Made by a program: the position numbers and the translations under genes. From the NCBI GenBank assembly GCA_965249005.1, contig CBDFLD010000023.1, positions 495,219-559,218 on the forward strand: DNA of 64,000 bases, in the 5' to 3' direction. Shown in pieces: positions 1 through 64,000 of the stretch (positions within the stretch are counted from its first letter, which is position 1; the number at the start of each line of letters is the position of its first letter). This DNA is from Acidobacteriota bacterium. GTDB taxonomy: Bacteria > Acidobacteriota > UBA6911. The notes beneath the pieces are model-generated. The model was not told the origin of the DNA, ran no database searches, and worked only from the letters and a program-made list of their open reading frames with translations.

Positions 1-1
1 T

Positions 2-226
2 ACGCACGTTCACCGAATCTCAAATCTCTGGGGTTACGTAAAGACCAAAACGCCGGAGGATACGGAGTTTGCTCTTCGGAAGAAGCTACCCCGCAGGTAC
101 TGGAAAACTTACAACGACATCTTGGTGACGTTTGGCCAGAACATGTGTCTTCCCGTTTCCCCCTGGTGCAGCCGCTGCCCCGTGGAGCGCCACTGTGAAA
201 AGGTAGGACTGAAGCGATCCCGGTAG
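2..226 (+). CDS. nth: Endonuclease III (HhH-GPD DNA glycosylase), C-terminal part. The gene starts upstream of the window. Contains the 4Fe-4S motif C-x6-C-x2-C-x5-C (CLPVSPWCSRCPVERHC).
   Basis: My own frame-2 translation ...VHRISNLWGYVKTKTPEDTEFALRKKLP...CLPVSPWCSRCPVERHCEKVGL* matches the Nth C-terminus and FeS-cluster loop. The stop TAG is at 224-226. This ORF is not in the supplied track because it has no start in the window. Confidence 0.6.
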   Translation, partial: THVHRISNLWGYVKTKTPEDTEFALRKKLPRRYWKTYNDILVTFGQNMCLPVSPWCSRCPVERHCEKVGLKRSR

Positions 227-235
227 AATGGAAAA

Positions 236-294
236 GGGGACGTTCCCCACGTTTCCCGTTTTTCGTGAAAAACGGGAAACGTGGGGGACGTCCC
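236..294. terminator. Long, nearly perfect hairpin (GGGGACGTTCCCCACGTTTCCCGTTTTT-cgtg-AAAAACGGGAAACGTGGGGGACGTCCC) between convergent nth (+) and the DUF1232 gene (-). Likely a bidirectional terminator, and copy 1 of a repeat family.
   Basis: Inverted repeat read directly. It lies 10 nt after the nth stop and immediately after the stop of the 296..748 minus-strand gene. The same arms recur at 55405-55479. Confidence 0.5.
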
Positions 295-295
295 T

Positions 296-748
296 TTACG
301 CTCTACTTCCGAACTTTCGATGTAGAGGACGGAGAACGCTGTCGGGAAGGAATATGTGGCTAAACTCGGAAACTCTGTGAATCCAGGTGACCAGACATTG
401 GCTTCCCGTCCAGTGCTCCCGAACGACTTGCTCTCCCGAATTGGCAATGAGTCGGAGAAGCACCAAGGAGACGGCAGCAAGATCATCAAACTGTCCGATT
501 CCGGGAAGAATATCCGGCAGGAGATCCGCCGGTAGGGCCACATAGAAAACGACCGCGGCAACCAGAACCTTGTCCGCCCGGGCGACCCTGGGATCGCCCA
601 GGAGCCGGTAGAGAAGCTGCACCATCCTTGGAAGCAGCAGCACGGCTTCACGCAAGAAACCTTGGGCTTGTTGACGTTCGGCCAGTTTCTCTGATGTCAT
701 CAGGATTACCCCCAAGATATCTTGCCTGTTGGAGGGCATCCGTGTCAA
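296..748 (-). CDS. DUF1232 (YkvA-like) membrane protein. The start is TTG 748 or ATG 700.
   Basis: LLLPRMVQLLYRLLGDPRVARADKVLVAAVVFYVALPADLLPDILPGIGQFDDLAAV matches the DUF1232 signature (P-x-DLIPD-x-IP-x-G-x-DD). Confidence 0.5.
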   Translation of the reverse strand: MTRMPSNRQDILGVILMTSEKLAERQQAQGFLREAVLLLPRMVQLLYRLLGDPRVARADKVLVAAVVFYVALPADLLPDILPGIGQFDDLAAVSLVLLRLIANSGEQVVREHWTGSQCLVTWIHRVSEFSHIFLPDSVLRPLHRKFGSRA

Positions 749-771
749 ATCAAGGGCAACCTGCGGTCATG

Positions 772-1971
772 TCAAGCTGCTTGTGTAAAAAGGTCGAGGG
801 TACGAGTTGGTCGTTGTTCCTTCCAATCGAGATTGAATCGATGGAAGATCGAGTAAATGATTCTGTCGACACTCTGGACATTAACAAAGCAAACCATCGG
901 ACGCGTTCTCCGTCGAACCTCAACGAAGCAGCGTTCGATGACGTTGGTGGTTCGTAGCTTCTTCCACAGAGGCCGTGGGAAGCTGTAAAAGGCCAGTAAC
1001 TCAGGGAGATCCTTCTCCAATCGATTCACCATCTTCGGATAATCCTTGTGCCAGCAACGCTTCAGCCTCCTGAAAGCTGTCAGTGCATCCCGACGGCTAT
1101 CGGCCTGGTAGATGGCCCGTGCATCCTGCTTGATCTGGTCTCGATCGCACTTTCGGACTGAATTGACGATGTTTCGCATCTTATGTGCCCAGCAGCGTTG
1201 GTGCTGAGCTCTCGGATAGATCGTTTCAATGGCCGCTGCCAGACCTGCACAGCCGTCGGTCACAATCAGCTCGAGGTTATCTCCCTCTATACCACGCCGG
1301 TACAGATCTCCTAAGAGTCCTTCCCAGGCAGCTTGACTCTCTCCACTGCTGCGCATAAATGCCAAAAGCTGCCGGCTACCATCCGCTCTCACCCCGTAGG
1401 CCACCAGCATCTGCACCCGTTTCCGCCCACTCGGACGTCTTACCCTCAGACTCACTCCGTCCAGAAACAGTGTCTTCCATTCGTCACTCAACCGAGCTCG
1501 GTGAAATCGCTGTACTGCTTCATCTAGCTCTCGTGTCAGCTGCGATACCGTCTGTGCACTGACAACTTCTCCCGTCATGATCGCCACAATCCGTCCCACC
1601 GTCCGTGTGCTGATTCCTCTGAGAAACGCCTCTCGTATCAGCAACGTTACCTCGTCAGCTCGTCGTTGAAACCGTTGTAATCCCTTCGGGAGAAAATTCT
1701 TGTTCCGGCTCCGGGCAATCCGCAACCGTAACGTTCCAAAGCGGGTCACAAAGTCCCGTTCATAGTATCCATTGCGGTACTCTCTCTTTCTCTGCCCACC
1801 TCTTTCATACCATCCAAAGCCACAATAACGGTCTCTCTGCCGCTGTGATTCAGTCTCGAAATACCGTTTCCACGCCAGCTTTGTCTTGCTATACACATCT
1901 CCCCAAAAGTCTTCTTTTACCTCATCAAGGAAATGTTGGAATTGTTCGGTCATCGGTGTTAATTTCGCCAT
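772..1971 (-). CDS. IS256-family (Mutator-type) transposase, 399 aa.
   Basis: Full-length match to the MULE/IS256 transposase fold (…VTDGCAGLAAAIETIYPRAQHQRCWAHKMRNIV…LRTTNVIERCFVEVRRR…). The C-terminus ends inside the left inverted repeat. Confidence 0.9.
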   Translation of the reverse strand: MAKLTPMTEQFQHFLDEVKEDFWGDVYSKTKLAWKRYFETESQRQRDRYCGFGWYERGGQRKREYRNGYYERDFVTRFGTLRLRIARSRNKNFLPKGLQRFQRRADEVTLLIREAFLRGISTRTVGRIVAIMTGEVVSAQTVSQLTRELDEAVQRFHRARLSDEWKTLFLDGVSLRVRRPSGRKRVQMLVAYGVRADGSRQLLAFMRSSGESQAAWEGLLGDLYRRGIEGDNLELIVTDGCAGLAAAIETIYPRAQHQRCWAHKMRNIVNSVRKCDRDQIKQDARAIYQADSRRDALTAFRRLKRCWHKDYPKMVNRLEKDLPELLAFYSFPRPLWKKLRTTNVIERCFVEVRRRTRPMVCFVNVQSVDRIIYSIFHRFNLDWKEQRPTRTLDLFTQAA

Positions 1972-1975
1972 TGGG

Positions 1976-2040
1976 TGTAAGCTCCTTTCTTGGAGTTGGT
2001 TTTTGCCATCGCAGCGAAAAAACCAAACTTACACCCTCTT
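1976..2040. repeat. Nested hairpin in the transposase 5' leader inside the IS: GGGTGTAAG-[ctcctttcttggag]-TTGGTTTTTGC-catcgca-GCGAAAAAACCAA-a-CTTACACCC.
   Basis: Inverted repeats read directly, immediately upstream of the transposase start codon at 1971. Confidence 0.4.
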
Positions 2041-2152
2041 TCTTTTTACACAAGCAAAGTTACATCACCGCAACCTGCTTGTACCTTGATCCACAGCCAC
2101 TGCAATATGTTAGCTGATACTGGTCCTGCCATCGAAATTCCCGGGCGGGGAA

Positions 2153-3376
2153 CTAAGTGTTGCGGGACCCCGGAATGGATTTCCAGGTGACTGCCAGTAT
2201 GCCCCAAAGGATCAAGCTGTTGAGGAAGAAAATGGCCCGAATGTCCAGATGCGTGATGGCGCCGGCAGTCGTGGGACCGAGAGCGCTCCCCAGCAGAGCG
2301 GAGCTGGCAAGAAAAGAAAAGGAAGTTGCCCGTGTCTCCTCCGGGATCATTTGACTCCCAAGGGTGTAGATTACCACCATGCTTCCCCCTGCGAGCAGTC
2401 CGAGCGCCGCTCGAAGAACCAGCAACTGGGTGGATGCGGTCACGAGACCCATGGGAATGCAAATGAGCGCTCCTGCGGTGAGCCTCATTAGCAGTATCTT
2501 GCGAACCTGAACCTTTCTTAACCAGTGCCCCAGCATGGTCGCGGAGGCTCCCTCGGACAGCAGCCCCAGAGAAATAATCATCCCCGAGGTTTTGGCCACG
2601 TGACTTACCTTCGTGCCCAGACTCAAAACGTAAAGGGGAACAATGGGAGCGAAGCTACGCTCGACGAGGTTCACAAAGAACGCGATCACCAGCATGGAGC
2701 CAAAAGAGGGAAGAGCGAGCGCGCTCCTGAACGACAGCTTGGTGGATCTCGCCTTTCTTTCCGCGGCTTCCTGGGACGACGGCTCCAGGTAGAGCCGATG
2801 GATCATCACCAACGCCGCCAGGGCAAAGCACGCGCTGACCATGCAGGTTTTTCGAATCCCGATCGAGTCCGCCAGAAATCCGCCCATCATCGGCCCGATT
2901 CCGGCAGAGACGATCTGCACGGTTTGCAGCATTCCTACCGAACGGCTGACGTTTTCCCTTGGTATGGTCGAGATCAAAAGCGGGACCGACATCGTACCAA
3001 ATCCGCCGAACATTCCCATGACGGCACGCAAGAGCCAGAGCTGATAAGGAGATTTCGCGAATCCAAACAAGGCCCAATGTAGCGTCGCAGCAGCCATTGC
3101 GCGTTCCACCATGATCTTCATCCCGAAGCGGTCCGCCAGTCTTCCCCACAGAGGGGCCAGAAACGCGGCAATCAATGGAGAAGTCGTAATGAGAAGGCCA
3201 GACCACGTGGCAATGGAGGCTTCTTGCCGCACCCCGAGCTCCGAAACATAGAGCGGTAGAAAGGGCATGACGAAGGTAAATCCGGCGAAGACAAGCGACG
3301 ACGCGATACAGATCGCCAGCCGATTGCGGCGCCATTGCTCTTTGGGAATCGTAAGGCGGAGATGCCTCAAGGCCAT
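2153..3376 (-). CDS. MFS transporter (12 transmembrane segments).
   Basis: Hydrophobic helices throughout. Typical MFS loop motifs are present (GRLADRFG, second-half repeat). Confidence 0.8.
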   Translation of the reverse strand: MALRHLRLTIPKEQWRRNRLAICIASSLVFAGFTFVMPFLPLYVSELGVRQEASIATWSGLLITTSPLIAAFLAPLWGRLADRFGMKIMVERAMAAATLHWALFGFAKSPYQLWLLRAVMGMFGGFGTMSVPLLISTIPRENVSRSVGMLQTVQIVSAGIGPMMGGFLADSIGIRKTCMVSACFALAALVMIHRLYLEPSSQEAAERKARSTKLSFRSALALPSFGSMLVIAFFVNLVERSFAPIVPLYVLSLGTKVSHVAKTSGMIISLGLLSEGASATMLGHWLRKVQVRKILLMRLTAGALICIPMGLVTASTQLLVLRAALGLLAGGSMVVIYTLGSQMIPEETRATSFSFLASSALLGSALGPTTAGAITHLDIRAIFFLNSLILWGILAVTWKSIPGSRNT

Positions 3377-3531
3377 GAGCCGGTTATTCTAACACATCCC
3401 TTCATCGCCCTCGTTCTTCTAGGCATCTCAGGCGGGTCTGCCGATAAACCGCTGGAAAGCGCCGACCGCGGCTTGTACGAACCTGGAGCGGTGTGTATGA
3501 TGATCTGCTTTGCAGACAGGGATGTATCTGA

Positions 3532-5331
3532 TTGAGCAACAAGTCCGTCATTCGAAACTTCTCCATCATTGCCCACATCGATCACGGAAAATCCACGCTG
3601 GCCGATCGACTGCTGGAATACACGGGCGCTCTCTCCCAGAGGGAGATGGCAAGCCAGGTCCTCGATGACATGGAATTGGAGCGGGAGCGTGGGATCACGA
3701 TCAAAGCCCGCTCGGTTCGTTTGAATTACGATGCGCTAGATGGAAACAGGTACATTTTGAACTTGATCGATACGCCTGGCCACGTTGATTTCTCCTATGA
3801 GGTCTCCCGTAGTCTCGCGGCATGTGACGGCGCGCTGCTGCTGATCGATGCTTCTCAAGGCGTCGAGGCCCAAACCCTTGCAAACACATATCTTGCGTTG
3901 GATCATAGTCTGGAGATCATTCCGGTGATCAACAAGATCGATTTGCCGAGCGCCGACATTGCCCGAATCCAGGACCAAATCGAGAACATCATCGGCCTGG
4001 ACGCTAGCAACGCCATCCTGACAAGCGCCAAAGAGGGAATCGGTACCGAGGAAGTTTTCGAAGCCATCGTCAAACGGTTGCCGGCTCCGACCGGAGACTA
4101 TGACAAACCGTTGAGGGCATTGATTTTTGACTCCTGGTTTGACCCATACCGGGGCGTGCTGGTGTTGATCCGAATTCTCGATGGGACCATTCGCCGGGGG
4201 ATGAAGATCCGGCTCCTGTCTACGGAGCAAACCTACTCCGTCGAACAGGTGGGCGTCATGACCCCGAAGTTCGCCGAGGTGGAGGAGCTCTCGGTCGGAG
4301 AGGTTGGGCTGATGGCGGCGGGAATCAAGCGTGTCGCGGACACGAGAATCGGGGAGACGATTACGGAAGATTCGAGACCAACGACGGAGCCTTTCCCGGG
4401 GTTCCAGGAAATCAAGCCCATGGTCTTCGCCGGACTTTATCCGACCGAAAGCGCTCAGTACGAGGACCTGCGCGATGCACTGGACAAGCTCCGCTTGAAC
4501 GACTCGTCCTTCTTTTACGAACCTGATACGTCCGGGGCCTTGGGGTTTGGCTTTCGCTGTGGTTTTCTCGGACTACTTCATATGGAAATCGTTCAGGAGC
4601 GGCTCGAGAGAGAATTCAATCTTTCCTTGCTCACCACAGCCCCTGGTGTCCGGTACAGGATCACGACGAGAAATGGTAAGACCGTGGAAATCCATAATCC
4701 GGCAAAGCTCCCTCCAGCCGGCGATGTGCAGAAGTTCGAGGAACCGATAATCACGGCCACCATTCTCACCAGCGACGAGTACCTGGGGCCCATCTTGAAG
4801 CTGCTCGAAGATAAACGAGGCCAGCAGCGTGGATTCGAGTACGTTTCCACCAATCGAGTGCTCATCACCTATCAGCTGCCTCTGAACGAAATCGTACTGG
4901 ATTTTTACGACCGCTTGAAGTCGGCCTCCCGCGGCTATGCGTCATTGGACTACCAGCTTTCGGGGTATCAGGAGTCCCGACTGGTCAAGCTGGACATTCT
5001 GGTAGCCGGAGATCCGATCGATGCTCTGTCGGTAATCGTGCACGCCGACGCGGCCCACGTGCGCGGACGGGCCCTGGCTCAGAAAATGAAAGAGCTTATT
5101 CCCCGCCAGATGTATGAAGTCGTGATTCAGGCATCGATCGGCAGCAAGATCATTGCCCGGGAAACCGTCCGTCCGCTGCGCAAGAACGTGCTTGCCAAAT
5201 GCTACGGGGGCGACGTCACTCGGAAGCGAAAGCTCCTCGAAAAGCAAAAAGAAGGCAAGAAGCGCATGAAGCGCCTCGGCAAGATCGAGATCCCTCAGGA
5301 AGCCTTCCTCGCCGTCCTTCGCGTGGATTAG
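3532..5331 (+). CDS. lepA: Elongation factor 4 (LepA). TTG start.
   Basis: N-terminal G-domain [30 protein letters not shown] and NKIDLP motifs. The length and C-terminal domain are typical of LepA. Confidence 0.95.
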
Positions 5332-5494
5332 GGACCGGGTCTCACACCCGAGGCGCTATCCGCTCAGCGGAAAGCGGAAAAATTGTAAGCCCCGTCACAC
5401 AATCCCCGCCACGGAAGGCCTGAATTGTATATTGGGCGCCTTATAGGCCGCCGATGAATCTTCTATGCGGCGTTCCGTTCCAAGGGGTCATTGT

Positions 5495-5890
5495 ATGAGT
5501 TATCCCAAACATCCGAAGGCGTGGAGCCAGAGCCAAGAGGGGAAAGGGACAGGCGGCTGCCTGGTCTTTCTGGCCCTCCTCGCACTCAGCGGCGTGATCG
5601 CTGTGAGGGCGGTCCCCCCCTACTACGCGTACAAGAGTCTTGAAACGGACGTAAAGACTGAAGTCAGCCGAGCGGGCGCCAATTTCTACGACAACGAGAG
5701 CATCATCAGGAATGTCTTGAGTTTGGCGAAGAAGAACGAAATCCGGATCAAACGCAGCAACGTGAAGCTGGACCGATTTGCAGGTCAGATTCATGTGAGG
5801 GTTCAGTGGACGGAAGAAATTGACTTTCTAGTTTATCCGTATGATATGACGTTCAGAATCAAAGCATCCAGCTACATCGGTCGTCTCTAG
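5495..5890 (+). CDS. Hypothetical membrane-anchored protein (DUF4845-like). Start at ATG 5495, with RBS AAGGGG.
   Basis: One N-terminal transmembrane helix (CLVFLALLALSGVIAV) plus a conserved soluble domain. The track ORF 5465 is an upstream extension without an RBS. Confidence 0.5.
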   Translation: MSYPKHPKAWSQSQEGKGTGGCLVFLALLALSGVIAVRAVPPYYAYKSLETDVKTEVSRAGANFYDNESIIRNVLSLAKKNEIRIKRSNVKLDRFAGQIHVRVQWTEEIDFLVYPYDMTFRIKASSYIGRL

Positions 5891-5990
5891 CCCCACCGGC
5901 CGCATACCTCAGCCGGGCGGTGCACCTCGCCTCGAACTCACTTGCACACCGTGGTTTCGAAGTCTAAGATGGTTATAGGCGAGGTGAACG

Positions 5991-6800
5991 ATGTTTCTCA
6001 TGCCTAGCCCCTTCCGGCGTCGAAACTGTCGCTTCGGACTACTGCTCTGCCTCTGGACCGGTCTACTGGCAGGCGGATGCGGCATTTCCATACCAAGAGT
6101 CGCGAAGGTCCAGGTGCCCGAGGCCAAGGTCCTTCAATCCAACGCGATCGCGAAGGAGGCGGACGTTTCTTTCGCTCGTAAGGACTATTACGCCGCCCTG
6201 ATCAAGTACCTCGAGGCTTCGCGCCTCAATCCCAATAGTGCATACATCTTCAACAAGGTTGGGATCACCTATTCACAACTTGATTTCTACGATGAGGCAA
6301 AGGACTCCTTCGAGAGGTCGATCGGACTGAATTCTGAGTACGTCTATCCGCTCAGCAATCTGGGCTCTGTATACTTCGCGCTTCAAGATCTGAGGAAGGC
6401 CGAGCAGCTCTACAGGAAAGCGATCGACATGAACGCCGATGTGGCCGCCTTCCACATCAATCTCGGAACACTGTTGTACGAGCGCAAGAAGTTCAAGAAG
6501 GGAATGGCTCAATGGCGCACGGGCTTATCGCTCGATCCGAATATCTTCGACAAACCGCAAAGAATTAGCCTGGTCGCAGCGGGCAAGGCAAGCTCCAAGA
6601 AAGAGAAGAGTTATTATGTGGCCCGGCTGTACGCATCGCTCGGAGATGTGGAGCGCGCCGTCACAAACCTCGAGAGGGCATTGAGTAACGGCTTTGAAGA
6701 TCTAAAGGCCATTCAGAAAGAGCGAGACTTCGATCCGATCCGTGAAGATCAGAGATTTATTGCCTTCATGCGCAACGCCTCCGTCATTACAAGACAATAG
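5991..6800 (+). CDS. TPR-repeat lipoprotein (lipobox LLAGGC).
   Basis: Signal peptide plus Cys lipobox. Several TPR repeats follow (AYIFNKVGITYSQLDFYDEAKDSFERSIGLN…). RBS GAGGTG. Confidence 0.7.
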   Translation: MFLMPSPFRRRNCRFGLLLCLWTGLLAGGCGISIPRVAKVQVPEAKVLQSNAIAKEADVSFARKDYYAALIKYLEASRLNPNSAYIFNKVGITYSQLDFYDEAKDSFERSIGLNSEYVYPLSNLGSVYFALQDLRKAEQLYRKAIDMNADVAAFHINLGTLLYERKKFKKGMAQWRTGLSLDPNIFDKPQRISLVAAGKASSKKEKSYYVARLYASLGDVERAVTNLERALSNGFEDLKAIQKERDFDPIREDQRFIAFMRNASVITRQ

Positions 6801-6856
6801 CTATCCATACGTAATCGTGATCTTGTTCCTTCGAGCTCGGCTTGACGAGAGAGGCA

Positions 6857-7255
6857 TTAGCCCGGCCGCGTGAAATGGTACTTGGGAAGGTCTGCCAATT
6901 CTACGTGGGCGACCTCCCCTTCACGTAGCATGCGGACCCACCGCCGGAGCTCCTCTCGAAGACGGCCTAAATCTACGCCTGCATAGAGGTCACTGTACGG
7001 TTGGAGATTCTCCAGTCCTTTGCGCAGCTGGCTTTCTGCTCCCCTTTGGTTGCCGTTGCCAAGGTGATAAAAACCAACCGCCACCTGGATCAAGCCCTGC
7101 AGGAAGTTTCGCGCAGGTCCTCTCAACCCGTGCCAAACGTCCTCGAGCGTATCGTGGCACTCGAAGAACCGGCCAGCATTGAACTGCTCGACTGCTCGTT
7201 CCAACTCTTGCAAGAGAGAATCGTCAAGCTGTGGTTCTGGTATCGGATCAGGCAT
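6857..7255 (-). CDS. DUF309-family protein.
   Basis: FNAGRFFECHDTLEDVWHG…QGLIQVAVGFYHL matches the DUF309 core. Confidence 0.55.
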   Translation of the reverse strand: MPDPIPEPQLDDSLLQELERAVEQFNAGRFFECHDTLEDVWHGLRGPARNFLQGLIQVAVGFYHLGNGNQRGAESQLRKGLENLQPYSDLYAGVDLGRLREELRRWVRMLREGEVAHVELADLPKYHFTRPG

Positions 7256-8219
7256 CTCGGCTGGTCATGGGTGCAAGTTCAACGAGCCACGCTGCCAGCA
7301 GAGGGATTACGATCTCGTGGTGCCCTGTAATCGAGATTCCACGTCCTCCCCCTTGAATCGGGCGCTTGATGACGTTCTCGATGGGACGGTAGTGCTGAAT
7401 GAAATCGAGGTTTGCGGTCGTGAAGTTCTTGAGGGTCTCGCCGCTGTTGCGGACCAACGAGACCGACTTCAAGAACACCTCCGGGAGGGTTACCGCGGAG
7501 CCGCAATTCAGGTACACACCCCCGTCGTCCAATCCGGCCACCAGGCTGGCAAACAAACGAAAATCGAGATGGCTACCGGAACCTGTGTCGGCCGGCGAAA
7601 CGCTCGGGTGGTTGTGAACGATGTCTGTTCCCAGGGTCACATGCACGGTCACCGGAATACTCCGCAAGTATGCCTGCTGGAGCAAGCTCATCTCGCCAAA
7701 GCGAAAGTTCTTCTCGCTCAGGTACTTCCCCAGCGACTCTCCGATCCCGAGGTCCTCCCGAGCTCCCTGCGAGATGGCATGGTTGATCTCCGATCCGGTC
7801 TCCTCCGCCATCCCGAATTCGCCCGTTTCCAGTTGGGTCTCGACATCCTCGCTCGTGGCCCCAACGACCGCGATTTCGAAATCGTGAATGATTCCGGCCC
7901 CATTCAAGGCGAGAGCGGTCACCATCCCGCGATCCATGAGGTCTACCAAAACCGGGGTCAGGCCCGTTTTGATAACGTGCCCCCCCAGACCCCAAATGAT
8001 GGGTTTGCCAAGATTTTGCGCCTGAAAGATGGCTTGGGCGAGGTCACGAAGATTCTCCGCTGCGAGGATGATTGGTAGACTTTCAAGAAATTGGGAGAGC
8101 TTGTCTCCCTTTCGGTGTGGCGTGGCAAAGGACTGGACGCTGACTTTACTCGTCCGGTTTTTCAGGGGATAGGTACGAACCCGATCTAAACCGAAGGGCC
8201 GCACGCGATATTTGGACAT
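7248..8219 (-). CDS. Deoxyhypusine-synthase-like family protein. The start is ATG 8219 or TTG 8228.
   Basis: GGHVIKTGLTPVLVDLMDRGMVTALALNGAGIIHDFE resembles the DHS NAD-binding core (…VDVLVTTAGGVEED…). Its start overlaps the gmhA stop and its stop overlaps DUF309 by 8 nt, consistent with an operon. Confidence 0.5.
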   Translation of the reverse strand: MSKYRVRPFGLDRVRTYPLKNRTSKVSVQSFATPHRKGDKLSQFLESLPIILAAENLRDLAQAIFQAQNLGKPIIWGLGGHVIKTGLTPVLVDLMDRGMVTALALNGAGIIHDFEIAVVGATSEDVETQLETGEFGMAEETGSEINHAISQGAREDLGIGESLGKYLSEKNFRFGEMSLLQQAYLRSIPVTVHVTLGTDIVHNHPSVSPADTGSGSHLDFRLFASLVAGLDDGGVYLNCGSAVTLPEVFLKSVSLVRNSGETLKNFTTANLDFIQHYRPIENVIKRPIQGGGRGISITGHHEIVIPLLAAWLVELAPMTSRDA

Positions 8220-8224
8220 TCCGG

Positions 8225-8794
8225 TCAATCCCCAAGATGTTCGTCGACAAGCTCACAGAGGATGTGGCCGATCATGATATGGGTCTCCTGCACTCGGGCG
8301 GTGATCGGGCTAGGAACGTTGAGATGATGCTGGACCATCGATCCTAGTTTCCCTCCATCACCGCCGGTCAGCGCGACAGTGGTCATCTCGAGCTTGACCG
8401 CGGCAGCCGTCGCGCGCAGGACGTTGGGGGAGTTGCCGCTCGTCGAAATTCCGAATGCCACATCTCCACTCCGACCCAGCGCGCGAACCTGCCGCGCGAA
8501 GACTTCTTCATACCCGTAGTCGTTTCCGACGCTGGTCAGGATCGAGCTATCCGTCGTGAGCGCGATGGCGGCCAGCGGGTCTCGCTCCCTACGAAATCGA
8601 CCGACCCACTCCGCCGCGATGTGCTGTGCATCCGCTGCACTGCCGCCGTTGCCGAAGAGTAGTACCTTGCCTCCCGATCGGAGCACCCTGCAAATCTCCT
8701 GGGCAAGGGCGACAATCTGCCTCTCATTCGTTTGAAAGAACGATTGCTTGAGCTGAAGGCTCTCTGAAACCGCCAGTCGAATGGTCTCAATCAT
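8225..8794 (-). CDS. gmhA: Phosphoheptose (sedoheptulose-7-phosphate) isomerase, SIS domain.
   Basis: [19 protein letters not shown]…[11 protein letters not shown] are SIS-domain motifs. The ATGA start overlaps the uvrA stop. Confidence 0.8.
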
Positions 8795-11598
8795 CGATGT
8801 TTTCGAATTACGCTGGCCAAGGCCTGGCCGGTGGCTGATTTTTTCAGTCGGCTCAGCGCCTCCGGTGCTCCCTGCGCTACGATTCTTCCCCCGCGGTCTC
8901 CGCCCTCCGGTCCCAGATCGATGACCCAGTCCGCCATCTTGATCACATCCAGGTTGTGCTCGATAACGATCACCGAATTGCCAAGATCAGCCAGGCTATT
9001 GAGAATGTCAAGGAGTTTCTTGACGTCGTGAAAGTGAAGACCGGTCGTCGGCTCGTCCAAAATGTACATTGTCCGCCCGGTCGCCCTCCGGCTCAGTTCC
9101 CGGGCAAGTTTTACTCGTTGTGCTTCTCCACCCGACAGGGTCGTGGCGGACTGCCCGAGCTGTACATATCCCAAACCGACACTGTTTAGAGTCTGTAGCT
9201 TCTGGGCGATGGGAGGAATGTTCTCGAGGAGCGGGAAAGCATCGCTTATGTTCATGGCCAAGATATCGGCGATCGAATACCCTTTGTACTTGACCGCCAA
9301 CGTTTCACGGTTGTAGCGCTTCCCTCGGCAAGTCTCACATAACACGTAGACATCCGGCAGGAAGTTCATTTCTATGCGGCGTAACCCATCGCCCTCGCAC
9401 GTTTCGCAGCGTCCGCCCTTGACATTGAAGCTGAACCGACCGGGTTTGTACCCGCGCACGCGGGACTCGGGAAGGAGAGAAAAAAGCTCGCGGATGTGGG
9501 TGAAAAGCCCGACATAGGTCGCCGGGTTCGATCTTGGCGTTCTACCGATGGGCGATTGATCGATCTCGATCACCTTGTCCAGATGCTCGATACCTCGAAT
9601 GCCGTCGTGCTCACCCGGATCCGTCGCGGCGCGGTGGAGCTCGCGGGACAAGGCCCGGAACAGGATATCGTCCACCAATGATGATTTGCCCGAGCCGGAG
9701 ACCCCCGTAATGCAGATGAGCAGCCCCAGGGGGAACTCAACAGTCAGATTCTTGAGATTGTTCTGCCGTGCTCCTTCGATGATGAGGGATTTTCCGTTTC
9801 CCTGCCTGCGTTTCTCGGGCAGCTCAATTTGTAACTCTCCCTTGAGATACTTGCCGGTCAGGGAATCCTGTTGCTGCTGGACTTCATCGATCGTGCCCGA
9901 AACCACGACGTGGCCTCCGGCCCGACCGGCTCCAGGCCCCAAGTCGATGACGTGATCCGCGTGACGAATCGTCTCCTCGTCGTGCTCCACTACCAGAATG
10001 GTATTGCCCAGGTCGCGAAGCTCGATCAGCGTGTCCAACAAACGCTGGTTGTCGCGCGGGTGCAACCCTATCGAGGGTTCGTCCAGGACGTAAAGAACAC
10101 CCCGGAGCCTCGAGCCAATCTGGGTCGCTAACCGGATACGCTGTCCCTCTCCTCCTGACAGCGTCGCGACCGCGCGGTCGAGGCTAAGATAGCCGAGTCC
10201 AACACCAATCAGGAACTCCAATCGATTGCGGATTTCCTTCAGGATTGGCCCGACAATCTTTTCTTCACGGTCCTCCAAACGCAGTGCCTGTAACTCTCGA
10301 ATGCAGTTCTCCAAGGTCAACATCGAAAAATCCGCGATGCCCCTACCGTGGACCTTGACGGCGCGGCTTTCCGGGCGCAAACGGGTCCCTTCACACGTCG
10401 GACATGCGCGAACGGACAGCAGTTTTTCAACATCCTGCCGAAGGCGGTTGCCTGACTGTTCTTTGTAGAGATTCTCGAGCCACGGCGCGACACCTTCGAA
10501 GTCGGCCTTGTATCTGAAGCCCCCGAGGGAAAACGTCATCGGTTTGGCGCTGCCGTAAAAAAAGACCTTCCGGGCTCTCGAGGATAGCTGCTCAAATGGT
10601 GTGCTCGTATCACCGGTGTAGTTGGCCGCTACCAGCAGCAGCGACTCGCGCAAGTAAGCCTGGATCTTGGCGCTATCGATTGGAAACTTCATTCTTCCAA
10701 CGGGCCGCGACGGGTCCACGATGATCCTTGCCGGGTCAATCACCGCCTTTATTCCCACGCCTTCACAGGATGGGCAGGCTCCATACTTGGAGTTGAAGGA
10801 GAACGAGCGAGGTTCGAGGTTCGGAATGTTCACGCCACAATCGATACAGGCTTGCCGTTCCGAATAGAGTCGCTCGTCCCGATCCAGAGCCTCAACCCGG
10901 ACAAGGCCTTCTGCAAGGTCGAGCGCCGCCTTCACGGACATCTCCAGTCGCCGCCGGATCCCGGAGCGAATCAACACTCGGTCGACCACGACATCGATCG
11001 AGTGGTTCTTGTTCCGAACCAGAGGGATATCCTCTTCGAGATCATAGAGCCGGCCATCGACACGGACCCGGACGAAACCTCTCCTGAGATACGTTTCAAA
11101 CAGTTTTCGGAATTCTCCTTTGCGATCCCGTACCACGGGCGCCATGATCATGACCCGCGCCGATTCGGGGTAGGCCTGGATGCTGTCCACGATCTGATCG
11201 ACGCTCTGGTGGGAAATGGGTTTGTGACAGAGGTGACAATGGGGCTTGCCGACGGAGGCAAACAGCAGACGCATGTAATCGTAGATTTCCGTCACCGTCC
11301 CAACCGTGGAACGGGGGCTCCGGCTTGTCGTCTTTTGCTCGATGCTGATCGCCGGGGATAACCCCTCGATGCTGTCGACATCCGGCTTCTCCATCTGCTC
11401 GAGAAACTGCCGCGCGAAGGCGGAGAGCGACTCGATGTAGCGACGCTGGCCCTCCGCGTATATGGTGTCGAACGCGAGGCTGGATTTGCCCGAACCGGAG
11501 AGCCCGGTAACCACAGTGATTCTCTGGCGCGGGATTTCTAAACTGATATCCTTGAGGTTATGCTGCCGGGCACCACGCAATACAATGTTCTCTATCAT
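8791..11598 (-). CDS. uvrA: Excinuclease ABC subunit A.
   Basis: 935 aa with two ABC ATPase modules ([23 protein letters not shown]… and [11 protein letters not shown]…) and zinc-finger cysteines. Confidence 0.95.
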
Positions 11599-11855
11599 GA
11601 TCGGTCCAAACGGTCCATTTTACCTTCTGCTGCTCCCGGGAGACAGAGAAAGCCTCGATTTATCCAGCGTTTTGAAGGTAGCGCGCGGCCGGCGCGCCCA
11701 ATTAAGCAATCCTCCCAACCGGCCGATACAGCAAATGGTTGGGATTGAGGGCGGACCGCTCGTTTTCGCGCAGGTCCATAGCGGAGCCCGCTCCAATCGG
11801 ACCTCTTCCACTGTACGGACGGGCGACAGACAAAGTGGCAACCACTACAGCGGCA

Positions 11856-13037
11856 ATGAACACAGCGGTGGCAGACACAGGTACTGTCACACCGGCCAAA
11901 AAGATTCGAGTCGCTTACGTCGTCCATACGTTTGACATGGGTGGACTCGAGCGTTGCATCGCGCACTTATCCAACCATTTGGACCGTTGCCATTTTCACC
12001 CCTTGGTGATTTGCTTGAACCGGAACGGCGACGCCGCGCGGTGGGTTTCCGCTTCGGACGTCGAGATCATCGAGCTTCACAAACGGGGGGGGAACGACCT
12101 CCGGGTCGTGGGCCGGCTGGCCCAGGCGCTGCGCCGACACAAAGTCGATTGGATTCATTCTCACAATTGGGGCACGCTGGTGGAGTCGGTACTCGCGCGC
12201 AAGCTGGCCCATACTCCCCACCACCTTCACGCCGAACACGGAATGGAGTTGGCGGACATCCGACTTGGAAGCTTGCACAAAAGCTTGCGCGCCATGTTCA
12301 CTCGCTGGGCTCTGCTGACAACCAGCGAGATCGTGACAGTGGCCGATTCGGTCCGAAAACGCTTGATCGAACGTTTGAGGATTCCGTCTGCCAGGATTCG
12401 ATTGCTATCAAATGGGGTGGAAGTTCCGGGCGTCGACGCCTCCGTGCGGCAGAACCTGCGGCAATCTCTCGGCATACCGGATCACCATCAGCTCATCGGC
12501 AGCGTTGGCCGCTTTGCGCCGGTCAAGAATTTTGGCGCCCTCGTGGACGCATTCTACCATTTGGATCGGCAAGCAGTCCCTTCGTCTCTGGTTCTTGTCG
12601 GCGACGGGCCTACTCGGGTGGCCATCATGCAACAGGCCAAGGCGCTCGGCCTGCAAGAGTCTGTTCATTTCGTGGGCCAACAATCGAATGTGGGTGAGTG
12701 GCTCTCAGCACTCGATATTTACGTGAACTGCAGCCTGAGCGAAGCCATGAGTCTTTCGATACTGGAAGCGATGGGTATGGGTGTTCCAATGGTTGTCGCC
12801 GACGTGGGCGACAATGCCAGGCTTGTCGGTGGAGCCTCGGCCTGCGGAACGATCGTTCCTCCCGATGATATTCCATCGCTGTCTGCGGGTTTGCAGGAAC
12901 TCGCTCAATCACCCCACGGATTGGGCGAAATGAGAGAAAACGGATTGCGACGGTACAAAAGAGAGTATACGACAGGAACGATGGTGGAGCGCTACGCGCA
13001 ACTTTATCGGGCCACTCTCGTCAAATCCGGTGCCTGA
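11856..13037 (+). CDS. Glycosyltransferase family 4 (GT-B). Start at ATG 11856; the track ORF extends to 11739.
   Basis: KIRVAYVVHTFDMGGLERCI… in the N-domain. The C-domain carries the EAMSLSILEAMGMGVPMVVADVGDN motif. Confidence 0.8.
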   Translation: MNTAVADTGTVTPAKKIRVAYVVHTFDMGGLERCIAHLSNHLDRCHFHPLVICLNRNGDAARWVSASDVEIIELHKRGGNDLRVVGRLAQALRRHKVDWIHSHNWGTLVESVLARKLAHTPHHLHAEHGMELADIRLGSLHKSLRAMFTRWALLTTSEIVTVADSVRKRLIERLRIPSARIRLLSNGVEVPGVDASVRQNLRQSLGIPDHHQLIGSVGRFAPVKNFGALVDAFYHLDRQAVPSSLVLVGDGPTRVAIMQQAKALGLQESVHFVGQQSNVGEWLSALDIYVNCSLSEAMSLSILEAMGMGVPMVVADVGDNARLVGGASACGTIVPPDDIPSLSAGLQELAQSPHGLGEMRENGLRRYKREYTTGTMVERYAQLYRATLVKSGA

Positions 13038-13243
13038 CAAGGGCTTCAAGAGTTTGCTGCAATGATTCCTGTCCAGTCAGGACTTTTTTCGCACTCTCAA
13101 AATCACAATCCTAAAAGCCAAGGATCGAACAATTCTCGACAACCCCTTCAAATTACAAACAAGGAGATATACTCTTAGTTAGAGTGAGACGTATACGTCA
13201 AACCCAGCGCCTCACAAGGCCAAAGCCGTTCCAGGAGACCTCC

Positions 13244-13549
13244 ATGGTTGCGAAGAGTCCAAAAGATCTCGAAATCGTCTGCCCCTGCTGCGAAGCGCGC
13301 CTGTCGATCGACGCAGCATTGAGCAAGGTGATTTCGTATGAGTCGCCGCCAAAACCATCTGATGCTCCGGACCTCGACCGCGTGGGAGAGCTTCTCAAGG
13401 AACAAAAAGCGAGGCGCGAGGCCATCTTCGCCCAGAGTCAGGAAGACGAAAAAACCAAAACACAGTTGCTGGACAAGAAGTTCCAGGAAGCCCTCAAGAA
13501 AAGTAAGGGGGAGCCTGTGGAAAGGCCGACTCGCGACATTGATTTGTAG
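13244..13549 (+). CDS. Small hypothetical protein with a CPCC…C zinc-ribbon-like N-terminus and a Lys/Glu-rich tail.
   Basis: ATG 13244 is preceded by AGGAGA. The N-terminal 20 codons of track ORF 13184 have no RBS. No family recognised. Confidence 0.4.
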   Translation: MVAKSPKDLEIVCPCCEARLSIDAALSKVISYESPPKPSDAPDLDRVGELLKEQKARREAIFAQSQEDEKTKTQLLDKKFQEALKKSKGEPVERPTRDIDL

Positions 13550-13703
13550 CCGGGCCTATCGGCCCCGCGCTGACCGCCTGGCGCTGTCCGTCTTCCGCTT
13601 GCCGTTTCAGTAAGTGCGACTTGAGAATTCTTTATCATGCCGCTCACGGAGTGAGCGGCCCACTGCAGCAGGCGCTTGACGCAAGACGCTTGGCGGAAAG
13701 CGC

Positions 13704-14576
13704 TCAGCGCAACGGGCTGACGCTTCCGGTCGGCCGATTGAATACGGCCCGAATGATCTTCAATTTGCCGTTGTCCATGGCTCTCTGGATGATCGGACTC
13801 TCGTGGATCTTTTCTGCGACACGGCGAACATTGGACGAGACTCCCAGTCCGACCAGTCTTTCGCCCTTGGCCGCACCCTCGTATTTCTCGAGCGCCGGTT
13901 TGATCCCGCTCACTATCGCCATGAGATTCGGGGTCGGCATGAGATATCCGGAAACAGCCAAACTGACGGCACCGCATTGATCGTGCCCAAGGACCACGAT
14001 CAGTTTGGAGCGCAAGCGCTCAACCGCATACTCGATGCCCCCCAGGGAGGGACCATCCGCCACGTGCCCCGGGGTCCGGACCACAAAGAGACTTCCAAAG
14101 CCCTTGTCGAAGATCAATTCCGGGCTCATCGCACTGTCCGAACACGTCAGGATCACAGCCCGCGGTGGTTTATCCTCGGCTGCGGCTTCGCGATCCTTCA
14201 CGGAGTCGTGTTCGCTGGGATGGCCCGACATGAATCGTTTGTTCCCCTCCATGAGCTCGGCCCAGATTTGCATTGGGGTTTCAGGCCTCTTGGACCGCCG
14301 GCCTCGCCGCCCTCGGTGGGGGGTCTTTCTTTTTTGGTCGGCAACGGAGTCCTGACCCGGTTTTGTCTTCCCGGCCTCCTTTGCTTTTCCATCTGCCCCC
14401 TCACTGTTTTCTGTTTCCCTGCCCTTCGACTCGGTCTCTTCTTTGGCTGTTTCGTCGCCCTGCTTCTTTGGATCATCCTTCGGGTCTTCGCCGCCACAAC
14501 CCATCAGAAGGACCAATGCCAGCAAGACTATAAGGTTCTCAACGAGCGAAACATGCCTCTTCGATGTCACCGGCAT
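13704..14576 (-). CDS. Beta-class carbonic anhydrase, lipoprotein form, with a long K/E/G-rich low-complexity linker.
   Basis: Lipobox LLMGCGG. Beta-CA zinc ligands are present: CSDS(A) and HDQCGA. Confidence 0.8.
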   Translation of the reverse strand: MPVTSKRHVSLVENLIVLLALVLLMGCGGEDPKDDPKKQGDETAKEETESKGRETENSEGADGKAKEAGKTKPGQDSVADQKRKTPHRGRRGRRSKRPETPMQIWAELMEGNKRFMSGHPSEHDSVKDREAAAEDKPPRAVILTCSDSAMSPELIFDKGFGSLFVVRTPGHVADGPSLGGIEYAVERLRSKLIVVLGHDQCGAVSLAVSGYLMPTPNLMAIVSGIKPALEKYEGAAKGERLVGLGVSSNVRRVAEKIHESPIIQRAMDNGKLKIIRAVFNRPTGSVSPLR

Positions 14577-14809
14577 TCCATCTCCTGACTAAAGCAGTTC
14601 TGATTGGTTCTGATTCGGTAAATCGGATTCTGTGCGGAAACCTTTAGGGTTCAACCCAGAATATAATGTGCAAGGATAAGTGAACCCGGCGTCCTTTCCA
14701 TGATATCTGTTGCAAGAGCACGAGAGCTCGAGCATTGGGAAGTATTTCGATCAACGCGTCTGGCCGGCGAGGGAACTCGTCCCCCAGGCTGTCAATTCGG
14801 TGCAAAACT

Positions 14810-17191
14810 ATGATAATACTACAATTGCAGTTTTCCAGAGTCAGGCGAACTCACCTGGGTGTCTGGATGAGCCTCTGGCTCTTCTCGGCCTCGGGGTGGC
14901 TCATCGCTCAGGAACCCGTCCCTCTCCCGGTCCACAAGGTCGTGCTCTACAAGAACGGAATGGGATATTTCCAGCATCTCGGACCCGTTCGAGGAGCCGA
15001 GGCAGTCGAGATCGCGCTACCCAGCGCTCAGCTGAACGATGTTCTCAAGTCGCTCACCGTCCTGGACCTGGGAGACGGCCAGGTCACCGGGGTCACATAC
15101 GACTCCAACGCCCCGCTCGACAGGCGGCTGTCGGAAATCCCCATCGACCTTCGCTTCGCGAAGGGTCTGGTCGGCTTCCTGAACGAGCTGCGCGGAACGG
15201 GAGTTGAAATCCGCACTCCATCGGGAATGGTGACAGGCAAGCTCATGGGTGCGGAACTGCGAACAAAAACAACAGGAAACGAAACCACGTCGCAGGTGGT
15301 CGAGTTGACGTCTCTTTCCCAGACAGGTGAGCTCCGGCTGGTCGATCTGGAATCCGCCCGGGCCTTGAAGTTCACCGATGCGGATTTGGCCGCGGATCTG
15401 AACCGCTACCTGGACTTGCTCGGTTCGACGCATCAACGGGACATTCGGAAGCTCCGAATACAGACCTCGGGGTCCGGACAGCGGCAACTCCACGTGAGCT
15501 ACACCTCGGAGTCGCCCATCTGGAAAATGACCTATCGCATTGTCCTGGGTCCTGGCGAAAAGCCGCTGCTTCAGGGGTGGGCGGTAGTCGACAACACAAC
15601 CCCATTGGACTGGAACGATGTCTCGCTCTCGCTTGTGTCCGGGGCACCGGTCAGCTTCGTCCAGAACTTGTCCCAGCCTCTCTATGCCCGGCGGCCCGTG
15701 GTTCCGTTGCCGCATGGGCTGCAGGTGAATCCACAGACGCACCAGGCGACCCTGGTCTCGCCTACCGGCACGACTGCGATCGCCGGAATGGTGCGGGATG
15801 CCTCGGGAGGCGCTATTGCCGGCGCCAGCATTGCAATTCTGGACATGGGGGGTAATACCGTCGCCCAGGGCGTGAGCAACAGTCAGGGAAATTTTCAGGT
15901 CGAGATCAATCCGGGAAGCTATCGGGTTCAGGCAATGCTGCCAGGATTCCAGACCTCCGAATACTCGAGCATCAAGGTCGGATCCGGTCGGACCACCTCG
16001 CTAGACTTCACTCTACGGGTCGGCCAAATGGCGGATAGCATGGAAATGCAAGTCAAGAGACGGAGTGGGCGGCGCAACGAGCTTCGAGCCATGGATCAAC
16101 TTTCTTCGGCTCGGGTTGCCAAAGAAGAGCCAGCGGCACCGATGGCCGCGGGGGGCGGTATTGGTGCCGCCATGCGGGAGCAGAAGCAGCAGACGGCATC
16201 TGCCCAGGACTTGGGGGAGCAGTTCGAGTATCGGCTGCCGCACGCGGTAACGATTGGAAGGAACCAATCGGGCCTCCTGCCGATCCTACACACGGAGGTA
16301 GAGGGAGAGAAAGTCTCCGTCTATACGGCGAACTCGCGTTCCGACGGCACGCGGCCGCGGCTCGCTGTTTGGCTCGAGAACTCGAGCGGGATCACGCTGG
16401 ACTCGGGCTCCTTTACCGTCATCGACAGCGATGCCTTCGCCGGGGAAGGACTCACCGAAACGGTCCAGGCCGGAGAAAAACGCCTGTTGAGCTATGCTCT
16501 CGACCTGGGAGTCGAGGTTTCGACTCGTGTCCAAAGTCAGCCTCAACGTGTCGATCGGGTCGAGATCAACCGGGGCGTGCTGCGGATGCACTCGAAGCTG
16601 GTTCAAAGAAGAACCTATACCGTAAGAAACAACGACGACAGAGCAAGAACCCTGATCATCGAGCATCCCGTCCAGACGGGCTGGAAGATGGTCGACACGT
16701 CGCCGCCCGCGGAGACCACTTCGAGCTATCACCGCTTTCGCGTTCCGGCCAAACCCAAGAGCACCGTCGATTTGACCGTGAGCGAGCAAAGACCGCAGCA
16801 GACCACCTACAGCATCCGGAACGTCAGCCTGGACCAGATCTCGTTGTGGCTACGGCAACGCTCGATCGATCCGCAGATCGAGGAGGCTCTGGCCGGAATA
16901 GTTGAAAAGCAGAAGGAGATCAACACTCTTTCCAAGCAGGTCTCGATGCTTCAAACGGAACAGACTGAGATCTTTCAGGATCAGGAACGGTTGCGGGGTA
17001 ATCTCCAGCGACTCCGTCAAACCCCGGAGGAGGCCTCGTTGCGCCAACGCTACATTCGCCAGCTGGAAGCCCAGGAAGATCGGCTCGAGCTCCTTCGAAA
17101 AGAACGGGAGGGTCTGGAAGCCACGAAAACCAAGACACAGGGCGAGTTGGACCAGCGGCTTCAGGGACTCACCATGGACCGGAAGCTCTAG
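14810..17191 (+). CDS. Secreted multidomain protein: N-terminal DUF4140/DUF4139-like (MuiA-like) region, a carboxypeptidase-regulatory-like beta-sandwich, and a C-terminal coiled coil. The start is ATG 14810 or 14867.
   Basis: Signal peptide MIILQLQFSRVRRTHLGVWMSLWLFSASGWLIA. VVLYKNGMGYFQHLGPVRG…ALPSAQLNDVLKSLTVLDLGDG matches the DUF4140 pattern. GMVRDASGGAIAGASIAILDMGGNTVAQGVSNSQGNFQVEINPGSYRVQA is a CarbopepD_reg-like domain. Confidence 0.55.
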   Translation: MIILQLQFSRVRRTHLGVWMSLWLFSASGWLIAQEPVPLPVHKVVLYKNGMGYFQHLGPVRGAEAVEIALPSAQLNDVLKSLTVLDLGDGQVTGVTYDSNAPLDRRLSEIPIDLRFAKGLVGFLNELRGTGVEIRTPSGMVTGKLMGAELRTKTTGNETTSQVVELTSLSQTGELRLVDLESARALKFTDADLAADLNRYLDLLGSTHQRDIRKLRIQTSGSGQRQLHVSYTSESPIWKMTYRIVLGPGEKPLLQGWAVVDNTTPLDWNDVSLSLVSGAPVSFVQNLSQPLYARRPVVPLPHGLQVNPQTHQATLVSPTGTTAIAGMVRDASGGAIAGASIAILDMGGNTVAQGVSNSQGNFQVEINPGSYRVQAMLPGFQTSEYSSIKVGSGRTTSLDFTLRVGQMADSMEMQVKRRSGRRNELRAMDQLSSARVAKEEPAAPMAAGGGIGAAMREQKQQTASAQDLGEQFEYRLPHAVTIGRNQSGLLPILHTEVEGEKVSVYTANSRSDGTRPRLAVWLENSSGITLDSGSFTVIDSDAFAGEGLTETVQAGEKRLLSYALDLGVEVSTRVQSQPQRVDRVEINRGVLRMHSKLVQRRTYTVRNNDDRARTLIIEHPVQTGWKMVDTSPPAETTSSYHRFRVPAKPKSTVDLTVSEQRPQQTTYSIRNVSLDQISLWLRQRSIDPQIEEALAGIVEKQKEINTLSKQVSMLQTEQTEIFQDQERLRGNLQRLRQTPEEASLRQRYIRQLEAQEDRLELLRKEREGLEATKTKTQGELDQRLQGLTMDRKL

Positions 17192-18738
17192 GTTGGACTG
17201 TGCTGCCGGGCCCGGACCGTCCGTCCGTAATCTTCCATTTGCCGTTCGATCTCGGCTTTGGACCAGTGCATCGCCGGCGCGACTACCCTGCATATCTCCC
17301 GCAGGGAGCCCGTCCCCTGCTGACGATCGAGCAGGGCGACACGAGTGCGCCGCGACAGGATGTCGTCTAGATTCCGGGCTTTTTGACGGGTCACGGCAAA
17401 GTAGGCCTCGGCCAGTATGTAGGGGAGGCCGGGGATGATCCGGCGCTTCCATTCCGGATAAACCTCCAAGATCGAAGCGATTTGCTGTGCCCAGCTTCCG
17501 TAGTCCTGGATCAAGTGAGATCGGACATCCCTCGGCAACTCGAAACCGGAAAAAGGATTGAAATCCCTTGCGGGAGGGTTGCCAATCTCGATGCGATTCG
17601 TCCAGCAGGGGAGAATGACCAGCTCGCGATCGATCGACTGGATGTGGGAAACGACGCGATCGACGACTTGCCGCGCCTCGCGGCGATAATCCGTCAACCC
17701 CAACTGGTCCGCCCGTAGCCATCCCTTCCCGATCGGATCAAGACCGTCATGCAAAGCGACGGGTTCGGCCCGGGCCGAATGATCCCTCAACCTCCGTGCA
17801 CCAGGATAGCTCGACACGACGTCCCGAATCGTAAAGCGACTTCTCGGAAACAACCAGTTGAGGGTTTCCAAGATCTCATCGACCTCGTCCCGATTCTCAG
17901 GCAGCTCGTTTGCGGCGATGCTAACCAGCACCCCCTCATACCAGGGTACGACCAAAAAAATACGCCGGTCGCCGGGGCGAGAGACCGCGATCCCGTGATT
18001 CAGATTGAGCTCTTCTCGCCGAAGTACAACGACGGCCCTCTCCGCAGCAACCGTTTTTCCCGGTGCGCCAGCCCGCCTACCAGTGACGTGGACGATTTGT
18101 CTTGTCCGGATTCGCCACGACTTTCCCGTGATGGTGTCGCGAACCGTCGCGCCGGTGATTCGGGCGGAATCCTCGAGCAGTTCCTCTATGGTAACGTAGT
18201 TGTATATCCTCGCGCCTCTCGTCTGGGCATCCAAGATGAGAGATAAGGCGAGACGCACATCGTCGGTAACGCAATCATAAAAGAGGGCGCCGCCGGAAAG
18301 GCCCGCGGAGCAGAGATCCGGATTGTATTCCAGTACCTGTTCGGATGTGAGACGCCTCGACTTCAGGTCGGTTTCGGTTACGTTGAGGCGATCGTACAGC
18401 CAGCGTCCCGGGAGCGATCGCCAACCTTGCTCTTGCCCTTCGTACCGGGGAAAAAGAAACGGCATCCAGCGAACCAATCCCGGAGCCAGGCGGGTCAAGC
18501 TATGGCTTTCACGGATGGAACGAACCGTCGATCTGAGGGGAGCTCGAGACAAGTTCCCGAGCCCTCCGTAAATCATCTGGAGACTCCGAGAACCGGAGCC
18601 GGCGGCGAAATCACCGCTCGAGAGCAACACCGTTTTCAATCCGCGAGCGACTGCATCCGAAGCGATACCTGCAGCCGCAAGGCCCCCACCGATCACCAAC
18701 AAGTCATATACAACCGGACTTCGAGACTCTAGGGGCAT
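17188..18738 (-). CDS. glpD: FAD-dependent glycerol-3-phosphate dehydrogenase/oxidase (GlpD/GlpA family).
   Basis: YDLLVIGGGLAAAGIASDAVARGLKTVLL…GSGSRSLQMIYGGL is the N-terminal FAD fold with the GlpD signature. Confidence 0.75.
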   Translation of the reverse strand: MPLESRSPVVYDLLVIGGGLAAAGIASDAVARGLKTVLLSSGDFAAGSGSRSLQMIYGGLGNLSRAPLRSTVRSIRESHSLTRLAPGLVRWMPFLFPRYEGQEQGWRSLPGRWLYDRLNVTETDLKSRRLTSEQVLEYNPDLCSAGLSGGALFYDCVTDDVRLALSLILDAQTRGARIYNYVTIEELLEDSARITGATVRDTITGKSWRIRTRQIVHVTGRRAGAPGKTVAAERAVVVLRREELNLNHGIAVSRPGDRRIFLVVPWYEGVLVSIAANELPENRDEVDEILETLNWLFPRSRFTIRDVVSSYPGARRLRDHSARAEPVALHDGLDPIGKGWLRADQLGLTDYRREARQVVDRVVSHIQSIDRELVILPCWTNRIEIGNPPARDFNPFSGFELPRDVRSHLIQDYGSWAQQIASILEVYPEWKRRIIPGLPYILAEAYFAVTRQKARNLDDILSRRTRVALLDRQQGTGSLREICRVVAPAMHWSKAEIERQMEDYGRTVRARQHSPT

Positions 18739-18791
18739 CTACAGCTCTACGCTTTCCGCTGAATCAGCTTTCAGCCATCATCGCTGAAAGC

Positions 18792-20198
18792 TCACTTGAA
18801 CCGGATCGACCGAATAATACTCTCGAAAGCGCGGCGATAGTCTGCAAACTCAGCCTCTGGGGCCACAAAGGCAAAGTACGAAAGTCCGTCGGGGCGTAGG
18901 ACCGTCACAAGCCAGTTGATCTCCCGTCCCCCGAGCACCGACTGGTTGACCAGTTCGGTGAGCAGGGCGCTTTGCCCGCCCACCCGTCGCTCCCCGTGGT
19001 CGCGGACCACACGCATGTGTGGATTGCCCTTCTGCAGTTGGTAGATCAGCTGGTCGTTGGCCACTTCAAGCGTTATGCTGCGCCGATGACGATACTCCGG
19101 TTCAAAGATCGCCGCCAGCATTCCATAGGCAAGTTCCCCTCGCCCTTTTTCGTTTTCGATAATTCCCCCCGCCGGAGCCAAGCTGAAGGAATTCCCCTCC
19201 CCCGACGATTGCCAGTTGCGCGGGAAACGGAGTTTTACACTCTCGCCCTGGTAGTACAGATGCCGCGAGGAAGGCTTTTTCGGCCTGGGCACGCGCTTGG
19301 GCTTGGGCTCCGCCTCTGTGCCTTTGGCGGCCGGAGCCGGTAACGAAACGAGATAGCGCTTGATCTCTCGGAACTCCGCGGTGTCATCCCGATAGTTGCG
19401 CGGAGGCCCACCCAGCCTCTCGACTTCGTCCATGATCTTGGCCCGACGCCGATCCGGACTGGGATGACTGCTGAAGAAATCGGGTGGCCGGCCTCCCTTT
19501 TCCTGCGCCTCCAACTTCTCGAAGAACTGCGCCATGGCCCGGGGATCGTAGCGGAGGTCGTAGAGTATCTGCGTGCCGATCAGATCGGATTGCCGCTCGG
19601 CATCCCGCCCATACTTCAGCAATACCGAATTGAGGGCGAAACCCGCACCTACTTGACTCAGGATGCTCGCAGTCGAGCCGCCGCCCAAGATACCACCGAG
19701 GATGCCGAGCCCCCCTTGGAAGGCCGTCGATTTGCTGGCCTGATTGGTTCCGTGGCGCAGCGCGACGTGGCCGATTTCGTGCCCGATGACGCCGGCCAGC
19801 TGAGCCTCGGTGTCCGAGGACTCGATCACACCACGATTGACGTAGATGAATCCGCCGGGAAGGGCGAACGCGTTGATGCTTTTGTCATTCACGGTCTTGA
19901 ACTGGTAGGGATAGCGCTCCCCCTGGGCACGAGAGGCCAACTTGAGGCCTAACCGATTGATATAGTCATCGACCTTGCGGTCGTTGAGCAAAGGAAGCTT
20001 GGTCTCGGCATCCCGGGCCACCTCACGGCCCAATTCCACGTCTTGCTGGAACGAGTACAAATTCCAACCGGGCTTCAACTTGGTTCGCTCTCCGAGTGCC
20101 GGTGAAACCAGCATTGCCAAGCAAAGCCCAAGGGCCCAAACCGATCGTGCCCTGATCCTGTATACCTCCGCACCCCTTGAATTCGCACGTGTCCTCAT
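18792..20198 (-). CDS. M48-family zinc metallopeptidase with a signal peptide. Start at ATG 20198 with RBS AAGGAGG.
   Basis: HEIGH motif (VIGHEIGHVALRHG). Signal peptide WALGLCLAMLVSPALG. Confidence 0.8.
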   Translation of the reverse strand: MRTRANSRGAEVYRIRARSVWALGLCLAMLVSPALGERTKLKPGWNLYSFQQDVELGREVARDAETKLPLLNDRKVDDYINRLGLKLASRAQGERYPYQFKTVNDKSINAFALPGGFIYVNRGVIESSDTEAQLAGVIGHEIGHVALRHGTNQASKSTAFQGGLGILGGILGGGSTASILSQVGAGFALNSVLLKYGRDAERQSDLIGTQILYDLRYDPRAMAQFFEKLEAQEKGGRPPDFFSSHPSPDRRRAKIMDEVERLGGPPRNYRDDTAEFREIKRYLVSLPAPAAKGTEAEPKPKRVPRPKKPSSRHLYYQGESVKLRFPRNWQSSGEGNSFSLAPAGGIIENEKGRGELAYGMLAAIFEPEYRHRRSITLEVANDQLIYQLQKGNPHMRVVRDHGERRVGGQSALLTELVNQSVLGGREINWLVTVLRPDGLSYFAFVAPEAEFADYRRAFESIIRSIRFK

Positions 20199-20397
20199 AC
20201 CAACCTCCTTGCCCCGTATGTATCTCCCCAAGCATCCACTCATTCTTGGATTCACGTCACGCTCCAGAGTTTCACCGGGCTGCGCCTATTCTAACTCTAG
20301 GCTCCGGCCAGTACAAAGCCAAGTCCTGGTGCCTTGCGCTACAGGTCTCGATGGGAGTTTGCACACAGGATTCCGGGCTGATGTGTGGTCGGGTGAG

Positions 20398-21822
20398 ATG
20401 AAGCCTTCCGTGTCGAAATCATTGGAATCGAGTATACTGGAGGAGTTTACGAGGATTCCGACCGTGAGCTCCCTTAAGCCGAAAGTCCTGGTGGTCGACG
20501 ACGAACCCGCCATGCGGGAAGTGTTGGAGATGCGACTGCAAAAGTGGGGCTATGACGTACGCCTGGCGGCCGACGGCATCAAGGGAAAGACTTTGGCAGC
20601 CTCCTTTGATCCGGATATCGTCCTTTCCGACGTCGTCATGCCTCAAATGTCCGGGCTGGAACTACTGAAATCGCTCAAGGGAGAAAAATTCGACCGGACT
20701 GTGATCTTGATGACCGCGCAGGGAACCATTGAGATTGCAGTGGACGCGATGAAATCGGGAGCTCACGATTTCTTGACCAAGCCGCTCGACTACCCAAAGC
20801 TGCAAGCCATGCTCGACGCCGCGAGCAGAGAACTCGAGCTCCGGCGCGACTCCAGGAAGTTGTCGGAGCAGCTTCAAAGTGGCGGCTTTGCGGACTTCGT
20901 CGGCACGAGCCGAGCCATGCAGGAAGTTTACGACCTCATCCGGCAAGTCGCCACGACCGATGCTTTCTTGCTGATCTCGGGGGAAAGCGGCACCGGAAAG
21001 GAGCTTGTCGCCCGTACGATTCACCAGATGAGCCACCGTGCGCGAGGGCCCTTCATCGCGATCAACGCCTCGGCCATACCGGAAAATCTCATGGAAAGCG
21101 AGATATTCGGGCACGAAAAGGGAGCCTTTACCGGCGCGGTGGGTATGCGCGCTGGTTGTTTCGAACTGGCCGATCGCGGCACCTTGTTTCTGGACGAGAT
21201 CACGGAGATGCCCCTGTCTCTTCAGCCCAAATTGCTACGGGTCCTGGAGGATGGTCAGGTTCGTCGTTTGGGAGGCCGGCAGGAATTCACCTTCCACGTC
21301 CGCGTTCTGGCGGCCACCAACCGGGGCGTGCGGGACGCAATCGAACAGGGAAACCTGAGAGAGGACCTTTATTATCGGCTGAACGTCTTTACCATCGCAC
21401 TGCCGCCTCTTCGTGAGCGGAAGGGAGATATTCCGCTGCTGGCGGCGCATTTTCTCAAGGAGTCGAATCGAAAGCACGGCGCGAAAGTCGAATCGATCAG
21501 CGACGAGGCCATGAGCATTCTGCAGGCGCACCGCTGGCCGGGCAACGTGCGGGAGTTGCGCAACATCATCGAGAGGGCTGTCATTCTTGTTCGTGGCAAG
21601 AGAATCGAATTGGCGCATCTGGCCCCGGAAATTCGATCGCCCGGTTCTGACACATCATCGAAGATCACCTTGCCGGTCGGCGTGACAGCGGCGGAGGCTG
21701 AAAAAGAACTCATACTGAAGACGCTGGCCCTGGCAGGAAACAACAAGGCCGAAGCGGCGCGCCAGCTGGGACTCGACGTCAAGACGATCCGCAACAAGCT
21801 GAAATCCTACGGGATCGAATAG
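20398..21822 (+). CDS. Sigma-54-dependent response regulator (NtrC family: REC + AAA+ + HTH). Start at ATG 20398; the track ORF 19975 overlaps the divergent peptidase gene.
   Basis: KVLVVDDEPAMREVL…, the AAA+ GESGTGKE motif, the GAFTGA sigma-54 interaction motif, and a C-terminal Fis-type HTH. Confidence 0.85.
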   Translation: MKPSVSKSLESSILEEFTRIPTVSSLKPKVLVVDDEPAMREVLEMRLQKWGYDVRLAADGIKGKTLAASFDPDIVLSDVVMPQMSGLELLKSLKGEKFDRTVILMTAQGTIEIAVDAMKSGAHDFLTKPLDYPKLQAMLDAASRELELRRDSRKLSEQLQSGGFADFVGTSRAMQEVYDLIRQVATTDAFLLISGESGTGKELVARTIHQMSHRARGPFIAINASAIPENLMESEIFGHEKGAFTGAVGMRAGCFELADRGTLFLDEITEMPLSLQPKLLRVLEDGQVRRLGGRQEFTFHVRVLAATNRGVRDAIEQGNLREDLYYRLNVFTIALPPLRERKGDIPLLAAHFLKESNRKHGAKVESISDEAMSILQAHRWPGNVRELRNIIERAVILVRGKRIELAHLAPEIRSPGSDTSSKITLPVGVTAAEAEKELILKTLALAGNNKAEAARQLGLDVKTIRNKLKSYGIE

Positions 21823-21873
21823 CCCCCCACCCGTATTCGATTTTTCTTATTTGCCGTCGCTAATGCGAGCACG

Positions 21874-23427
21874 ATGAGAATATCAACCAAGATCATCCTC
21901 GGTTTCGGCATTTTGATTGCGCTCATGATCGGGGTTATCGGCTTTCAGATCACCACGACCTCCGAGTTGCAGAGAATTGCTCAGAACCTGTCCGAGATAA
22001 ATCTCAAAAGGGCGCCGAAAGCAATCAACCTGGAGCGAGACATTCGAAAATTCGGAGATAACACTGATTTGTTTTTTTTGGAAAGGCAGGAAGAATCGCA
22101 GGGCCTCAAGGACCTGGAAGCAGAACTGACCGAATACGGGGGCAGTATTCATCAAAGTCTTGCCGCTCTACTCAGCCAAGATCTAACAGAACAAGAACGG
22201 GTTGAAGTGGAGCGTTTGTCCAGAAACTGGACCGAGATCGTGACGACACTAGAGAGGTTCGAGCAACGAGAGACTATCGATCCGCAATCGAGCCAATTCC
22301 AAAAGCTGATGAAGGACATAAGGTCCTTTGAAACGCTTGTGCCTAATCTGACTAAAGCCATAAACCAAGCCATTCACACCGAGGTGAGTCGCTCCTCGGA
22401 GCAGGCCGAGTTTGCCTACTGGACTTCGATCTTCGCAGCAGCCGGAGCACTTCTGGTGAGCCTTGTGGTGGCGTTCCTTATTTCACGGTCCATCAATGAG
22501 CCTCTGCGGCACCTTACCGAGGGGACCCGTGCGATTTCTGAAGGCAAGTTCTTCTACCGTCTGGACACCTCGAGAAAAGACGAGTTTTCCCAGGTTGCCC
22601 GCGATTTCAATCTGATGAGCTCCCGGCTCGATGAGCTGGACCAGATGAAGAAGGACTTCGTGTCTCACGTTTCTCACGAGCTCAAGGCGCCGCTGGCATC
22701 GATGCAAGAGACGATTCATCTCCTGCTGGAGCAAATCCCCGGACCGTTGACTCAAAAGCAGGAACGCTTGCTCAGGCTCAACGCCCAGAGCGGGACCCGC
22801 CTGTCGTCGATGATCCGCAATCTGCTGGACTTGTCCCGAATGGAAGCAGGTGTGCTCGAGTACGAGCTCAAGGAGCGGGATCTCGGGGCACTCACGCGCG
22901 CAGCAATCGCAGAGCTCGACGCGGCCGCCAAGGAAAAGTTCGTCCGCATCGAACTGGAGATGCCCGCCAAGCCGCTACTGCTCCAGTGCGACGGCGATCG
23001 CATCATTCAGGTGATCGGAAACCTCCTGGGCAACGCCATCAAGTTTTCGTCGGAGCGCGGCCGCTTGAGGGTCCTCGTCGGGATGCAGAGCAAGCTGTCG
23101 GCAAATGCCCGCCAGGCACTGGCACACCAATCCTCGTCGCCACTCGACAACTTTCGCTTTGCGCTCATTGAAGTGACCGATAGTGGTCCCGGCGTTTCCG
23201 ATGAGCACAAGAAAAAGATATTCACCCGTTTCCACCAGGTGAAGCAGGGTAAAAAGATCTCCGGTCAAGGGGTGGGGCTGGGGCTGGCGATCTGCCAGAC
23301 CATCGTGGAAGCTCATCGCGGCGCCATCTGGGTCGAGGACAATCCTGGCGGAGGCAGCGTCTTCCACGTTCTTCTACGCGCCGACCCCTGGATTTCCAGC
23401 ACAGCTCGGGCCTCGGCTCCACTGTGA
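21874..23427 (+). CDS. Sensor histidine kinase (TM-HAMP-HisKA-HATPase), partner of the preceding regulator.
   Basis: N-terminal transmembrane helix, HAMP, the H-box HVSHELKAPL, and the G-boxes GQGVGLGLAI. Confidence 0.85.
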   Translation: MRISTKIILGFGILIALMIGVIGFQITTTSELQRIAQNLSEINLKRAPKAINLERDIRKFGDNTDLFFLERQEESQGLKDLEAELTEYGGSIHQSLAALLSQDLTEQERVEVERLSRNWTEIVTTLERFEQRETIDPQSSQFQKLMKDIRSFETLVPNLTKAINQAIHTEVSRSSEQAEFAYWTSIFAAAGALLVSLVVAFLISRSINEPLRHLTEGTRAISEGKFFYRLDTSRKDEFSQVARDFNLMSSRLDELDQMKKDFVSHVSHELKAPLASMQETIHLLLEQIPGPLTQKQERLLRLNAQSGTRLSSMIRNLLDLSRMEAGVLEYELKERDLGALTRAAIAELDAAAKEKFVRIELEMPAKPLLLQCDGDRIIQVIGNLLGNAIKFSSERGRLRVLVGMQSKLSANARQALAHQSSSPLDNFRFALIEVTDSGPGVSDEHKKKIFTRFHQVKQGKKISGQGVGLGLAICQTIVEAHRGAIWVEDNPGGGSVFHVLLRADPWISSTARASAPL

Positions 23428-23486
23428 AAAGATGTTGAAATCCAGCGAACAATCTGAAAATCTTTGCTTCTAGAAGCTCGGAGACC

Positions 23487-24161
23487 ATGAGAATCAGCAA
23501 CTTGTCCCGCAGGTCGATCGACAACTTTGCCATCATCACAATCGTGTCAGCGGTTCTCTTGCTCACTGCGTGCAACAAGAACCCACAACCGACCCGTCGT
23601 CCGGCTCATCCCACTGCGGCAGCCCTCCCCACCGCTTTTGATCGAGCCGAGTTGTTCTTCGAGGACCGTAACTATGCGGAGGCAGCGCGCTACTACGAGG
23701 AGTCTCTGCGTGAACAGCCGTCTCACCCCAAAGCCGATCGCGCCCTGTTTCGATCCGGCTTGTCGCGGGCCGTTCCGGGGCACTCTCTTCATGACCTGGA
23801 TGTAGCCAGGAACCACTTCGAGCGCTTGGTCGCTACACACCCGGACAGCAACCTCAAGGCACAAAGTGAGTTCATCCTCGGTCTATCTGACAGGCTGCAG
23901 TCCCTGCAATCGAACCTTCGTGCCCAAGATAGCCAGCTGCAGGTGAATCGGGAGACGATCGCCCAGTTGAATAGCTTGGTCGACAAACTGAAGCTGGCGG
24001 TCGACAAACAAAAGAGCAAAGTCGGCACCACGGAGGCACAGCTGCGGAAGCGCGACGTGAAGATCCGCGAAGCGGAAAAGCAAATTGAGTCTCTCGAGCG
24101 GCTCTTGGACAAATATAGAAAGATTAATATTCAGAGCCGCCCGTCCAGTCCGCCAGACTAG
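23487..24161 (+). CDS. Lipoprotein with TPR-like and coiled-coil regions.
   Basis: Lipobox LLLTACN. The C-terminal half is a heptad-rich coiled coil. Confidence 0.5.
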   Translation: MRISNLSRRSIDNFAIITIVSAVLLLTACNKNPQPTRRPAHPTAAALPTAFDRAELFFEDRNYAEAARYYEESLREQPSHPKADRALFRSGLSRAVPGHSLHDLDVARNHFERLVATHPDSNLKAQSEFILGLSDRLQSLQSNLRAQDSQLQVNRETIAQLNSLVDKLKLAVDKQKSKVGTTEAQLRKRDVKIREAEKQIESLERLLDKYRKINIQSRPSSPPD

Positions 24162-25645
24162 CGCTTTTTCAAGAGAATCCCGATAGGGTGTTGTTGCCCC
24201 TTCCTGTAGATGGTCAGGGTCAAGACACCATTCGGTCTCGCAGAGGCCGCGTATCGATGGAATGCTTCCGGGTCGTTGACCGGACGACCGTCCACTTCAA
24301 CGATCACATCACCGGCAAGGATGCCGTTGCGCGCTCCCAAGCTTTGCTCACTGACGCGCGCCACGATCAATCCGCGATGTTCCGGTATGTCGAGCACTCT
24401 TGCAAACTGAGGATTGTTGCGGTAGGTCTCGATTCCAACACCCGAGCCCTGGGGATATCCGGGGCCCACTTTCTCAACTTGTGGATCCAGCGATTGCGGG
24501 TCCGGCCGCCCCAGAGATTCGATCCTTGTGTAGGGGCGGCGCGAAAAGTCTTGTGGTCTTGTCTCGATCCGGGCCGTCATTTCTCGTACTTTGCCTTTTC
24601 GCAAAACCCGGAGCCTCACACTCGAACCGGCGGTCGCGTTCTGCACTCGTCGGATGAGCTCGAAACGATCGTTCAGCTTGATCCCGTTCCACCCGATCAA
24701 TACGTCCTGACCTCGAAGCCCTGCGAGGTCGGCCGGCCCTCTGTCGATAACATCCGTAATCAAAATACCGGAACCAGCTTCCGCCGGCCCTAAATAGACA
24801 CCGAGCCAACCCGTTCGGATATCGCCACCGGACCGAAGCACCCGTTCCGCGGACCGGAGCAGTTGCGAGACAGGGTAGACGACCGTACTCAACCCACCGG
24901 GTTGCTTTCTGGACGACTGCCCAGATGTGCTCACCCGTGAAACGAATCCCAGAACTCGGTGTTCCTTGTCCAGGAGCGGTTGTCCCGCCCCGGAAAGGTC
25001 CAGATCGGTCGTCACCTCCCACGCGGCACTATGAGGCTGATCGTACGCGATGGAGAGTATCTTCGCCGACTCGAAGCGGTGTGTGCCCCTTTTCCCGTGG
25101 ACCGGCACCACGACCGTGGTCCCGTCGTGGACTCTGCAATCATGGCAAACGGGGGTCTTTCTCAACCGGTCGCCAAAAACGTGAATCACCGCCACACCCG
25201 TGCTCTGGTCGATTCCGACGAGCTTACCGGAATGGCGGTCGCCTTTGGCCGTAATGATCTCGACGCTTCGCTTTTCTTGACAAATATCCGGCCAACGGTA
25301 GCCCAGAAAGGAAAGTACATGATTCCGCTGGTCGATCACGAGTCCCGTTGCAGGAACGACCCGTATCACGCGGATCGGGGAATCCTTGAGAGGAACCTGC
25401 CCGTCCTGTAGAACCAATCGCTCGACCCCGACCCGGACTTCGGTAAAGATGTTGACCCGAACGAGGTCTGAAGCGGCCCGAACCGAATCCGTTTGTCTTG
25501 CTCCAGAGCCGCGCTCTTGGGCCTGTCCTGCTTCACCACGGGCCCATCCCTTGCCCGGGCCAAGAGCCAAAAGGGCGAGTAGAATCCATGATCTATATCG
25601 CGGCAACATGCTTTTCACTGTGTGCTGTTCTTCAACCGCTGGCAC
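24158..25645 (-). CDS. HtrA/DegP-like protein (trypsin-like domain + 2 PDZ) with a divergent, possibly inactive, catalytic site.
   Basis: The His-region GLVIDQRNHVLS is present. The Asp-region reads TGVAVIHV (expected TDLAVL). The Ser-region reads DLSGAGQPLL (expected GNSGGPL). Two PDZ-like segments follow. It is the last gene of the ECF sigma operon. Confidence 0.7.
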   Translation of the reverse strand: MPAVEEQHTVKSMLPRYRSWILLALLALGPGKGWARGEAGQAQERGSGARQTDSVRAASDLVRVNIFTEVRVGVERLVLQDGQVPLKDSPIRVIRVVPATGLVIDQRNHVLSFLGYRWPDICQEKRSVEIITAKGDRHSGKLVGIDQSTGVAVIHVFGDRLRKTPVCHDCRVHDGTTVVVPVHGKRGTHRFESAKILSIAYDQPHSAAWEVTTDLDLSGAGQPLLDKEHRVLGFVSRVSTSGQSSRKQPGGLSTVVYPVSQLLRSAERVLRSGGDIRTGWLGVYLGPAEAGSGILITDVIDRGPADLAGLRGQDVLIGWNGIKLNDRFELIRRVQNATAGSSVRLRVLRKGKVREMTARIETRPQDFSRRPYTRIESLGRPDPQSLDPQVEKVGPGYPQGSGVGIETYRNNPQFARVLDIPEHRGLIVARVSEQSLGARNGILAGDVIVEVDGRPVNDPEAFHRYAASARPNGVLTLTIYRKGQQHPIGILLKKR

Positions 25646-26283
25646 TAGTGGCTGATGTTCTGAACGAAATACTCGTCGGAACGCTGATCTCGTTTCTGAA
25701 GAATGGTATCAGGCAAAACCATGATGACTCGACCGTCGGGAGCGGTAACCAAGACCTCATCAAACGGGAGCTTCTGGCCACCAAAATCTTCCAACGCCTC
25801 TGCGCCAAAAGGATAGGGGAACGGATCATTGGGAAAGGGGTCCGCCTCCGCGGTCGACCGGTCTTTCGAAGCAAGCGGCGACACCCCCAGATTCTGCGGC
25901 GTCGGATTTCCGGCGGCATTGTGAAAAGGCGATTCATTCAAGGAGAGAACTACGGCGATACCTAAAAGGACTATCAGAGATGCAGTTCCCACGAGATAGA
26001 CACGCAGCTGCGGCCAATCCAATCCATAAAACCACAGGTTGCGGTACCATCCGTACGCGGGGCTTTTGGCGTGTATGCGAGACATCACCGTGGTCTCGAA
26101 ATCGGGTGGCGCAGTAACTCTCGGCAAACGACGGCTCATTTCGCCAAGCTTCTGAGCTGCGTCCAGATCCTTCCCACAAGCAAAGCAATGTTGGGCATGA
26201 CGCTCGATGCCGAATCTAGCGGGAAAATCGAGTCCCCCCTCGAGATAATCTTCCAACTTCTTGTGAAAACTTCGGCAATTCAT
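25645..26283 (-). CDS. Anti-sigma factor: zf-HC2 zinc finger, one transmembrane helix and a periplasmic domain.
   Basis: N-terminal C-x…H-x3-C-x2-C (CRSFHKKLEDYLEGGL…HAQHCFACG). Central transmembrane helix LVGTASLIVLLGIAVVL. The start is 1 nt after the sigma stop, and the ATGA overlaps the HtrA-like gene. Confidence 0.7.
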   Translation of the reverse strand: MNCRSFHKKLEDYLEGGLDFPARFGIERHAQHCFACGKDLDAAQKLGEMSRRLPRVTAPPDFETTVMSRIHAKSPAYGWYRNLWFYGLDWPQLRVYLVGTASLIVLLGIAVVLSLNESPFHNAAGNPTPQNLGVSPLASKDRSTAEADPFPNDPFPYPFGAEALEDFGGQKLPFDEVLVTAPDGRVIMVLPDTILQKRDQRSDEYFVQNISH

Positions 26284-26284
26284 T

Positions 26285-26926
26285 TCAGACGTAATGCTCC
26301 AACTTCCTCTGCAGCAATTCGCGGGCTCGGTGCAGGCGAGACTTGATCGTCCCGGACGAGCACTTGAGCATTTCCGCTATCGTATCATAGGGCAGCTCTT
26401 GAATCTCTTTCATGACAAACGCGGTCCGATACTTTTCCGGAAGCGAACGAATGGCGGCGCGCAAGACCTGTGAGCTTTCTTTTCGCAATACGGCGTCGCC
26501 GGGGCTGTATCGGATGTCAGAGATTTCCACTTCTTGTCTTTCATCGTCGGGATCGCGTCGGGCCCATACGTTGTTATAGAAAACTCTTCCCCGACGTTTT
26601 CGAAATCGCAGCTCGTCGATGGCCAGATTCGTCGCGATCCGGTAGATCCAGGTGGAGAATTGGTAAACGTTGCTGTAACGAGTGATGTTCTTGTAGACCC
26701 TCAAGAAGGTTTCCTGAGAAAGGTCGATGGCGATATCGTAGTCTCCGACCATGCCGTTCAGGTAGTTGGTCAAGGCGTCCTTGTACTTTGTCACCAACTG
26801 GACGAAAGCTGCCTCGTCTCCGGCTATGAATTCACGTACCAGGTCGTTGTCTTTGACCGGTAACGAACTAACCAGCCCGATCTCGAGACTCTGAGAGTTC
26901 AACGTTTGCTCCACTGAATCACTCAT
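26285..26926 (-). CDS. ECF (group 4) sigma-70 factor.
   Basis: Region 2 (DLSQETFLRVYKNI…WIYRIATNLAIDELRFRKRR) and region 4 (LPEKYRTAFVMKEIQELPYDTIAEMLKCSSGTIKSRLHRAREL). Confidence 0.85.
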   Translation of the reverse strand: MSDSVEQTLNSQSLEIGLVSSLPVKDNDLVREFIAGDEAAFVQLVTKYKDALTNYLNGMVGDYDIAIDLSQETFLRVYKNITRYSNVYQFSTWIYRIATNLAIDELRFRKRRGRVFYNNVWARRDPDDERQEVEISDIRYSPGDAVLRKESSQVLRAAIRSLPEKYRTAFVMKEIQELPYDTIAEMLKCSSGTIKSRLHRARELLQRKLEHYV

Positions 26927-27018
26927 GAATCACTCATTAGGAAACGGAGAGAGGCCGCGGAGTTCTCGGCAAGATGCCCAGCAGCCCCGCAGAAATTCTA
27001 CATATTCCATACAGTTAC

Positions 27019-27042
27019 ACGACAAAAAGCGATCTGTGTTCC
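27019..27042 (-). promoter_or_regulatory. Candidate ECF-type promoter (GGAAC-N16-CGT) about 93 nt upstream of the ECF sigma start.
   Basis: Minus-strand read aaagcGGAACacagatcgctttttgtCGTgtaac. The AAC…CGT architecture is typical of autoregulated ECF promoters. Confidence 0.3.
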
Positions 27043-27056
27043 GCTTTTCAACTAAA

Positions 27057-29687
27057 TTATTTCATATCCTTCCAATTGCTGGCAACATTCAAGGCTACCC
27101 GAAGAGGCACGTCCAATTCCACGGCTTGCTCCATTGCGGTCCGAACCAGGACTCTGATGTCCTCCACTTCGTCCGCTGGCACCTCAAATACAAGTTCATC
27201 ATGTACTTGCAGCAGCAGTTGGGTCTGCGATCTGCGACGATGGAGCTCGTGGCCCGCGCGGATCATCGCCACCTTGATGATATCGGCCGCCGTGCCCTGG
27301 ATCGGGCTATTGACGGCCGTGCGTTCTGCGAAGCTGCGCGTGTTGTAGTCTCTGCTCCGTATATCCGGGATTGGCCGCAGCCGCCCTAGCAGGGTCCGGA
27401 CCTCCCCTTTCTCCCTCGCCTCCTCGATGGTTTTGTCCAACCACGCTCTAACTCCTTGGTATCGCTCAAAATACGAGTCTATGAAGGCACGTGCCTCATC
27501 CCTCCCGATCCCCAGCCTATTCGACAATCCGAAGGCAGATAGCCCATAAACGATCCCGAAATTGATCACTTTGGCTCGACGACGGTACTCCCTCGGATCC
27601 GACTCGGCCTCGGAGCCGAACACTTCCTCTGCAGTTTGGGCATGCACGTCCTGATCGTTGCGGAAGGCGTTCAGTAGCAACGCGTCCCCGGACAGATGGG
27701 CCAGCACCCTCAGCTCGACCTGTGAGTAATCGGCTGAGAGCAACAAACTGCCGTCCCTGGGCACGAATGCCCCGCGGATGAGCCGACCGAGCTCCGTTCG
27801 GATCGGAATATTTTGCAGGTTCGGATCCGAGCTCGACAGGCGCCCAGTGGCGGCTCCGGTCTGGTTGTAGGACGTATGCACCCTCCCGGTCCGGGGATGA
27901 ATCAGGTTTGGAAGGGCATCGACATAGGTCGATTTGAGTTTTGACAACTGGCGATACCCGAGAATCAGCCGGGGCAGCTCGTACGATTCCGCCAACTCCT
28001 CCAAGACGCCCTGGTCCGTACTGTATCCCCTTGTTTTCCGAGTCTTTTTCAGGGCAGGAAGGTTCAGTCTTTCGAACAGTATCTGGCCGAGCTGCTTCGG
28101 AGAGTTGATGTTGAATTCCGTGCCCGCGGCCTGATGGATCTTGGTCTGATACTCCTCGATCTCTTTCTGCATGCCGCGGCCCATTTTTTGCAGCACGTCG
28201 CGGTCGAGCCGGACCCCCGCCTGTTCCATCTCCGCCAAAACCGGGATCAGAGGAAGCTCAATCTCCTCATAAACCGGTCTGAGCCCGCAGGCGTCGAGGC
28301 GCGGAACCAAGATCCCGTGAAGACGAACGAGCGCGTCCAGCTCCCTCGAAAGCCTGTTCCCCAAGCTCGGTCGGTCCACTCCGGATAACGGGAGCGCGTT
28401 TTGGGGCGAGCTTTTTTCCTCCCGCAGTGAGGTAAACAATTCGTCCATGGCCCAGCGCTCGATCGTATAATCACCCAAATTGGGAGCTGTCAAAAAGGCC
28501 AGAAGCATCACATCTTGTGCCCCCTGGATGCGGATCCCGTTTTCATCCTGGGCCAGAAGGCAGCTCTTCACATCCCAAGACACCTTGGACACTGCGGCGT
28601 TTTGCATCAAAGAAGCCCATGCCTGGGCCACCGACCGCTCGGCAAGGTCCAGGATTCCAACACGATCTGCTTGATCGCGAACTGCCCCAAATTCCGCTTT
28701 CTTGCGGCGCAATGCCTCTTCCCTGGAATGCAACACCACGTAGACCAAGGGCTGTTTCGACGCCTCGGCGAGGAAGCGGATGGCCTCGTCTCCCTTCAAC
28801 CAGTCGCCGATCACAACCACACGGTTTTCTTCCTCGATGTACTCCTTCATCAGTGCCTTGAACTCGAGTTCGGCGAACAATTCGAAGGCCGCCTGTCGAT
28901 CTGGCTCGCGCAGCGCAAGAGAGTCGAGCTCGAATGCAATCGGAAGATCACAGCGAATCGTCGCCAGTTCCTTGCTTTTCAGGATGAGCTCCGCGTTGTC
29001 TCTCAGGCTCTCGCGGTATGTCTTGCGCTTGACCTCCTCCCAGTTTTCTAGGGCGCCCTCGACGGAGCCGTAGGTCTGAATCAAGTCTCGCGCACCCTTC
29101 TCCCCAATTCCCGGCGCCCCCGGAATATTGTCGGAGGTATCGCCCCAAAGCCCCAGAAGGTCCACAATCTGCTCGGCCTGGACCCCCATCTTTTCCATGA
29201 CATCGTCGGAGGTGTCGATCAGTCTGTCTTTTGACGAATCCAGAACTTGAACACTCTCGGAAACAAGTTGAAGCATGTCCTTGTCTGCGCTGACAACGAC
29301 AACCCGAATGCCCTGGCTTCTGGCCTTCTTCGTCAAAGTCCCGATCACATCGTCCGCTTCATAGCCCGGGTACTCGATGACTGGAACGTGAAACGCATCA
29401 CAAACTTTCCGGATCGTCGGAATCTGTTGGACCAAATCATCCGGCATCGGCTTTCGGGTCGCCTTGTAGTCCTTGAACTCCTCGTGCCGGACGGTGGGTC
29501 CTGCTGGATCGATCGCGACGGCAAGATAATCGGGCTTTTCTTCCTTGATCAACTTCCGAAGCATGGAGGTGAAGCCATAGACCGCATTGGTTGGAAAACC
29601 CTTGGAATTGCTGAGGTTGCGTATGGCATAGTACGCGCGGTAGATATGCGACATGCCGTCGATCAGGAAGAGGCGTTTGGAACTCAA
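27057..29687 (-). CDS. polA: DNA polymerase I. Probable TTG start at 29687 (MSSKRLFLIDG…, RBS AGGA); alternative GTG at 29756.
   Basis: 5'-3' exonuclease N-domain (LIDGMSHIYRAYYA), a 3'-5' exonuclease region, and polymerase motifs (…RRRAKVINFGIVYG… YSQVELRVLAHLS…QVHDELVFE). Confidence 0.95.
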   Translation of the reverse strand: MSSKRLFLIDGMSHIYRAYYAIRNLSNSKGFPTNAVYGFTSMLRKLIKEEKPDYLAVAIDPAGPTVRHEEFKDYKATRKPMPDDLVQQIPTIRKVCDAFHVPVIEYPGYEADDVIGTLTKKARSQGIRVVVVSADKDMLQLVSESVQVLDSSKDRLIDTSDDVMEKMGVQAEQIVDLLGLWGDTSDNIPGAPGIGEKGARDLIQTYGSVEGALENWEEVKRKTYRESLRDNAELILKSKELATIRCDLPIAFELDSLALREPDRQAAFELFAELEFKALMKEYIEEENRVVVIGDWLKGDEAIRFLAEASKQPLVYVVLHSREEALRRKKAEFGAVRDQADRVGILDLAERSVAQAWASLMQNAAVSKVSWDVKSCLLAQDENGIRIQGAQDVMLLAFLTAPNLGDYTIERWAMDELFTSLREEKSSPQNALPLSGVDRPSLGNRLSRELDALVRLHGILVPRLDACGLRPVYEEIELPLIPVLAEMEQAGVRLDRDVLQKMGRGMQKEIEEYQTKIHQAAGTEFNINSPKQLGQILFERLNLPALKKTRKTRGYSTDQGVLEELAESYELPRLILGYRQLSKLKSTYVDALPNLIHPRTGRVHTSYNQTGAATGRLSSSDPNLQNIPIRTELGRLIRGAFVPRDGSLLLSADYSQVELRVLAHLSGDALLLNAFRNDQDVHAQTAEEVFGSEAESDPREYRRRAKVINFGIVYGLSAFGLSNRLGIGRDEARAFIDSYFERYQGVRAWLDKTIEEAREKGEVRTLLGRLRPIPDIRSRDYNTRSFAERTAVNSPIQGTAADIIKVAMIRAGHELHRRRSQTQLLLQVHDELVFEVPADEVEDIRVLVRTAMEQAVELDVPLRVALNVASNWKDMK

Positions 29688-29912
29688 GATCGATCCTATC
29701 GCTGCGGAGATAAAGACTCGCCGAGGTAACGTCGCCGTGTTTACGAATAGGGGCACATGGGCCAGAGGGTCGATTGTAACACGAACCGTACTGCGAACCC
29801 CGGCTCTTCGAAATCAGTTTGGATCGCCGCAACGCAGTTTCGTTAAGGTCTTTGCGATCCTGGCCCAGGCGTCGATTGGTCCGTTGAACCCCAGATTTTC
29901 GCGGAGGATCCC

Positions 29913-30461
29913 TTGTCGGAACCAAACCCAGAATCCAATGTCTTGAAGCACGAACGGCTCTATGACGGAAAAATCATTCAGTTGCATGTAGATAAGATCC
30001 TACTACCTTCCGGAAACGAAGCCATTCGGGAGGTTGTGGTTCACCCAGGCGGAGTCGTGGCGGTTCCCATCCTCGACGACGGGCGTCTCTTGCTCATTCG
30101 TCAGTTCCGGTACGCTTTGAAGAAGCATATTCTCGAGTTTCCTGCAGGAAAACTGGAGGGGTCACAATCACCGGATGAGGCCATTGCGCGGGAACTGGAG
30201 GAGGAAACCGGTTATAGCGCCGGGTCCCTGACCCACCAGTGTTCGTTCTATATGTCGCCCGGCATCAGCACCGAGATTGTGCATCTCTTTCTTGCTCGAA
30301 ATTTGAAGCCAGTCCCCCAACGGCTCGAAGAAGGAGAGCATATCGTCGTCGAGCCACACGAGTTGAAAGAATGCCTGGAATTCGCCCGCCTGGGAGAGAT
30401 CCGGGACGGAAAAACATTGCTGGGACTCTTCTGGTACAGCCACGAGATATTTATGAAGTAA
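29913..30461 (+). CDS. NUDIX hydrolase (ADP-ribose pyrophosphatase-like). TTG start with RBS GGAGGA.
   Basis: Nudix box GKLEGSQSPDEAIARELEEETGY. Confidence 0.8.
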   Translation: MSEPNPESNVLKHERLYDGKIIQLHVDKILLPSGNEAIREVVVHPGGVVAVPILDDGRLLLIRQFRYALKKHILEFPAGKLEGSQSPDEAIARELEEETGYSAGSLTHQCSFYMSPGISTEIVHLFLARNLKPVPQRLEEGEHIVVEPHELKECLEFARLGEIRDGKTLLGLFWYSHEIFMK

Positions 30462-30514
30462 CCATCCCATCTGGTCGATTCAATCTGGGAAGGCATCCCC
30501 ATTGGAGCTCGGTT

Positions 30515-31828
30515 ATGACCTCAGATACTACGACCGTCGATTGTCCAAAGTGCGGTTTCACACAAGAAGAGCGACTGGATTGCCGTAAGTGCGGTATTGT
30601 CTTCAGTAAGTACTACGCCTTGTATCCGAACGGCCCACAGGGAGAGGACGAGACAGGAGAGAATGCAGCAGCGGAAGATCAGAAGCGCGTGATTGCGGAC
30701 GCAACGACCTCGGCAGAACTGGCCCAGCTGCACCAGAGTCTGCGGGAGCTTCAGCGCCGATTCAACGAGATCGAGTTCGAACGAGCGGAGAGAGTGCGCC
30801 TCAGCGGTGAAATTCAGACGCTAGACCAAAAGACGGATGGCCTGCTTCAGCAAATATCCGACCGCACGGAGGCTCTCCAGCAGCGTCTGGACGAGAAGTC
30901 TGATCTGCCGGAAAGGGACGAACTGGCGCGATTGCGCGATGACATCCGTAGCGAGATAAGCGCACTCAGAGGTGAGATTCACGCAACGAATCTTGATCCG
31001 ATCGAGGATCGAATCAGAGAGTTGGAGTCCCGCAACGATCACGTTCAGACGACTAGCGTTCCTTCGAAGGATCCGGAACTGCTCCGACGCGTGGATGAGC
31101 TGGGGGATCGACTGCAGCGGCTGGAAACGTCCGACACCCCTCCGCAACCCAATGGTGAAGGAAACGGAAACCTCTTGGATTCGGTCAAGATAATCCAGGA
31201 AATCGAGGCACTTCGAAGTTCACTCCAAAACGTCACCGTCCGATACTCGGAGATCGGCGAACTCAAGAAGAATCATCTCATCGTCCAGAACAGTCTGGAA
31301 TCGACCCAGCGCGATCTGGTGGAGCTGACGAACCGGCCCTCAGGCGATGACGCGAGGAGAACCAAGGAACTGGAAGCCGAAGTCGTGGCGCTCCGGGCCG
31401 AAGTGCGTCAAGCATTGGCAGGCCTGGAGACCCCAGAATCCGCGCCGATAGAACAGATACAGAAGGAACTAGAAGGTTTGAAATCAGCGTCCAAGGTCGC
31501 CAATCAGCACGGCTCAGAGATTGCGAATCTGAGGAGGGACAACACTGCGATTGTTTCCGCCCTCGAGTCTCTTCAGCAATCGGTCTCCTCGAACACGAAC
31601 CACATCTCGGAGGGTTCTCACGTGGACTCGAGGGCCGAGCTCGATCAGATTCGTTCCGACGTGCGCGGGACCCTCAGCCGGGTTGAAACCATCGGAACCA
31701 AGCTCGAAGAGCTTTCGAATCATCGATCGGACGAAGACCCACCGGCACTAGAGGCCGATGTACAAGCGATTCGAAAGAACCTAGAACAGATCCGACGGTT
31801 CATGGGTTCTGTGTCTGAGAAGGTATAA
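30515..31828 (+). CDS. Zinc-ribbon (CPKCG…CRKCG) plus long coiled-coil protein, 437 aa, no transmembrane segment. Start at ATG 30515 with RBS GGAG; track ORF 30239 is an overlap artefact.
   Basis: N-terminal C-x2-C…C-x2-C. The remainder is heptad-rich, acidic and Leu/Glu/Arg-rich. Confidence 0.55.
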   Translation: MTSDTTTVDCPKCGFTQEERLDCRKCGIVFSKYYALYPNGPQGEDETGENAAAEDQKRVIADATTSAELAQLHQSLRELQRRFNEIEFERAERVRLSGEIQTLDQKTDGLLQQISDRTEALQQRLDEKSDLPERDELARLRDDIRSEISALRGEIHATNLDPIEDRIRELESRNDHVQTTSVPSKDPELLRRVDELGDRLQRLETSDTPPQPNGEGNGNLLDSVKIIQEIEALRSSLQNVTVRYSEIGELKKNHLIVQNSLESTQRDLVELTNRPSGDDARRTKELEAEVVALRAEVRQALAGLETPESAPIEQIQKELEGLKSASKVANQHGSEIANLRRDNTAIVSALESLQQSVSSNTNHISEGSHVDSRAELDQIRSDVRGTLSRVETIGTKLEELSNHRSDEDPPALEADVQAIRKNLEQIRRFMGSVSEKV

Positions 31829-31844
31829 GGCGCCGGTTCCCCCG

Positions 31845-32073
31845 GCGCGCTGCCCGCTCACCGCCATCCGCTTTCCGTACAGATTTTCACCGGTCGTTTA
31901 GGCAGCCCATTCCGTCGGGCAGCTTGAGCAAACCTCTTTCCGCCCCTTAGAAAATAGAAGACTAAGCGGGCCGCACAAACAATGTGCTGCAATGCTGATT
32001 CCGAGGATTCGTGTGGCGCGCTCTATCCGCAGGCCGGAGCGGAAAGCGGTTGGCGGTGAGCGGTCGGCGCGCG
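31845..32073. repeat. About 229-bp element bounded by 33-bp imperfect inverted repeats (GCGCGCtgccCGCTCACCGCCAtCCGCTTTCCG … CGGAAAGCGGtTGGCGGTGAGCGGtcggcGCGCGC).
   Basis: Inverted repeat read directly; the central 21 bp match 20/21. It is intergenic, between the coiled-coil gene and the hypothetical gene at 32158. Confidence 0.35.
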
Positions 32074-32157
32074 GGTGGTACCCGCGACACCCGGCATGAC
32101 TCCCGGGCTCAAATATGCTAATATAGCTCGCTTAATGCACCGCAAGGGGTTCTTCTC

Positions 32158-32571
32158 ATGACAAAAGTTTCAGTGGGCGCCGACGTTGATGCTTACTGCA
32201 CCAAGTGCAAGCTGGTACTGACTCACACGGTAAAAGCACTCCTGGGTGAAAAACCCAAGCGCGTCACCTGTAATACCTGTGACGGAGAACACAACTATCG
32301 AGCCACAAAGCCGAAGTCGAAGGTTGGCACCAAGAAAGGGACCACCCGGACCTCAAGCCGCAAAACCAAGAACTGGGACGATCTGGTCAAGGAAGCCACT
32401 GGAAAACCGCACAAGGCATACAGTATGTCCGGTAGCTTCGGCGAGGGGGATTGGATCGACCACGCGACCTTTGGTTTGGGTTGTGTTCAGAATTTCACTG
32501 CTCCGAACAAAATCCTCGTGCGATTCTCGGACTCGACCAAGAAGCTGATTTGCAACCAGAGCGAAGCTTAG
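32158..32571 (+). CDS. Hypothetical protein with an N-terminal C-x2-C…C-x2-C zinc ribbon and a basic linker.
   Basis: ATG with RBS AAGGGG. Upstream TAATAT -10-like hexamer. No known family recognised. Confidence 0.45.
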   Translation: MTKVSVGADVDAYCTKCKLVLTHTVKALLGEKPKRVTCNTCDGEHNYRATKPKSKVGTKKGTTRTSSRKTKNWDDLVKEATGKPHKAYSMSGSFGEGDWIDHATFGLGCVQNFTAPNKILVRFSDSTKKLICNQSEA

Positions 32572-32720
32572 TACCCCCTGGATCCACCCCAACGCTCCAA
32601 TTCGATCTGATTCCGTCACCATGCACACCGCAAAGCCGTGGCGTCGTATGCCAATGGGAAATGGTCTTGGCGACCGCACTACGCGAGATACGGCGAAGCC
32701 GAACCCGCTCGTACGGTCGT

Positions 32721-33569
32721 CTATGGTGAGAGGACATGCTCGAACCCGGCATGTCGACGTGCGACAACTTCATCCAGCTCTCGAGCGATATTCGCAGTCC
32801 GGGGAGAGAATTCCGCGAAATCGAAGATCTCGCGATCGAGCAGGTGAGAGGCTCGCACGTTCGAGAGTGCCGCCAGCATGGATTCCTTCACTCTTGGAAT
32901 CTCGTCACGCAATTCGGAAATCAGTCGCGCGACTCTCTTTCGCTGCAGATCCGGCTGCGAGCCGCACAGATCACACGGGATGATGGGGTACCGTGCCCGG
33001 GCGGCAAACTCCCTTATGTCCTCCTCCCAACAATACGCCAACGGTCGGACAACCGTGTTGCGGCCGTCGTCGCTTCGCAGCACAGGCGGCATGCTCTTGA
33101 GAGATCCGCTGAAGCAAATATTGAGTAGAAAGGTCTGCACGATATCGTCGGCGTGGTGCCCCAAGGCGATCTTATTGCAACCTTCCTCGAGTGCGGCACC
33201 ATAGAGAATTCCGCGACGGAGTCGAGAACACAGGGCGCAGGTGGTTTTCCCTTCTGGAACTTTCGCCCTGACGATGGAATACGTATCCTTCGCAATAACC
33301 CTAAACGGTATTCCTTGATCGCTCAGATACTGCGGCAAAACGTGTTCCGGAAATCCAGGCTGTTTCTGATCCAGATTCACGGCCAAGAGATCAAATCGAA
33401 TAGGCGCCTTCTTGCGCAACGCCTGGAGCAGAGTCAACAGCGTATAGCTGTCCTTTCCTCCGCTGAGACAAACCATGATGCGATCGCCTTCTTCTATCAT
33501 CCCGAAATCCGCGATCGCCCGTCCCACGTTACGCAGCAGTTTTGTCTTCAATGCTTCTGTCGGTTTCAT
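32721..33569 (-). CDS. ttcA: tRNA 2-thiocytidine(32) synthetase TtcA (PP-loop ATPase). Start at ATG 33569; the track ORF extends to 33839.
   Basis: [16 protein letters not shown]-loop; [10 protein letters not shown] and PCDLCGS cysteine motifs. Confidence 0.8.
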
Positions 33570-33692
33570 CTGCTTCGACCCCTGGCCATCCCGTAGGGTA
33601 AACGAAAAGTGCCGCGCTGCAAAGCCAGTCGCGCCTCTGTGACTCCTCTCCCTGAAGAGAGCGCAATCGTCGATGAGTGATATACTCCTACC

Positions 33693-34442
33693 ATGACTAC
33701 TCCGCGGGTTTTGTTTCTTGGCGCGGGGGACGCGTTCTCCTCCGGCGGGCGGCATCAGGCAGCGTATCTCGTTCAGGGTCGAGATACGACGTTTCTTCTC
33801 GACTGCGGGGTCACGGTACTCGCATCTCTCAAACGCCAATGCGTGGATCCGGCCTCGATCGACACTGTTTTAATCAGCCATCTTCACGGCGACCACTTCG
33901 CTGGAATCCCGTTTTTGTTGCTCGAGTACATCTATGCGACACCCCGCCGGAAACCGCTCAGAATCGCTGGACCTCCAGGTACGGAAGACAGGGTCTGGAC
34001 TTTGTTCCGGACGATGTACCGGGAGACGGGCTCGCTGCCGTTGCCCTTCGAGTTAGAATTCGTCGAGCTGCTGCCAAAAAAGTCATGGATCATCGACGAT
34101 CTTCAAACAGACCCTTTTCGCGTGCCCCATCAGGAAAAGGAGATTTCTCTTGGGCTCCGAGTGCAGCTAGACGGACGGGTGATCCTCTATTCCGGCGATA
34201 CCGGCTGGACCGAGGAGCTGGTCACCCAATCCGAAGGTGCAGATCTTTTCATTTGCGAGTGCTGCTTTTTCGAGACGCGTGTGCCCACTCACTTGGATTA
34301 TCCCCGGATCGCCGAGAACCATCACCGGTTCGGGAGCCGAGAGCTGGTGTTGACCCACTTGGGCCGCGAAGTGCTGGATCGTCATTCGGAGATCAAGATC
34401 AAAACGGCTCACGATGGTTTGGCCGTCGACTTGGTTGGATAA
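33693..34442 (+). CDS. MBL-fold metallo-hydrolase (RNase Z/ElaC-like).
   Basis: [14 protein letters not shown] (H-x-H-x-DH). Confidence 0.75.
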
Positions 34443-34483
34443 CGCTCGAAATCGCGCATAGGGATTTGCTAACCTGAAGCTCC

Positions 34484-35653
34484 ATGGTTTGTACGAAAAC
34501 ACACCCAAAAAACGTTTCGGATCCCTCATACGAGCTTGTCGCAGACCCGGGCTCACTGGAAGCGATGGCCCGGACCTTGACCGGTAAACCGGGCATTGCC
34601 ATCGATGTCGAGGGCGACAGTTTGTATCACTACTTCGCAAAGGTGTGCCTCCTGCAGATTTCGACGACAGCTGAAACGTATCTTGTCGATCCGCTCGCGT
34701 TGCAGGATCTGAGTGCTCTCGGACCGGTCATGGCCTCTTCAGAGACGGAGAAGGTCTTTCACGCCGCTACCTACGACGTCCATTCTTTGAGACGGGACTT
34801 CGGGTTCTCGTTCTCCCATATTTTCGACACCCACATGGCGGCGCAGCTGCTGGGCTACGAGCAGCTCGGCTTGACCGCTCTCATGGCCCGGATCCTGGGC
34901 GTCGAACATTCCAAGTCGAGGCAACGCGACGATTGGTCCAGGCGCCCCCTGAACCAGGAACAGCTCGAGTATGCCGCCATGGACACGCGCTATCTGCTGG
35001 CGCTCCGCGATACGCTGGAATCGCGCCTTCGAGAGGCGGGGCGTTTGGAGTGGGCCAAGGAGGAATTCGTCCTTGCAGCAGCATCCGAGCAGCGCGAAAA
35101 GGAATTCGATCCCGAGGGTTTTCGGCGCATCAAGGGCAGCCGAAAACTATCGAGGCCGCAGCGCCGGGTGTTGCGGTCCATCTTTCTGCTGAGAGATCGG
35201 TACGCTCGCGCCATGGACCTTCCACCATTCAGGGTCATGCACAATTCGGTTCTTCTCGATCTCGCCCGGACCCCGCCAACCTCTCAGGAGAGTCTCTCTC
35301 AACGCAAGGGAATCTCGCATCGGGTTATGCGCAAGTTTGCCGGTGAACTCTATGATACCATTCGTCGTACTCAGTCTGAGCCTGTCACAGAGCCAAGGTC
35401 CTTGCCGCACACTAATTTGAGGGCACCCTCGCTGGAGGCTATATCGCGGTTGGAAAAGTTGAAATCCTGGAGGCTATCCAAATCGAAAGATCTCAGCCTT
35501 CCCGTGGGAGTTGTGTGCCCGGGAGGCCTGTTGGACGTCATCGCCGGTTCTCCTCCCGTGGACATTGAGGCCTTGGCCCGCATCAAGGGAATGCGGCAGT
35601 GGCGCGTGCGCTCGTTTGGATCCGAGTTGCTGGAAGTCGTTCACAAGGATTGA
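34484..35653 (+). CDS. rnd: Ribonuclease D (DEDDy 3'-5' exonuclease + HRDC).
   Basis: IAIDVEGDSLYHY…QIST…FHAATYDVHSL…YAAMDTRYLL exonuclease motifs, plus a C-terminal HRDC domain. Confidence 0.85.
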   Translation: MVCTKTHPKNVSDPSYELVADPGSLEAMARTLTGKPGIAIDVEGDSLYHYFAKVCLLQISTTAETYLVDPLALQDLSALGPVMASSETEKVFHAATYDVHSLRRDFGFSFSHIFDTHMAAQLLGYEQLGLTALMARILGVEHSKSRQRDDWSRRPLNQEQLEYAAMDTRYLLALRDTLESRLREAGRLEWAKEEFVLAAASEQREKEFDPEGFRRIKGSRKLSRPQRRVLRSIFLLRDRYARAMDLPPFRVMHNSVLLDLARTPPTSQESLSQRKGISHRVMRKFAGELYDTIRRTQSEPVTEPRSLPHTNLRAPSLEAISRLEKLKSWRLSKSKDLSLPVGVVCPGGLLDVIAGSPPVDIEALARIKGMRQWRVRSFGSELLEVVHKD

Positions 35654-35674
35654 ATATCACCCGGAGTATTGCAG

Positions 35675-36739
35675 ATGCGGGAATCGGCAGAATCGAGAAA
35701 GGTCCGGGGTGAACGGGTCCGGGGTGGTCCGATGATTGAGACCTTCCGGAGAACCCGCTGGCTCTATCACCCGGTTACGATCTTTCTCTCGATCCAGGTG
35801 CTCTGGATCCTTCTCATGGCTCTGCTGATTCGGTGGTATATGACCGAGCACGCTCAGGTGCGGGAGATTGCCCAGCGCTTTCGCAACCAGGTCGAGGTGG
35901 ATGGGTTCGGTTGGCTGCCCTTACTCGAAGGGGGTATCCTGCTGACCCTTATACTCGCAGGGGTGACGGGGATTTTCATTTATTGGAAAAAGCAGCACGA
36001 CTTGAATCGGATACAGCAGGCGTTCGTGTCCAACGTTACACACGAGCTGAAGTCTCCGGTCGCTTCGATTCAGCTAGCACTCGAAACAATGGCCTTGAGA
36101 GAGCTCTCGCCGCAAAAGCGAAAGGAATTCTTGAGCATGATGCTCGACGACACCGAGCGGCTGACGACCTTGATCGACCGGATCCTCGGGGCGGCCCGAA
36201 TCGATCGCCGGCAGGAACGGTTCGTGCTGGAACCGGTCGGCATGCGACGGTTTATCGACGAGTTGCTCCAGCGGGACCGGCACCTGTTCGAAAAGGATGG
36301 TCACAACATTGTATTCGAGAAGGGTGGAGATGCGTGGGTGGCAGTGGATCGGTCAGCGATGCAGGTGGTACTGTCCAACCTCATTGAAAACGCCGCCGCG
36401 TACTCCCCGAGGGGTACCCCGGTTCGGATACGCCTTCACAGAGATCTGCGCAGCTGCCGGGTGGATGTCATCGATAATGGTACTGGAATCGCCCGGAAAG
36501 ATCTCAAGAATGTCTTCAAGATGTTTTGGAGGAGTGAGGATCATCGGCGGACCGGGGGGACCGGACTGGGTCTCTACATCGTGCGTAACGTGGTCCGCGC
36601 CCATCGAGGCAAGGTCTGGGCCGTGAGCGGCAGCCTGTCCCGGGGATCAACCTTCTGTGTGCGTTTGCCGAGACTTCGGAAATACTGGGGTTTGTCTACT
36701 CGCAGAAGCCTACGGACCCAGCAAGCAACCCGAGCGTAG
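35675..36739 (+). CDS. Sensor histidine kinase (2 TM, HisKA, HATPase_c). ATG 35675 with RBS GGAG.
   Basis: H-box VTHELKSPVASI. N/G boxes …NLIENAAAYSP… GTGLGLYIVRNVV. Confidence 0.8.
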   Translation: MRESAESRKVRGERVRGGPMIETFRRTRWLYHPVTIFLSIQVLWILLMALLIRWYMTEHAQVREIAQRFRNQVEVDGFGWLPLLEGGILLTLILAGVTGIFIYWKKQHDLNRIQQAFVSNVTHELKSPVASIQLALETMALRELSPQKRKEFLSMMLDDTERLTTLIDRILGAARIDRRQERFVLEPVGMRRFIDELLQRDRHLFEKDGHNIVFEKGGDAWVAVDRSAMQVVLSNLIENAAAYSPRGTPVRIRLHRDLRSCRVDVIDNGTGIARKDLKNVFKMFWRSEDHRRTGGTGLGLYIVRNVVRAHRGKVWAVSGSLSRGSTFCVRLPRLRKYWGLSTRRSLRTQQATRA

Positions 36740-36746
36740 GTGATCG

Positions 36747-37457
36747 ATGAGTCGGTCCACCCAGCTTCGAGCGCGGATCTTGTTGGTCGAGGACGAAATC
36801 AATCTTGCCCGTCCTCTCCAGTTCAACCTGGAGCAGGAAGGATACGAGGTTCGTCTAACGTCGAGCGGAAAGCAGGCGTTGAGATGGCAGGCCAACGAAC
36901 CGTTTGATCTGATCATACTGGATCTCATGATCGAAGAGATCGATGGACTCGAGGTTGCTCGAAAGGTCCGACAACGGGATCAGAAGCTTCCGATTCTGAT
37001 GCTGACCGCGCGTTCGGCGGAGCAGGACCGGGTCTCTGGTTTCGAAGCCGGCGCGGACGATTATCTCGTGAAGCCGTTTCACCTGCAGGAGCTTCTCTTG
37101 CGTATTCACCGCATGCTCGAGCGCGCCCACTGGTATGAGACTCCGAAACAACCCCAGCGTGAGCTGGCCATCGGCGGATTTCATGTCAATCTGGAGAGCC
37201 TCAGGGGCAGCGGTCCGAGGGGCGAGCTTCAGCTGACTGCTCTGGAGGCGAAACTCTTGGAGGCGCTCGCATCGGAGCCCAATCGAGTTCTGACGCGGGC
37301 CGAACTGCTAATGAGGGTCTGGGGGTACAGCTCGGATGTTGAAACACGGACCGTGGACAACTTCATTGTGCGGCTCAGGCGTTACTTCGAGACCGAACCT
37401 GACCATCCCGCGCACTTCGTAAGCGTCCGGGGTCGGGGATACATGTATGTGCCCTGA
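36747..37457 (+). CDS. OmpR/PhoB-family response regulator (REC + winged helix).
   Basis: RILLVEDEINLARPL…DLIILDLMIE…; the C-terminal trans_reg_C has VWGY…TVDNFIVRLRR. Confidence 0.85.
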   Translation: MSRSTQLRARILLVEDEINLARPLQFNLEQEGYEVRLTSSGKQALRWQANEPFDLIILDLMIEEIDGLEVARKVRQRDQKLPILMLTARSAEQDRVSGFEAGADDYLVKPFHLQELLLRIHRMLERAHWYETPKQPQRELAIGGFHVNLESLRGSGPRGELQLTALEAKLLEALASEPNRVLTRAELLMRVWGYSSDVETRTVDNFIVRLRRYFETEPDHPAHFVSVRGRGYMYVP

Positions 37458-37458
37458 G

Positions 37459-38361
37459 CTAGGCGGCTTGCTTCGCTTTGGCGCTCTTGAGATGATCGGT
37501 CTTTCGTACATCCCAAACCAGCCCCAACTTCTCGAATAGGAGCAACACCATAAAGCTCACGTCCAGTTCCCACCATCGCATCCCATGACGTGCGGACCGT
37601 GGATGTGCGTGGTGGTTGTTGTGCCAACCCTCGCCGAAGCTCAACAAGGCAACCCACCAACAGTTCCGGGACAGGTCGCGAGTCGCATAGGTTTGATAGC
37701 CGTAAAGGTGAGCCGCGGAATTCACGAGCCAGGTGCAATGCCAGCCGAAGACCAGCCGCACGAAAATGCCCCAGATGACCCAGCTCCATCCACCGAGAAT
37801 CAACAGGGCAACTCCCAGTGCGACCTGGATCACGACGTACCACCGGTCCAGCCATAAAATGAACGGATCCGCGACTAGGTCCTTCGCATAACCCTTATAT
37901 CCATCATAAGTTCCAAGCTTCGGATCCCGAAAAAAGATCCAGCCCAGATGGGACCACCAAAAACCTCGACTCGCATCGTGAGGATCGCCATCCCGATCGG
38001 AGTGCATGTGGTGGACCCGATGGCCGGCTACCCACGCGATCGGGCCGCCCTGGACAGCCAATGTGCCCCAGACGGTCAGGAACTGACTGAACCAGCGGCT
38101 GGTTCCAAAACTTTGATGTGCAAGGTATCGATGAAACCCGAGCGTGATGCCCAATCCACCGGTCAGCCCCCACAAGACCGCTGCGACCGCCACGGCAGCC
38201 CAGCTGAATGTGAAAACGCCAAGGAGGGCAAGAAGATGAACTGCCAGGATGAAACCAACGTTGAAAAGATCCAACGGCCCCCGGACGTTTTGTTTTTTCT
38301 CCATACCAGTCACACTGCATCCCCTATCCATGAAGCTCGGCATCTGCCGCAAATTTAACAC
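37459..38361 (-). CDS. Membrane fatty-acid (acyl-CoA/acyl-lipid delta-9-like) desaturase.
   Basis: Three His boxes: HRYLAHQSF, HRVHHMHSD and HNNHHAHP. Confidence 0.85.
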   Translation of the reverse strand: MLNLRQMPSFMDRGCSVTGMEKKQNVRGPLDLFNVGFILAVHLLALLGVFTFSWAAVAVAAVLWGLTGGLGITLGFHRYLAHQSFGTSRWFSQFLTVWGTLAVQGGPIAWVAGHRVHHMHSDRDGDPHDASRGFWWSHLGWIFFRDPKLGTYDGYKGYAKDLVADPFILWLDRWYVVIQVALGVALLILGGWSWVIWGIFVRLVFGWHCTWLVNSAAHLYGYQTYATRDLSRNCWWVALLSFGEGWHNNHHAHPRSARHGMRWWELDVSFMVLLLFEKLGLVWDVRKTDHLKSAKAKQAA

Positions 38362-38532
38362 TGAATAGCATTATCGCAATCGTTGGTGGGTTCACAATGT
38401 AAATGGTAAGTAAAACCTGCGCTCCATTGAGGGGGGCTGATCCGGCAAGTGCAAGTAGCGAAAGAACATCCGAGACGCTACGCTGGGCCGTCTGGGATCA
38501 TATCGGGGCACGGGTCAACGTGGGGGGGGCTG

Positions 38533-39330
38533 CTAGAAGTACTCGGGGTGTTTCTGCTTGAGCCGAGATATGTTTCGCTTTCTGATGTCCCTTTTTTCAT
38601 GAACGTCGAAGACGGAATCGTGGGTCTTGCTCGAGTGATGGATAACGTACGTATCGAGAGACAGTCCCAGAACGTAGCCGGCCTTGCGTATGCGTCTGCA
38701 ATAGTCGTCGTCGTCTCCACCCCCAACAAAAGACTCGTCGAGGGGACCAAGCTCTTCCACGACCCGGCGCTTGAAGGCCGTGCAGAAAAAGGCAAGCATC
38801 CCCTCCACGAGAATGCCCGCTCGGTTGAAATGATACTTCAGGATTCGATTCCGCTCGTGAATGTCCTCCGTGCCGAAGAACGGAATCTGTGGAACCATCG
38901 CCTCCCTCACCCGATCCACGCATTGCCAGTCGCGGGCGTTCGAGTTCAGGGGACCCACCGCTCCAATGCGCGGGTGAGTCTGGAGGAAGGCAACAAGATT
39001 TCCCAGCCATCCATTTGAAACCTCGACGTCGTTGTTCATGAAAATGATGAAGGGGTTCCGGCTAAGCCCGATGCCTTGGTTGATGGCGCGGCACCAGCCC
39101 AGGTTCTCACGGTTTCGCAGGATGGTAATGTTTCGAGTGAAGACCTTGCCGAGATCGACCGTTTCATCCGACGAACCGTTGTCGACAATGATGAGATGGA
39201 AGTCAATATCCGTGTATTGGTAAATGCTTTCCAACAGCGCGCGGGTATAGGGATACTGATTGTAGACGGGGACAATGATGTCGGCTCCCCATCCGGACGA
39301 ATCGCTCAAACGATTTTCTTTTCCCGTCAT
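38533..39330 (-). CDS. Glycosyltransferase family 2.
   Basis: IIVPVYNQYPYTRALLESI…LIIVDNGSSDETVD…MNNDVEV (DxD). Confidence 0.8.
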   Translation of the reverse strand: MTGKENRLSDSSGWGADIIVPVYNQYPYTRALLESIYQYTDIDFHLIIVDNGSSDETVDLGKVFTRNITILRNRENLGWCRAINQGIGLSRNPFIIFMNNDVEVSNGWLGNLVAFLQTHPRIGAVGPLNSNARDWQCVDRVREAMVPQIPFFGTEDIHERNRILKYHFNRAGILVEGMLAFFCTAFKRRVVEELGPLDESFVGGGDDDDYCRRIRKAGYVLGLSLDTYVIHHSSKTHDSVFDVHEKRDIRKRNISRLKQKHPEYF

Positions 39331-39704
39331 AAAACTGTAGCACTTGGGCCCGTTGCTCCCTGCATATAGATTCTGCCAGGGTCACTCGCGGTGCCGAACG
39401 TGCGCTCTACCGACTCCATTCCAGCCGGTAACACCCTCCCGGGCGAAAAAGACCGGTTATTACGAACAGGGGCACTCATTCCCATATCGACTAAAACGGT
39501 CGGGTCCGACAGGTTTGGGTACCGCCCGGAGTTCTCCGACCAGACTGGAGCTACCGGGACAATGGTCGGCATTGCCGGAGCCGCCAGCATCGGGTGGTCG
39601 AGTTCGCGCGGACCTGAACGGGAATGCGGCAATGCTTCAACCGCAAGCGATCCAGCAATTCAGGTAGAGCGCCTATTTCTCTTAGACTATTCCGGGCAGG
39701 CTAC

Positions 39705-40094
39705 TTAGATGGTCTGCAAAGTGGATTCCAATTTGGTCGATTCACTGGATCGACGGAACTCCCGCAGCGCGTCTCTCAATCTATGCTCACTCGATTCGAG
39801 GATCTGCCGCACTTCGATGGTTACGATACCGTTGGCTTGCGAGATTTCCTGGACGGACTTCCCTTCGTAGTGAGTTTGAATAAAAACGCGACGGTGTAGC
39901 TCCGGCCACGACTGCAGCGCGCTGGTAATCGCCTTCAACAATAGGGTCCGACTCGATTGTGGCTCGGACGACATAAAGAACTCCTGAAGAACAGCTGTGA
40001 GTAAACCACTGCCTCTAGATACTGTGTTAGACATCCATTGGTTCAAAAAAGTTTCTCTTAAGGAATCGGTTGGGGACTCCGATCTGTTAGTCAT
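39705..40094 (-). CDS. Small (130 aa) sigma-70 region-4-containing protein; a truncated or minimal ECF-sigma-like protein. ATG 40094 with RBS AAGGAA.
   Basis: C-terminal LHRRVFIQTHYEGKSVQEISQANGIVTIEVRQILESSEHRLRDAL is sigma70_r4_2-like. LRETFLNQW is a remnant of region 2.2, but region 2.1 and 2.3/2.4 signatures are missing. The longer track ORF (to 40379) overlaps the divergent zf-HC2 gene. Confidence 0.5.
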   Translation of the reverse strand: MTNRSESPTDSLRETFLNQWMSNTVSRGSGLLTAVLQEFFMSSEPQSSRTLLLKAITSALQSWPELHRRVFIQTHYEGKSVQEISQANGIVTIEVRQILESSEHRLRDALREFRRSSESTKLESTLQTI

Positions 40095-40117
40095 AGATTC
40101 CTTGGAGGAGTTCCGAA

Positions 40118-40306
40118 ATGCGATGTGACTTCGACAAGCTGGTACTTTACCTAGACAAACAGCTCGAGTTGGATGACCAGCTGGAGGTGCTGCAGCACCT
40201 GGAGCGGTGTGAAAATTGCAAAACCGCCATCTACCAGATTTCCAGGGACCGAGATGCGAACCTGTTCGTTTCCCGTCCTTTTCGAATGAAGCGGGTCCCG
40301 GTTTAG
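40118..40306 (+). CDS. 62-aa zf-HC2 (anti-sigma-factor N-terminal zinc-finger) mini-protein.
   Basis: MRCDFDKLVLYLDKQLELDDQLEVLQHLERCENC is the C…H-x3-C-x2-C anti-sigma motif. Strong RBS GGAGGAG 7 nt upstream. Confidence 0.5.
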   Translation: MRCDFDKLVLYLDKQLELDDQLEVLQHLERCENCKTAIYQISRDRDANLFVSRPFRMKRVPV

Positions 40307-40362
40307 GGTTCGCGCAGCAGGCGGAAGTGTCACCCAATCGTTGAGCAAGCCGGGGGGGCCAG

Positions 40363-41292
40363 TCACGAACTGGGCGCATAATAGCCCTTCCGAGCCCGGA
40401 TTTTCACACCCTTACGTTTGCATTGAAGCTTGATCGACCGAAAAGAGCCATCCCGCTTTTTGTTGTTCGAAACGTACGCGACGCTATATTGACCCTTAAG
40501 ATCGTCATTGATGGCTTGAAACGCCGCTTGGATTTCTGAAAAACGGGATCGGGGCGAGAAGAACCGTCCTCCGGTTTCTTGGGCAAAATTCTTCAACACC
40601 CCAAAGTTAGCCCCATATCCCCCTCGAACGCCGATTCCGTATATGAGAACGTCGTTTTTCTGGGCCGTCTCGACCGCGAACTTCTTGTCGATCTTGCTGG
40701 CAGTGTCCTCTCCATCGGTAATCGCAATAACGACCTTTCGGCCGGTTTCATGGCGCAGCTTTTCCTCGACCGCGAGAAAAACGGCGTCATAAAGACTGGT
40801 GCTGTTGCCGGCCCTGAGGGAGTCCAGGGCACCCAAGAGACGCGCCTGGTCGTCGGTAAAGTCCTGAACCAAATTCACCTCCGAATCGAACTGAATGATG
40901 AGGGCCAGGTCTTTGTTCTTTCGGAGCACTTTGCTAAAGAACTCACTCGCCGTGCGTTTTTCGTATTCCAGCTTGTCCTTGACGCTACCACTGGTATCGA
41001 TCAGCAACGCAATTGTGAGCGGGATCTCCGCCGCTTCGCTCAAGTCGCTGAAGTAAAGAATCTCCTGAGGTGTGCGGTCCTCGTAGATTTGAAAATCGTG
41101 CTTCTGGAGATCCGAAACGATGTGCTTCTTGCGATCCACGGCAGAAAACACGATATTGACCAGCGCAACCTCCGACCGGATGGTTGCTTGTGGTTGCTGT
41201 GGCGCTCGAGAAGGCTCAGCCGGTCGAGTCCAGACCACCAAGAGGAATAAAGCGAAACTGGCCATCGAGATTATGTGGATGCGGGACCGCAT
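40363..41292 (-). CDS. Secreted von Willebrand factor A domain protein. Start at ATG 41292.
   Basis: Signal peptide MASFALFLLVVW. The MIDAS motif (DTSGS) is present. Confidence 0.75.
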   Translation of the reverse strand: MRSRIHIISMASFALFLLVVWTRPAEPSRAPQQPQATIRSEVALVNIVFSAVDRKKHIVSDLQKHDFQIYEDRTPQEILYFSDLSEAAEIPLTIALLIDTSGSVKDKLEYEKRTASEFFSKVLRKNKDLALIIQFDSEVNLVQDFTDDQARLLGALDSLRAGNSTSLYDAVFLAVEEKLRHETGRKVVIAITDGEDTASKIDKKFAVETAQKNDVLIYGIGVRGGYGANFGVLKNFAQETGGRFFSPRSRFSEIQAAFQAINDDLKGQYSVAYVSNNKKRDGSFRSIKLQCKRKGVKIRARKGYYAPSS

Positions 41293-41308
41293 GTTGTTCC
41301 GAGGCAAA

Positions 41309-42139
41309 TTAGCTCTTGCCAGAAGGGTTGGGTTTCTTCGCAAGAGCAACACGAAGGGTAATATCGACCGTGCTGCTCTCGTCGTTGATGTCGATGATCA
41401 CATCGCGATGCGTGATGGGTTGGTAAACGCGCATCCGATTCAATAACTGCACCGTGATCCCCAACATTTGAGGATCGTAGACGAGGCCTTCCCCAATCAG
41501 CAGCAGCTTTCGAAACGCCTGGCGATCAATAGACTCATCTCCTTCAATCGCGATTCGCCCCACTCGATACGCCCTACCCTCGTCGCAAATCAAAACCAGA
41601 TGAACCAGGTGTCGTAAGTCATTTATTTTCTCTTGGATACGACTGGAAAAGCGAAGATAGCCCATGGACTGATAGCTCTCGGTGATCTTGGCTCGCCAGT
41701 CCCCGACCTTCTTTCGGCTGTAGGGCGCTCCCGTTGTGATCGGAGAAATACGCAGGAGCGATTCAGCACTCAACACCTGTGTGTTTTGGACTTCCAGACT
41801 TCCCAATTGGTATGGACGCCCCTCTCGAATGGGAAGATAAATGGTCACTCGGCGTCCCGCTGCGGTTTCCTCGAGAGCCTCTACCCTGGGCGGGCCGACC
41901 TTTACCCGAAGGAATCCTTCCTCATGGTAGAAGCGCTCCAGAGAAGCCATTTCAACCTTGAAAACTCCCGGGTTGTAGTGCTTACCCGGCTTGGACAGGC
42001 GCAGCAGGTTCAGGAGCACGCCCGAATCGACGGTTTCGTTCCCCTCGATGACGACGGAAGCTATGATCCGGGGAGGATCGACTGCCAGCCCAGGAGGTGC
42101 CAGTACAATGCAAAGTATTGCAAACACTGAAAGTTTCAC
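41309..42139 (-). CDS. POTRA-repeat protein with no beta-barrel (BamA N-terminal-like). Probable GTG start at 42139, since upstream it would overlap rnhA.
   Basis: Signal peptide VKLSVFAILCIVLAPPGLA. Repeated about 75-aa units, each with a beta-alpha-alpha-beta-beta POTRA-like pattern (…VEGNETVDSGVLLNLLRLSKPGKHYNPGVFKVEMASLERFYHEEGFLRVKV…). Confidence 0.45.
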   Translation of the reverse strand: MKLSVFAILCIVLAPPGLAVDPPRIIASVVIEGNETVDSGVLLNLLRLSKPGKHYNPGVFKVEMASLERFYHEEGFLRVKVGPPRVEALEETAAGRRVTIYLPIREGRPYQLGSLEVQNTQVLSAESLLRISPITTGAPYSRKKVGDWRAKITESYQSMGYLRFSSRIQEKINDLRHLVHLVLICDEGRAYRVGRIAIEGDESIDRQAFRKLLLIGEGLVYDPQMLGITVQLLNRMRVYQPITHRDVIIDINDESSTVDITLRVALAKKPNPSGKS

Positions 42140-42170
42140 ATAAACAGAGTAGCAAATCCGTACCCACGCC

Positions 42171-42620
42171 TCAAGTTTGGTACGGCTCTTCTCCGCTCGC
42201 TTGGCGATCCATGGCGATGTTGGCGAGCATGTCCGCTTGTTGATTCTCTCCGCGTGGAACATGTTCAATATGAAACTCCTCGAAGCCCCGGATGAGCTGT
42301 GTCGCCTGTGCATGCAGCGATCGGAGCGAGGGATTCTTGACCCGATACACACCGCGAAGCTGCTGGACCATCAAAAGGGAATCCGAAAAGACCCGAACTC
42401 TACGGAACCCTTCCTTGTAGCCGAGTTCCAGCGCTTTCAACAGGGCCGAGTATTCCGCGTAGTTGTTCGTTTGCCGCCCAAGAAACTCGTAGAAGCCCCG
42501 CCACGGCGCCCCGTCGATCTCGAAGTGTACTCCGGCCCCTGCCGGGCCCGGGTTTCCCCTGGCCCCGCCGTCGACATAGGCAACTAAGGTCTTATCGGAG
42601 GCGTCCTTCGATTGCACCAT
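42171..42620 (-). CDS. rnhA: Ribonuclease HI.
   Basis: AYVDGGARGNPGPAGAG…EYSALLKALE…DSLLMVQQL…N-x2-AD (DEDD catalytic residues). Confidence 0.85.
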   Translation of the reverse strand: MVQSKDASDKTLVAYVDGGARGNPGPAGAGVHFEIDGAPWRGFYEFLGRQTNNYAEYSALLKALELGYKEGFRRVRVFSDSLLMVQQLRGVYRVKNPSLRSLHAQATQLIRGFEEFHIEHVPRGENQQADMLANIAMDRQASGEEPYQT

Positions 42621-42649
42621 ACCCGTTCCGGGCGTGTCTCTCTAGATGA

Positions 42650-43408
42650 TCATGAAGCGTCGCGTAGGAAAAGAATCCGGTCGCAGCTGTCACAGGAAAA
42701 GATGGTGTCGGTCCTTAGCAGTTCCGCATAGACCTGGGGACGAACACGCACATGGCACGCCGAGCAAAGCTCACCGATCGCCTCGGCAAGGGCCACGCCC
42801 TTCCGGTTGTCCCTGAGCAGCCGGTAGCGATCGAGTAGCTCGATGGAAATGTCTGCTTCCACTATCCCCTTATCTTCCATGAGCTTTCCGACCTCCAGTT
42901 CCAGGACGGGAATCGACTCCTGGAGCTTGCGAATGTGCTCCTCGAGCTCATGAGCATGGGAGTTCAATTCTTCCTGGGAAGCTGCGATTTTCACCTCCAT
43001 TGTCTCGCTCTCCTCCATGAGCTCCAGGATCTTGTCTTCCTCCATCCGGATATGATCCTCCGCACCCTGGATCTCGCGTAGCATTGCCGCGTATTCCTTG
43101 TTGGTCTTCACGATCATCAATTGTTCTCTTAAGCGGGACAGCTTGGTGCGCAAAAGCTCGACATCTCCTTCTGCGACTCGGCGGTCTCGGCCAAGCTCTT
43201 GCAGTCTACTTCCCAAGCTCTCATGGGCCTCTTGGAGACCTTGAAGCTTGTCCTTGAGGTTCTGGGATTTCGTGGGGATTTCTTGAATTTGATTCTTGAG
43301 CTTTGTGATCTTCTGATCGAGATCCTGGAGCGCGATCAAGTTTTGAAGATCGGGATTCACCTGGTCGCGCCCTCCCATTGTCCCGGGCCTGGCACGATCA
43401 TGGGGCAA
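42650..43408 (-). CDS. Coiled-coil protein with a C-terminal C4 zinc ribbon (COG1579-like).
   Basis: Long heptad region, then C-x2-C-x17-C-x2-C (CSACH…CDSC). Confidence 0.6.
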   Translation of the reverse strand: MPHDRARPGTMGGRDQVNPDLQNLIALQDLDQKITKLKNQIQEIPTKSQNLKDKLQGLQEAHESLGSRLQELGRDRRVAEGDVELLRTKLSRLREQLMIVKTNKEYAAMLREIQGAEDHIRMEEDKILELMEESETMEVKIAASQEELNSHAHELEEHIRKLQESIPVLELEVGKLMEDKGIVEADISIELLDRYRLLRDNRKGVALAEAIGELCSACHVRVRPQVYAELLRTDTIFSCDSCDRILFLRDAS

Positions 43409-43643
43409 GTCCGCTTCGGTTTTCTTGTCGGTGGACGCATAAGAATCCCAGTCTTGGTTCGGAGTAGTGCGATACTATAGCGAACTGGCCTGCGGCTGTC
43501 AACGAGGCCACGGAGTCGAGTCGGTGACTGGTGAAGGCAAGGAGCGCACGCCCACTCCGATGCCAAGGACTTTCTCTAACCGACGGAGGGTTCGCCACCC
43601 GTCAATGCTCGCCGCCACTTTCGAACGGGAGAGCAGAGCCGCC

Positions 43644-44093
43644 ATGCGAGCCGTGATTCAAAGGGTCCACAACGCTTCGGTCACCATCGATGAACGGAGG
43701 GTTTCCGAAATCGGAAGGGGACTCGTCGTCTTCGCCGGCATCGCCCAGGGCGATGCCGACCAGGACCTCCAATGGATGGTTCGCAAGATCGTCGAACTGC
43801 GAGTCTTCAACGACGATGAGGGGAAGATGAATCGAAGCCTCCAGGAGACAGGTGCGGATCTGTTACTCGTGTCTCAGTTCACTCTTCTTGGAGATTGCCG
43901 CAAAGGGCGCCGGCCCTCCTATTCTGAGGCAGCTCCGCCGGATCAAGCCAACCGATTGTTTCGCCAGTTTGTGGAGCAAGCGCGTGGGGTTGTCCCGGCC
44001 GTGCAAACCGGGCGGTTTCAGGCAATGATGCAAGTGCATCTCACGAACGACGGTCCGGTGACGTTGATTCTCGATAGCAAAAACGGCCGATAG
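43644..44093 (+). CDS. dtd: D-aminoacyl-tRNA deacylase. ATG 43644; the track ORF extends to 43467.
   Basis: MRAVIQRVHNASVTIDERRVSEIGRGLVVFAGI…SQFTL… is the canonical Dtd sequence. Confidence 0.85.
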   Translation: MRAVIQRVHNASVTIDERRVSEIGRGLVVFAGIAQGDADQDLQWMVRKIVELRVFNDDEGKMNRSLQETGADLLLVSQFTLLGDCRKGRRPSYSEAAPPDQANRLFRQFVEQARGVVPAVQTGRFQAMMQVHLTNDGPVTLILDSKNGR

Positions 44094-44113
44094 CAGAGAT
44101 CGAGTCCATCGGG

Positions 44114-44464
44114 TCAGTAGAAGTAGGCCTGGGCCGCATGCTGGACCACTTTGTAACTCGGCCGAAGCCCCAGCACGATCTGGGGCAGTACCGTGGAGTC
44201 ATCCTCACGGTGGTAGGTACAGAGGCTCATTCTTGGAGCGAATCGATCCAGAGTCCTCGCGGCCCCTTCAAGGGCGAAGCGTTCGGATCCCTCGATGTCC
44301 ATTTTGATGAAATCCTCCGAGTCGAGCGCCAACCGCTCTATAGTGTCATCGATCGTGACCGCCTCGACCTCCACCTCCCCGCGGGCCGTTATCTTACCCA
44401 TGCCGGAATTATCCGAAGCCTGAAGCTCAAATCGCAACTTTCCTAGACGTGGCTGCGGCTTCAA
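44114..44464 (-). pseudogene. FkbM-family methyltransferase, C-terminal fragment only (116 aa); probable gene remnant.
   Basis: FIKMDIEGSERFALEGAARTL matches the FkbM C-terminal motif. The N-terminal SAM-binding half is absent. Confidence 0.4.
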
Positions 44465-44774
44465 TCAACACCAATCTAAGGAAACATTTTGCTTCTTTTC
44501 GGTGCGCGGCGGGGAGGGCTGTAGCAAAATCAGTCCTCAAGGATATCACTCCGGCGCTGGCCGCGGGATGGAATGCCCGCTATATTCGGCACCCGAACTC
44601 ATGGAGCTTGCAACACGATTGAGACAAACCATCATCCATGCTTCACCCGCTGCAGCACCGCGGAGCTACGCGGCAATTTTCGGCCACAAATCTTGCCCAG
44701 CATCCCACCCTGGCTCACTGGATACTCGATCCGTGCTTGACCGTGGTGAAGCGTGTTCCGTAACATCAATTGTG

Positions 44775-45368
44775 ATGAGCAAGAATAGAGGACCTGTGCA
44801 CCTGTTTTTTTTCTCTTGCGTTGCGTTGTTGAGCGGAATGGTAATCTTCTACTTTTACCTGACTCCGAGTGTTGTCATCCAACCACCGGCACCTCGCGAC
44901 TTACCGGAGGGCCATCCGGAACTCCCAGGCGATCATCCGCCGATGGAACTCGCCAAGGAACTGATGGCCCTCGAGAGGTTGAGCGAGCAGGAGCCAGAGA
45001 ATCCAGAGCACAAGATTCGGATCGGGAACCTCTACTTCGACATGCGCCAATACCAGCGAGCCATTCAGGCCTATCAGCAAGCCATGGCGCTGAGTCCGGA
45101 AAACCCGAGTGTCGAGACCGATATGGCCACGTGCTTCCATTATCTCGGCCAGTACGACGAAGCTCTGACGATCCTCGCCAAGGTCCTGGAATATCGTCCT
45201 GGTTTCCCACAGGCGCTTTTCAACAAAGGAGTTGTCCTTTACGAGGGCAGGTCGGACAAAGCCGGAGCGATCGCGGTCTGGGAGGAACTGCTCCGGACGA
45301 ACCCCGATTTCGTCAATCGTGAAGCACTGCAGCGAAGGATCCGGGAGCTGAAGTCCGCAGGGGCTTGA
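44775..45368 (+). CDS. Membrane-anchored TPR-repeat protein. Start at ATG 44775.
   Basis: Transmembrane helix LFFFSCVALLSGMVIFYFYL followed by 3-4 TPR repeats. Confidence 0.6.
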   Translation: MSKNRGPVHLFFFSCVALLSGMVIFYFYLTPSVVIQPPAPRDLPEGHPELPGDHPPMELAKELMALERLSEQEPENPEHKIRIGNLYFDMRQYQRAIQAYQQAMALSPENPSVETDMATCFHYLGQYDEALTILAKVLEYRPGFPQALFNKGVVLYEGRSDKAGAIAVWEELLRTNPDFVNREALQRRIRELKSAGA

Positions 45369-45724
45369 CAGACCTTCTCTCGATAAACGCGGTCCTATCT
45401 ACCGCGGTCGTATCACCGCGGTTGCTTCTACGAAGGATCGTACTTAGTGCCCACCTGGGATCGGTGATGTGGACTTTGATACTGCGTTTCTTGCTGGTAC
45501 TGGCCGGTATCTTGCTCTTGAGGCGAGTGCTCGAGGCTGTCAAGGGACTGTCTCGGGGCCGAAAGCGCCCCACCGACCCCCCCCCCAGCTCCAGGACCGT
45601 GAAGGATCCCGTTTGTGGGATGTATATGGACCCCAGATTGGCTTTCCAGACTGTTCATCAGGGCAAGACCTACTACTTCTGTTCCGAAACATGCCGCAAG
45701 GAGTTCAACCGGACCCACGCTTGA
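45365..45724 (+). CDS. YHS (TRASH) domain membrane protein. TTGA overlap with the upstream TPR gene; alternative start ATG 45467.
   Basis: C-terminal DPVCGMYMDP…GKTYYFCSETCRKEF YHS metal-binding domain. Hydrophobic N-terminus. Confidence 0.55.
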   Translation: MTDLLSINAVLSTAVVSPRLLLRRIVLSAHLGSVMWTLILRFLLVLAGILLLRRVLEAVKGLSRGRKRPTDPPPSSRTVKDPVCGMYMDPRLAFQTVHQGKTYYFCSETCRKEFNRTHA

Positions 45725-45883
45725 GGGCGCGCGTCTGTCTCCTTTCCGCTGTCCTAAAAGACTGGTTGGGCCCAGCTCCCCCGGCTCCCTTTGAGGACGG
45801 GACCGAAGGGCATTCCAACGCGCTTTTCTTCTTTCATCACTGACACGGATCCACATATCACATATAATATTTCCCCCGCATTG

Positions 45884-46639
45884 ATGGGGCTCATGAGGTC
45901 GTACTCGGGAATGGTTGCAAGAAAGAAGCCCAGGATAAAGAAAGAGACCCGCTATTCTGAAGAGCTGATACAAGAATGCCTCGAGGTCCTCGAGTCCGGC
46001 GACGTAGAAGAGCTTTTCGAGGTCATTCCTCATCTCGGTGTCGTCCGAGACTCTCGGTTCAATAAGTATCTCGTGGATTTCCTGGGTCACGAGAACACGA
46101 GAGTTCGCCAATTCGCCGCCGAAGCGATGGGTGCCGTCGGACAACCCATTTTTCTAAAATACCTCAAAAAGGTCTTCCTCGAGGCTGGCAACAAGAAAGG
46201 CTTCGGCGCGGATACGTTCCTGGGGGCAGTCCTTCAAGCCATCGGTGACATCGGTGATGACACGGCGGTGGAGTTTCTCGTGCCGTCGCTTGAAAACTCA
46301 CGAGAGCAAGGCAGAGAGTCCTTCAAGGTTCGAAAATGGGTCCTGGAATCCTTGGGCACGATCGCACAGCAGGGCGGGGAAAAGTGCCTCGGCGCTCTAC
46401 TCGATCTCGCCCAACACGTCGACCCCGTCGTCCGCGCACAGGCCATTACCGAGATTTCCGGGGCTTACTGGCACCGACCGAACGAGATCCCGGAGCAAGC
46501 GCTACAAAAACTCCAAGAACTGACGCAGGAGCACAACGAGTCCGTGGCCGACTCCGCCCTGGCGGCGCTGCAGGAGCTCGCCGACGTTGGCTGCCGCGGC
46601 GCCGAGAGTTTCCTTAGCCCTCGCCTCCCGTCGAGATGA
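45884..46639 (+). CDS. HEAT/PBS-lyase repeat protein. Start uncertain (ATG 45884, 45893 or 45911).
   Basis: Repeated …NTRVRQFAAEAMGAVG… / …DPVVRAQAITEI… HEAT-like units. Upstream TATAAT-like sequence at about 45866. Confidence 0.5.
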   Translation: MGLMRSYSGMVARKKPRIKKETRYSEELIQECLEVLESGDVEELFEVIPHLGVVRDSRFNKYLVDFLGHENTRVRQFAAEAMGAVGQPIFLKYLKKVFLEAGNKKGFGADTFLGAVLQAIGDIGDDTAVEFLVPSLENSREQGRESFKVRKWVLESLGTIAQQGGEKCLGALLDLAQHVDPVVRAQAITEISGAYWHRPNEIPEQALQKLQELTQEHNESVADSALAALQELADVGCRGAESFLSPRLPSR

Positions 46640-46666
46640 CCATCGCTTCCAGTCGTACCCTCAGCC

Positions 46667-47686
46667 CTATGGCGTGGCTTTCAAGGCCTCGATCAACTGC
46701 TTGGCTACTTCGACCTGCTCCTGATTCTCGCCGATTTCAATGTACTTCTGGAAAGCCTCGACAGCCTCCGGAATCGTGGCGGGGCTTCCGGACAGACAGA
46801 TCCCCAGCTGGTAGTAGGCTTCGGCATAGTTTGGATCCGCCTGCACCGACTTTCTGAATGCCGCTACTGCACCATTGGTATTTCCCACATTCACCAAGGT
46901 CGCCCCCAGATTGAAAAAATTCGTGGCGGCCCCGCCGGGGTTCATTGCGACGGCCTTCTCGAAGGCTTGTTCCGACTCGGCCGTTTTGCCCATCTTGCCC
47001 AGGATTACTCCCATGTTGGTATAGAAGTTCGCATCATCGGGGTTCAGGGCAATGGCCTGCTCATAGCTCGCGATAGCCTCTTCGTTCCGGCCCAGTCCCG
47101 ACAGTGCCTGCGCCATGTTGGCTTGGATGTAGGGCTGCTCCGCATCCATGCTCAGCGCTTTTTGATATTCAGCGAGCGCCTCTTCGTTCTTCCCCACCTG
47201 GGCCAATGCCAGACCCGCATCGAAAGCCTCCTTGACTCCCTTGCTGACCTGACGTTGCTTCTCGGATTCTTCCCTCTTCTTCTTGAGTGCGTCGATGTCC
47301 TCCTGGGTCATCTCGAAGGAGAGCTTGGCCTCCTGCTGACCCGGCTTGAGTTGAAAGTCAACTTCGAAGTGTTTCGCGAGCGTCGGCCGTACGTTACTGG
47401 TGGCATCCGGCTGATAGCCCTCCGCTCGAATGATAACCCTGTATAACCCCATCGGGATACCCATATAGAAGTATTCGCCCTTCTTGTTGGTCTTGGTCCG
47501 ATACGTTCTCTTGATGTCCATCCCCAGGATCTCGACCTTGGCATCTACAACCACTTCTCCCTTATCATTTGTCACCTTGCCTTTGATGACACGGGTTCCC
47601 TGCGCCAGGGCAAGTGTCGCGAACGTCAGGGCTGCCATGATCACGACAGCACTCTTGATCAGGGGTTTCATCGAGCGTTCAGTCAT
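46667..47686 (-). CDS. Secreted protein with an N-terminal carboxypeptidase-regulatory-like domain plus TPR repeats.
   Basis: Signal peptide. VIKGKVTNDKGEVVVDAKVEI…GLYRVIIRAEGYQ is CarbopepD_reg-like. Multiple TPR repeats (…EAIASYEQAIALNPDDANFYTNMG…). Confidence 0.65.
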   Translation of the reverse strand: MTERSMKPLIKSAVVIMAALTFATLALAQGTRVIKGKVTNDKGEVVVDAKVEILGMDIKRTYRTKTNKKGEYFYMGIPMGLYRVIIRAEGYQPDATSNVRPTLAKHFEVDFQLKPGQQEAKLSFEMTQEDIDALKKKREESEKQRQVSKGVKEAFDAGLALAQVGKNEEALAEYQKALSMDAEQPYIQANMAQALSGLGRNEEAIASYEQAIALNPDDANFYTNMGVILGKMGKTAESEQAFEKAVAMNPGGAATNFFNLGATLVNVGNTNGAVAAFRKSVQADPNYAEAYYQLGICLSGSPATIPEAVEAFQKYIEIGENQEQVEVAKQLIEALKATP

Positions 47687-47989
47687 GGGGACCTCCTCGA
47701 AGCATTGAAGGGTATCGAATATTGCCGCAAAAGATCAAAGCTGAGCACCAAATGGCGAAGCTTCCTGCACCATAAGATGATCCTGAAACAAGAAAGTTGC
47801 ATCCGCGCTCTCCAACGCCAAGCAACGCACATAATGTGCGCAGGCAAAGCACATAAAGGGCGCCGGTTATCACGCGGTGCCTATTCTCATTTTAGAGCCG
47901 GGTGCAACGGACTGTCAACTTGAGGGTTCGGCCACCCGTCGACGCCTTTCCTCGGCCTTCCAGTCGCTCTGTCACGTTTGTCGGCACCT

Positions 47990-49945
47990 TCAAGATTCTA
48001 CCCCGTCAAAAAAGTCATGCAGGTCTTGGCAATCGTGGGTCAGTGGCGCCTGGGGTAGACTCTGAAGAAAGCTCCGGCCATAGGATTTGGTAAGAACTCG
48101 TTTGTCCAGTATAGCAAAGACTCCTCGATCGTCGCGATTCCGAATCAGTCGCCCCAGTCCCTGCTTCAACAAAATGATGGCTTCCGGGATCTGGTAATCG
48201 TAGAACGCGTTCCCACCCGTGGCGTTCAGATGCCGGATGCGAGCTGACACAACCGGATCGCTCGGAACCGAAAACGGTAGTTTGTCGATCACGACACAGC
48301 TGAGATCTTCCCCCTGTACATCGACGCCCTGCCAGAAACTGTTGGTGGCAAACAAGACACTGTTGGGCACGCGGCGGAATTCCTCCAGCAGCGCGCCTTT
48401 GCTCTTGTCTCCTTGCATGAGCGTCGGATACGGAAGCCGCCCTTGAAGCGATCGAAACACGTGCGCCATCTGTGCATAGCTGGTAAAGAGCACGAAGGCC
48501 CGCCCCCGGCTTGCCTCGAGGATTCTTTCCAGTTGGCTACACGCTTCGTTTGCCCAGCCCGGCTCTCTCGGCTCCGGAATGTCTCTTGGAACATACAGAA
48601 GCGTTTGGGCCTGAAAGTCGAAATGCGACCCCAGAATCAACTCTTGGGCTTCCACGACTCCGAGCCGGGAGCGAATAAACCGGAAATCCCCCCCGGTGGC
48701 CAGGGTGGCGGAGGTCAAGATCACGGTATCTACCTTTGAGAAAAGGCGGTCATTCAGAATCGAGGACACGCGGATCGGAGAAGCCCACAGGAACGCACCC
48801 CGGCCCCGGCATTCATACCAGTAAACCTGCTCGGTCGAGTCCGATTCCAGAATGTCCGCCAGATCCTGCTGGAGTTCCCCCGCCCTGCGCACCAAAGCTT
48901 CCATGACGTCGTCCTGGCCCGGATGTGCGGCCAGACTCGTTTCAAGCGACACGAACCGCGAGATCAGGGAGCGATAGAATTCCCCGATTTCCTCGGTGCT
49001 CCGGGGACCGCGGCGCACATCCAGTCCTGCACCGAACTCCTCCAATAGAAAGCGACCTTCCGAAGCCAGAAAGGGGGCGAAAAACTCCGTTGAGAACCGG
49101 GACAGCTTCGAGAGTTGATCCCTCAGAGTGTCGGACGTCTCCCCTCTTTCTTGCAGGGCCTTTTCAACATCTCGAACGAAATCCTCGAGCCTATAGTTGC
49201 TGACCATCACTCCAAAATACTGAGTGGCCGTGTCCTCGAGTTCGTGGGCTTCGTCAAAGATCACCACGGAATAGTCCGGCAGAACCGAAGCAAAGTCGGA
49301 TTGTCTCAAGGCAAGATCGGCAAAGAACAGGTGATGGTTGACAACCACGATGTCGGACTCGAGCGCCCTTTGGCGCACCTTCGTGACGAAACAGGCCTCG
49401 AAATCCGGGCATTTCTGGCCCGTACAGGTTTCTCTGCGTGCATCCAGACGCCGCCAGAGCACGAGATCATCGGGCAGCTCTTTGAGCTCGCTTCGATCAC
49501 CCGTCTGAGTCGTTTTGGCCCATCCCCGGATTTGCCGGAGGTATTCGGGGTCCTGAGGAGAGAAAAGATAGGGCTCGGAGTCGATCTCTCCCAGCTTCTT
49601 GAGGCACAAGTAATTGCTTCGGCCTTTCACATAGCAGACCGACAGCTCGCGATCGAGTATCTTCTCGACGAAAGGAATATCCTTGAAGAAAAGCTGCTCT
49701 TGAAGGTTCTTGGTGCCAGTGGAGATGATGATTTTCTTGCCGCTGGAAACGGCTGGCAGTAGGTAGGAGAGCGTTTTCCCCGTTCCCGTTCCCGCTTCGA
49801 CGCAGAGGTGATGCCGCTGCTGGATCGATTGCGCCACCGCATCACACATGGCGATCTGGCCGGGACGAAACTCGTAATTTGGATGGTGTTTGGCTACTGG
49901 CCCCTCGGGCCCAAGCAGGTCACGAAATCCTTGGTCCGTTTTCAT
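47990..49945 (-). CDS. dinG: DinG/Rad3-family ATP-dependent DNA helicase (FeS-containing).
   Basis: Walker A AGTGTGKTLSYLLP. FeS-cluster cysteines CTGQKCPDFEAC. DEAH box (VIFDEAHELED). C-terminal helicase motifs. Confidence 0.85.
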   Translation of the reverse strand: MKTDQGFRDLLGPEGPVAKHHPNYEFRPGQIAMCDAVAQSIQQRHHLCVEAGTGTGKTLSYLLPAVSSGKKIIISTGTKNLQEQLFFKDIPFVEKILDRELSVCYVKGRSNYLCLKKLGEIDSEPYLFSPQDPEYLRQIRGWAKTTQTGDRSELKELPDDLVLWRRLDARRETCTGQKCPDFEACFVTKVRQRALESDIVVVNHHLFFADLALRQSDFASVLPDYSVVIFDEAHELEDTATQYFGVMVSNYRLEDFVRDVEKALQERGETSDTLRDQLSKLSRFSTEFFAPFLASEGRFLLEEFGAGLDVRRGPRSTEEIGEFYRSLISRFVSLETSLAAHPGQDDVMEALVRRAGELQQDLADILESDSTEQVYWYECRGRGAFLWASPIRVSSILNDRLFSKVDTVILTSATLATGGDFRFIRSRLGVVEAQELILGSHFDFQAQTLLYVPRDIPEPREPGWANEACSQLERILEASRGRAFVLFTSYAQMAHVFRSLQGRLPYPTLMQGDKSKGALLEEFRRVPNSVLFATNSFWQGVDVQGEDLSCVVIDKLPFSVPSDPVVSARIRHLNATGGNAFYDYQIPEAIILLKQGLGRLIRNRDDRGVFAILDKRVLTKSYGRSFLQSLPQAPLTHDCQDLHDFFDGVES

Positions 49946-50028
49946 TCCAAAAAAGGCGATCGTCCTTACCTATCGGGGGTGATTAGGGTGAGGGTAGACC
50001 AATTCCCGTCGGCGAGGCGATATGAATC

Positions 50029-51285
50029 TCAGCTCGTTACCAACCGATTGGCATACAAGGGGAACTCGTCGTTGAGTTGAAGGACCGCCTGCCGGACCTC
50101 CCGATGAACCTCCGAGTCTGCAGGCGCCGATAACACCCGAGCAATCAGCCGGCCCACCGTCCTCATTTCTGCCTCCTTCATCCCTCGGGTAGTGACGGCA
50201 GGTGTCCCCAGTCGGATTCCACTAGCGACCATCGGCGGGTTCGGGTCAAAAGGAATCGCATTCTTGTTGACCGTGATGTTGGCTTTTTCCAGCGCCCGCT
50301 CGGCGTCCTTCCCGGTAGTACCCCTGCTGAAGACGTCGACCAGCATCAGGTGATTGTCCGTGCCGCCGGATACGATGCGGACGTTCTCGGCAATGAGCGT
50401 CCGTGCCAGCTCCTCTGCATTGTCCACTATCTGCCTTTGATACTCGGCAAAGCCAGGCAGCGAGGCCTCCTTCAGGCAGACCGCCTTCGCTGCAATAATA
50501 TGCGCCAGTGGCCCCCCCTGGATTCCCGGAAACAGATTTCGATCCAGATTCCGGCCGTGCTCCTGCCGGCACATGATCAGACCGCCTCGAGGTCCTCTCA
50601 AGGTCTTGTGCGTGGTCGTCGTGACAAAATCCATATGAGGGAAAGGACTGGGGTGGATGCCGGCGGCAACCAATCCTGCAAGGTGGGCAATGTCCGCCAT
50701 GGAATAGGCGCCGACGGAGCGCGAGATTTGGCCGACTCTTTCGAAGTCGATGATTCTCGAATAAGCGCTCGCTCCACAGATGATCAGTCGAGGTTTGGTC
50801 TTGCGCGCCAGCTCTTCGAGTTGATCGTAGTCGATTCGCTCGGTGTCTTTTTTCACACCGTACGGCTGGACGTTGTATATCCTGCCCGAGAAATTCAGAG
50901 AGTGCCCATGTGTCAAATGTCCGCCGTGGGCCAGATCCATCCCGAGAATCGTATCTCCCGGCTCACAGACAGCCATGTAGACAGCAATATTGGCCTGCGT
51001 TCCGGAATGAGGCTGGGCGTTGACATGTTCGGCGCCAAAGAGCTTTTTGGCACGTTCACGCACCAAGGACTCCACAACATCTACAAACTCACAACCCGCA
51101 TAGTATCGCCTTCCCGGGTAACCTTCCGCATACTTGTTCGTCAGTACAGAACCGGTCGCCTCCAGGATCGCCTCGCTGACGAAGTTCTCCGAGGCAATGA
51201 GTTCTAGGTTCTCGTTTTGTCGACGCACCTCGCTGTCGATTGCGGCGGCGACCTCGGGATCTACGTCGAACAGGGAATCATTCAT
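50029..51285 (-). CDS. glyA: Serine hydroxymethyltransferase. Start at ATG 51285 ([12 protein letters not shown]…).
   Basis: Canonical SHMT sequence including the PLP lysine region (…[14 protein letters not shown]…). Confidence 0.95.
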
Positions 51286-51466
51286 TAAATTCTGCCTTCG
51301 CGTCCCGGATATCCACCGCAACAGAGCGAGCAAAGTCGGGGTAATCCACGCTGTCGCGGGAGTACGTCCCGTGGTCCTTGACGGCAAAGCCACACCGGAT
51401 CAGGTGCTCCCTTACATGCTCTTTCAAGCCGAAGCCGGCATGATCGCTCCCGATCGCAAACCGCAT
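51278..51466 (-). pseudogene. rpiB: Ribose-5-phosphate isomerase B, N-terminal 62 codons only. Its stop is fused to the glyA start (AATGAATGA).
   Basis: [51 protein letters not shown] matches the RpiB N-terminus. The conserved GILICGTGIG active-site region is absent, so the C-terminal roughly 85 codons are missing. Confidence 0.5.
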
Positions 51467-51715
51467 GGAAATAGTCTACCATTAAAGCCGTAACCGGGCA
51501 CCCGAAGTCGGCTCTTCCGGCACCGATTCCAGCGCGCGGCCTCCGCATCGCCGGGTTTGGCCTTGACTCGTGCACCCTGGAATCTTAGCCTTTGCTTTTC
51601 ATCCCAGTGGGGGCTTGTTCTCACACGAGCGTATTCGCGGCAGCGAGCCCTGTCTAAAAAAAGGGAATTATAAGAAACGCTTGACGGGGCTGAGCCAGGG
51701 GTGTAGGGTTCCTGA

Positions 51716-52369
51716 ATGCAAAGGTGGGCACTTCCTTTTGTCGTCTGGCTTATCCTTTTTATCCTATCGCTCATCTTCGGGATGCCCGGTCACATTAACA
51801 ACCTCTGTTCGTGGAGGGGGTGGCTCAAAGTGAGTGACTGGGGTGCCCAACAGTGGATTTCTGGGGGGTTGATTCTCGCCTCAACAGTAGTGCTTATTGC
51901 CTATTTATGGTTGCAGAAAATCAAGGAAGGGAAGCTCCAGATCCCGAAACCGAAGATTGATCCAGCCGAGAGCGGATGGGACGATCGCGGCTACCACGGC
52001 CTATTTCTCAAGAATGTTGGTGATATCAAAGCGTATGATGTCGTCATGGAACCCTTGCAGATGGGGAAATACCCTATAGAGTTCACTGGTCCTGAGGTCT
52101 CGCAGCTGGAGCCTGGAGATAAGTGTTTCTTTCACCCAAATGCGGCCCCAGCTATACTCCTAAAAAATACTCCATCTGGTTGTCCTATCTTTAAGGTGCT
52201 CCGCGGCTGGCAAAGGGAAATGGGCGACAAACGGAGTGCAGAAGCGAAGGGCCGAATCAAGTACAAAGATAGGAATGGGGTGGACTACGAAACGAGATAC
52301 ACGATTGGCGTGGATGTGGACGCGAATGACGGTCTAGTCGTAAGGATCGAGACTGGTTCTAGGAAATGA
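51716..52369 (+). CDS. Passenger hypothetical membrane protein (2 N-terminal transmembrane helices plus a soluble domain) inside the IS unit. Lower-GC codon usage.
   Basis: Hydrophobic helices ALPFVVWLILFILSLIFG and ISGGLILASTVVLIAYLWL. No recognisable family. Confidence 0.45.
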   Translation: MQRWALPFVVWLILFILSLIFGMPGHINNLCSWRGWLKVSDWGAQQWISGGLILASTVVLIAYLWLQKIKEGKLQIPKPKIDPAESGWDDRGYHGLFLKNVGDIKAYDVVMEPLQMGKYPIEFTGPEVSQLEPGDKCFFHPNAAPAILLKNTPSGCPIFKVLRGWQREMGDKRSAEAKGRIKYKDRNGVDYETRYTIGVDVDANDGLVVRIETGSRK

Positions 52370-52647
52370 TCGCCGTGTCGGAGAATTACAATATGAGAAA
52401 TAGGCGAGGGTTTAGGGTATGACAAAGCAGGAACGTGAAGACATCAAAGCCCGTGCTTTGCTTAGGCTCCATGAGTCTAAGCACGAGGTATCCGCACACC
52501 GAAGAATACAGGGATGCTGTCCAGAGGCGAGATTACGCTCAAGGTGAGTGCAACGATCTTGGCATCGTTGGGCTCTACCCAGAAAGAAAGTCATGAGAAA
52601 ACGACCTGACTATGGAGATGCAGCCCCAGGGGATTTGGTGAGAGCCC

Positions 52648-53565
52648 TTATGACCGGGCACCGGAAGACAACCCGTTATCTGCAGTCAGTGCCCGATACG
52701 TCAGCCTCTTCTCGACCAGATTCACAACAACTTGTCGCATCTGATGCAGGGTGTCAGCATGACGAAGATTGTGCTTCCCCGCAAACTCCCGAACATAGCG
52801 GTCCAGATGCTTAGGACTGATCTTATGGAAGACTCCCGTATGCGCCCGCTTCAACATCGACCAGAAGCTCTCGACGCCGTTGGTGTGGGCCTTGCCCCTC
52901 ACGTACTCGCCGACCGAGTGCTTGACCGTCTCATGATTTGGCAGGGTGTGATAGGTCAAAGCATCATCGGTGTAGATTCTGGCTCCAGGCTCAACGTGCT
53001 CCATGATAAAGCGGCTCATGGTCTCGCTCTTGGTATTCGGGACAACTGTGGCCTGGACGCGGTTGCTAGCTCGGTCTTTGATTCCCGCTACGGCGGTCTT
53101 GCCAACTGGACCTCGGCCTTCCAGCTTGGCTCTATTGGACTTGCTCATATTCCTGCGCTTGCCACCCATGTAGGTCTCATCGACTTCCACAGGACCGGAG
53201 AAAGGGGCTCCGTTGTCCGTGCGGGACCAAGCCTCACGAATCCGGTGGAGCATGAACCATGCGGCGGGCTGGCTGACTCCGATATCCCGGTGCAGCTTCA
53301 TGCTGCTGATGCTCTTGAGGCTCGTCAGTTCCAGGTAGATGGCCACGACCCACTTGCGGAGGTGAATCTTGGTGTGCGCCAGTGCGGTCCCAGTTCTGAC
53401 CGAGAAGTAACTCCGGCAATCGGTGCACCAGTAGGGCATCGGCTTTGCGTTGGGGGTCTCACTAGTGTTGAGGCTCCCGCAGTGTCCACAGCACCGGCTA
53501 CCGTCCCAAAGCTGGTCTTCAAACCACTTGGTCGCAACCTCTTCATTGGGAAACAATTCGAGCAA
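52648..53565 (-). CDS. IS1595-family transposase (N-terminal zinc ribbon plus ISXO2-like DDE domain). TTG start.
   Basis: CCGHCGS…YWCTDCRSYFS zinc ribbon, and …HTGVFHKISPKHLDRYVREFAGKHN… at the C-terminus typical of IS1595/ISXO2-like transposases. Confidence 0.85.
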   Translation of the reverse strand: MLELFPNEEVATKWFEDQLWDGSRCCGHCGSLNTSETPNAKPMPYWCTDCRSYFSVRTGTALAHTKIHLRKWVVAIYLELTSLKSISSMKLHRDIGVSQPAAWFMLHRIREAWSRTDNGAPFSGPVEVDETYMGGKRRNMSKSNRAKLEGRGPVGKTAVAGIKDRASNRVQATVVPNTKSETMSRFIMEHVEPGARIYTDDALTYHTLPNHETVKHSVGEYVRGKAHTNGVESFWSMLKRAHTGVFHKISPKHLDRYVREFAGKHNLRHADTLHQMRQVVVNLVEKRLTYRALTADNGLSSGARS

Positions 53566-53707
53566 CTGGAGAACGGTGAGACCCTTGCGGTGAGACTTTC
53601 CAGGTGCTTTGTGCTTTGTGCTTTGTCTTTGTCATGGAAATAGTATACAAAAGGAGAGGGGAAATGTCAAGCGTTTCTTATAATTCCCTAAAAAAAGGCG
53701 GAGACCC

Positions 53708-55405
53708 ATGCGATGGTCCAACACCTTCATACCCACGTTGAGAGACAACCCGGCAGATGCGGAATCGCCGTCTCATCAGCTCCTACTCAGGGCCGGCTTC
53801 ATTCGTCAACTCGGTGCCGGGATATACTCATACTTGCCGTTGGGGCAGCGGACCCTCTTGAAGATCAGCCAGATCATTCGGGAAGAAATGGGCGCCATTG
53901 GCGCGCAGGAGTTCTTTCTTCCAGCTATTCATCCGGCCAGCATTTGGCAGGAGAGCGGAAGATGGGAAGACATGGGCCCCACGATGTTTCGGCTGAAAGA
54001 CCGTTGGGGAAGGGATTTGTGCCTCGGGATGACGCACGAGGAAGTGTTCACGGCGATCGCGCGCGGCGAGATCCGTTCTTACAAGGATCTACCGCAAACA
54101 TGGTATCAGATCCAAACGAAATTCAGGGATGAAGAGCGTCCGAAGTCGGGGTTGTTGCGCCTGCGTCAGTTCATCATGAAGGATTCGTACTCCTTTGACA
54201 TCAACGACGACGGGCTCGACCAAAGCTATCAGAAACACCACGACGCGTACTGCCGAATCTATCGACGTTGTGGCTTGGATTTTGTCGGAGTGGAGGCCAG
54301 CTCCGGCGCCATGGGAGGAAGCCATTCCCAGGAGTTCATGGTCCGGATGGATGCCGGAGAAGATTTTGTCGTCACGTGTGCTTCCTGCCAATATGCGGCC
54401 AATCTGGAGCTCGCGACTTCGAAACCTGAAGCGAAGTCGGACTCTGCGCCTTCTGGCGAACTCACCGAAGTGCACACGCCGGACAAGAAGACGATCGCCG
54501 AAGTCAGTGACTTTCTCGGATGTAGTCCCGGAAGCCAGATCAAGTCCCTGGTGTACGTGGTCGATGACCAACCTTTTCTCTTTTTGGTTCAGGGCGACGA
54601 TCAGCTCAACGAGACCAAGGTCCTTGCTGCACTCCAGAGTACGCACGCCCGCCCAGCGAATCCTGAAGAGATCCGCGAGCTATTCGGCGCCGATGCCGGC
54701 AGCCTGGGACCAGTCGGCTTATCGGATATAGCGATTTATGCTGATTCCAGGCTTCAAGGACGGCAGAATCTGACCTGCGGAGCAAACAAGGACGATTACC
54801 ACCTGCAGGGCGTGACCCCAGATGTGCACTTCAAGCCAGCCTGGACGGATCTCAGGCAAGTACAAAAAGGGGAGCCGTGCATCCGTTGCGGGGATGCTCT
54901 CGACGTCTACAAAGCAGCCGAGGTCGGACATATTTTCAAGCTGGGCACCAAGTATTCCGAGAGCATGGGAGCCATGGTTCTCAACCCGGAAGGCAAGCAG
55001 ACCCCTATCGTCATGGGAAGTTACGGCATTGGCCTCGAACGGATCATGTCTTCGGCGGTGGAGTTGTACCACGATTCCGACGGGATCGTCTGGCCGAGCG
55101 CCATCGCGCCCTTCTCGACTGTGATCACTCCCATCAACTACAAGGGAGAGATGCAAGCCGCCGCCGATGATCTCTATCGGCAATTGCAGGCTCACGGCAT
55201 CGACGCCCTATTGGACGACCGTCTGGAACGACCCGGCGTGAAGTTCAAGGACGCGGATCTGGTCGGCGTCCCGTACCGTCTGGTCCTGGGGCCGCAAAAA
55301 CTGAAAGAGGGCAAGGCGGAGCTGTTCGACCGCAGGGCGAAAACGGGAGACGTCTTCGACATTTCCGAGATCATCTCTGTCCTCGCGGAGAAGCTCCGCT
55401 CGTAG
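53708..55405 (+). CDS. proS: Prolyl-tRNA synthetase, bacterial type with the INS editing domain.
   Basis: Class II motifs (…FRDEERPKSGLLRLRQFIMKDSYSF…, …GSYGIGLERI…), an insertion domain, and the C-terminal anticodon-binding domain. Confidence 0.95.
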   Translation: MRWSNTFIPTLRDNPADAESPSHQLLLRAGFIRQLGAGIYSYLPLGQRTLLKISQIIREEMGAIGAQEFFLPAIHPASIWQESGRWEDMGPTMFRLKDRWGRDLCLGMTHEEVFTAIARGEIRSYKDLPQTWYQIQTKFRDEERPKSGLLRLRQFIMKDSYSFDINDDGLDQSYQKHHDAYCRIYRRCGLDFVGVEASSGAMGGSHSQEFMVRMDAGEDFVVTCASCQYAANLELATSKPEAKSDSAPSGELTEVHTPDKKTIAEVSDFLGCSPGSQIKSLVYVVDDQPFLFLVQGDDQLNETKVLAALQSTHARPANPEEIRELFGADAGSLGPVGLSDIAIYADSRLQGRQNLTCGANKDDYHLQGVTPDVHFKPAWTDLRQVQKGEPCIRCGDALDVYKAAEVGHIFKLGTKYSESMGAMVLNPEGKQTPIVMGSYGIGLERIMSSAVELYHDSDGIVWPSAIAPFSTVITPINYKGEMQAAADDLYRQLQAHGIDALLDDRLERPGVKFKDADLVGVPYRLVLGPQKLKEGKAELFDRRAKTGDVFDISEIISVLAEKLRS

Positions 55406-55479
55406 GGACATCCCCCCCACGTTTCCGAGTTTTCTGTGGAATGGAGTTTGCGAAGAAACGGAAACGTGGGGGACGTCCC
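55405..55479. repeat. Copy 2 of the palindromic repeat: arms GGGACATCCCCCCACGTTTCCG / CGGAAACGTGGGGGACGTCCC with a 31-nt loop. It lies between convergent proS and xerC.
   Basis: Inverted repeat read directly. The arms are nearly identical to those at 236-294. Confidence 0.5.
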
Positions 55480-55500
55480 TAAGCGCTGTTGCGCGCCGCC

Positions 55501-56445
55501 TTAGCGTTTGCGCGCCCTTGGGTGACACGCTTCGTGGACTCGAAGCAGCTGCTCTGTGGAAACGTGCGTGTACTTCTGGGTTGTGGACAGACTCTGGTGC
55601 CCCAGCAATTCTTGGATGACCCGCAGATCGGCTCCGGCGTTGAGCATATGGGTGGCAAACGTGTGGCGCAGTGTGTGCGGATGTGCTCCCGACCGCTCGA
55701 TGAGTTGATTGGCATAGCGTGCCACGATCTTTGCCACGCTCCTCGAACTGAGTCTCCCCCCCCGAAAGTTCAGAAAGACCGCGCTTCCGCTCCGGGCGGG
55801 ATCACGGCGAGTCGCGAGCTCGATCCGGACGCCCAAATAGTCCTCGAGCGCCGTATGAGCCGCGCCACCAAACGGAACCAGGCGTTCCTTCCTCCCCTTT
55901 CCCAGCACTCTCAGAATTTGCTCCTCCATGTTCAAGTCCTGCAACTCGAGCGCCACGAGCTCCCCGACTCGAAGGCCCGATGCGTACAGGAGCTCCAGAA
56001 TGGCTCGATCGCGTTTTCCGAGTGGGCTTGCAGTGTCCGGGGACTCGATCAACCTTTCGACGACATCGACCATCAGATAATCCGGCAGCCGTTTCTCTTG
56101 CCGTGGTGACGCAACGAGCGCAGCCGCATTGCCATGGACCACGCCCTTCGACGACACATACTTCAAAAAGGATCGCAAAGTAGCCAGTTTTCGAGCGACC
56201 GAGCTTTTCTTGTTTCCCGTCCTATACAGAAAGCCAAGGAACTCTCGAATCGTCAGATTGTCAATCTGGTCCAATGGAGGCTCCTGCCTCGGTTTCCCCT
56301 TGGTGTCGGTCGTCAGGTGACTGTGGAATTGCATCAAGTCCGAAGTGTAGCTTCGGACCGTGTGGGGAGACGCTTGCTTTTCGTAACTCAAGTAATCCAA
56401 ATACTCCTGGATCCAGCCCGTCAAACCCTTTTCGTTGTGGCTCAC
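55501..56445 (-). CDS. xerC: Tyrosine site-specific recombinase XerC/XerD family.
   Basis: N-terminal SAM-like domain. The C-terminal catalytic domain has R…HTLRHTFATHML…GH…Y (LGHQSLSTTQKYTHV). Confidence 0.85.
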   Translation of the reverse strand: MSHNEKGLTGWIQEYLDYLSYEKQASPHTVRSYTSDLMQFHSHLTTDTKGKPRQEPPLDQIDNLTIREFLGFLYRTGNKKSSVARKLATLRSFLKYVSSKGVVHGNAAALVASPRQEKRLPDYLMVDVVERLIESPDTASPLGKRDRAILELLYASGLRVGELVALELQDLNMEEQILRVLGKGRKERLVPFGGAAHTALEDYLGVRIELATRRDPARSGSAVFLNFRGGRLSSRSVAKIVARYANQLIERSGAHPHTLRHTFATHMLNAGADLRVIQELLGHQSLSTTQKYTHVSTEQLLRVHEACHPRARKR

Positions 56446-57800
56446 GACGGTCGAGGCTCCGCCAACGTTTTCTCACTGCCGCTTGCGCTCGCTCGTGTCC
56501 ACTGGGTCATCTCGCCTAGCGCCTCCGCGACCTGCCGCTCATGCCGTTCCTTCCTGTTCCGGATCTTCGTTGCTTCCACCGAGGCTTGTGGCAGCAAACC
56601 GAAGCTGATATTTGCCGGTTGAAAGTTCTGCGGATCGGAAAAGGCAATGTAGTGAAGGAGGCTACCACATGCGGTGCCCCTCGGGGGAACGATGCAGTGC
56701 TGCTGCGTGGCAAGACGGGCCGCATTTATTCCTGCCAGGAGTCCAGTGGCAATCGATTCGACATATCCCTCGACTCCACAGATCTGGCCGGCAAACAACA
56801 TGTGATGATTCTCTCGCGCCTGAAGCGTGGGCTTCAAGACCCTTGGAGATTGTATGAATGTGTTGCGGTGAACCTGACCGAAACGTAGGAATTCGGCTTG
56901 ATCCAGACCGGGGATCATGCGCAAAACCCGCTTCTGTTCCGGAAATTTGAGATGGCATTGAAAACCAACCAGGTTATAGCTATCAGCCATGAGATTCTCG
57001 AGCCGAAGCTGGACCGCGGCATAGGGCCGACGCCCCGTTTTGGGATCTTGTAGCCCGACCGGTTTCATCGGCCCGAATCTCATGGTGTCGCGGCCCCGTC
57101 GCGCAAGCTCCTCGATGGGCAAGCACGCCTCGAAAAACATCGTCTTTTCGCACTCATGCAGCGCCACCGACTCGGCGCTGACCAGCGCGTCATAAAAGCG
57201 ATCATACTGCTGCTGATCCATCGGCGCGTTGAGATAGTCGTCCCCTCCCTTGCCGTATCGAGACGCGCTGAAGAGCTTGGTTTTGTCGATCGTGGTTGCA
57301 TCCACGATGGGTGAGATCGCATCGTAGAAAAAGAGGTGCTCGGCGCCTGTGAAACGCTCGATCGACCCGGCCAGCGCATGAGAGGTGAGCGGGCCGGTTG
57401 CGACCACACAGACAGCGCACTCGGGGAGCTCCTTTACCTCTTCTTCGACCCGATCGATGAGCAATTCCTGGTCGATCGCCTGCGTGATCCGGGAAGAAAA
57501 TTCTTCGCGGTCGACGGCAAGGGCCTGGCCGGCCGGAATGCGAATTTCGTCTGCCACCTCGATCAAAAGGCTTCCCAGCTGACGCAGTTCCTCTTTGAGC
57601 AAGAATGGTGCGCTCGAGGGCGTGTTCGATTTCAACGAGTTGCTACAGACGAGCTCCGCCAGCTTGGATGTCTTGTGGGCCACTGTTGGGACGGACGGAC
57701 GCATTTCGTACAAGCGGACGGGCAATCCTCTCCGGGCAATCTGCCAGGCCGCCTCCGAGCCGGCCAGTCCTCCGCCGATGACGACTATGTCGGTACCCAC
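56442..57800 (-). CDS. trmFO: Methylenetetrahydrofolate--tRNA-(U54-C5)-methyltransferase TrmFO.
   Basis: IVVIGGGLAGSEAAWQIARRG…CSNSLKS…; the length and conserved Cys are typical of TrmFO/Gid. 4-nt overlap with xerC, consistent with an operon. Confidence 0.9.
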   Translation of the reverse strand: MGTDIVVIGGGLAGSEAAWQIARRGLPVRLYEMRPSVPTVAHKTSKLAELVCSNSLKSNTPSSAPFLLKEELRQLGSLLIEVADEIRIPAGQALAVDREEFSSRITQAIDQELLIDRVEEEVKELPECAVCVVATGPLTSHALAGSIERFTGAEHLFFYDAISPIVDATTIDKTKLFSASRYGKGGDDYLNAPMDQQQYDRFYDALVSAESVALHECEKTMFFEACLPIEELARRGRDTMRFGPMKPVGLQDPKTGRRPYAAVQLRLENLMADSYNLVGFQCHLKFPEQKRVLRMIPGLDQAEFLRFGQVHRNTFIQSPRVLKPTLQARENHHMLFAGQICGVEGYVESIATGLLAGINAARLATQQHCIVPPRGTACGSLLHYIAFSDPQNFQPANISFGLLPQASVEATKIRNRKERHERQVAEALGEMTQWTRASASGSEKTLAEPRPS

Positions 57801-57914
57801 CTTCCCAAATTCCCCCTGAGAGTCGCTCAGCTATACGGGCGGCCGTTCGGCGACTTGTTCAACCCAGAATACTGAACCCAGCATACGGTAAGACCCCTAT
57901 GAACCATAGAGGAC

Positions 57915-59300
57915 TCAATGCACTCCTTCTCCATCTTCTCGCATCGCGTAAGGAATCCGCAGCTGCTTCATCTTGCGGTAGAGGTTGCTGCGCTCGATCT
58001 TCAGGGACTGGGCCGCCTGCCTCACGTTGCCTTTGTGCTCGGCCAGCTTGCTCAAGATGAAATCCTTTTCGAACTCTTCTCTGGCCTCTTGAAGGGAGCT
58101 CGGTTTCTCCTTTTGCCCCGATACGAACACCGTCTTCCGTAGCACCGATTCGGGAAGGTCAAAAACGTCAATCCGGGAACGCGGCGTCATTATGATGAAT
58201 CGTTCCATTACGTTCCGCAGTTCGCGAACATTTCCGGGCCACGGATAGGCCTGCATGACTTCTTGGGCTTTGGAGCTCATGGCCGGCGGTCGCTTGCCGT
58301 ATCGGTTGGCAAACAATTCGAGGTGATGCTGCATCAATTCCGGAATGTCTTCCTTGCGCTCGCGAAGCGGGGGAAGTTGGAACGGAATGACATTGAGTCG
58401 ATAGTATAGGTCCTCTCTAAAGCTACCCAACTCGATCTCTCTCTCGAGATCCTTGTTCGTAGACGCGATGACCCTCACGTCAACTCGGACTGAGCTCTTG
58501 CCGCCAACTGGAGTGAATTGCTGCTCCTCGAGCACGCGCAGGACCTTCGCCTGCGTCTTCGGGCTCATGTCTCCCACTTCGTCCAAAAAGAGCGTTCCCC
58601 CGTCGGCGAGAGAAAACTTCCCTTCCTTGTCTTCACTCGCTCCAGTGAACGAGCCCTTGACGTGACCAAAGAGCTCGCTCTCGATGAGCTCTTCGGGTAT
58701 GGCCGCACAGTTCATCTCTACGAAGGTCCGTTCGCTCCGTTGACTTCGGAGATGAAGCAAGTGAGCCACCAGCTCTTTCCCGGTACCGTTTTCTCCACAG
58801 ATCAACACCCGCCCGTTTGTTGGAGCGGCAAACTCTATCTGCTGCCGCAATGCCTGCATGGGGACTGAATCCCCGATCATGACGTACTTCCTGCTGATCT
58901 GTGCACGCAGGCTTCGATTTTCTTCTTCGAGCTCGCGCTGGTGGAGGGCGTTCTTGATTACCAGGAGCGTCTTTTCTAATGATAGAGGCTTCTCGACAAA
59001 ATCAAAGGCGCCGAGTTTTGTCGCTCGCACGGCGGATTCGATGGAGGCATGACCCGAAATCATGATGACGCTCACAAAGGGTGCGATCTTTCGGATACTC
59101 TCCAACACGGTCAGGCCATCCATGCCCGGAAGCCACACGTCGAGCAGCACAATGGAAAACTCCTGCCTGGCAAGAAGCGAGAGACACTCCTCTCCCGTCG
59201 AGACGCCGTGGGCATCGAACCCTTCGTCCTTCAGGATGGCAAGCAAGGAGGCCTGGACAGCCCGCTCATCATCCACCACAAGAATCGGCGCTTTGCTCAT
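57915..59300 (-). CDS. Sigma-54-dependent response regulator (NtrC/NtrX-like).
   Basis: REC domain (ILVVDDERAVQ…LLDVWLPGMDG), AAA+ GENGTGKE, GSFTGA, and a Fis-type HTH. Confidence 0.8.
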   Translation of the reverse strand: MSKAPILVVDDERAVQASLLAILKDEGFDAHGVSTGEECLSLLARQEFSIVLLDVWLPGMDGLTVLESIRKIAPFVSVIMISGHASIESAVRATKLGAFDFVEKPLSLEKTLLVIKNALHQRELEEENRSLRAQISRKYVMIGDSVPMQALRQQIEFAAPTNGRVLICGENGTGKELVAHLLHLRSQRSERTFVEMNCAAIPEELIESELFGHVKGSFTGASEDKEGKFSLADGGTLFLDEVGDMSPKTQAKVLRVLEEQQFTPVGGKSSVRVDVRVIASTNKDLEREIELGSFREDLYYRLNVIPFQLPPLRERKEDIPELMQHHLELFANRYGKRPPAMSSKAQEVMQAYPWPGNVRELRNVMERFIIMTPRSRIDVFDLPESVLRKTVFVSGQKEKPSSLQEAREEFEKDFILSKLAEHKGNVRQAAQSLKIERSNLYRKMKQLRIPYAMREDGEGVH

Positions 59301-59318
59301 AGTGAGGAATTGCTCTTT

Positions 59319-59357
59319 CCTGGTGCCTCTGGCACCTCGCCTGGTGCCTCTGGCACC
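59319..59357. promoter_or_regulatory. Two tandem 21-bp units, each containing the palindrome GGTGCC-tct-GGCACC, located 19-57 nt upstream of the response regulator start codon.
   Basis: Direct read: cctggtgcctctggcacc tcg cctggtgcctctggcacc gct. Confidence 0.4.
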
Positions 59358-59465
59358 GCTTCCTTTTCCTTTGGTACCTCTATCCCGAATACACTGACGC
59401 TCTCTTTCGCGACCTCACCTTATTAGCCCCACACGCAAACGTTACCGCCTTACGAACGGGAGTGC

Positions 59466-61727
59466 CTAGTTGGCCGCCAGCGGCAGATCGATGACGATCC
59501 GCGTTCCGAGTGGAATGTTCGGTTCCGCACTCACCTGCCCATGATGCTCGGTAACGATCTGACGAACGATGGCCAAGCCGAGGCCGGTTCCACCTTTTCG
59601 AGTAGAAAAGTACGGGAGAAACAGACTGTTCTGGTATTCATCTGGAAACCCCTTGCCGGTATCGGCAATCTCGATCCGAACGGAACCCTTCAGCGAATTC
59701 CTGGAGGTTTGGATTTGCAGGATCTTTGCGTGGGCGTTGTCCGCCATCGCTTCCAGAGCGTTATCGAAGAGGTTCCGAAACACTCGCTTCATCTGCTCTA
59801 CGTCCAGTTGAAGGTGGGGTAACGCCGAATCGAAGTTCTTTTGCAACCTGACGTCGACGAAGCGACCATTGTATAGATTCAATGTGTTGTCGAGAACTTC
59901 GTGTACATCCTCTTCCTGCAACCGCGCGACCGGCAGCCGAGCAAATCGAGTAAACTCATCGACTAGTGTCTTCAGCGACAACGCCTCCTGCGTGATGGTC
60001 CGGGTGCATTCCGTGACCAGGCTGTCAAAGCGGTTCCAGTCCTCAGTCCATTCCGGCCTTTTCTCGGCGGACTGTTGTATCTGGCGATAGCGGCGCAGGA
60101 TTCTCTCGGCAGACAGCTGGATCGGAGTCAGGGGGTTCTTGATCTCGTGGGCTAGTCGGCGCGCCACTTCCCGCCACGCCGTCATCTTTTCAGCCCGGAT
60201 GAGCTCGGTGACATCATCCATGACGATGACCCATCCGGAGCGCTCACCGCTGCCATCCACCAGCGGGGTCACGGTCGTCGCCATATGAAGCGTCTTGCTC
60301 GGAAGGGTAAGCTCGATGTCGCGAATTACGGGCCCCAACACGGCGGCCTTGTGGAGCAACATCTTCATGGTCTCATTTGCGGGACTCTGCAACACTTGGC
60401 CCAATGTCAGGTTCTCGATCGGACCCTTGATGTCCAGCATCTGGACCGCCGCCCGGTTGATGGTTCGAATGTTGAAACGGTTATCCAACGAAATGACACC
60501 GGTCGCGATCGTTTGCAGAATAGTTTCGATATAGCGCCGCCGGTCATCCAGCTCGACATTGGTCTGCCGAAGACTGTTCTGAGCCGCCTCGATGTTGGTC
60601 TTGTTTTCTTGGAGCTCGCCGGTCATCCCGTTGAACGAGTTCACCAGGCTGCCGAGCTCGTCGAATGCCTCGCACTGGACACGATAGTCCAGGTTCCCCA
60701 CGGCCACGGCCGCCGCCCCCTCCGCCAGAGCCTGGATCGGTCCTGTTATTCTCTTGGTCAAATACATCGCAACCCAGGCGAAGGCGAAGACGATCAGTAG
60801 CGTCGATAGCGCAAGAATCATGATGTAAGTAAAGCGAAGTGCGTTCTGCTCTTTCCGGAGCTGCTCGTAGGCCTCATAACCCTCCTTCACAGAGGACACC
60901 TGGAATTGCATGCTTTGTGAAATCAAAGACTCCGTCACCAACGCGCCCACGATATTGCCCGCCGAGTCCTGGATCGGGGCCGTCGCCCAAACTACTTCCC
61001 GAAACGGATCCATGGGCATGATTCGTTCCAGGTGCAAACGATTGGCCCCCTGGAGTGCGTCCCGGACGAGTTGTCCGATGCGCTCCTCGTGGTCCCGCGT
61101 CGAGATTCTCGTTCCTGCCTCGGCGGCAAGCTCGCCGGTCTGGTCGTATACTTGAGCTCCGCTAAACTCATATTGCCGGCACGCTTCCTCTAGCCTTGGC
61201 TGTAGGTCTCCTACACGGACGTCGTCGTGAACAATCGACGCCACAACGGTGCCCGTGAAGCGCTGGGCCTGCTCCTGCCGCTCCTGGTAGTACTGCTCCG
61301 CAATCGCCCGACTGTACTGCAACATCTGTCCTGCGGGTGCGCTAAACCACTGATCGATGGAGCTACTGATGAGAAAATACGCCAGAAAGAACAGCAGCGT
61401 GGCAGGCAGGAGAGAAAGCGCGACAAACGTACTCACGATCTTGGTCTTGAATCCGCTGCCGACTTGGCCGCTCTTCCTCTCAAAGTACAGTTTGATGAGG
61501 TTGCGGCCCAGAACGGTGACCAGGATGAGCAGCGCCAGAATCACCAGTACCGTGGCTGTCCACAGGACCCATGTGCCGCCGACAAACTTCGGACTCCCAA
61601 CCGATGTTTGATGCAGAAAAATTTGCGTTAGAACCAACGCCAGGGTCAAGAATGCGATGGTTCCAAGCACATAATGACGGGTTCGCGCCCCGTCTGTCGG
61701 CTGGTCGTTCTTGGTTGGGATCCACAT
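59466..61727 (-). CDS. NtrY-like sensor histidine kinase (multi-TM, HAMP, PAS, HisKA, HATPase).
   Basis: Four N-terminal transmembrane helices, HAMP, a PAS-like region, H-box LAHEIKNPLTPI, and G-boxes GTGLGLAIVRQIV. Confidence 0.75.
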   Translation of the reverse strand: MWIPTKNDQPTDGARTRHYVLGTIAFLTLALVLTQIFLHQTSVGSPKFVGGTWVLWTATVLVILALLILVTVLGRNLIKLYFERKSGQVGSGFKTKIVSTFVALSLLPATLLFFLAYFLISSSIDQWFSAPAGQMLQYSRAIAEQYYQERQEQAQRFTGTVVASIVHDDVRVGDLQPRLEEACRQYEFSGAQVYDQTGELAAEAGTRISTRDHEERIGQLVRDALQGANRLHLERIMPMDPFREVVWATAPIQDSAGNIVGALVTESLISQSMQFQVSSVKEGYEAYEQLRKEQNALRFTYIMILALSTLLIVFAFAWVAMYLTKRITGPIQALAEGAAAVAVGNLDYRVQCEAFDELGSLVNSFNGMTGELQENKTNIEAAQNSLRQTNVELDDRRRYIETILQTIATGVISLDNRFNIRTINRAAVQMLDIKGPIENLTLGQVLQSPANETMKMLLHKAAVLGPVIRDIELTLPSKTLHMATTVTPLVDGSGERSGWVIVMDDVTELIRAEKMTAWREVARRLAHEIKNPLTPIQLSAERILRRYRQIQQSAEKRPEWTEDWNRFDSLVTECTRTITQEALSLKTLVDEFTRFARLPVARLQEEDVHEVLDNTLNLYNGRFVDVRLQKNFDSALPHLQLDVEQMKRVFRNLFDNALEAMADNAHAKILQIQTSRNSLKGSVRIEIADTGKGFPDEYQNSLFLPYFSTRKGGTGLGLAIVRQIVTEHHGQVSAEPNIPLGTRIVIDLPLAAN

Positions 61728-61859
61728 AAAGGCCCACAGCTTCGCATTGGAAGTGGCTCGCCGAGAAGCTTACAAGGATTTCACCCCGCCGGCAAATCCC
61801 GCTGATTGAATTATAGCGAATGCTCCCCGCGGTTAAAAATTGAATTGGGGGCTGGCGAA

Positions 61860-62942
61860 ATGATTGACAGTCATATTGTTAACGTATACGCTGCCTTTCC
61901 TCGTCATGCAGATGTGAAGTCGGATCGGCTGGGAGGGGGCAAGTTGAAAGTGCTGATCACCGGGGGAGCGGGTTTTATCGGCTCCTATCTGTCTGAGGCG
62001 TATCTAAAGCGCGGTGATGAAGTCTACGTCATCGATGACCTCTCAACGGGCAACCGCGACAACATCGAGGGGCTTCTCGAGAATCGCCTCTTCCATTTCT
62101 CCAATGAAACCATTCTGAAGCGGGATTTGATGCTCGAGCTGGTCGGCACCTGCGATGTGATCGTCCATCTGGCGGCGGCGGTCGGCGTCCGGCTGATCAT
62201 CGAGGAACCTCTCAAGTCTCTGCACACGAATATCGTAGGGACCGAAATAGTATTGGAACTGGCGAACAAGTTTCGCAAAAAGATTCTGATCGCCTCGACC
62301 TCCGAGATATACGGCAGGAATTCCAAGGCTCCATTACATGAAGAAGAATCGAGAGTCTATGGACCCACCACGGTGGCCCGCTGGAGCTATGCCAGTTCCA
62401 AGGCTCTGGATGAATTCTTCGCGATCGCCTATTGGAAGACACAACATCTCCCCGTCGTTATTACCAGGCTTTTCAATACCGTCGGCCCCCGGCAAAGCGG
62501 TCGTTACGGAATGGTAATTCCCCGACTCGTGCGTCAGGCCCTGCGCCATGAGCCGCTCACCGTGTATGGAGACGGCGAGCAGACCCGCAACTTCACGTTT
62601 GTGAAGGACGTAGTCGACGGACTCATTGCGCTGATTGACGAACCCAGAGCCGTGGGAGAGGTCTTCAACATCGGAGGGGAAGGCGAAATCGCGATCAACA
62701 AGCTGGCACAGCAGATCAAGGATCTAACCGGCAGCAGCTCTGAAATCGTCCATATTCCTTACGATGAAGCATACGAGGAAGGCTTCGAGGACATGGAGCG
62801 CCGGGTTCCCGACATCGGCAAGATCAAAAAGCTGATCGGTTATGAAAACACGTACGATCTGGACAGAATCCTCTCAGAGGTCATCCAGTACGAGAGGATC
62901 CCGCTGATCTCCCGGCAGCGCTCGAAGAAAAGTGCCCGCTAG
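61860..62942 (+). CDS. NAD-dependent epimerase/dehydratase (UDP-glucuronate decarboxylase / dTDP-glucose dehydratase-like SDR). The start is ATG 61860 or 61806.
   Basis: KVLITGGAGFIGSYL Rossmann motif, and the catalytic YxxxK (YASSKAL). Confidence 0.75.
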   Translation: MIDSHIVNVYAAFPRHADVKSDRLGGGKLKVLITGGAGFIGSYLSEAYLKRGDEVYVIDDLSTGNRDNIEGLLENRLFHFSNETILKRDLMLELVGTCDVIVHLAAAVGVRLIIEEPLKSLHTNIVGTEIVLELANKFRKKILIASTSEIYGRNSKAPLHEEESRVYGPTTVARWSYASSKALDEFFAIAYWKTQHLPVVITRLFNTVGPRQSGRYGMVIPRLVRQALRHEPLTVYGDGEQTRNFTFVKDVVDGLIALIDEPRAVGEVFNIGGEGEIAINKLAQQIKDLTGSSSEIVHIPYDEAYEEGFEDMERRVPDIGKIKKLIGYENTYDLDRILSEVIQYERIPLISRQRSKKSAR

Positions 62943-63008
62943 CCAGCCTTTTCGAAGGGCTTCGCCCTTCGAAATTCCAAACTCCAAACTCTTGTGAGAG
63001 ATAAGGCT

Positions 63009-64000
63009 GTGCGCCCCATTACGGTTCTGATTCCTGCCCGCAACGCCGGCGCGACAATCGAGCGAGCGCTCCGCTCGGTAATGGCACAAGGCGATTTTCC
63101 CATCGTGCTGGTAGATGATTTTTCGAGCGACGACACCGTACTGATCGCCCGGGAGCTCTGCAGAGACCAGTTGCATGTCGTGCAAACCGAGACACACGGG
63201 ACGATTGGGATCGTACGCCAAACGGCCATCCAGGCGACCGACTCCCCTTACGCCGTCTGGCTGGATTCCGATGACGAATTCCTCCCCGAGCGAGTGCCGA
63301 GGATGCTGCAAGCTCTCCAAACGGACAAGGCGGATATCGTGTGCGACGGGGCCGAGCTTCACGATCCGTCCAGTCCGGTGGCAGTCCAGGTCCTCCCCAT
63401 TCCGGACTTCCTGAGAGCCCGTCATCCTCTGGCCCGGCTCTTCGAGCGGAATTACCTTCCAAGCATAGGAGCCCTGGGGGTTCGGGTCGCTTTCGCCCTG
63501 GAGATCGGCTACGACCCACTTCTGCACGGAGCCGAAGACCTCGACTTCATGCTTCGTGCCATTGCTGCGGGCGGAAGGGTCGGGCTCCTCGAATCCGTTG
63601 GCTATCGGATCCACGCACAGCCGGAAAGCCTATCGCGCCAGCTGCACAACCAGAGGAGAATGGTCCGCCAGTGTCTAGGCAAGCACGACTACCACGATAT
63701 CCGTCGTTTGTATTCGCAGGCCGGCTACTCCGGTCCTCTGACCCAATGGGGTTTGATTTCCGTTGCCATCTACCGGGAAGAGTATCATCGCGCCCTGCGG
63801 TGGGTTCTGGAGATCGAATCCGCCAACCCAGATGACAACCTTATCCTCGAGCCCGACGGCCCGGCTCCCTTTGTGGAGAGCTGGAGAATCCAATTTCATC
63901 GCGGCACCTTGCACCTGTATTTGGGACAGCTGACGGATTCGATTGCCTGCCTCGAAGCGGCCGAGGATATCCGGCCCTCGGCCGAGGGGGCAAACAATCT
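63009..64000 (+). CDS. Glycosyltransferase family 2, 5'-partial in the window (continues past the window end). Absent from the supplied ORF track.
   Basis: My translation from GTG 63009 (RBS AAGG) gives VRPITVLIPARNAGATIERALRSVMAQGDFPIVLVDDFSSDDT…AVWLDSDDEF… with no stop to 64000. This shows the GT2 N-terminal motifs and a DxD-like DSDD. Confidence 0.6.
   Translation, partial: MRPITVLIPARNAGATIERALRSVMAQGDFPIVLVDDFSSDDTVLIARELCRDQLHVVQTETHGTIGIVRQTAIQATDSPYAVWLDSDDEFLPERVPRMLQALQTDKADIVCDGAELHDPSSPVAVQVLPIPDFLRARHPLARLFERNYLPSIGALGVRVAFALEIGYDPLLHGAEDLDFMLRAIAAGGRVGLLESVGYRIHAQPESLSRQLHNQRRMVRQCLGKHDYHDIRRLYSQAGYSGPLTQWGLISVAIYREEYHRALRWVLEIESANPDDNLILEPDGPAPFVESWRIQFHRGTLHLYLGQLTDSIACLEAAEDIRPSAEGANN

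Follow-up and report, generated by a model that had tools for sequence, protein, structure and literature searches.

A 2-kb unit inserted at the rpiB-proS locus of a Marinacidobacterales-type acidobacterium is very probably a copy of a transporter insertion sequence (tIS) from the IS1595 family that had not been named before and that resembles the ISNwi1 subgroup most closely. The element type is already known, and this unit is a clean example of it. It lies in the window, which is the whole 64-kb stretch of DNA that was analysed, and the features of the unit and of the gene next to it are as follows.

51655-51662, no strand: left copy of the 8-bp target-site duplication (TSD), TAAAAAAA, read in the sequence
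51663-51685, plus strand: IRL, a perfect 23-bp terminal inverted repeat (IR), GGGAATTATAAGAAACGCTTGAC
51681-51709, plus strand: candidate passenger promoter, found by eye (-35 TTGACG at 51681-51686, 17-nt spacer, -10 TAGGGT at 51704-51709)
51716-52369, plus strand: passenger gene 1, an ORF of 217 aa with two N-terminal transmembrane (TM) helices and a C-terminal Ig-like beta-sandwich
52419-52596, plus strand: remnant of passenger gene 2, from alignment with the related locus L011 and translation of both parts
52648-53635, minus strand: transposase gene of the IS1595 family, with a frameshift close to the 5' end (stop codon at 52648-52650)
53604-53624, no strand: heptamer tract, GTGCTTT three times (twice in intact copies), from TRF and comparison of copies
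53642-53670, minus strand: predicted transposase promoter (-35 TTGACA at 53670-53665, within IRR; -10 TATACT at 53647-53642)
53666-53688, minus strand: IRR, terminal inverted repeat and perfect partner of IRL (GGGAATTATAAGAAACGCTTGAC)
53689-53696, no strand: right copy of the target-site duplication, TAAAAAAA, read in the sequence
53708-55405, plus strand: proS (prolyl-tRNA synthetase), an ORF with the Pfam domains tRNA-synt_2b, tRNA_edit and HGTP_anticodon

An earlier note on this DNA had described perfect 23-bp terminal IRs and a perfect 8-bp direct repeat around a 2026-bp segment that encodes an IS1595-type transposase and a 217-aa protein with two TM segments, and each of these elements was confirmed. 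It did not mention the remnant of passenger gene 2, the frameshift in the transposase gene, promoters embedded in the IRs or how close the insertion lies to proS. The pairing of IRL with IRR extends to 24 bp when the adjoining A/T is counted, the unit measures 2026 bp from IR to IR, and the repeat has just two matches in the 64 kb even with three mismatches allowed (none expected, from 100 shuffles). The IR search of the 64 kb found no second IS copy, and the ORF list of the window holds no resolvase. A composite or unit transposon of the Tn3 type was ruled out, as the unit is only 2 kb long and has a single transposase. The lower GC content that had been ascribed to the whole segment applies to the passenger gene (0.503) and the spacer (0.511) but not to the transposase gene, which at 0.564 is the same as its host (window mean 0.563).

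Terminal IRs and an 8-bp TSD place the unit in the IS1595 family, and an 8-bp TSD was found at each of seven independent insertions of the window-type element and related elements. Near-identical copies occur at four further sites, each with its own AT-rich 8-bp duplication (AAATTGTA, ATTGGAAA, TAAAGTTT and AATCCGTA, all different), so the whole unit, including the passenger, has transposed recently, as the earlier note had proposed. The 8-mer at the TSD position thus differs between copies, as it does in the relatives L005 (TTTTCTTT) and L007 (ATTATTTA). The differences among the four copies amount to one synonymous SNP, a 7-bp unit and one terminal base, and the passenger lies inside the IRs in every near-identical copy, which makes the unit a tIS. 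Homology between copies ends exactly at the IR tips and does not continue into the flanks, so the refutation that the earlier note had allowed for does not arise. Since each copy has its own duplication, the element exists in several copies and has recently been active in Marinacidobacterales-like Acidobacteriota. IRL is identical in L001, L002, L003, L005 and L011; L013 and L014 have no clear IRs, and L015 is too short to be informative. An empty site, which would read GTCTAAAAAAAGGCGGAG, was not recovered: exact matching with the adjacent ProS protein returned no record, and in JGI metagenomes a degenerate IR pattern gave 0 matches and a protein-pattern scan with query A1 gave no confirmed relative.

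The transposase, which has 326 aa in intact copies, scores 184 bits with NCBIfam transpos_IS1595 (NF033547), whose cutoff is 75, and matches Pfam DDE_Tnp_IS1595 (PF12762) with an E-value of 4.4e-40, and by eye the candidate catalytic motifs VDETY, TDD and NGVESF look intact. Its N-terminus has a CxxC...CxxC zinc ribbon (CCGHCGS...WCTDCRSYF), which is recognised by its motif and not by HMM score, because Pfam Zn_ribbon_IS1595 reaches 13.8 bits and falls under its cutoff of 25.4. An N-terminal zinc finger or ribbon is present in all groups of the IS1595 family except IS1016, and the labelled alignment in the supplement of the same paper provided the references for subgroup placement (PMC8101967). 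The references scoring highest with the window transposase were ISSpo8 (94 bits), ISNwi1 (91) and ISPepr2 (82). The margin over the IS1016 references is modest (94 versus 85 bits, about 9 bits), and the IS1016 group is excluded because the zinc ribbon is present. Five related transposases have the same best labelled references as the window type. The ends of the element read GGGAATTAT (GGTAATTAT in L008) and fit ggnnatTAT, which we take to be the end consensus of the ISNwi1 subgroup; a literature search for 'ISNwi1' found no text defining these ends.

With tIS of the ISNwi1 subgroup the unit shares a DDE_Tnp_IS1595 transposase with a zinc ribbon, terminal IRs, an 8-bp TSD and passenger genes within the IRs, and it differs from them in that its passenger family is unannotated and its host is an acidobacterium. 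Over the DDE domain, the window transposase shares only about 35% identity with the subgroup references, and its identity to anything encoded among 72,556 plasmids does not exceed 40%, which makes this a new IS. Passenger carriage as such is not unusual, because the tIS class was defined on the IS1595 family: PMC3129680 and PMC11891212 both attribute it to Siguier, Gagnevin and Chandler (2009), who introduced the concept on this family. The earlier statement that passenger-carrying relatives of IS1595 are uncommon was wrong. ISNha5 is likewise an IS1595-family element with a passenger gene that is not involved in transposition (PMC11891212), but its passenger is of a different type, a transcription regulator, and references of the ISNha5 group score lower, outside the top seven matches for the window type.

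Both genes may be transcribed from promoters that are partly embedded in the IRs. The promoter scan predicted a transposase promoter with 11 of 12 consensus matches, a 17-nt spacer and a -10 element 6 nt from the ATG (near-leaderless), a geometry that is conserved in L003, L011, L007 and L005 despite divergent spacers. The candidate passenger promoter has a -35 element that overlaps the inner edge of IRL and a -10 element 6 nt from the ATG, and its geometry recurs in L011, L007 (TAGAGT) and L008 (TTGATT-17-TAGATT-9-ATG). The consensus scan does not pick it up because its match is too weak, and we infer this promoter from the sequence. Both genes would then be transcribed inward from -35 hexamers overlapping the inner IR edges, giving near-leaderless mRNAs, and transposase bound to the IRs could repress the passenger as well as its own gene. 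Such mirror-image, IR-embedded promoters would couple expression of cargo and transposase. The insertion also affects its neighbour, as the start codon of proS lies 11 nt beyond the TSD and the gene has been cut off from its former upstream region. Because the IS sits so close upstream of an essential tRNA synthetase gene, it must allow or supply outward transcription, and transcription of proS probably comes from read-through along the passenger strand or starts at an outward TATAAT in IRR.

The earlier note found no recognisable family for the passenger, a judgement with which the searches agree: the protein has no match in Pfam, NCBIfam, PADLOC or PHROGs, Pfam recognised nothing in 34 members of the passenger family, and the PDB sequence profile gave only an insignificant match to the TM region of YbbJ. 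Its predicted structure has a confident fold with TM helices at about residues 5-21 and 41-72 and an Ig-like beta-sandwich at about 80-212; in BFVD, this architecture matched uncharacterised phage proteins only. The top structural matches, KirBac and Kir channels, share an architectural likeness only (TM-scores of at most 0.38, 7-12% identity), and a channel was rejected since the loop of residues 22-40 (MPGHINNLCSWRGWLKVSD) lacks a pore helix or GYG-type filter. The model suggests an inner-membrane-anchored, Ig-like beta-sandwich protein whose sandwich is, by the positive-inside rule, probably cytoplasmic. That the passenger is a real gene follows from its dN/dS of 0.28-0.52, which denotes purifying selection, from the at least 85 related clusters (at 50% identity) that form its unannotated family, and from the confident fold.

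To call the cargo unrelated to the transposase, as had been done, is too weak. Of 11 contexts sampled for passenger homologs, 8 have an IS1595-type transposase next to the homolog; most of the 11 come from a few related assemblies, and homologs as distant as E~1e-6 adjoin transposases that are only 36% identical. A profile search of a 5.8-billion-protein set with query A2 returned only 6 proteins, owing to its word prefilter. Tentatively, the passenger may found an uncharacterised family that is a habitual partner of IS1595/ISNwi1-type elements with an IR-embedded promoter, and serve a dedicated accessory function of the IS lineage as opposed to being arbitrary cargo. It is somewhat more doubtful that it is a fixed, non-interchangeable part, for instance one that controls transposition or ties it to the membrane, or one that keeps out competing copies. 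The recurrent pairing with distantly related transposases, the mirrored promoters and the purifying selection would fit such a part, but the contexts are drawn mostly from the few assemblies just mentioned, one homolog has a Hachiman pair as its neighbour and no transposase within the visible context, and the passenger and transposase halves of L011 have different histories. The passenger also evolves much faster than the transposase (54% versus 84% identity). Moreover, an L005-type element with identical IRs has a TSD and at least two copies and bears different cargo without the passenger, which argues that the passenger is dispensable.

A role in host defence or exclusion is just as doubtful; here the passenger would be, for example, a membrane-anchored protein that acts against phage or protects the envelope and so makes up for the burden of the IS. 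The membrane anchor with a binding-type Ig-like domain, the rapid divergence (dN/dS 0.3-0.5), the similar architecture of the phage proteins and the one homolog adjoining HamA and a helicase are consistent with it, yet such a defence-island context was seen only once, the protein has no recognisable effector domain, and PADLOC and PHROGs gave no match. On the preferred reading, the passenger appears to be cargo that is kept by selection and dispensable for transposition, and its most likely role, though not an established one, is in binding or protection to the advantage of the host or of the element.

The earlier note also considered the unit probably still mobile, which does not hold for autonomous movement. 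In the window copy, a tandem 7-bp duplication of GTGCTTT separates the ATG from the transposase frame. The ATG at 53635-53633 starts a frame of only 30 codons, and the transposase frame is open from 53631 with a TTG at 53565 as its first start codon, so the uninterrupted frame from a start codon that marks an autonomous copy is lacking. Since the third unit frameshifts the N-terminus of the transposase, the window copy is, as judged from its sequence, probably non-autonomous. Its ends are intact, and it could therefore be mobilised by transposase supplied by a two-unit copy. The 326-, 338- and 339-aa variants of the transposase (9 contigs) all have the two-unit N-terminus, and the three-unit form accounts for the calls of 305 and 263 aa (2 contigs). 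An N-terminal motif that is lost in the three-unit form, APGKxHRKG..QL, is conserved in transposases 66-84% identical. The three-unit allele is found at two different sites, in the window and in L002, through mobilisation in trans, a working shorter product or recurrent slippage; because it sits at two sites, its inactivity is not proven.

IS1 is a relative of IS1595 with a transposase of a related superfamily (weak NF033558 match). The frame of the window copy, broken close to its 5' end, recalls IS1, which makes its transposase by programmed -1 frameshifting, but the window copy would need a +1 shift. Programmed frameshifting of this kind was rejected on account of its wrong direction, the lack of a conserved slippery site, and the existence of intact copies without the 7-bp duplication. 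There is little to recommend the tract as a phase-variable or programmed switch with transposase on at two units and off at three: the two alleles toggle the frame, both occur in copies that are identical in other respects, and two loci have the three-unit allele, but a tract of two to three units is far shorter than typical contingency tracts, none of the related lineages has it, 9 of 11 contigs carry the two-unit allele, and no signal for the recoding in the +1 direction is recognisable.

A decayed second passenger gene lies between passenger gene 1 and the transposase gene. It encodes 112 aa when intact, as in L011, and in the window an internal deletion of 161 bp relative to L011, located after about 52501, leaves its two parts in different frames. 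L011 is itself a mosaic, which points to module exchange. That mosaic and the GC difference between passenger and transposase genes could also be taken to mean that a host gene was captured once as an accidental hitchhiker without a link to the lineage, which is most improbable given that diverged homologs (26-68% identity) turn up again within or next to IS1595-type elements whose IRs differ.

As a mobile element it is an ordinary new tIS, though one with clean documentation, from a phylum that has received little study; it can help to annotate MAGs of Acidobacteriota and to mark recent genome flux. The two- and three-unit forms provide a natural allele pair, with the transposase in frame or out of frame in otherwise identical copies. 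Of modest wider interest are this pair, the mirror-image promoters and the observation that an unannotated membrane-protein family tracks IS1595-type transposases over deep divergence; if the passenger does have an accessory function in this IS lineage, that function would be membrane-linked control of transposition, exclusion or defence.

The ends of the element proved to be as the earlier note described them: the terminal inverted repeats (IRs) are perfect and bound a unit of 2026 bp, and a direct 8-bp repeat, the target-site duplication (TSD), abuts the outer side of both arms. When 3 mismatches were allowed, the IR matched just these two arms in the 64-kb window, and 100 shuffles gave 0 matches. 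The proposed IS1595 transposase and the 217-aa passenger with two N-terminal hydrophobic helices were likewise found.

Features of the window element
51655-51662, left TSD, TAAAAAAA
51663-51685, plus strand, left IR (IRL), GGGAATTATAAGAAACGCTTGAC
51716-52369, plus strand, passenger gene, 217-aa ORF
52419-52547 and up to 52596, ORF2 remnant, small ORFs corresponding to two out-of-frame halves of a 112-aa gene in L011, a variant element on another contig
52648-53565, minus strand, transposase ORF (NCBIfam NF033547, 184 bits, cutoff 75; Pfam DDE_Tnp_IS1595, E=4e-40)
53604-53624, heptamer tract with third GTGCTTT unit
53666-53688, minus strand, right IR (IRR), exact reverse complement of GGGAATTATAAGAAACGCTTGAC
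53689-53696, right TSD, TAAAAAAA

The lower GC content ascribed to the segment holds for the passenger (0.503) and the spacer (0.511) but not for the transposase gene (0.564 versus a window mean of 0.563).

The IS1595 family is made up of the IS1016, ISPna2, ISH4, IS1595, ISSod11, ISNwi and ISNha5 groups. As a rule its members have TSDs of 8 bp, a DDE domain at the C-terminus and, IS1016 excepted, an N-terminal zinc finger (PMC8101967). Passenger-carrying relatives had been thought uncommon, but carriage is characteristic of the family: the passenger-bearing 'transporter IS' (tIS) goes back to Siguier et al. 2009, who in the same paper defined the family (PMC3129680, PMC11891212). Against 21 subgroup-labelled reference DDE domains rebuilt from the supplement of PMC8101967, the window-type and five related transposases scored highest with the ISNwi1-group references ISSpo8, ISNwi1 and ISPepr2. 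The IS1016 group, which gave the runner-up scores, is ruled out by the CxxC...CxxC ribbon of the window transposase. The element ends, GGGAATTAT, fit what we take to be the ISNwi1 consensus, ggnnatTAT. Since the closest transposase among 72,556 plasmids is only 40% identical, the element is a new IS but belongs to a known kind, the tIS of IS1595/ISNwi1 type.

An exact look-up located the identical passenger protein on three more contigs from one metagenome assembly; on the three further contigs the passenger is convergent with the same transposase each time, in unrelated neighbourhoods.

Copies of the element
Window copy, 2026 bp, TSD TAAAAAAA, three heptamer units
L002 copy, 2026 bp, TSD ATTGGAAA, three heptamer units
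L003 copy, 2019 bp, TSD TAAAGTTT, two heptamer units
L001 copy, 2019 bp, TSD AAATTGTA, inside an esterase gene and adjoining an IS3-family element

The four copies differ by just one synonymous SNP, one 7-bp unit and one terminal base. Similarity between them ends exactly at the IR tips. Neither of the refuting conditions named in the earlier note (homology continuing into the flanks; the passenger at this locus without transposase and IRs) therefore holds, and the transposing unit includes the passenger. The element is thus multi-copy and recently active. In L001 (5478-9886) the esterase gene is broken by the tIS and the neighbouring IS3-family element (rve plus HTH_Tnp_1), and the tIS has a C-to-G change at the outermost base of IRR. 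Seven TSDs, taken from the window element and its relatives, have an A+T content of 86% in a genome of 56% G+C; this suggests that AT-rich targets are preferred. The IR is present in two 'Candidatus Marinacidobacterales' MAGs too, and this group is the likely host.

The window transposase frame lacks an ATG and reads from a stop into QRQSTKHKAPGKSHRKGLTVLQLLELF..., while the ATG at 53635 opens a different one (MTKTKHKAQSTWKV...) that runs for 30 codons before its stop. This frameshift is due to the third GTGCTTT unit; in the two-unit copies L001 and L003, MTKTKHKAPGKSHRKGL... is in frame and gives 326 aa. Among the contigs represented in the protein collection, 9 have the two-unit N-terminus (326-, 338- and 339-aa calls) and 2 the three-unit form (a 305-aa call in L002 and a 263-aa call on a 1.27-Mb contig, probably the one to which the window belongs). 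Because the segment lost from the window copy, APGKxHRKG(L/I)..QL, is conserved in transposases of 66-84% identity and the heptamer tract is absent from those lineages, we take the third unit to be a slippage mutation, one that would make the window copy non-autonomous. The earlier view that the insertion is probably still mobile narrows accordingly: with its ends intact, the copy may be mobilised only in trans. A caveat is the presence of the three-unit allele at two loci, which implies trans-mobilisation, residual activity or recurrent slippage.

A promoter scan returned TTGACA-17-TATACT on the minus strand (11/12 matches), with the -35 of the transposase promoter within IRR and the -10 ending 6 nt ahead of the ATG. 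The same layout (-35 at the inner IR edge, 17-18 nt, TAnnnT -10, 6 nt, ATG) recurs with unrelated spacers in the related elements L011, L007 and L005. On the passenger side the window has a candidate, TTGACG-17-TAGGGT-6-ATG, with TAGAGT in L007 and TTGATT-17-TAGATT-9-ATG in L008; it is weak and fell below the threshold of the scan, and the conserved geometry is what argues for a promoter. Each IR also carries a perfect outward-facing TATAAT 4 nt from its tip (53679-53684 and 51667-51672), and these hexamers could contribute to expressing neighbouring genes, proS among them.

The insertion lies in a divergent region between an rpiB-like fragment and glyA (minus) and proS (plus), and ends 11 nt ahead of the proS ATG, leaving GGAG in place. 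ProRS is essential, and therefore proS transcription would have to come either from transcription that runs through the element on the passenger strand, where the scan showed no plus-strand terminator, or from the TATAAT of IRR, a hexamer without a matching -35. Nearby, a 62-aa ORF (51278-51466, minus) stops at the beginning of glyA. Of the 138 positions in the LacAB_rpiB profile it matches just 2-58, and it resembles a truncated remnant of rpiB that has become fused against glyA.

The 2202-bp variant in L011 (3948-6149) has the same perfect IRs, TSD AATCCGTA and an intact 112-aa ORF2 between passenger and transposase. In the window type 161 bp are missing at that point, and its small ORFs are thus the remains of a decayed second passenger gene. 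Identity with the window element is about 95% in the passenger half of L011 and only 50-85% in the transposase half (74% as protein), which marks L011 as a mosaic whose modules recombine. Its passenger has a 21-bp (7-aa) tandem duplication close to the C-terminus. A 2844-bp unit in L008 (3950-6793) has perfect 28-bp IRs (GGTAATTATGCCC...) and no TSD at its ends; it holds the passenger homolog P0007, a 237-aa ORF without known identity and an IS1595 transposase (5678-6571, minus) overlooked by the original gene call, which took an opposite-strand ORF instead. The related 1810-bp element in L007 lies on a 17.7-kb plasmid-like contig with MobA/MobL, resolvase and RelE/antitoxin genes, a setting that suggests a route of horizontal spread.

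The passenger family comprised 85 clusters at E<=1e-3 (35 at <=1e-10) when a profile was run against 1.8 billion representative proteins; one or two hydrophobic segments lie at the N-terminus of most members, and none of 34 tested has a Pfam domain. The window passenger itself matched nothing in Pfam, NCBIfam, PADLOC or PHROGs. It is a real gene that evolves faster than the transposase (dN/dS 0.28-0.52 versus 0.10-0.16; identity to the L007 homologs 54% versus 84%). An AlphaFold model built with a 34-sequence alignment (mean pLDDT 83, above 90 across most of residues 80-212) predicts two helices followed by a beta-sandwich. Foldseek gave TM-scores of at most 0.38 against the PDB, and BFVD gave uncharacterised phage proteins only (at most 0.50). 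The predicted fold class is Ig-like, which implies no function; a Lys/Arg cluster after TM2 weakly suggests that the domain is cytoplasmic.

Among 11 family members sampled for genomic context, 8 adjoin an IS1595-type transposase (P0001, P0090, P0002, P0004, P0007, P0013, P0018 and P0049); these include elements whose IRs differ and transposases sharing just 36% identity with the window type. One has an IS1-like transposase alongside and one context is uninformative. The remaining member, the 407-aa P0032 (JGI 3300050046 contig), sits immediately beside Hachiman-type defence genes, a HamA and DEAD/Helicase_C pair, and no transposase is visible there. Counting against a role in transposition itself, the element of the L005 type has different cargo, yet its IRs are identical, it is flanked by a TSD and it exists in at least two copies. 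This 2704-bp element (L005 2326-5029, also L006 and L004; TSD TTTTCTTT), from another Marinacidobacterales MAG, has the same 23-bp IRs but a transposase just 66% identical to the window type, the IRs being the better conserved; its unrelated cargo consists of two ORFs, one of 97 aa that matches DUF6276 weakly and one of 124 aa whose N-terminus has a hydrophobic segment. In our reading the passenger is selected cargo, dispensable for transposition, and probably a membrane-tethered binding or protective protein; a dedicated IS accessory factor is the less likely alternative. The element type itself is textbook; worth a note are the mirrored IR promoters, the two alleles that differ in whether the transposase is in frame, and the IS-linked passenger family.
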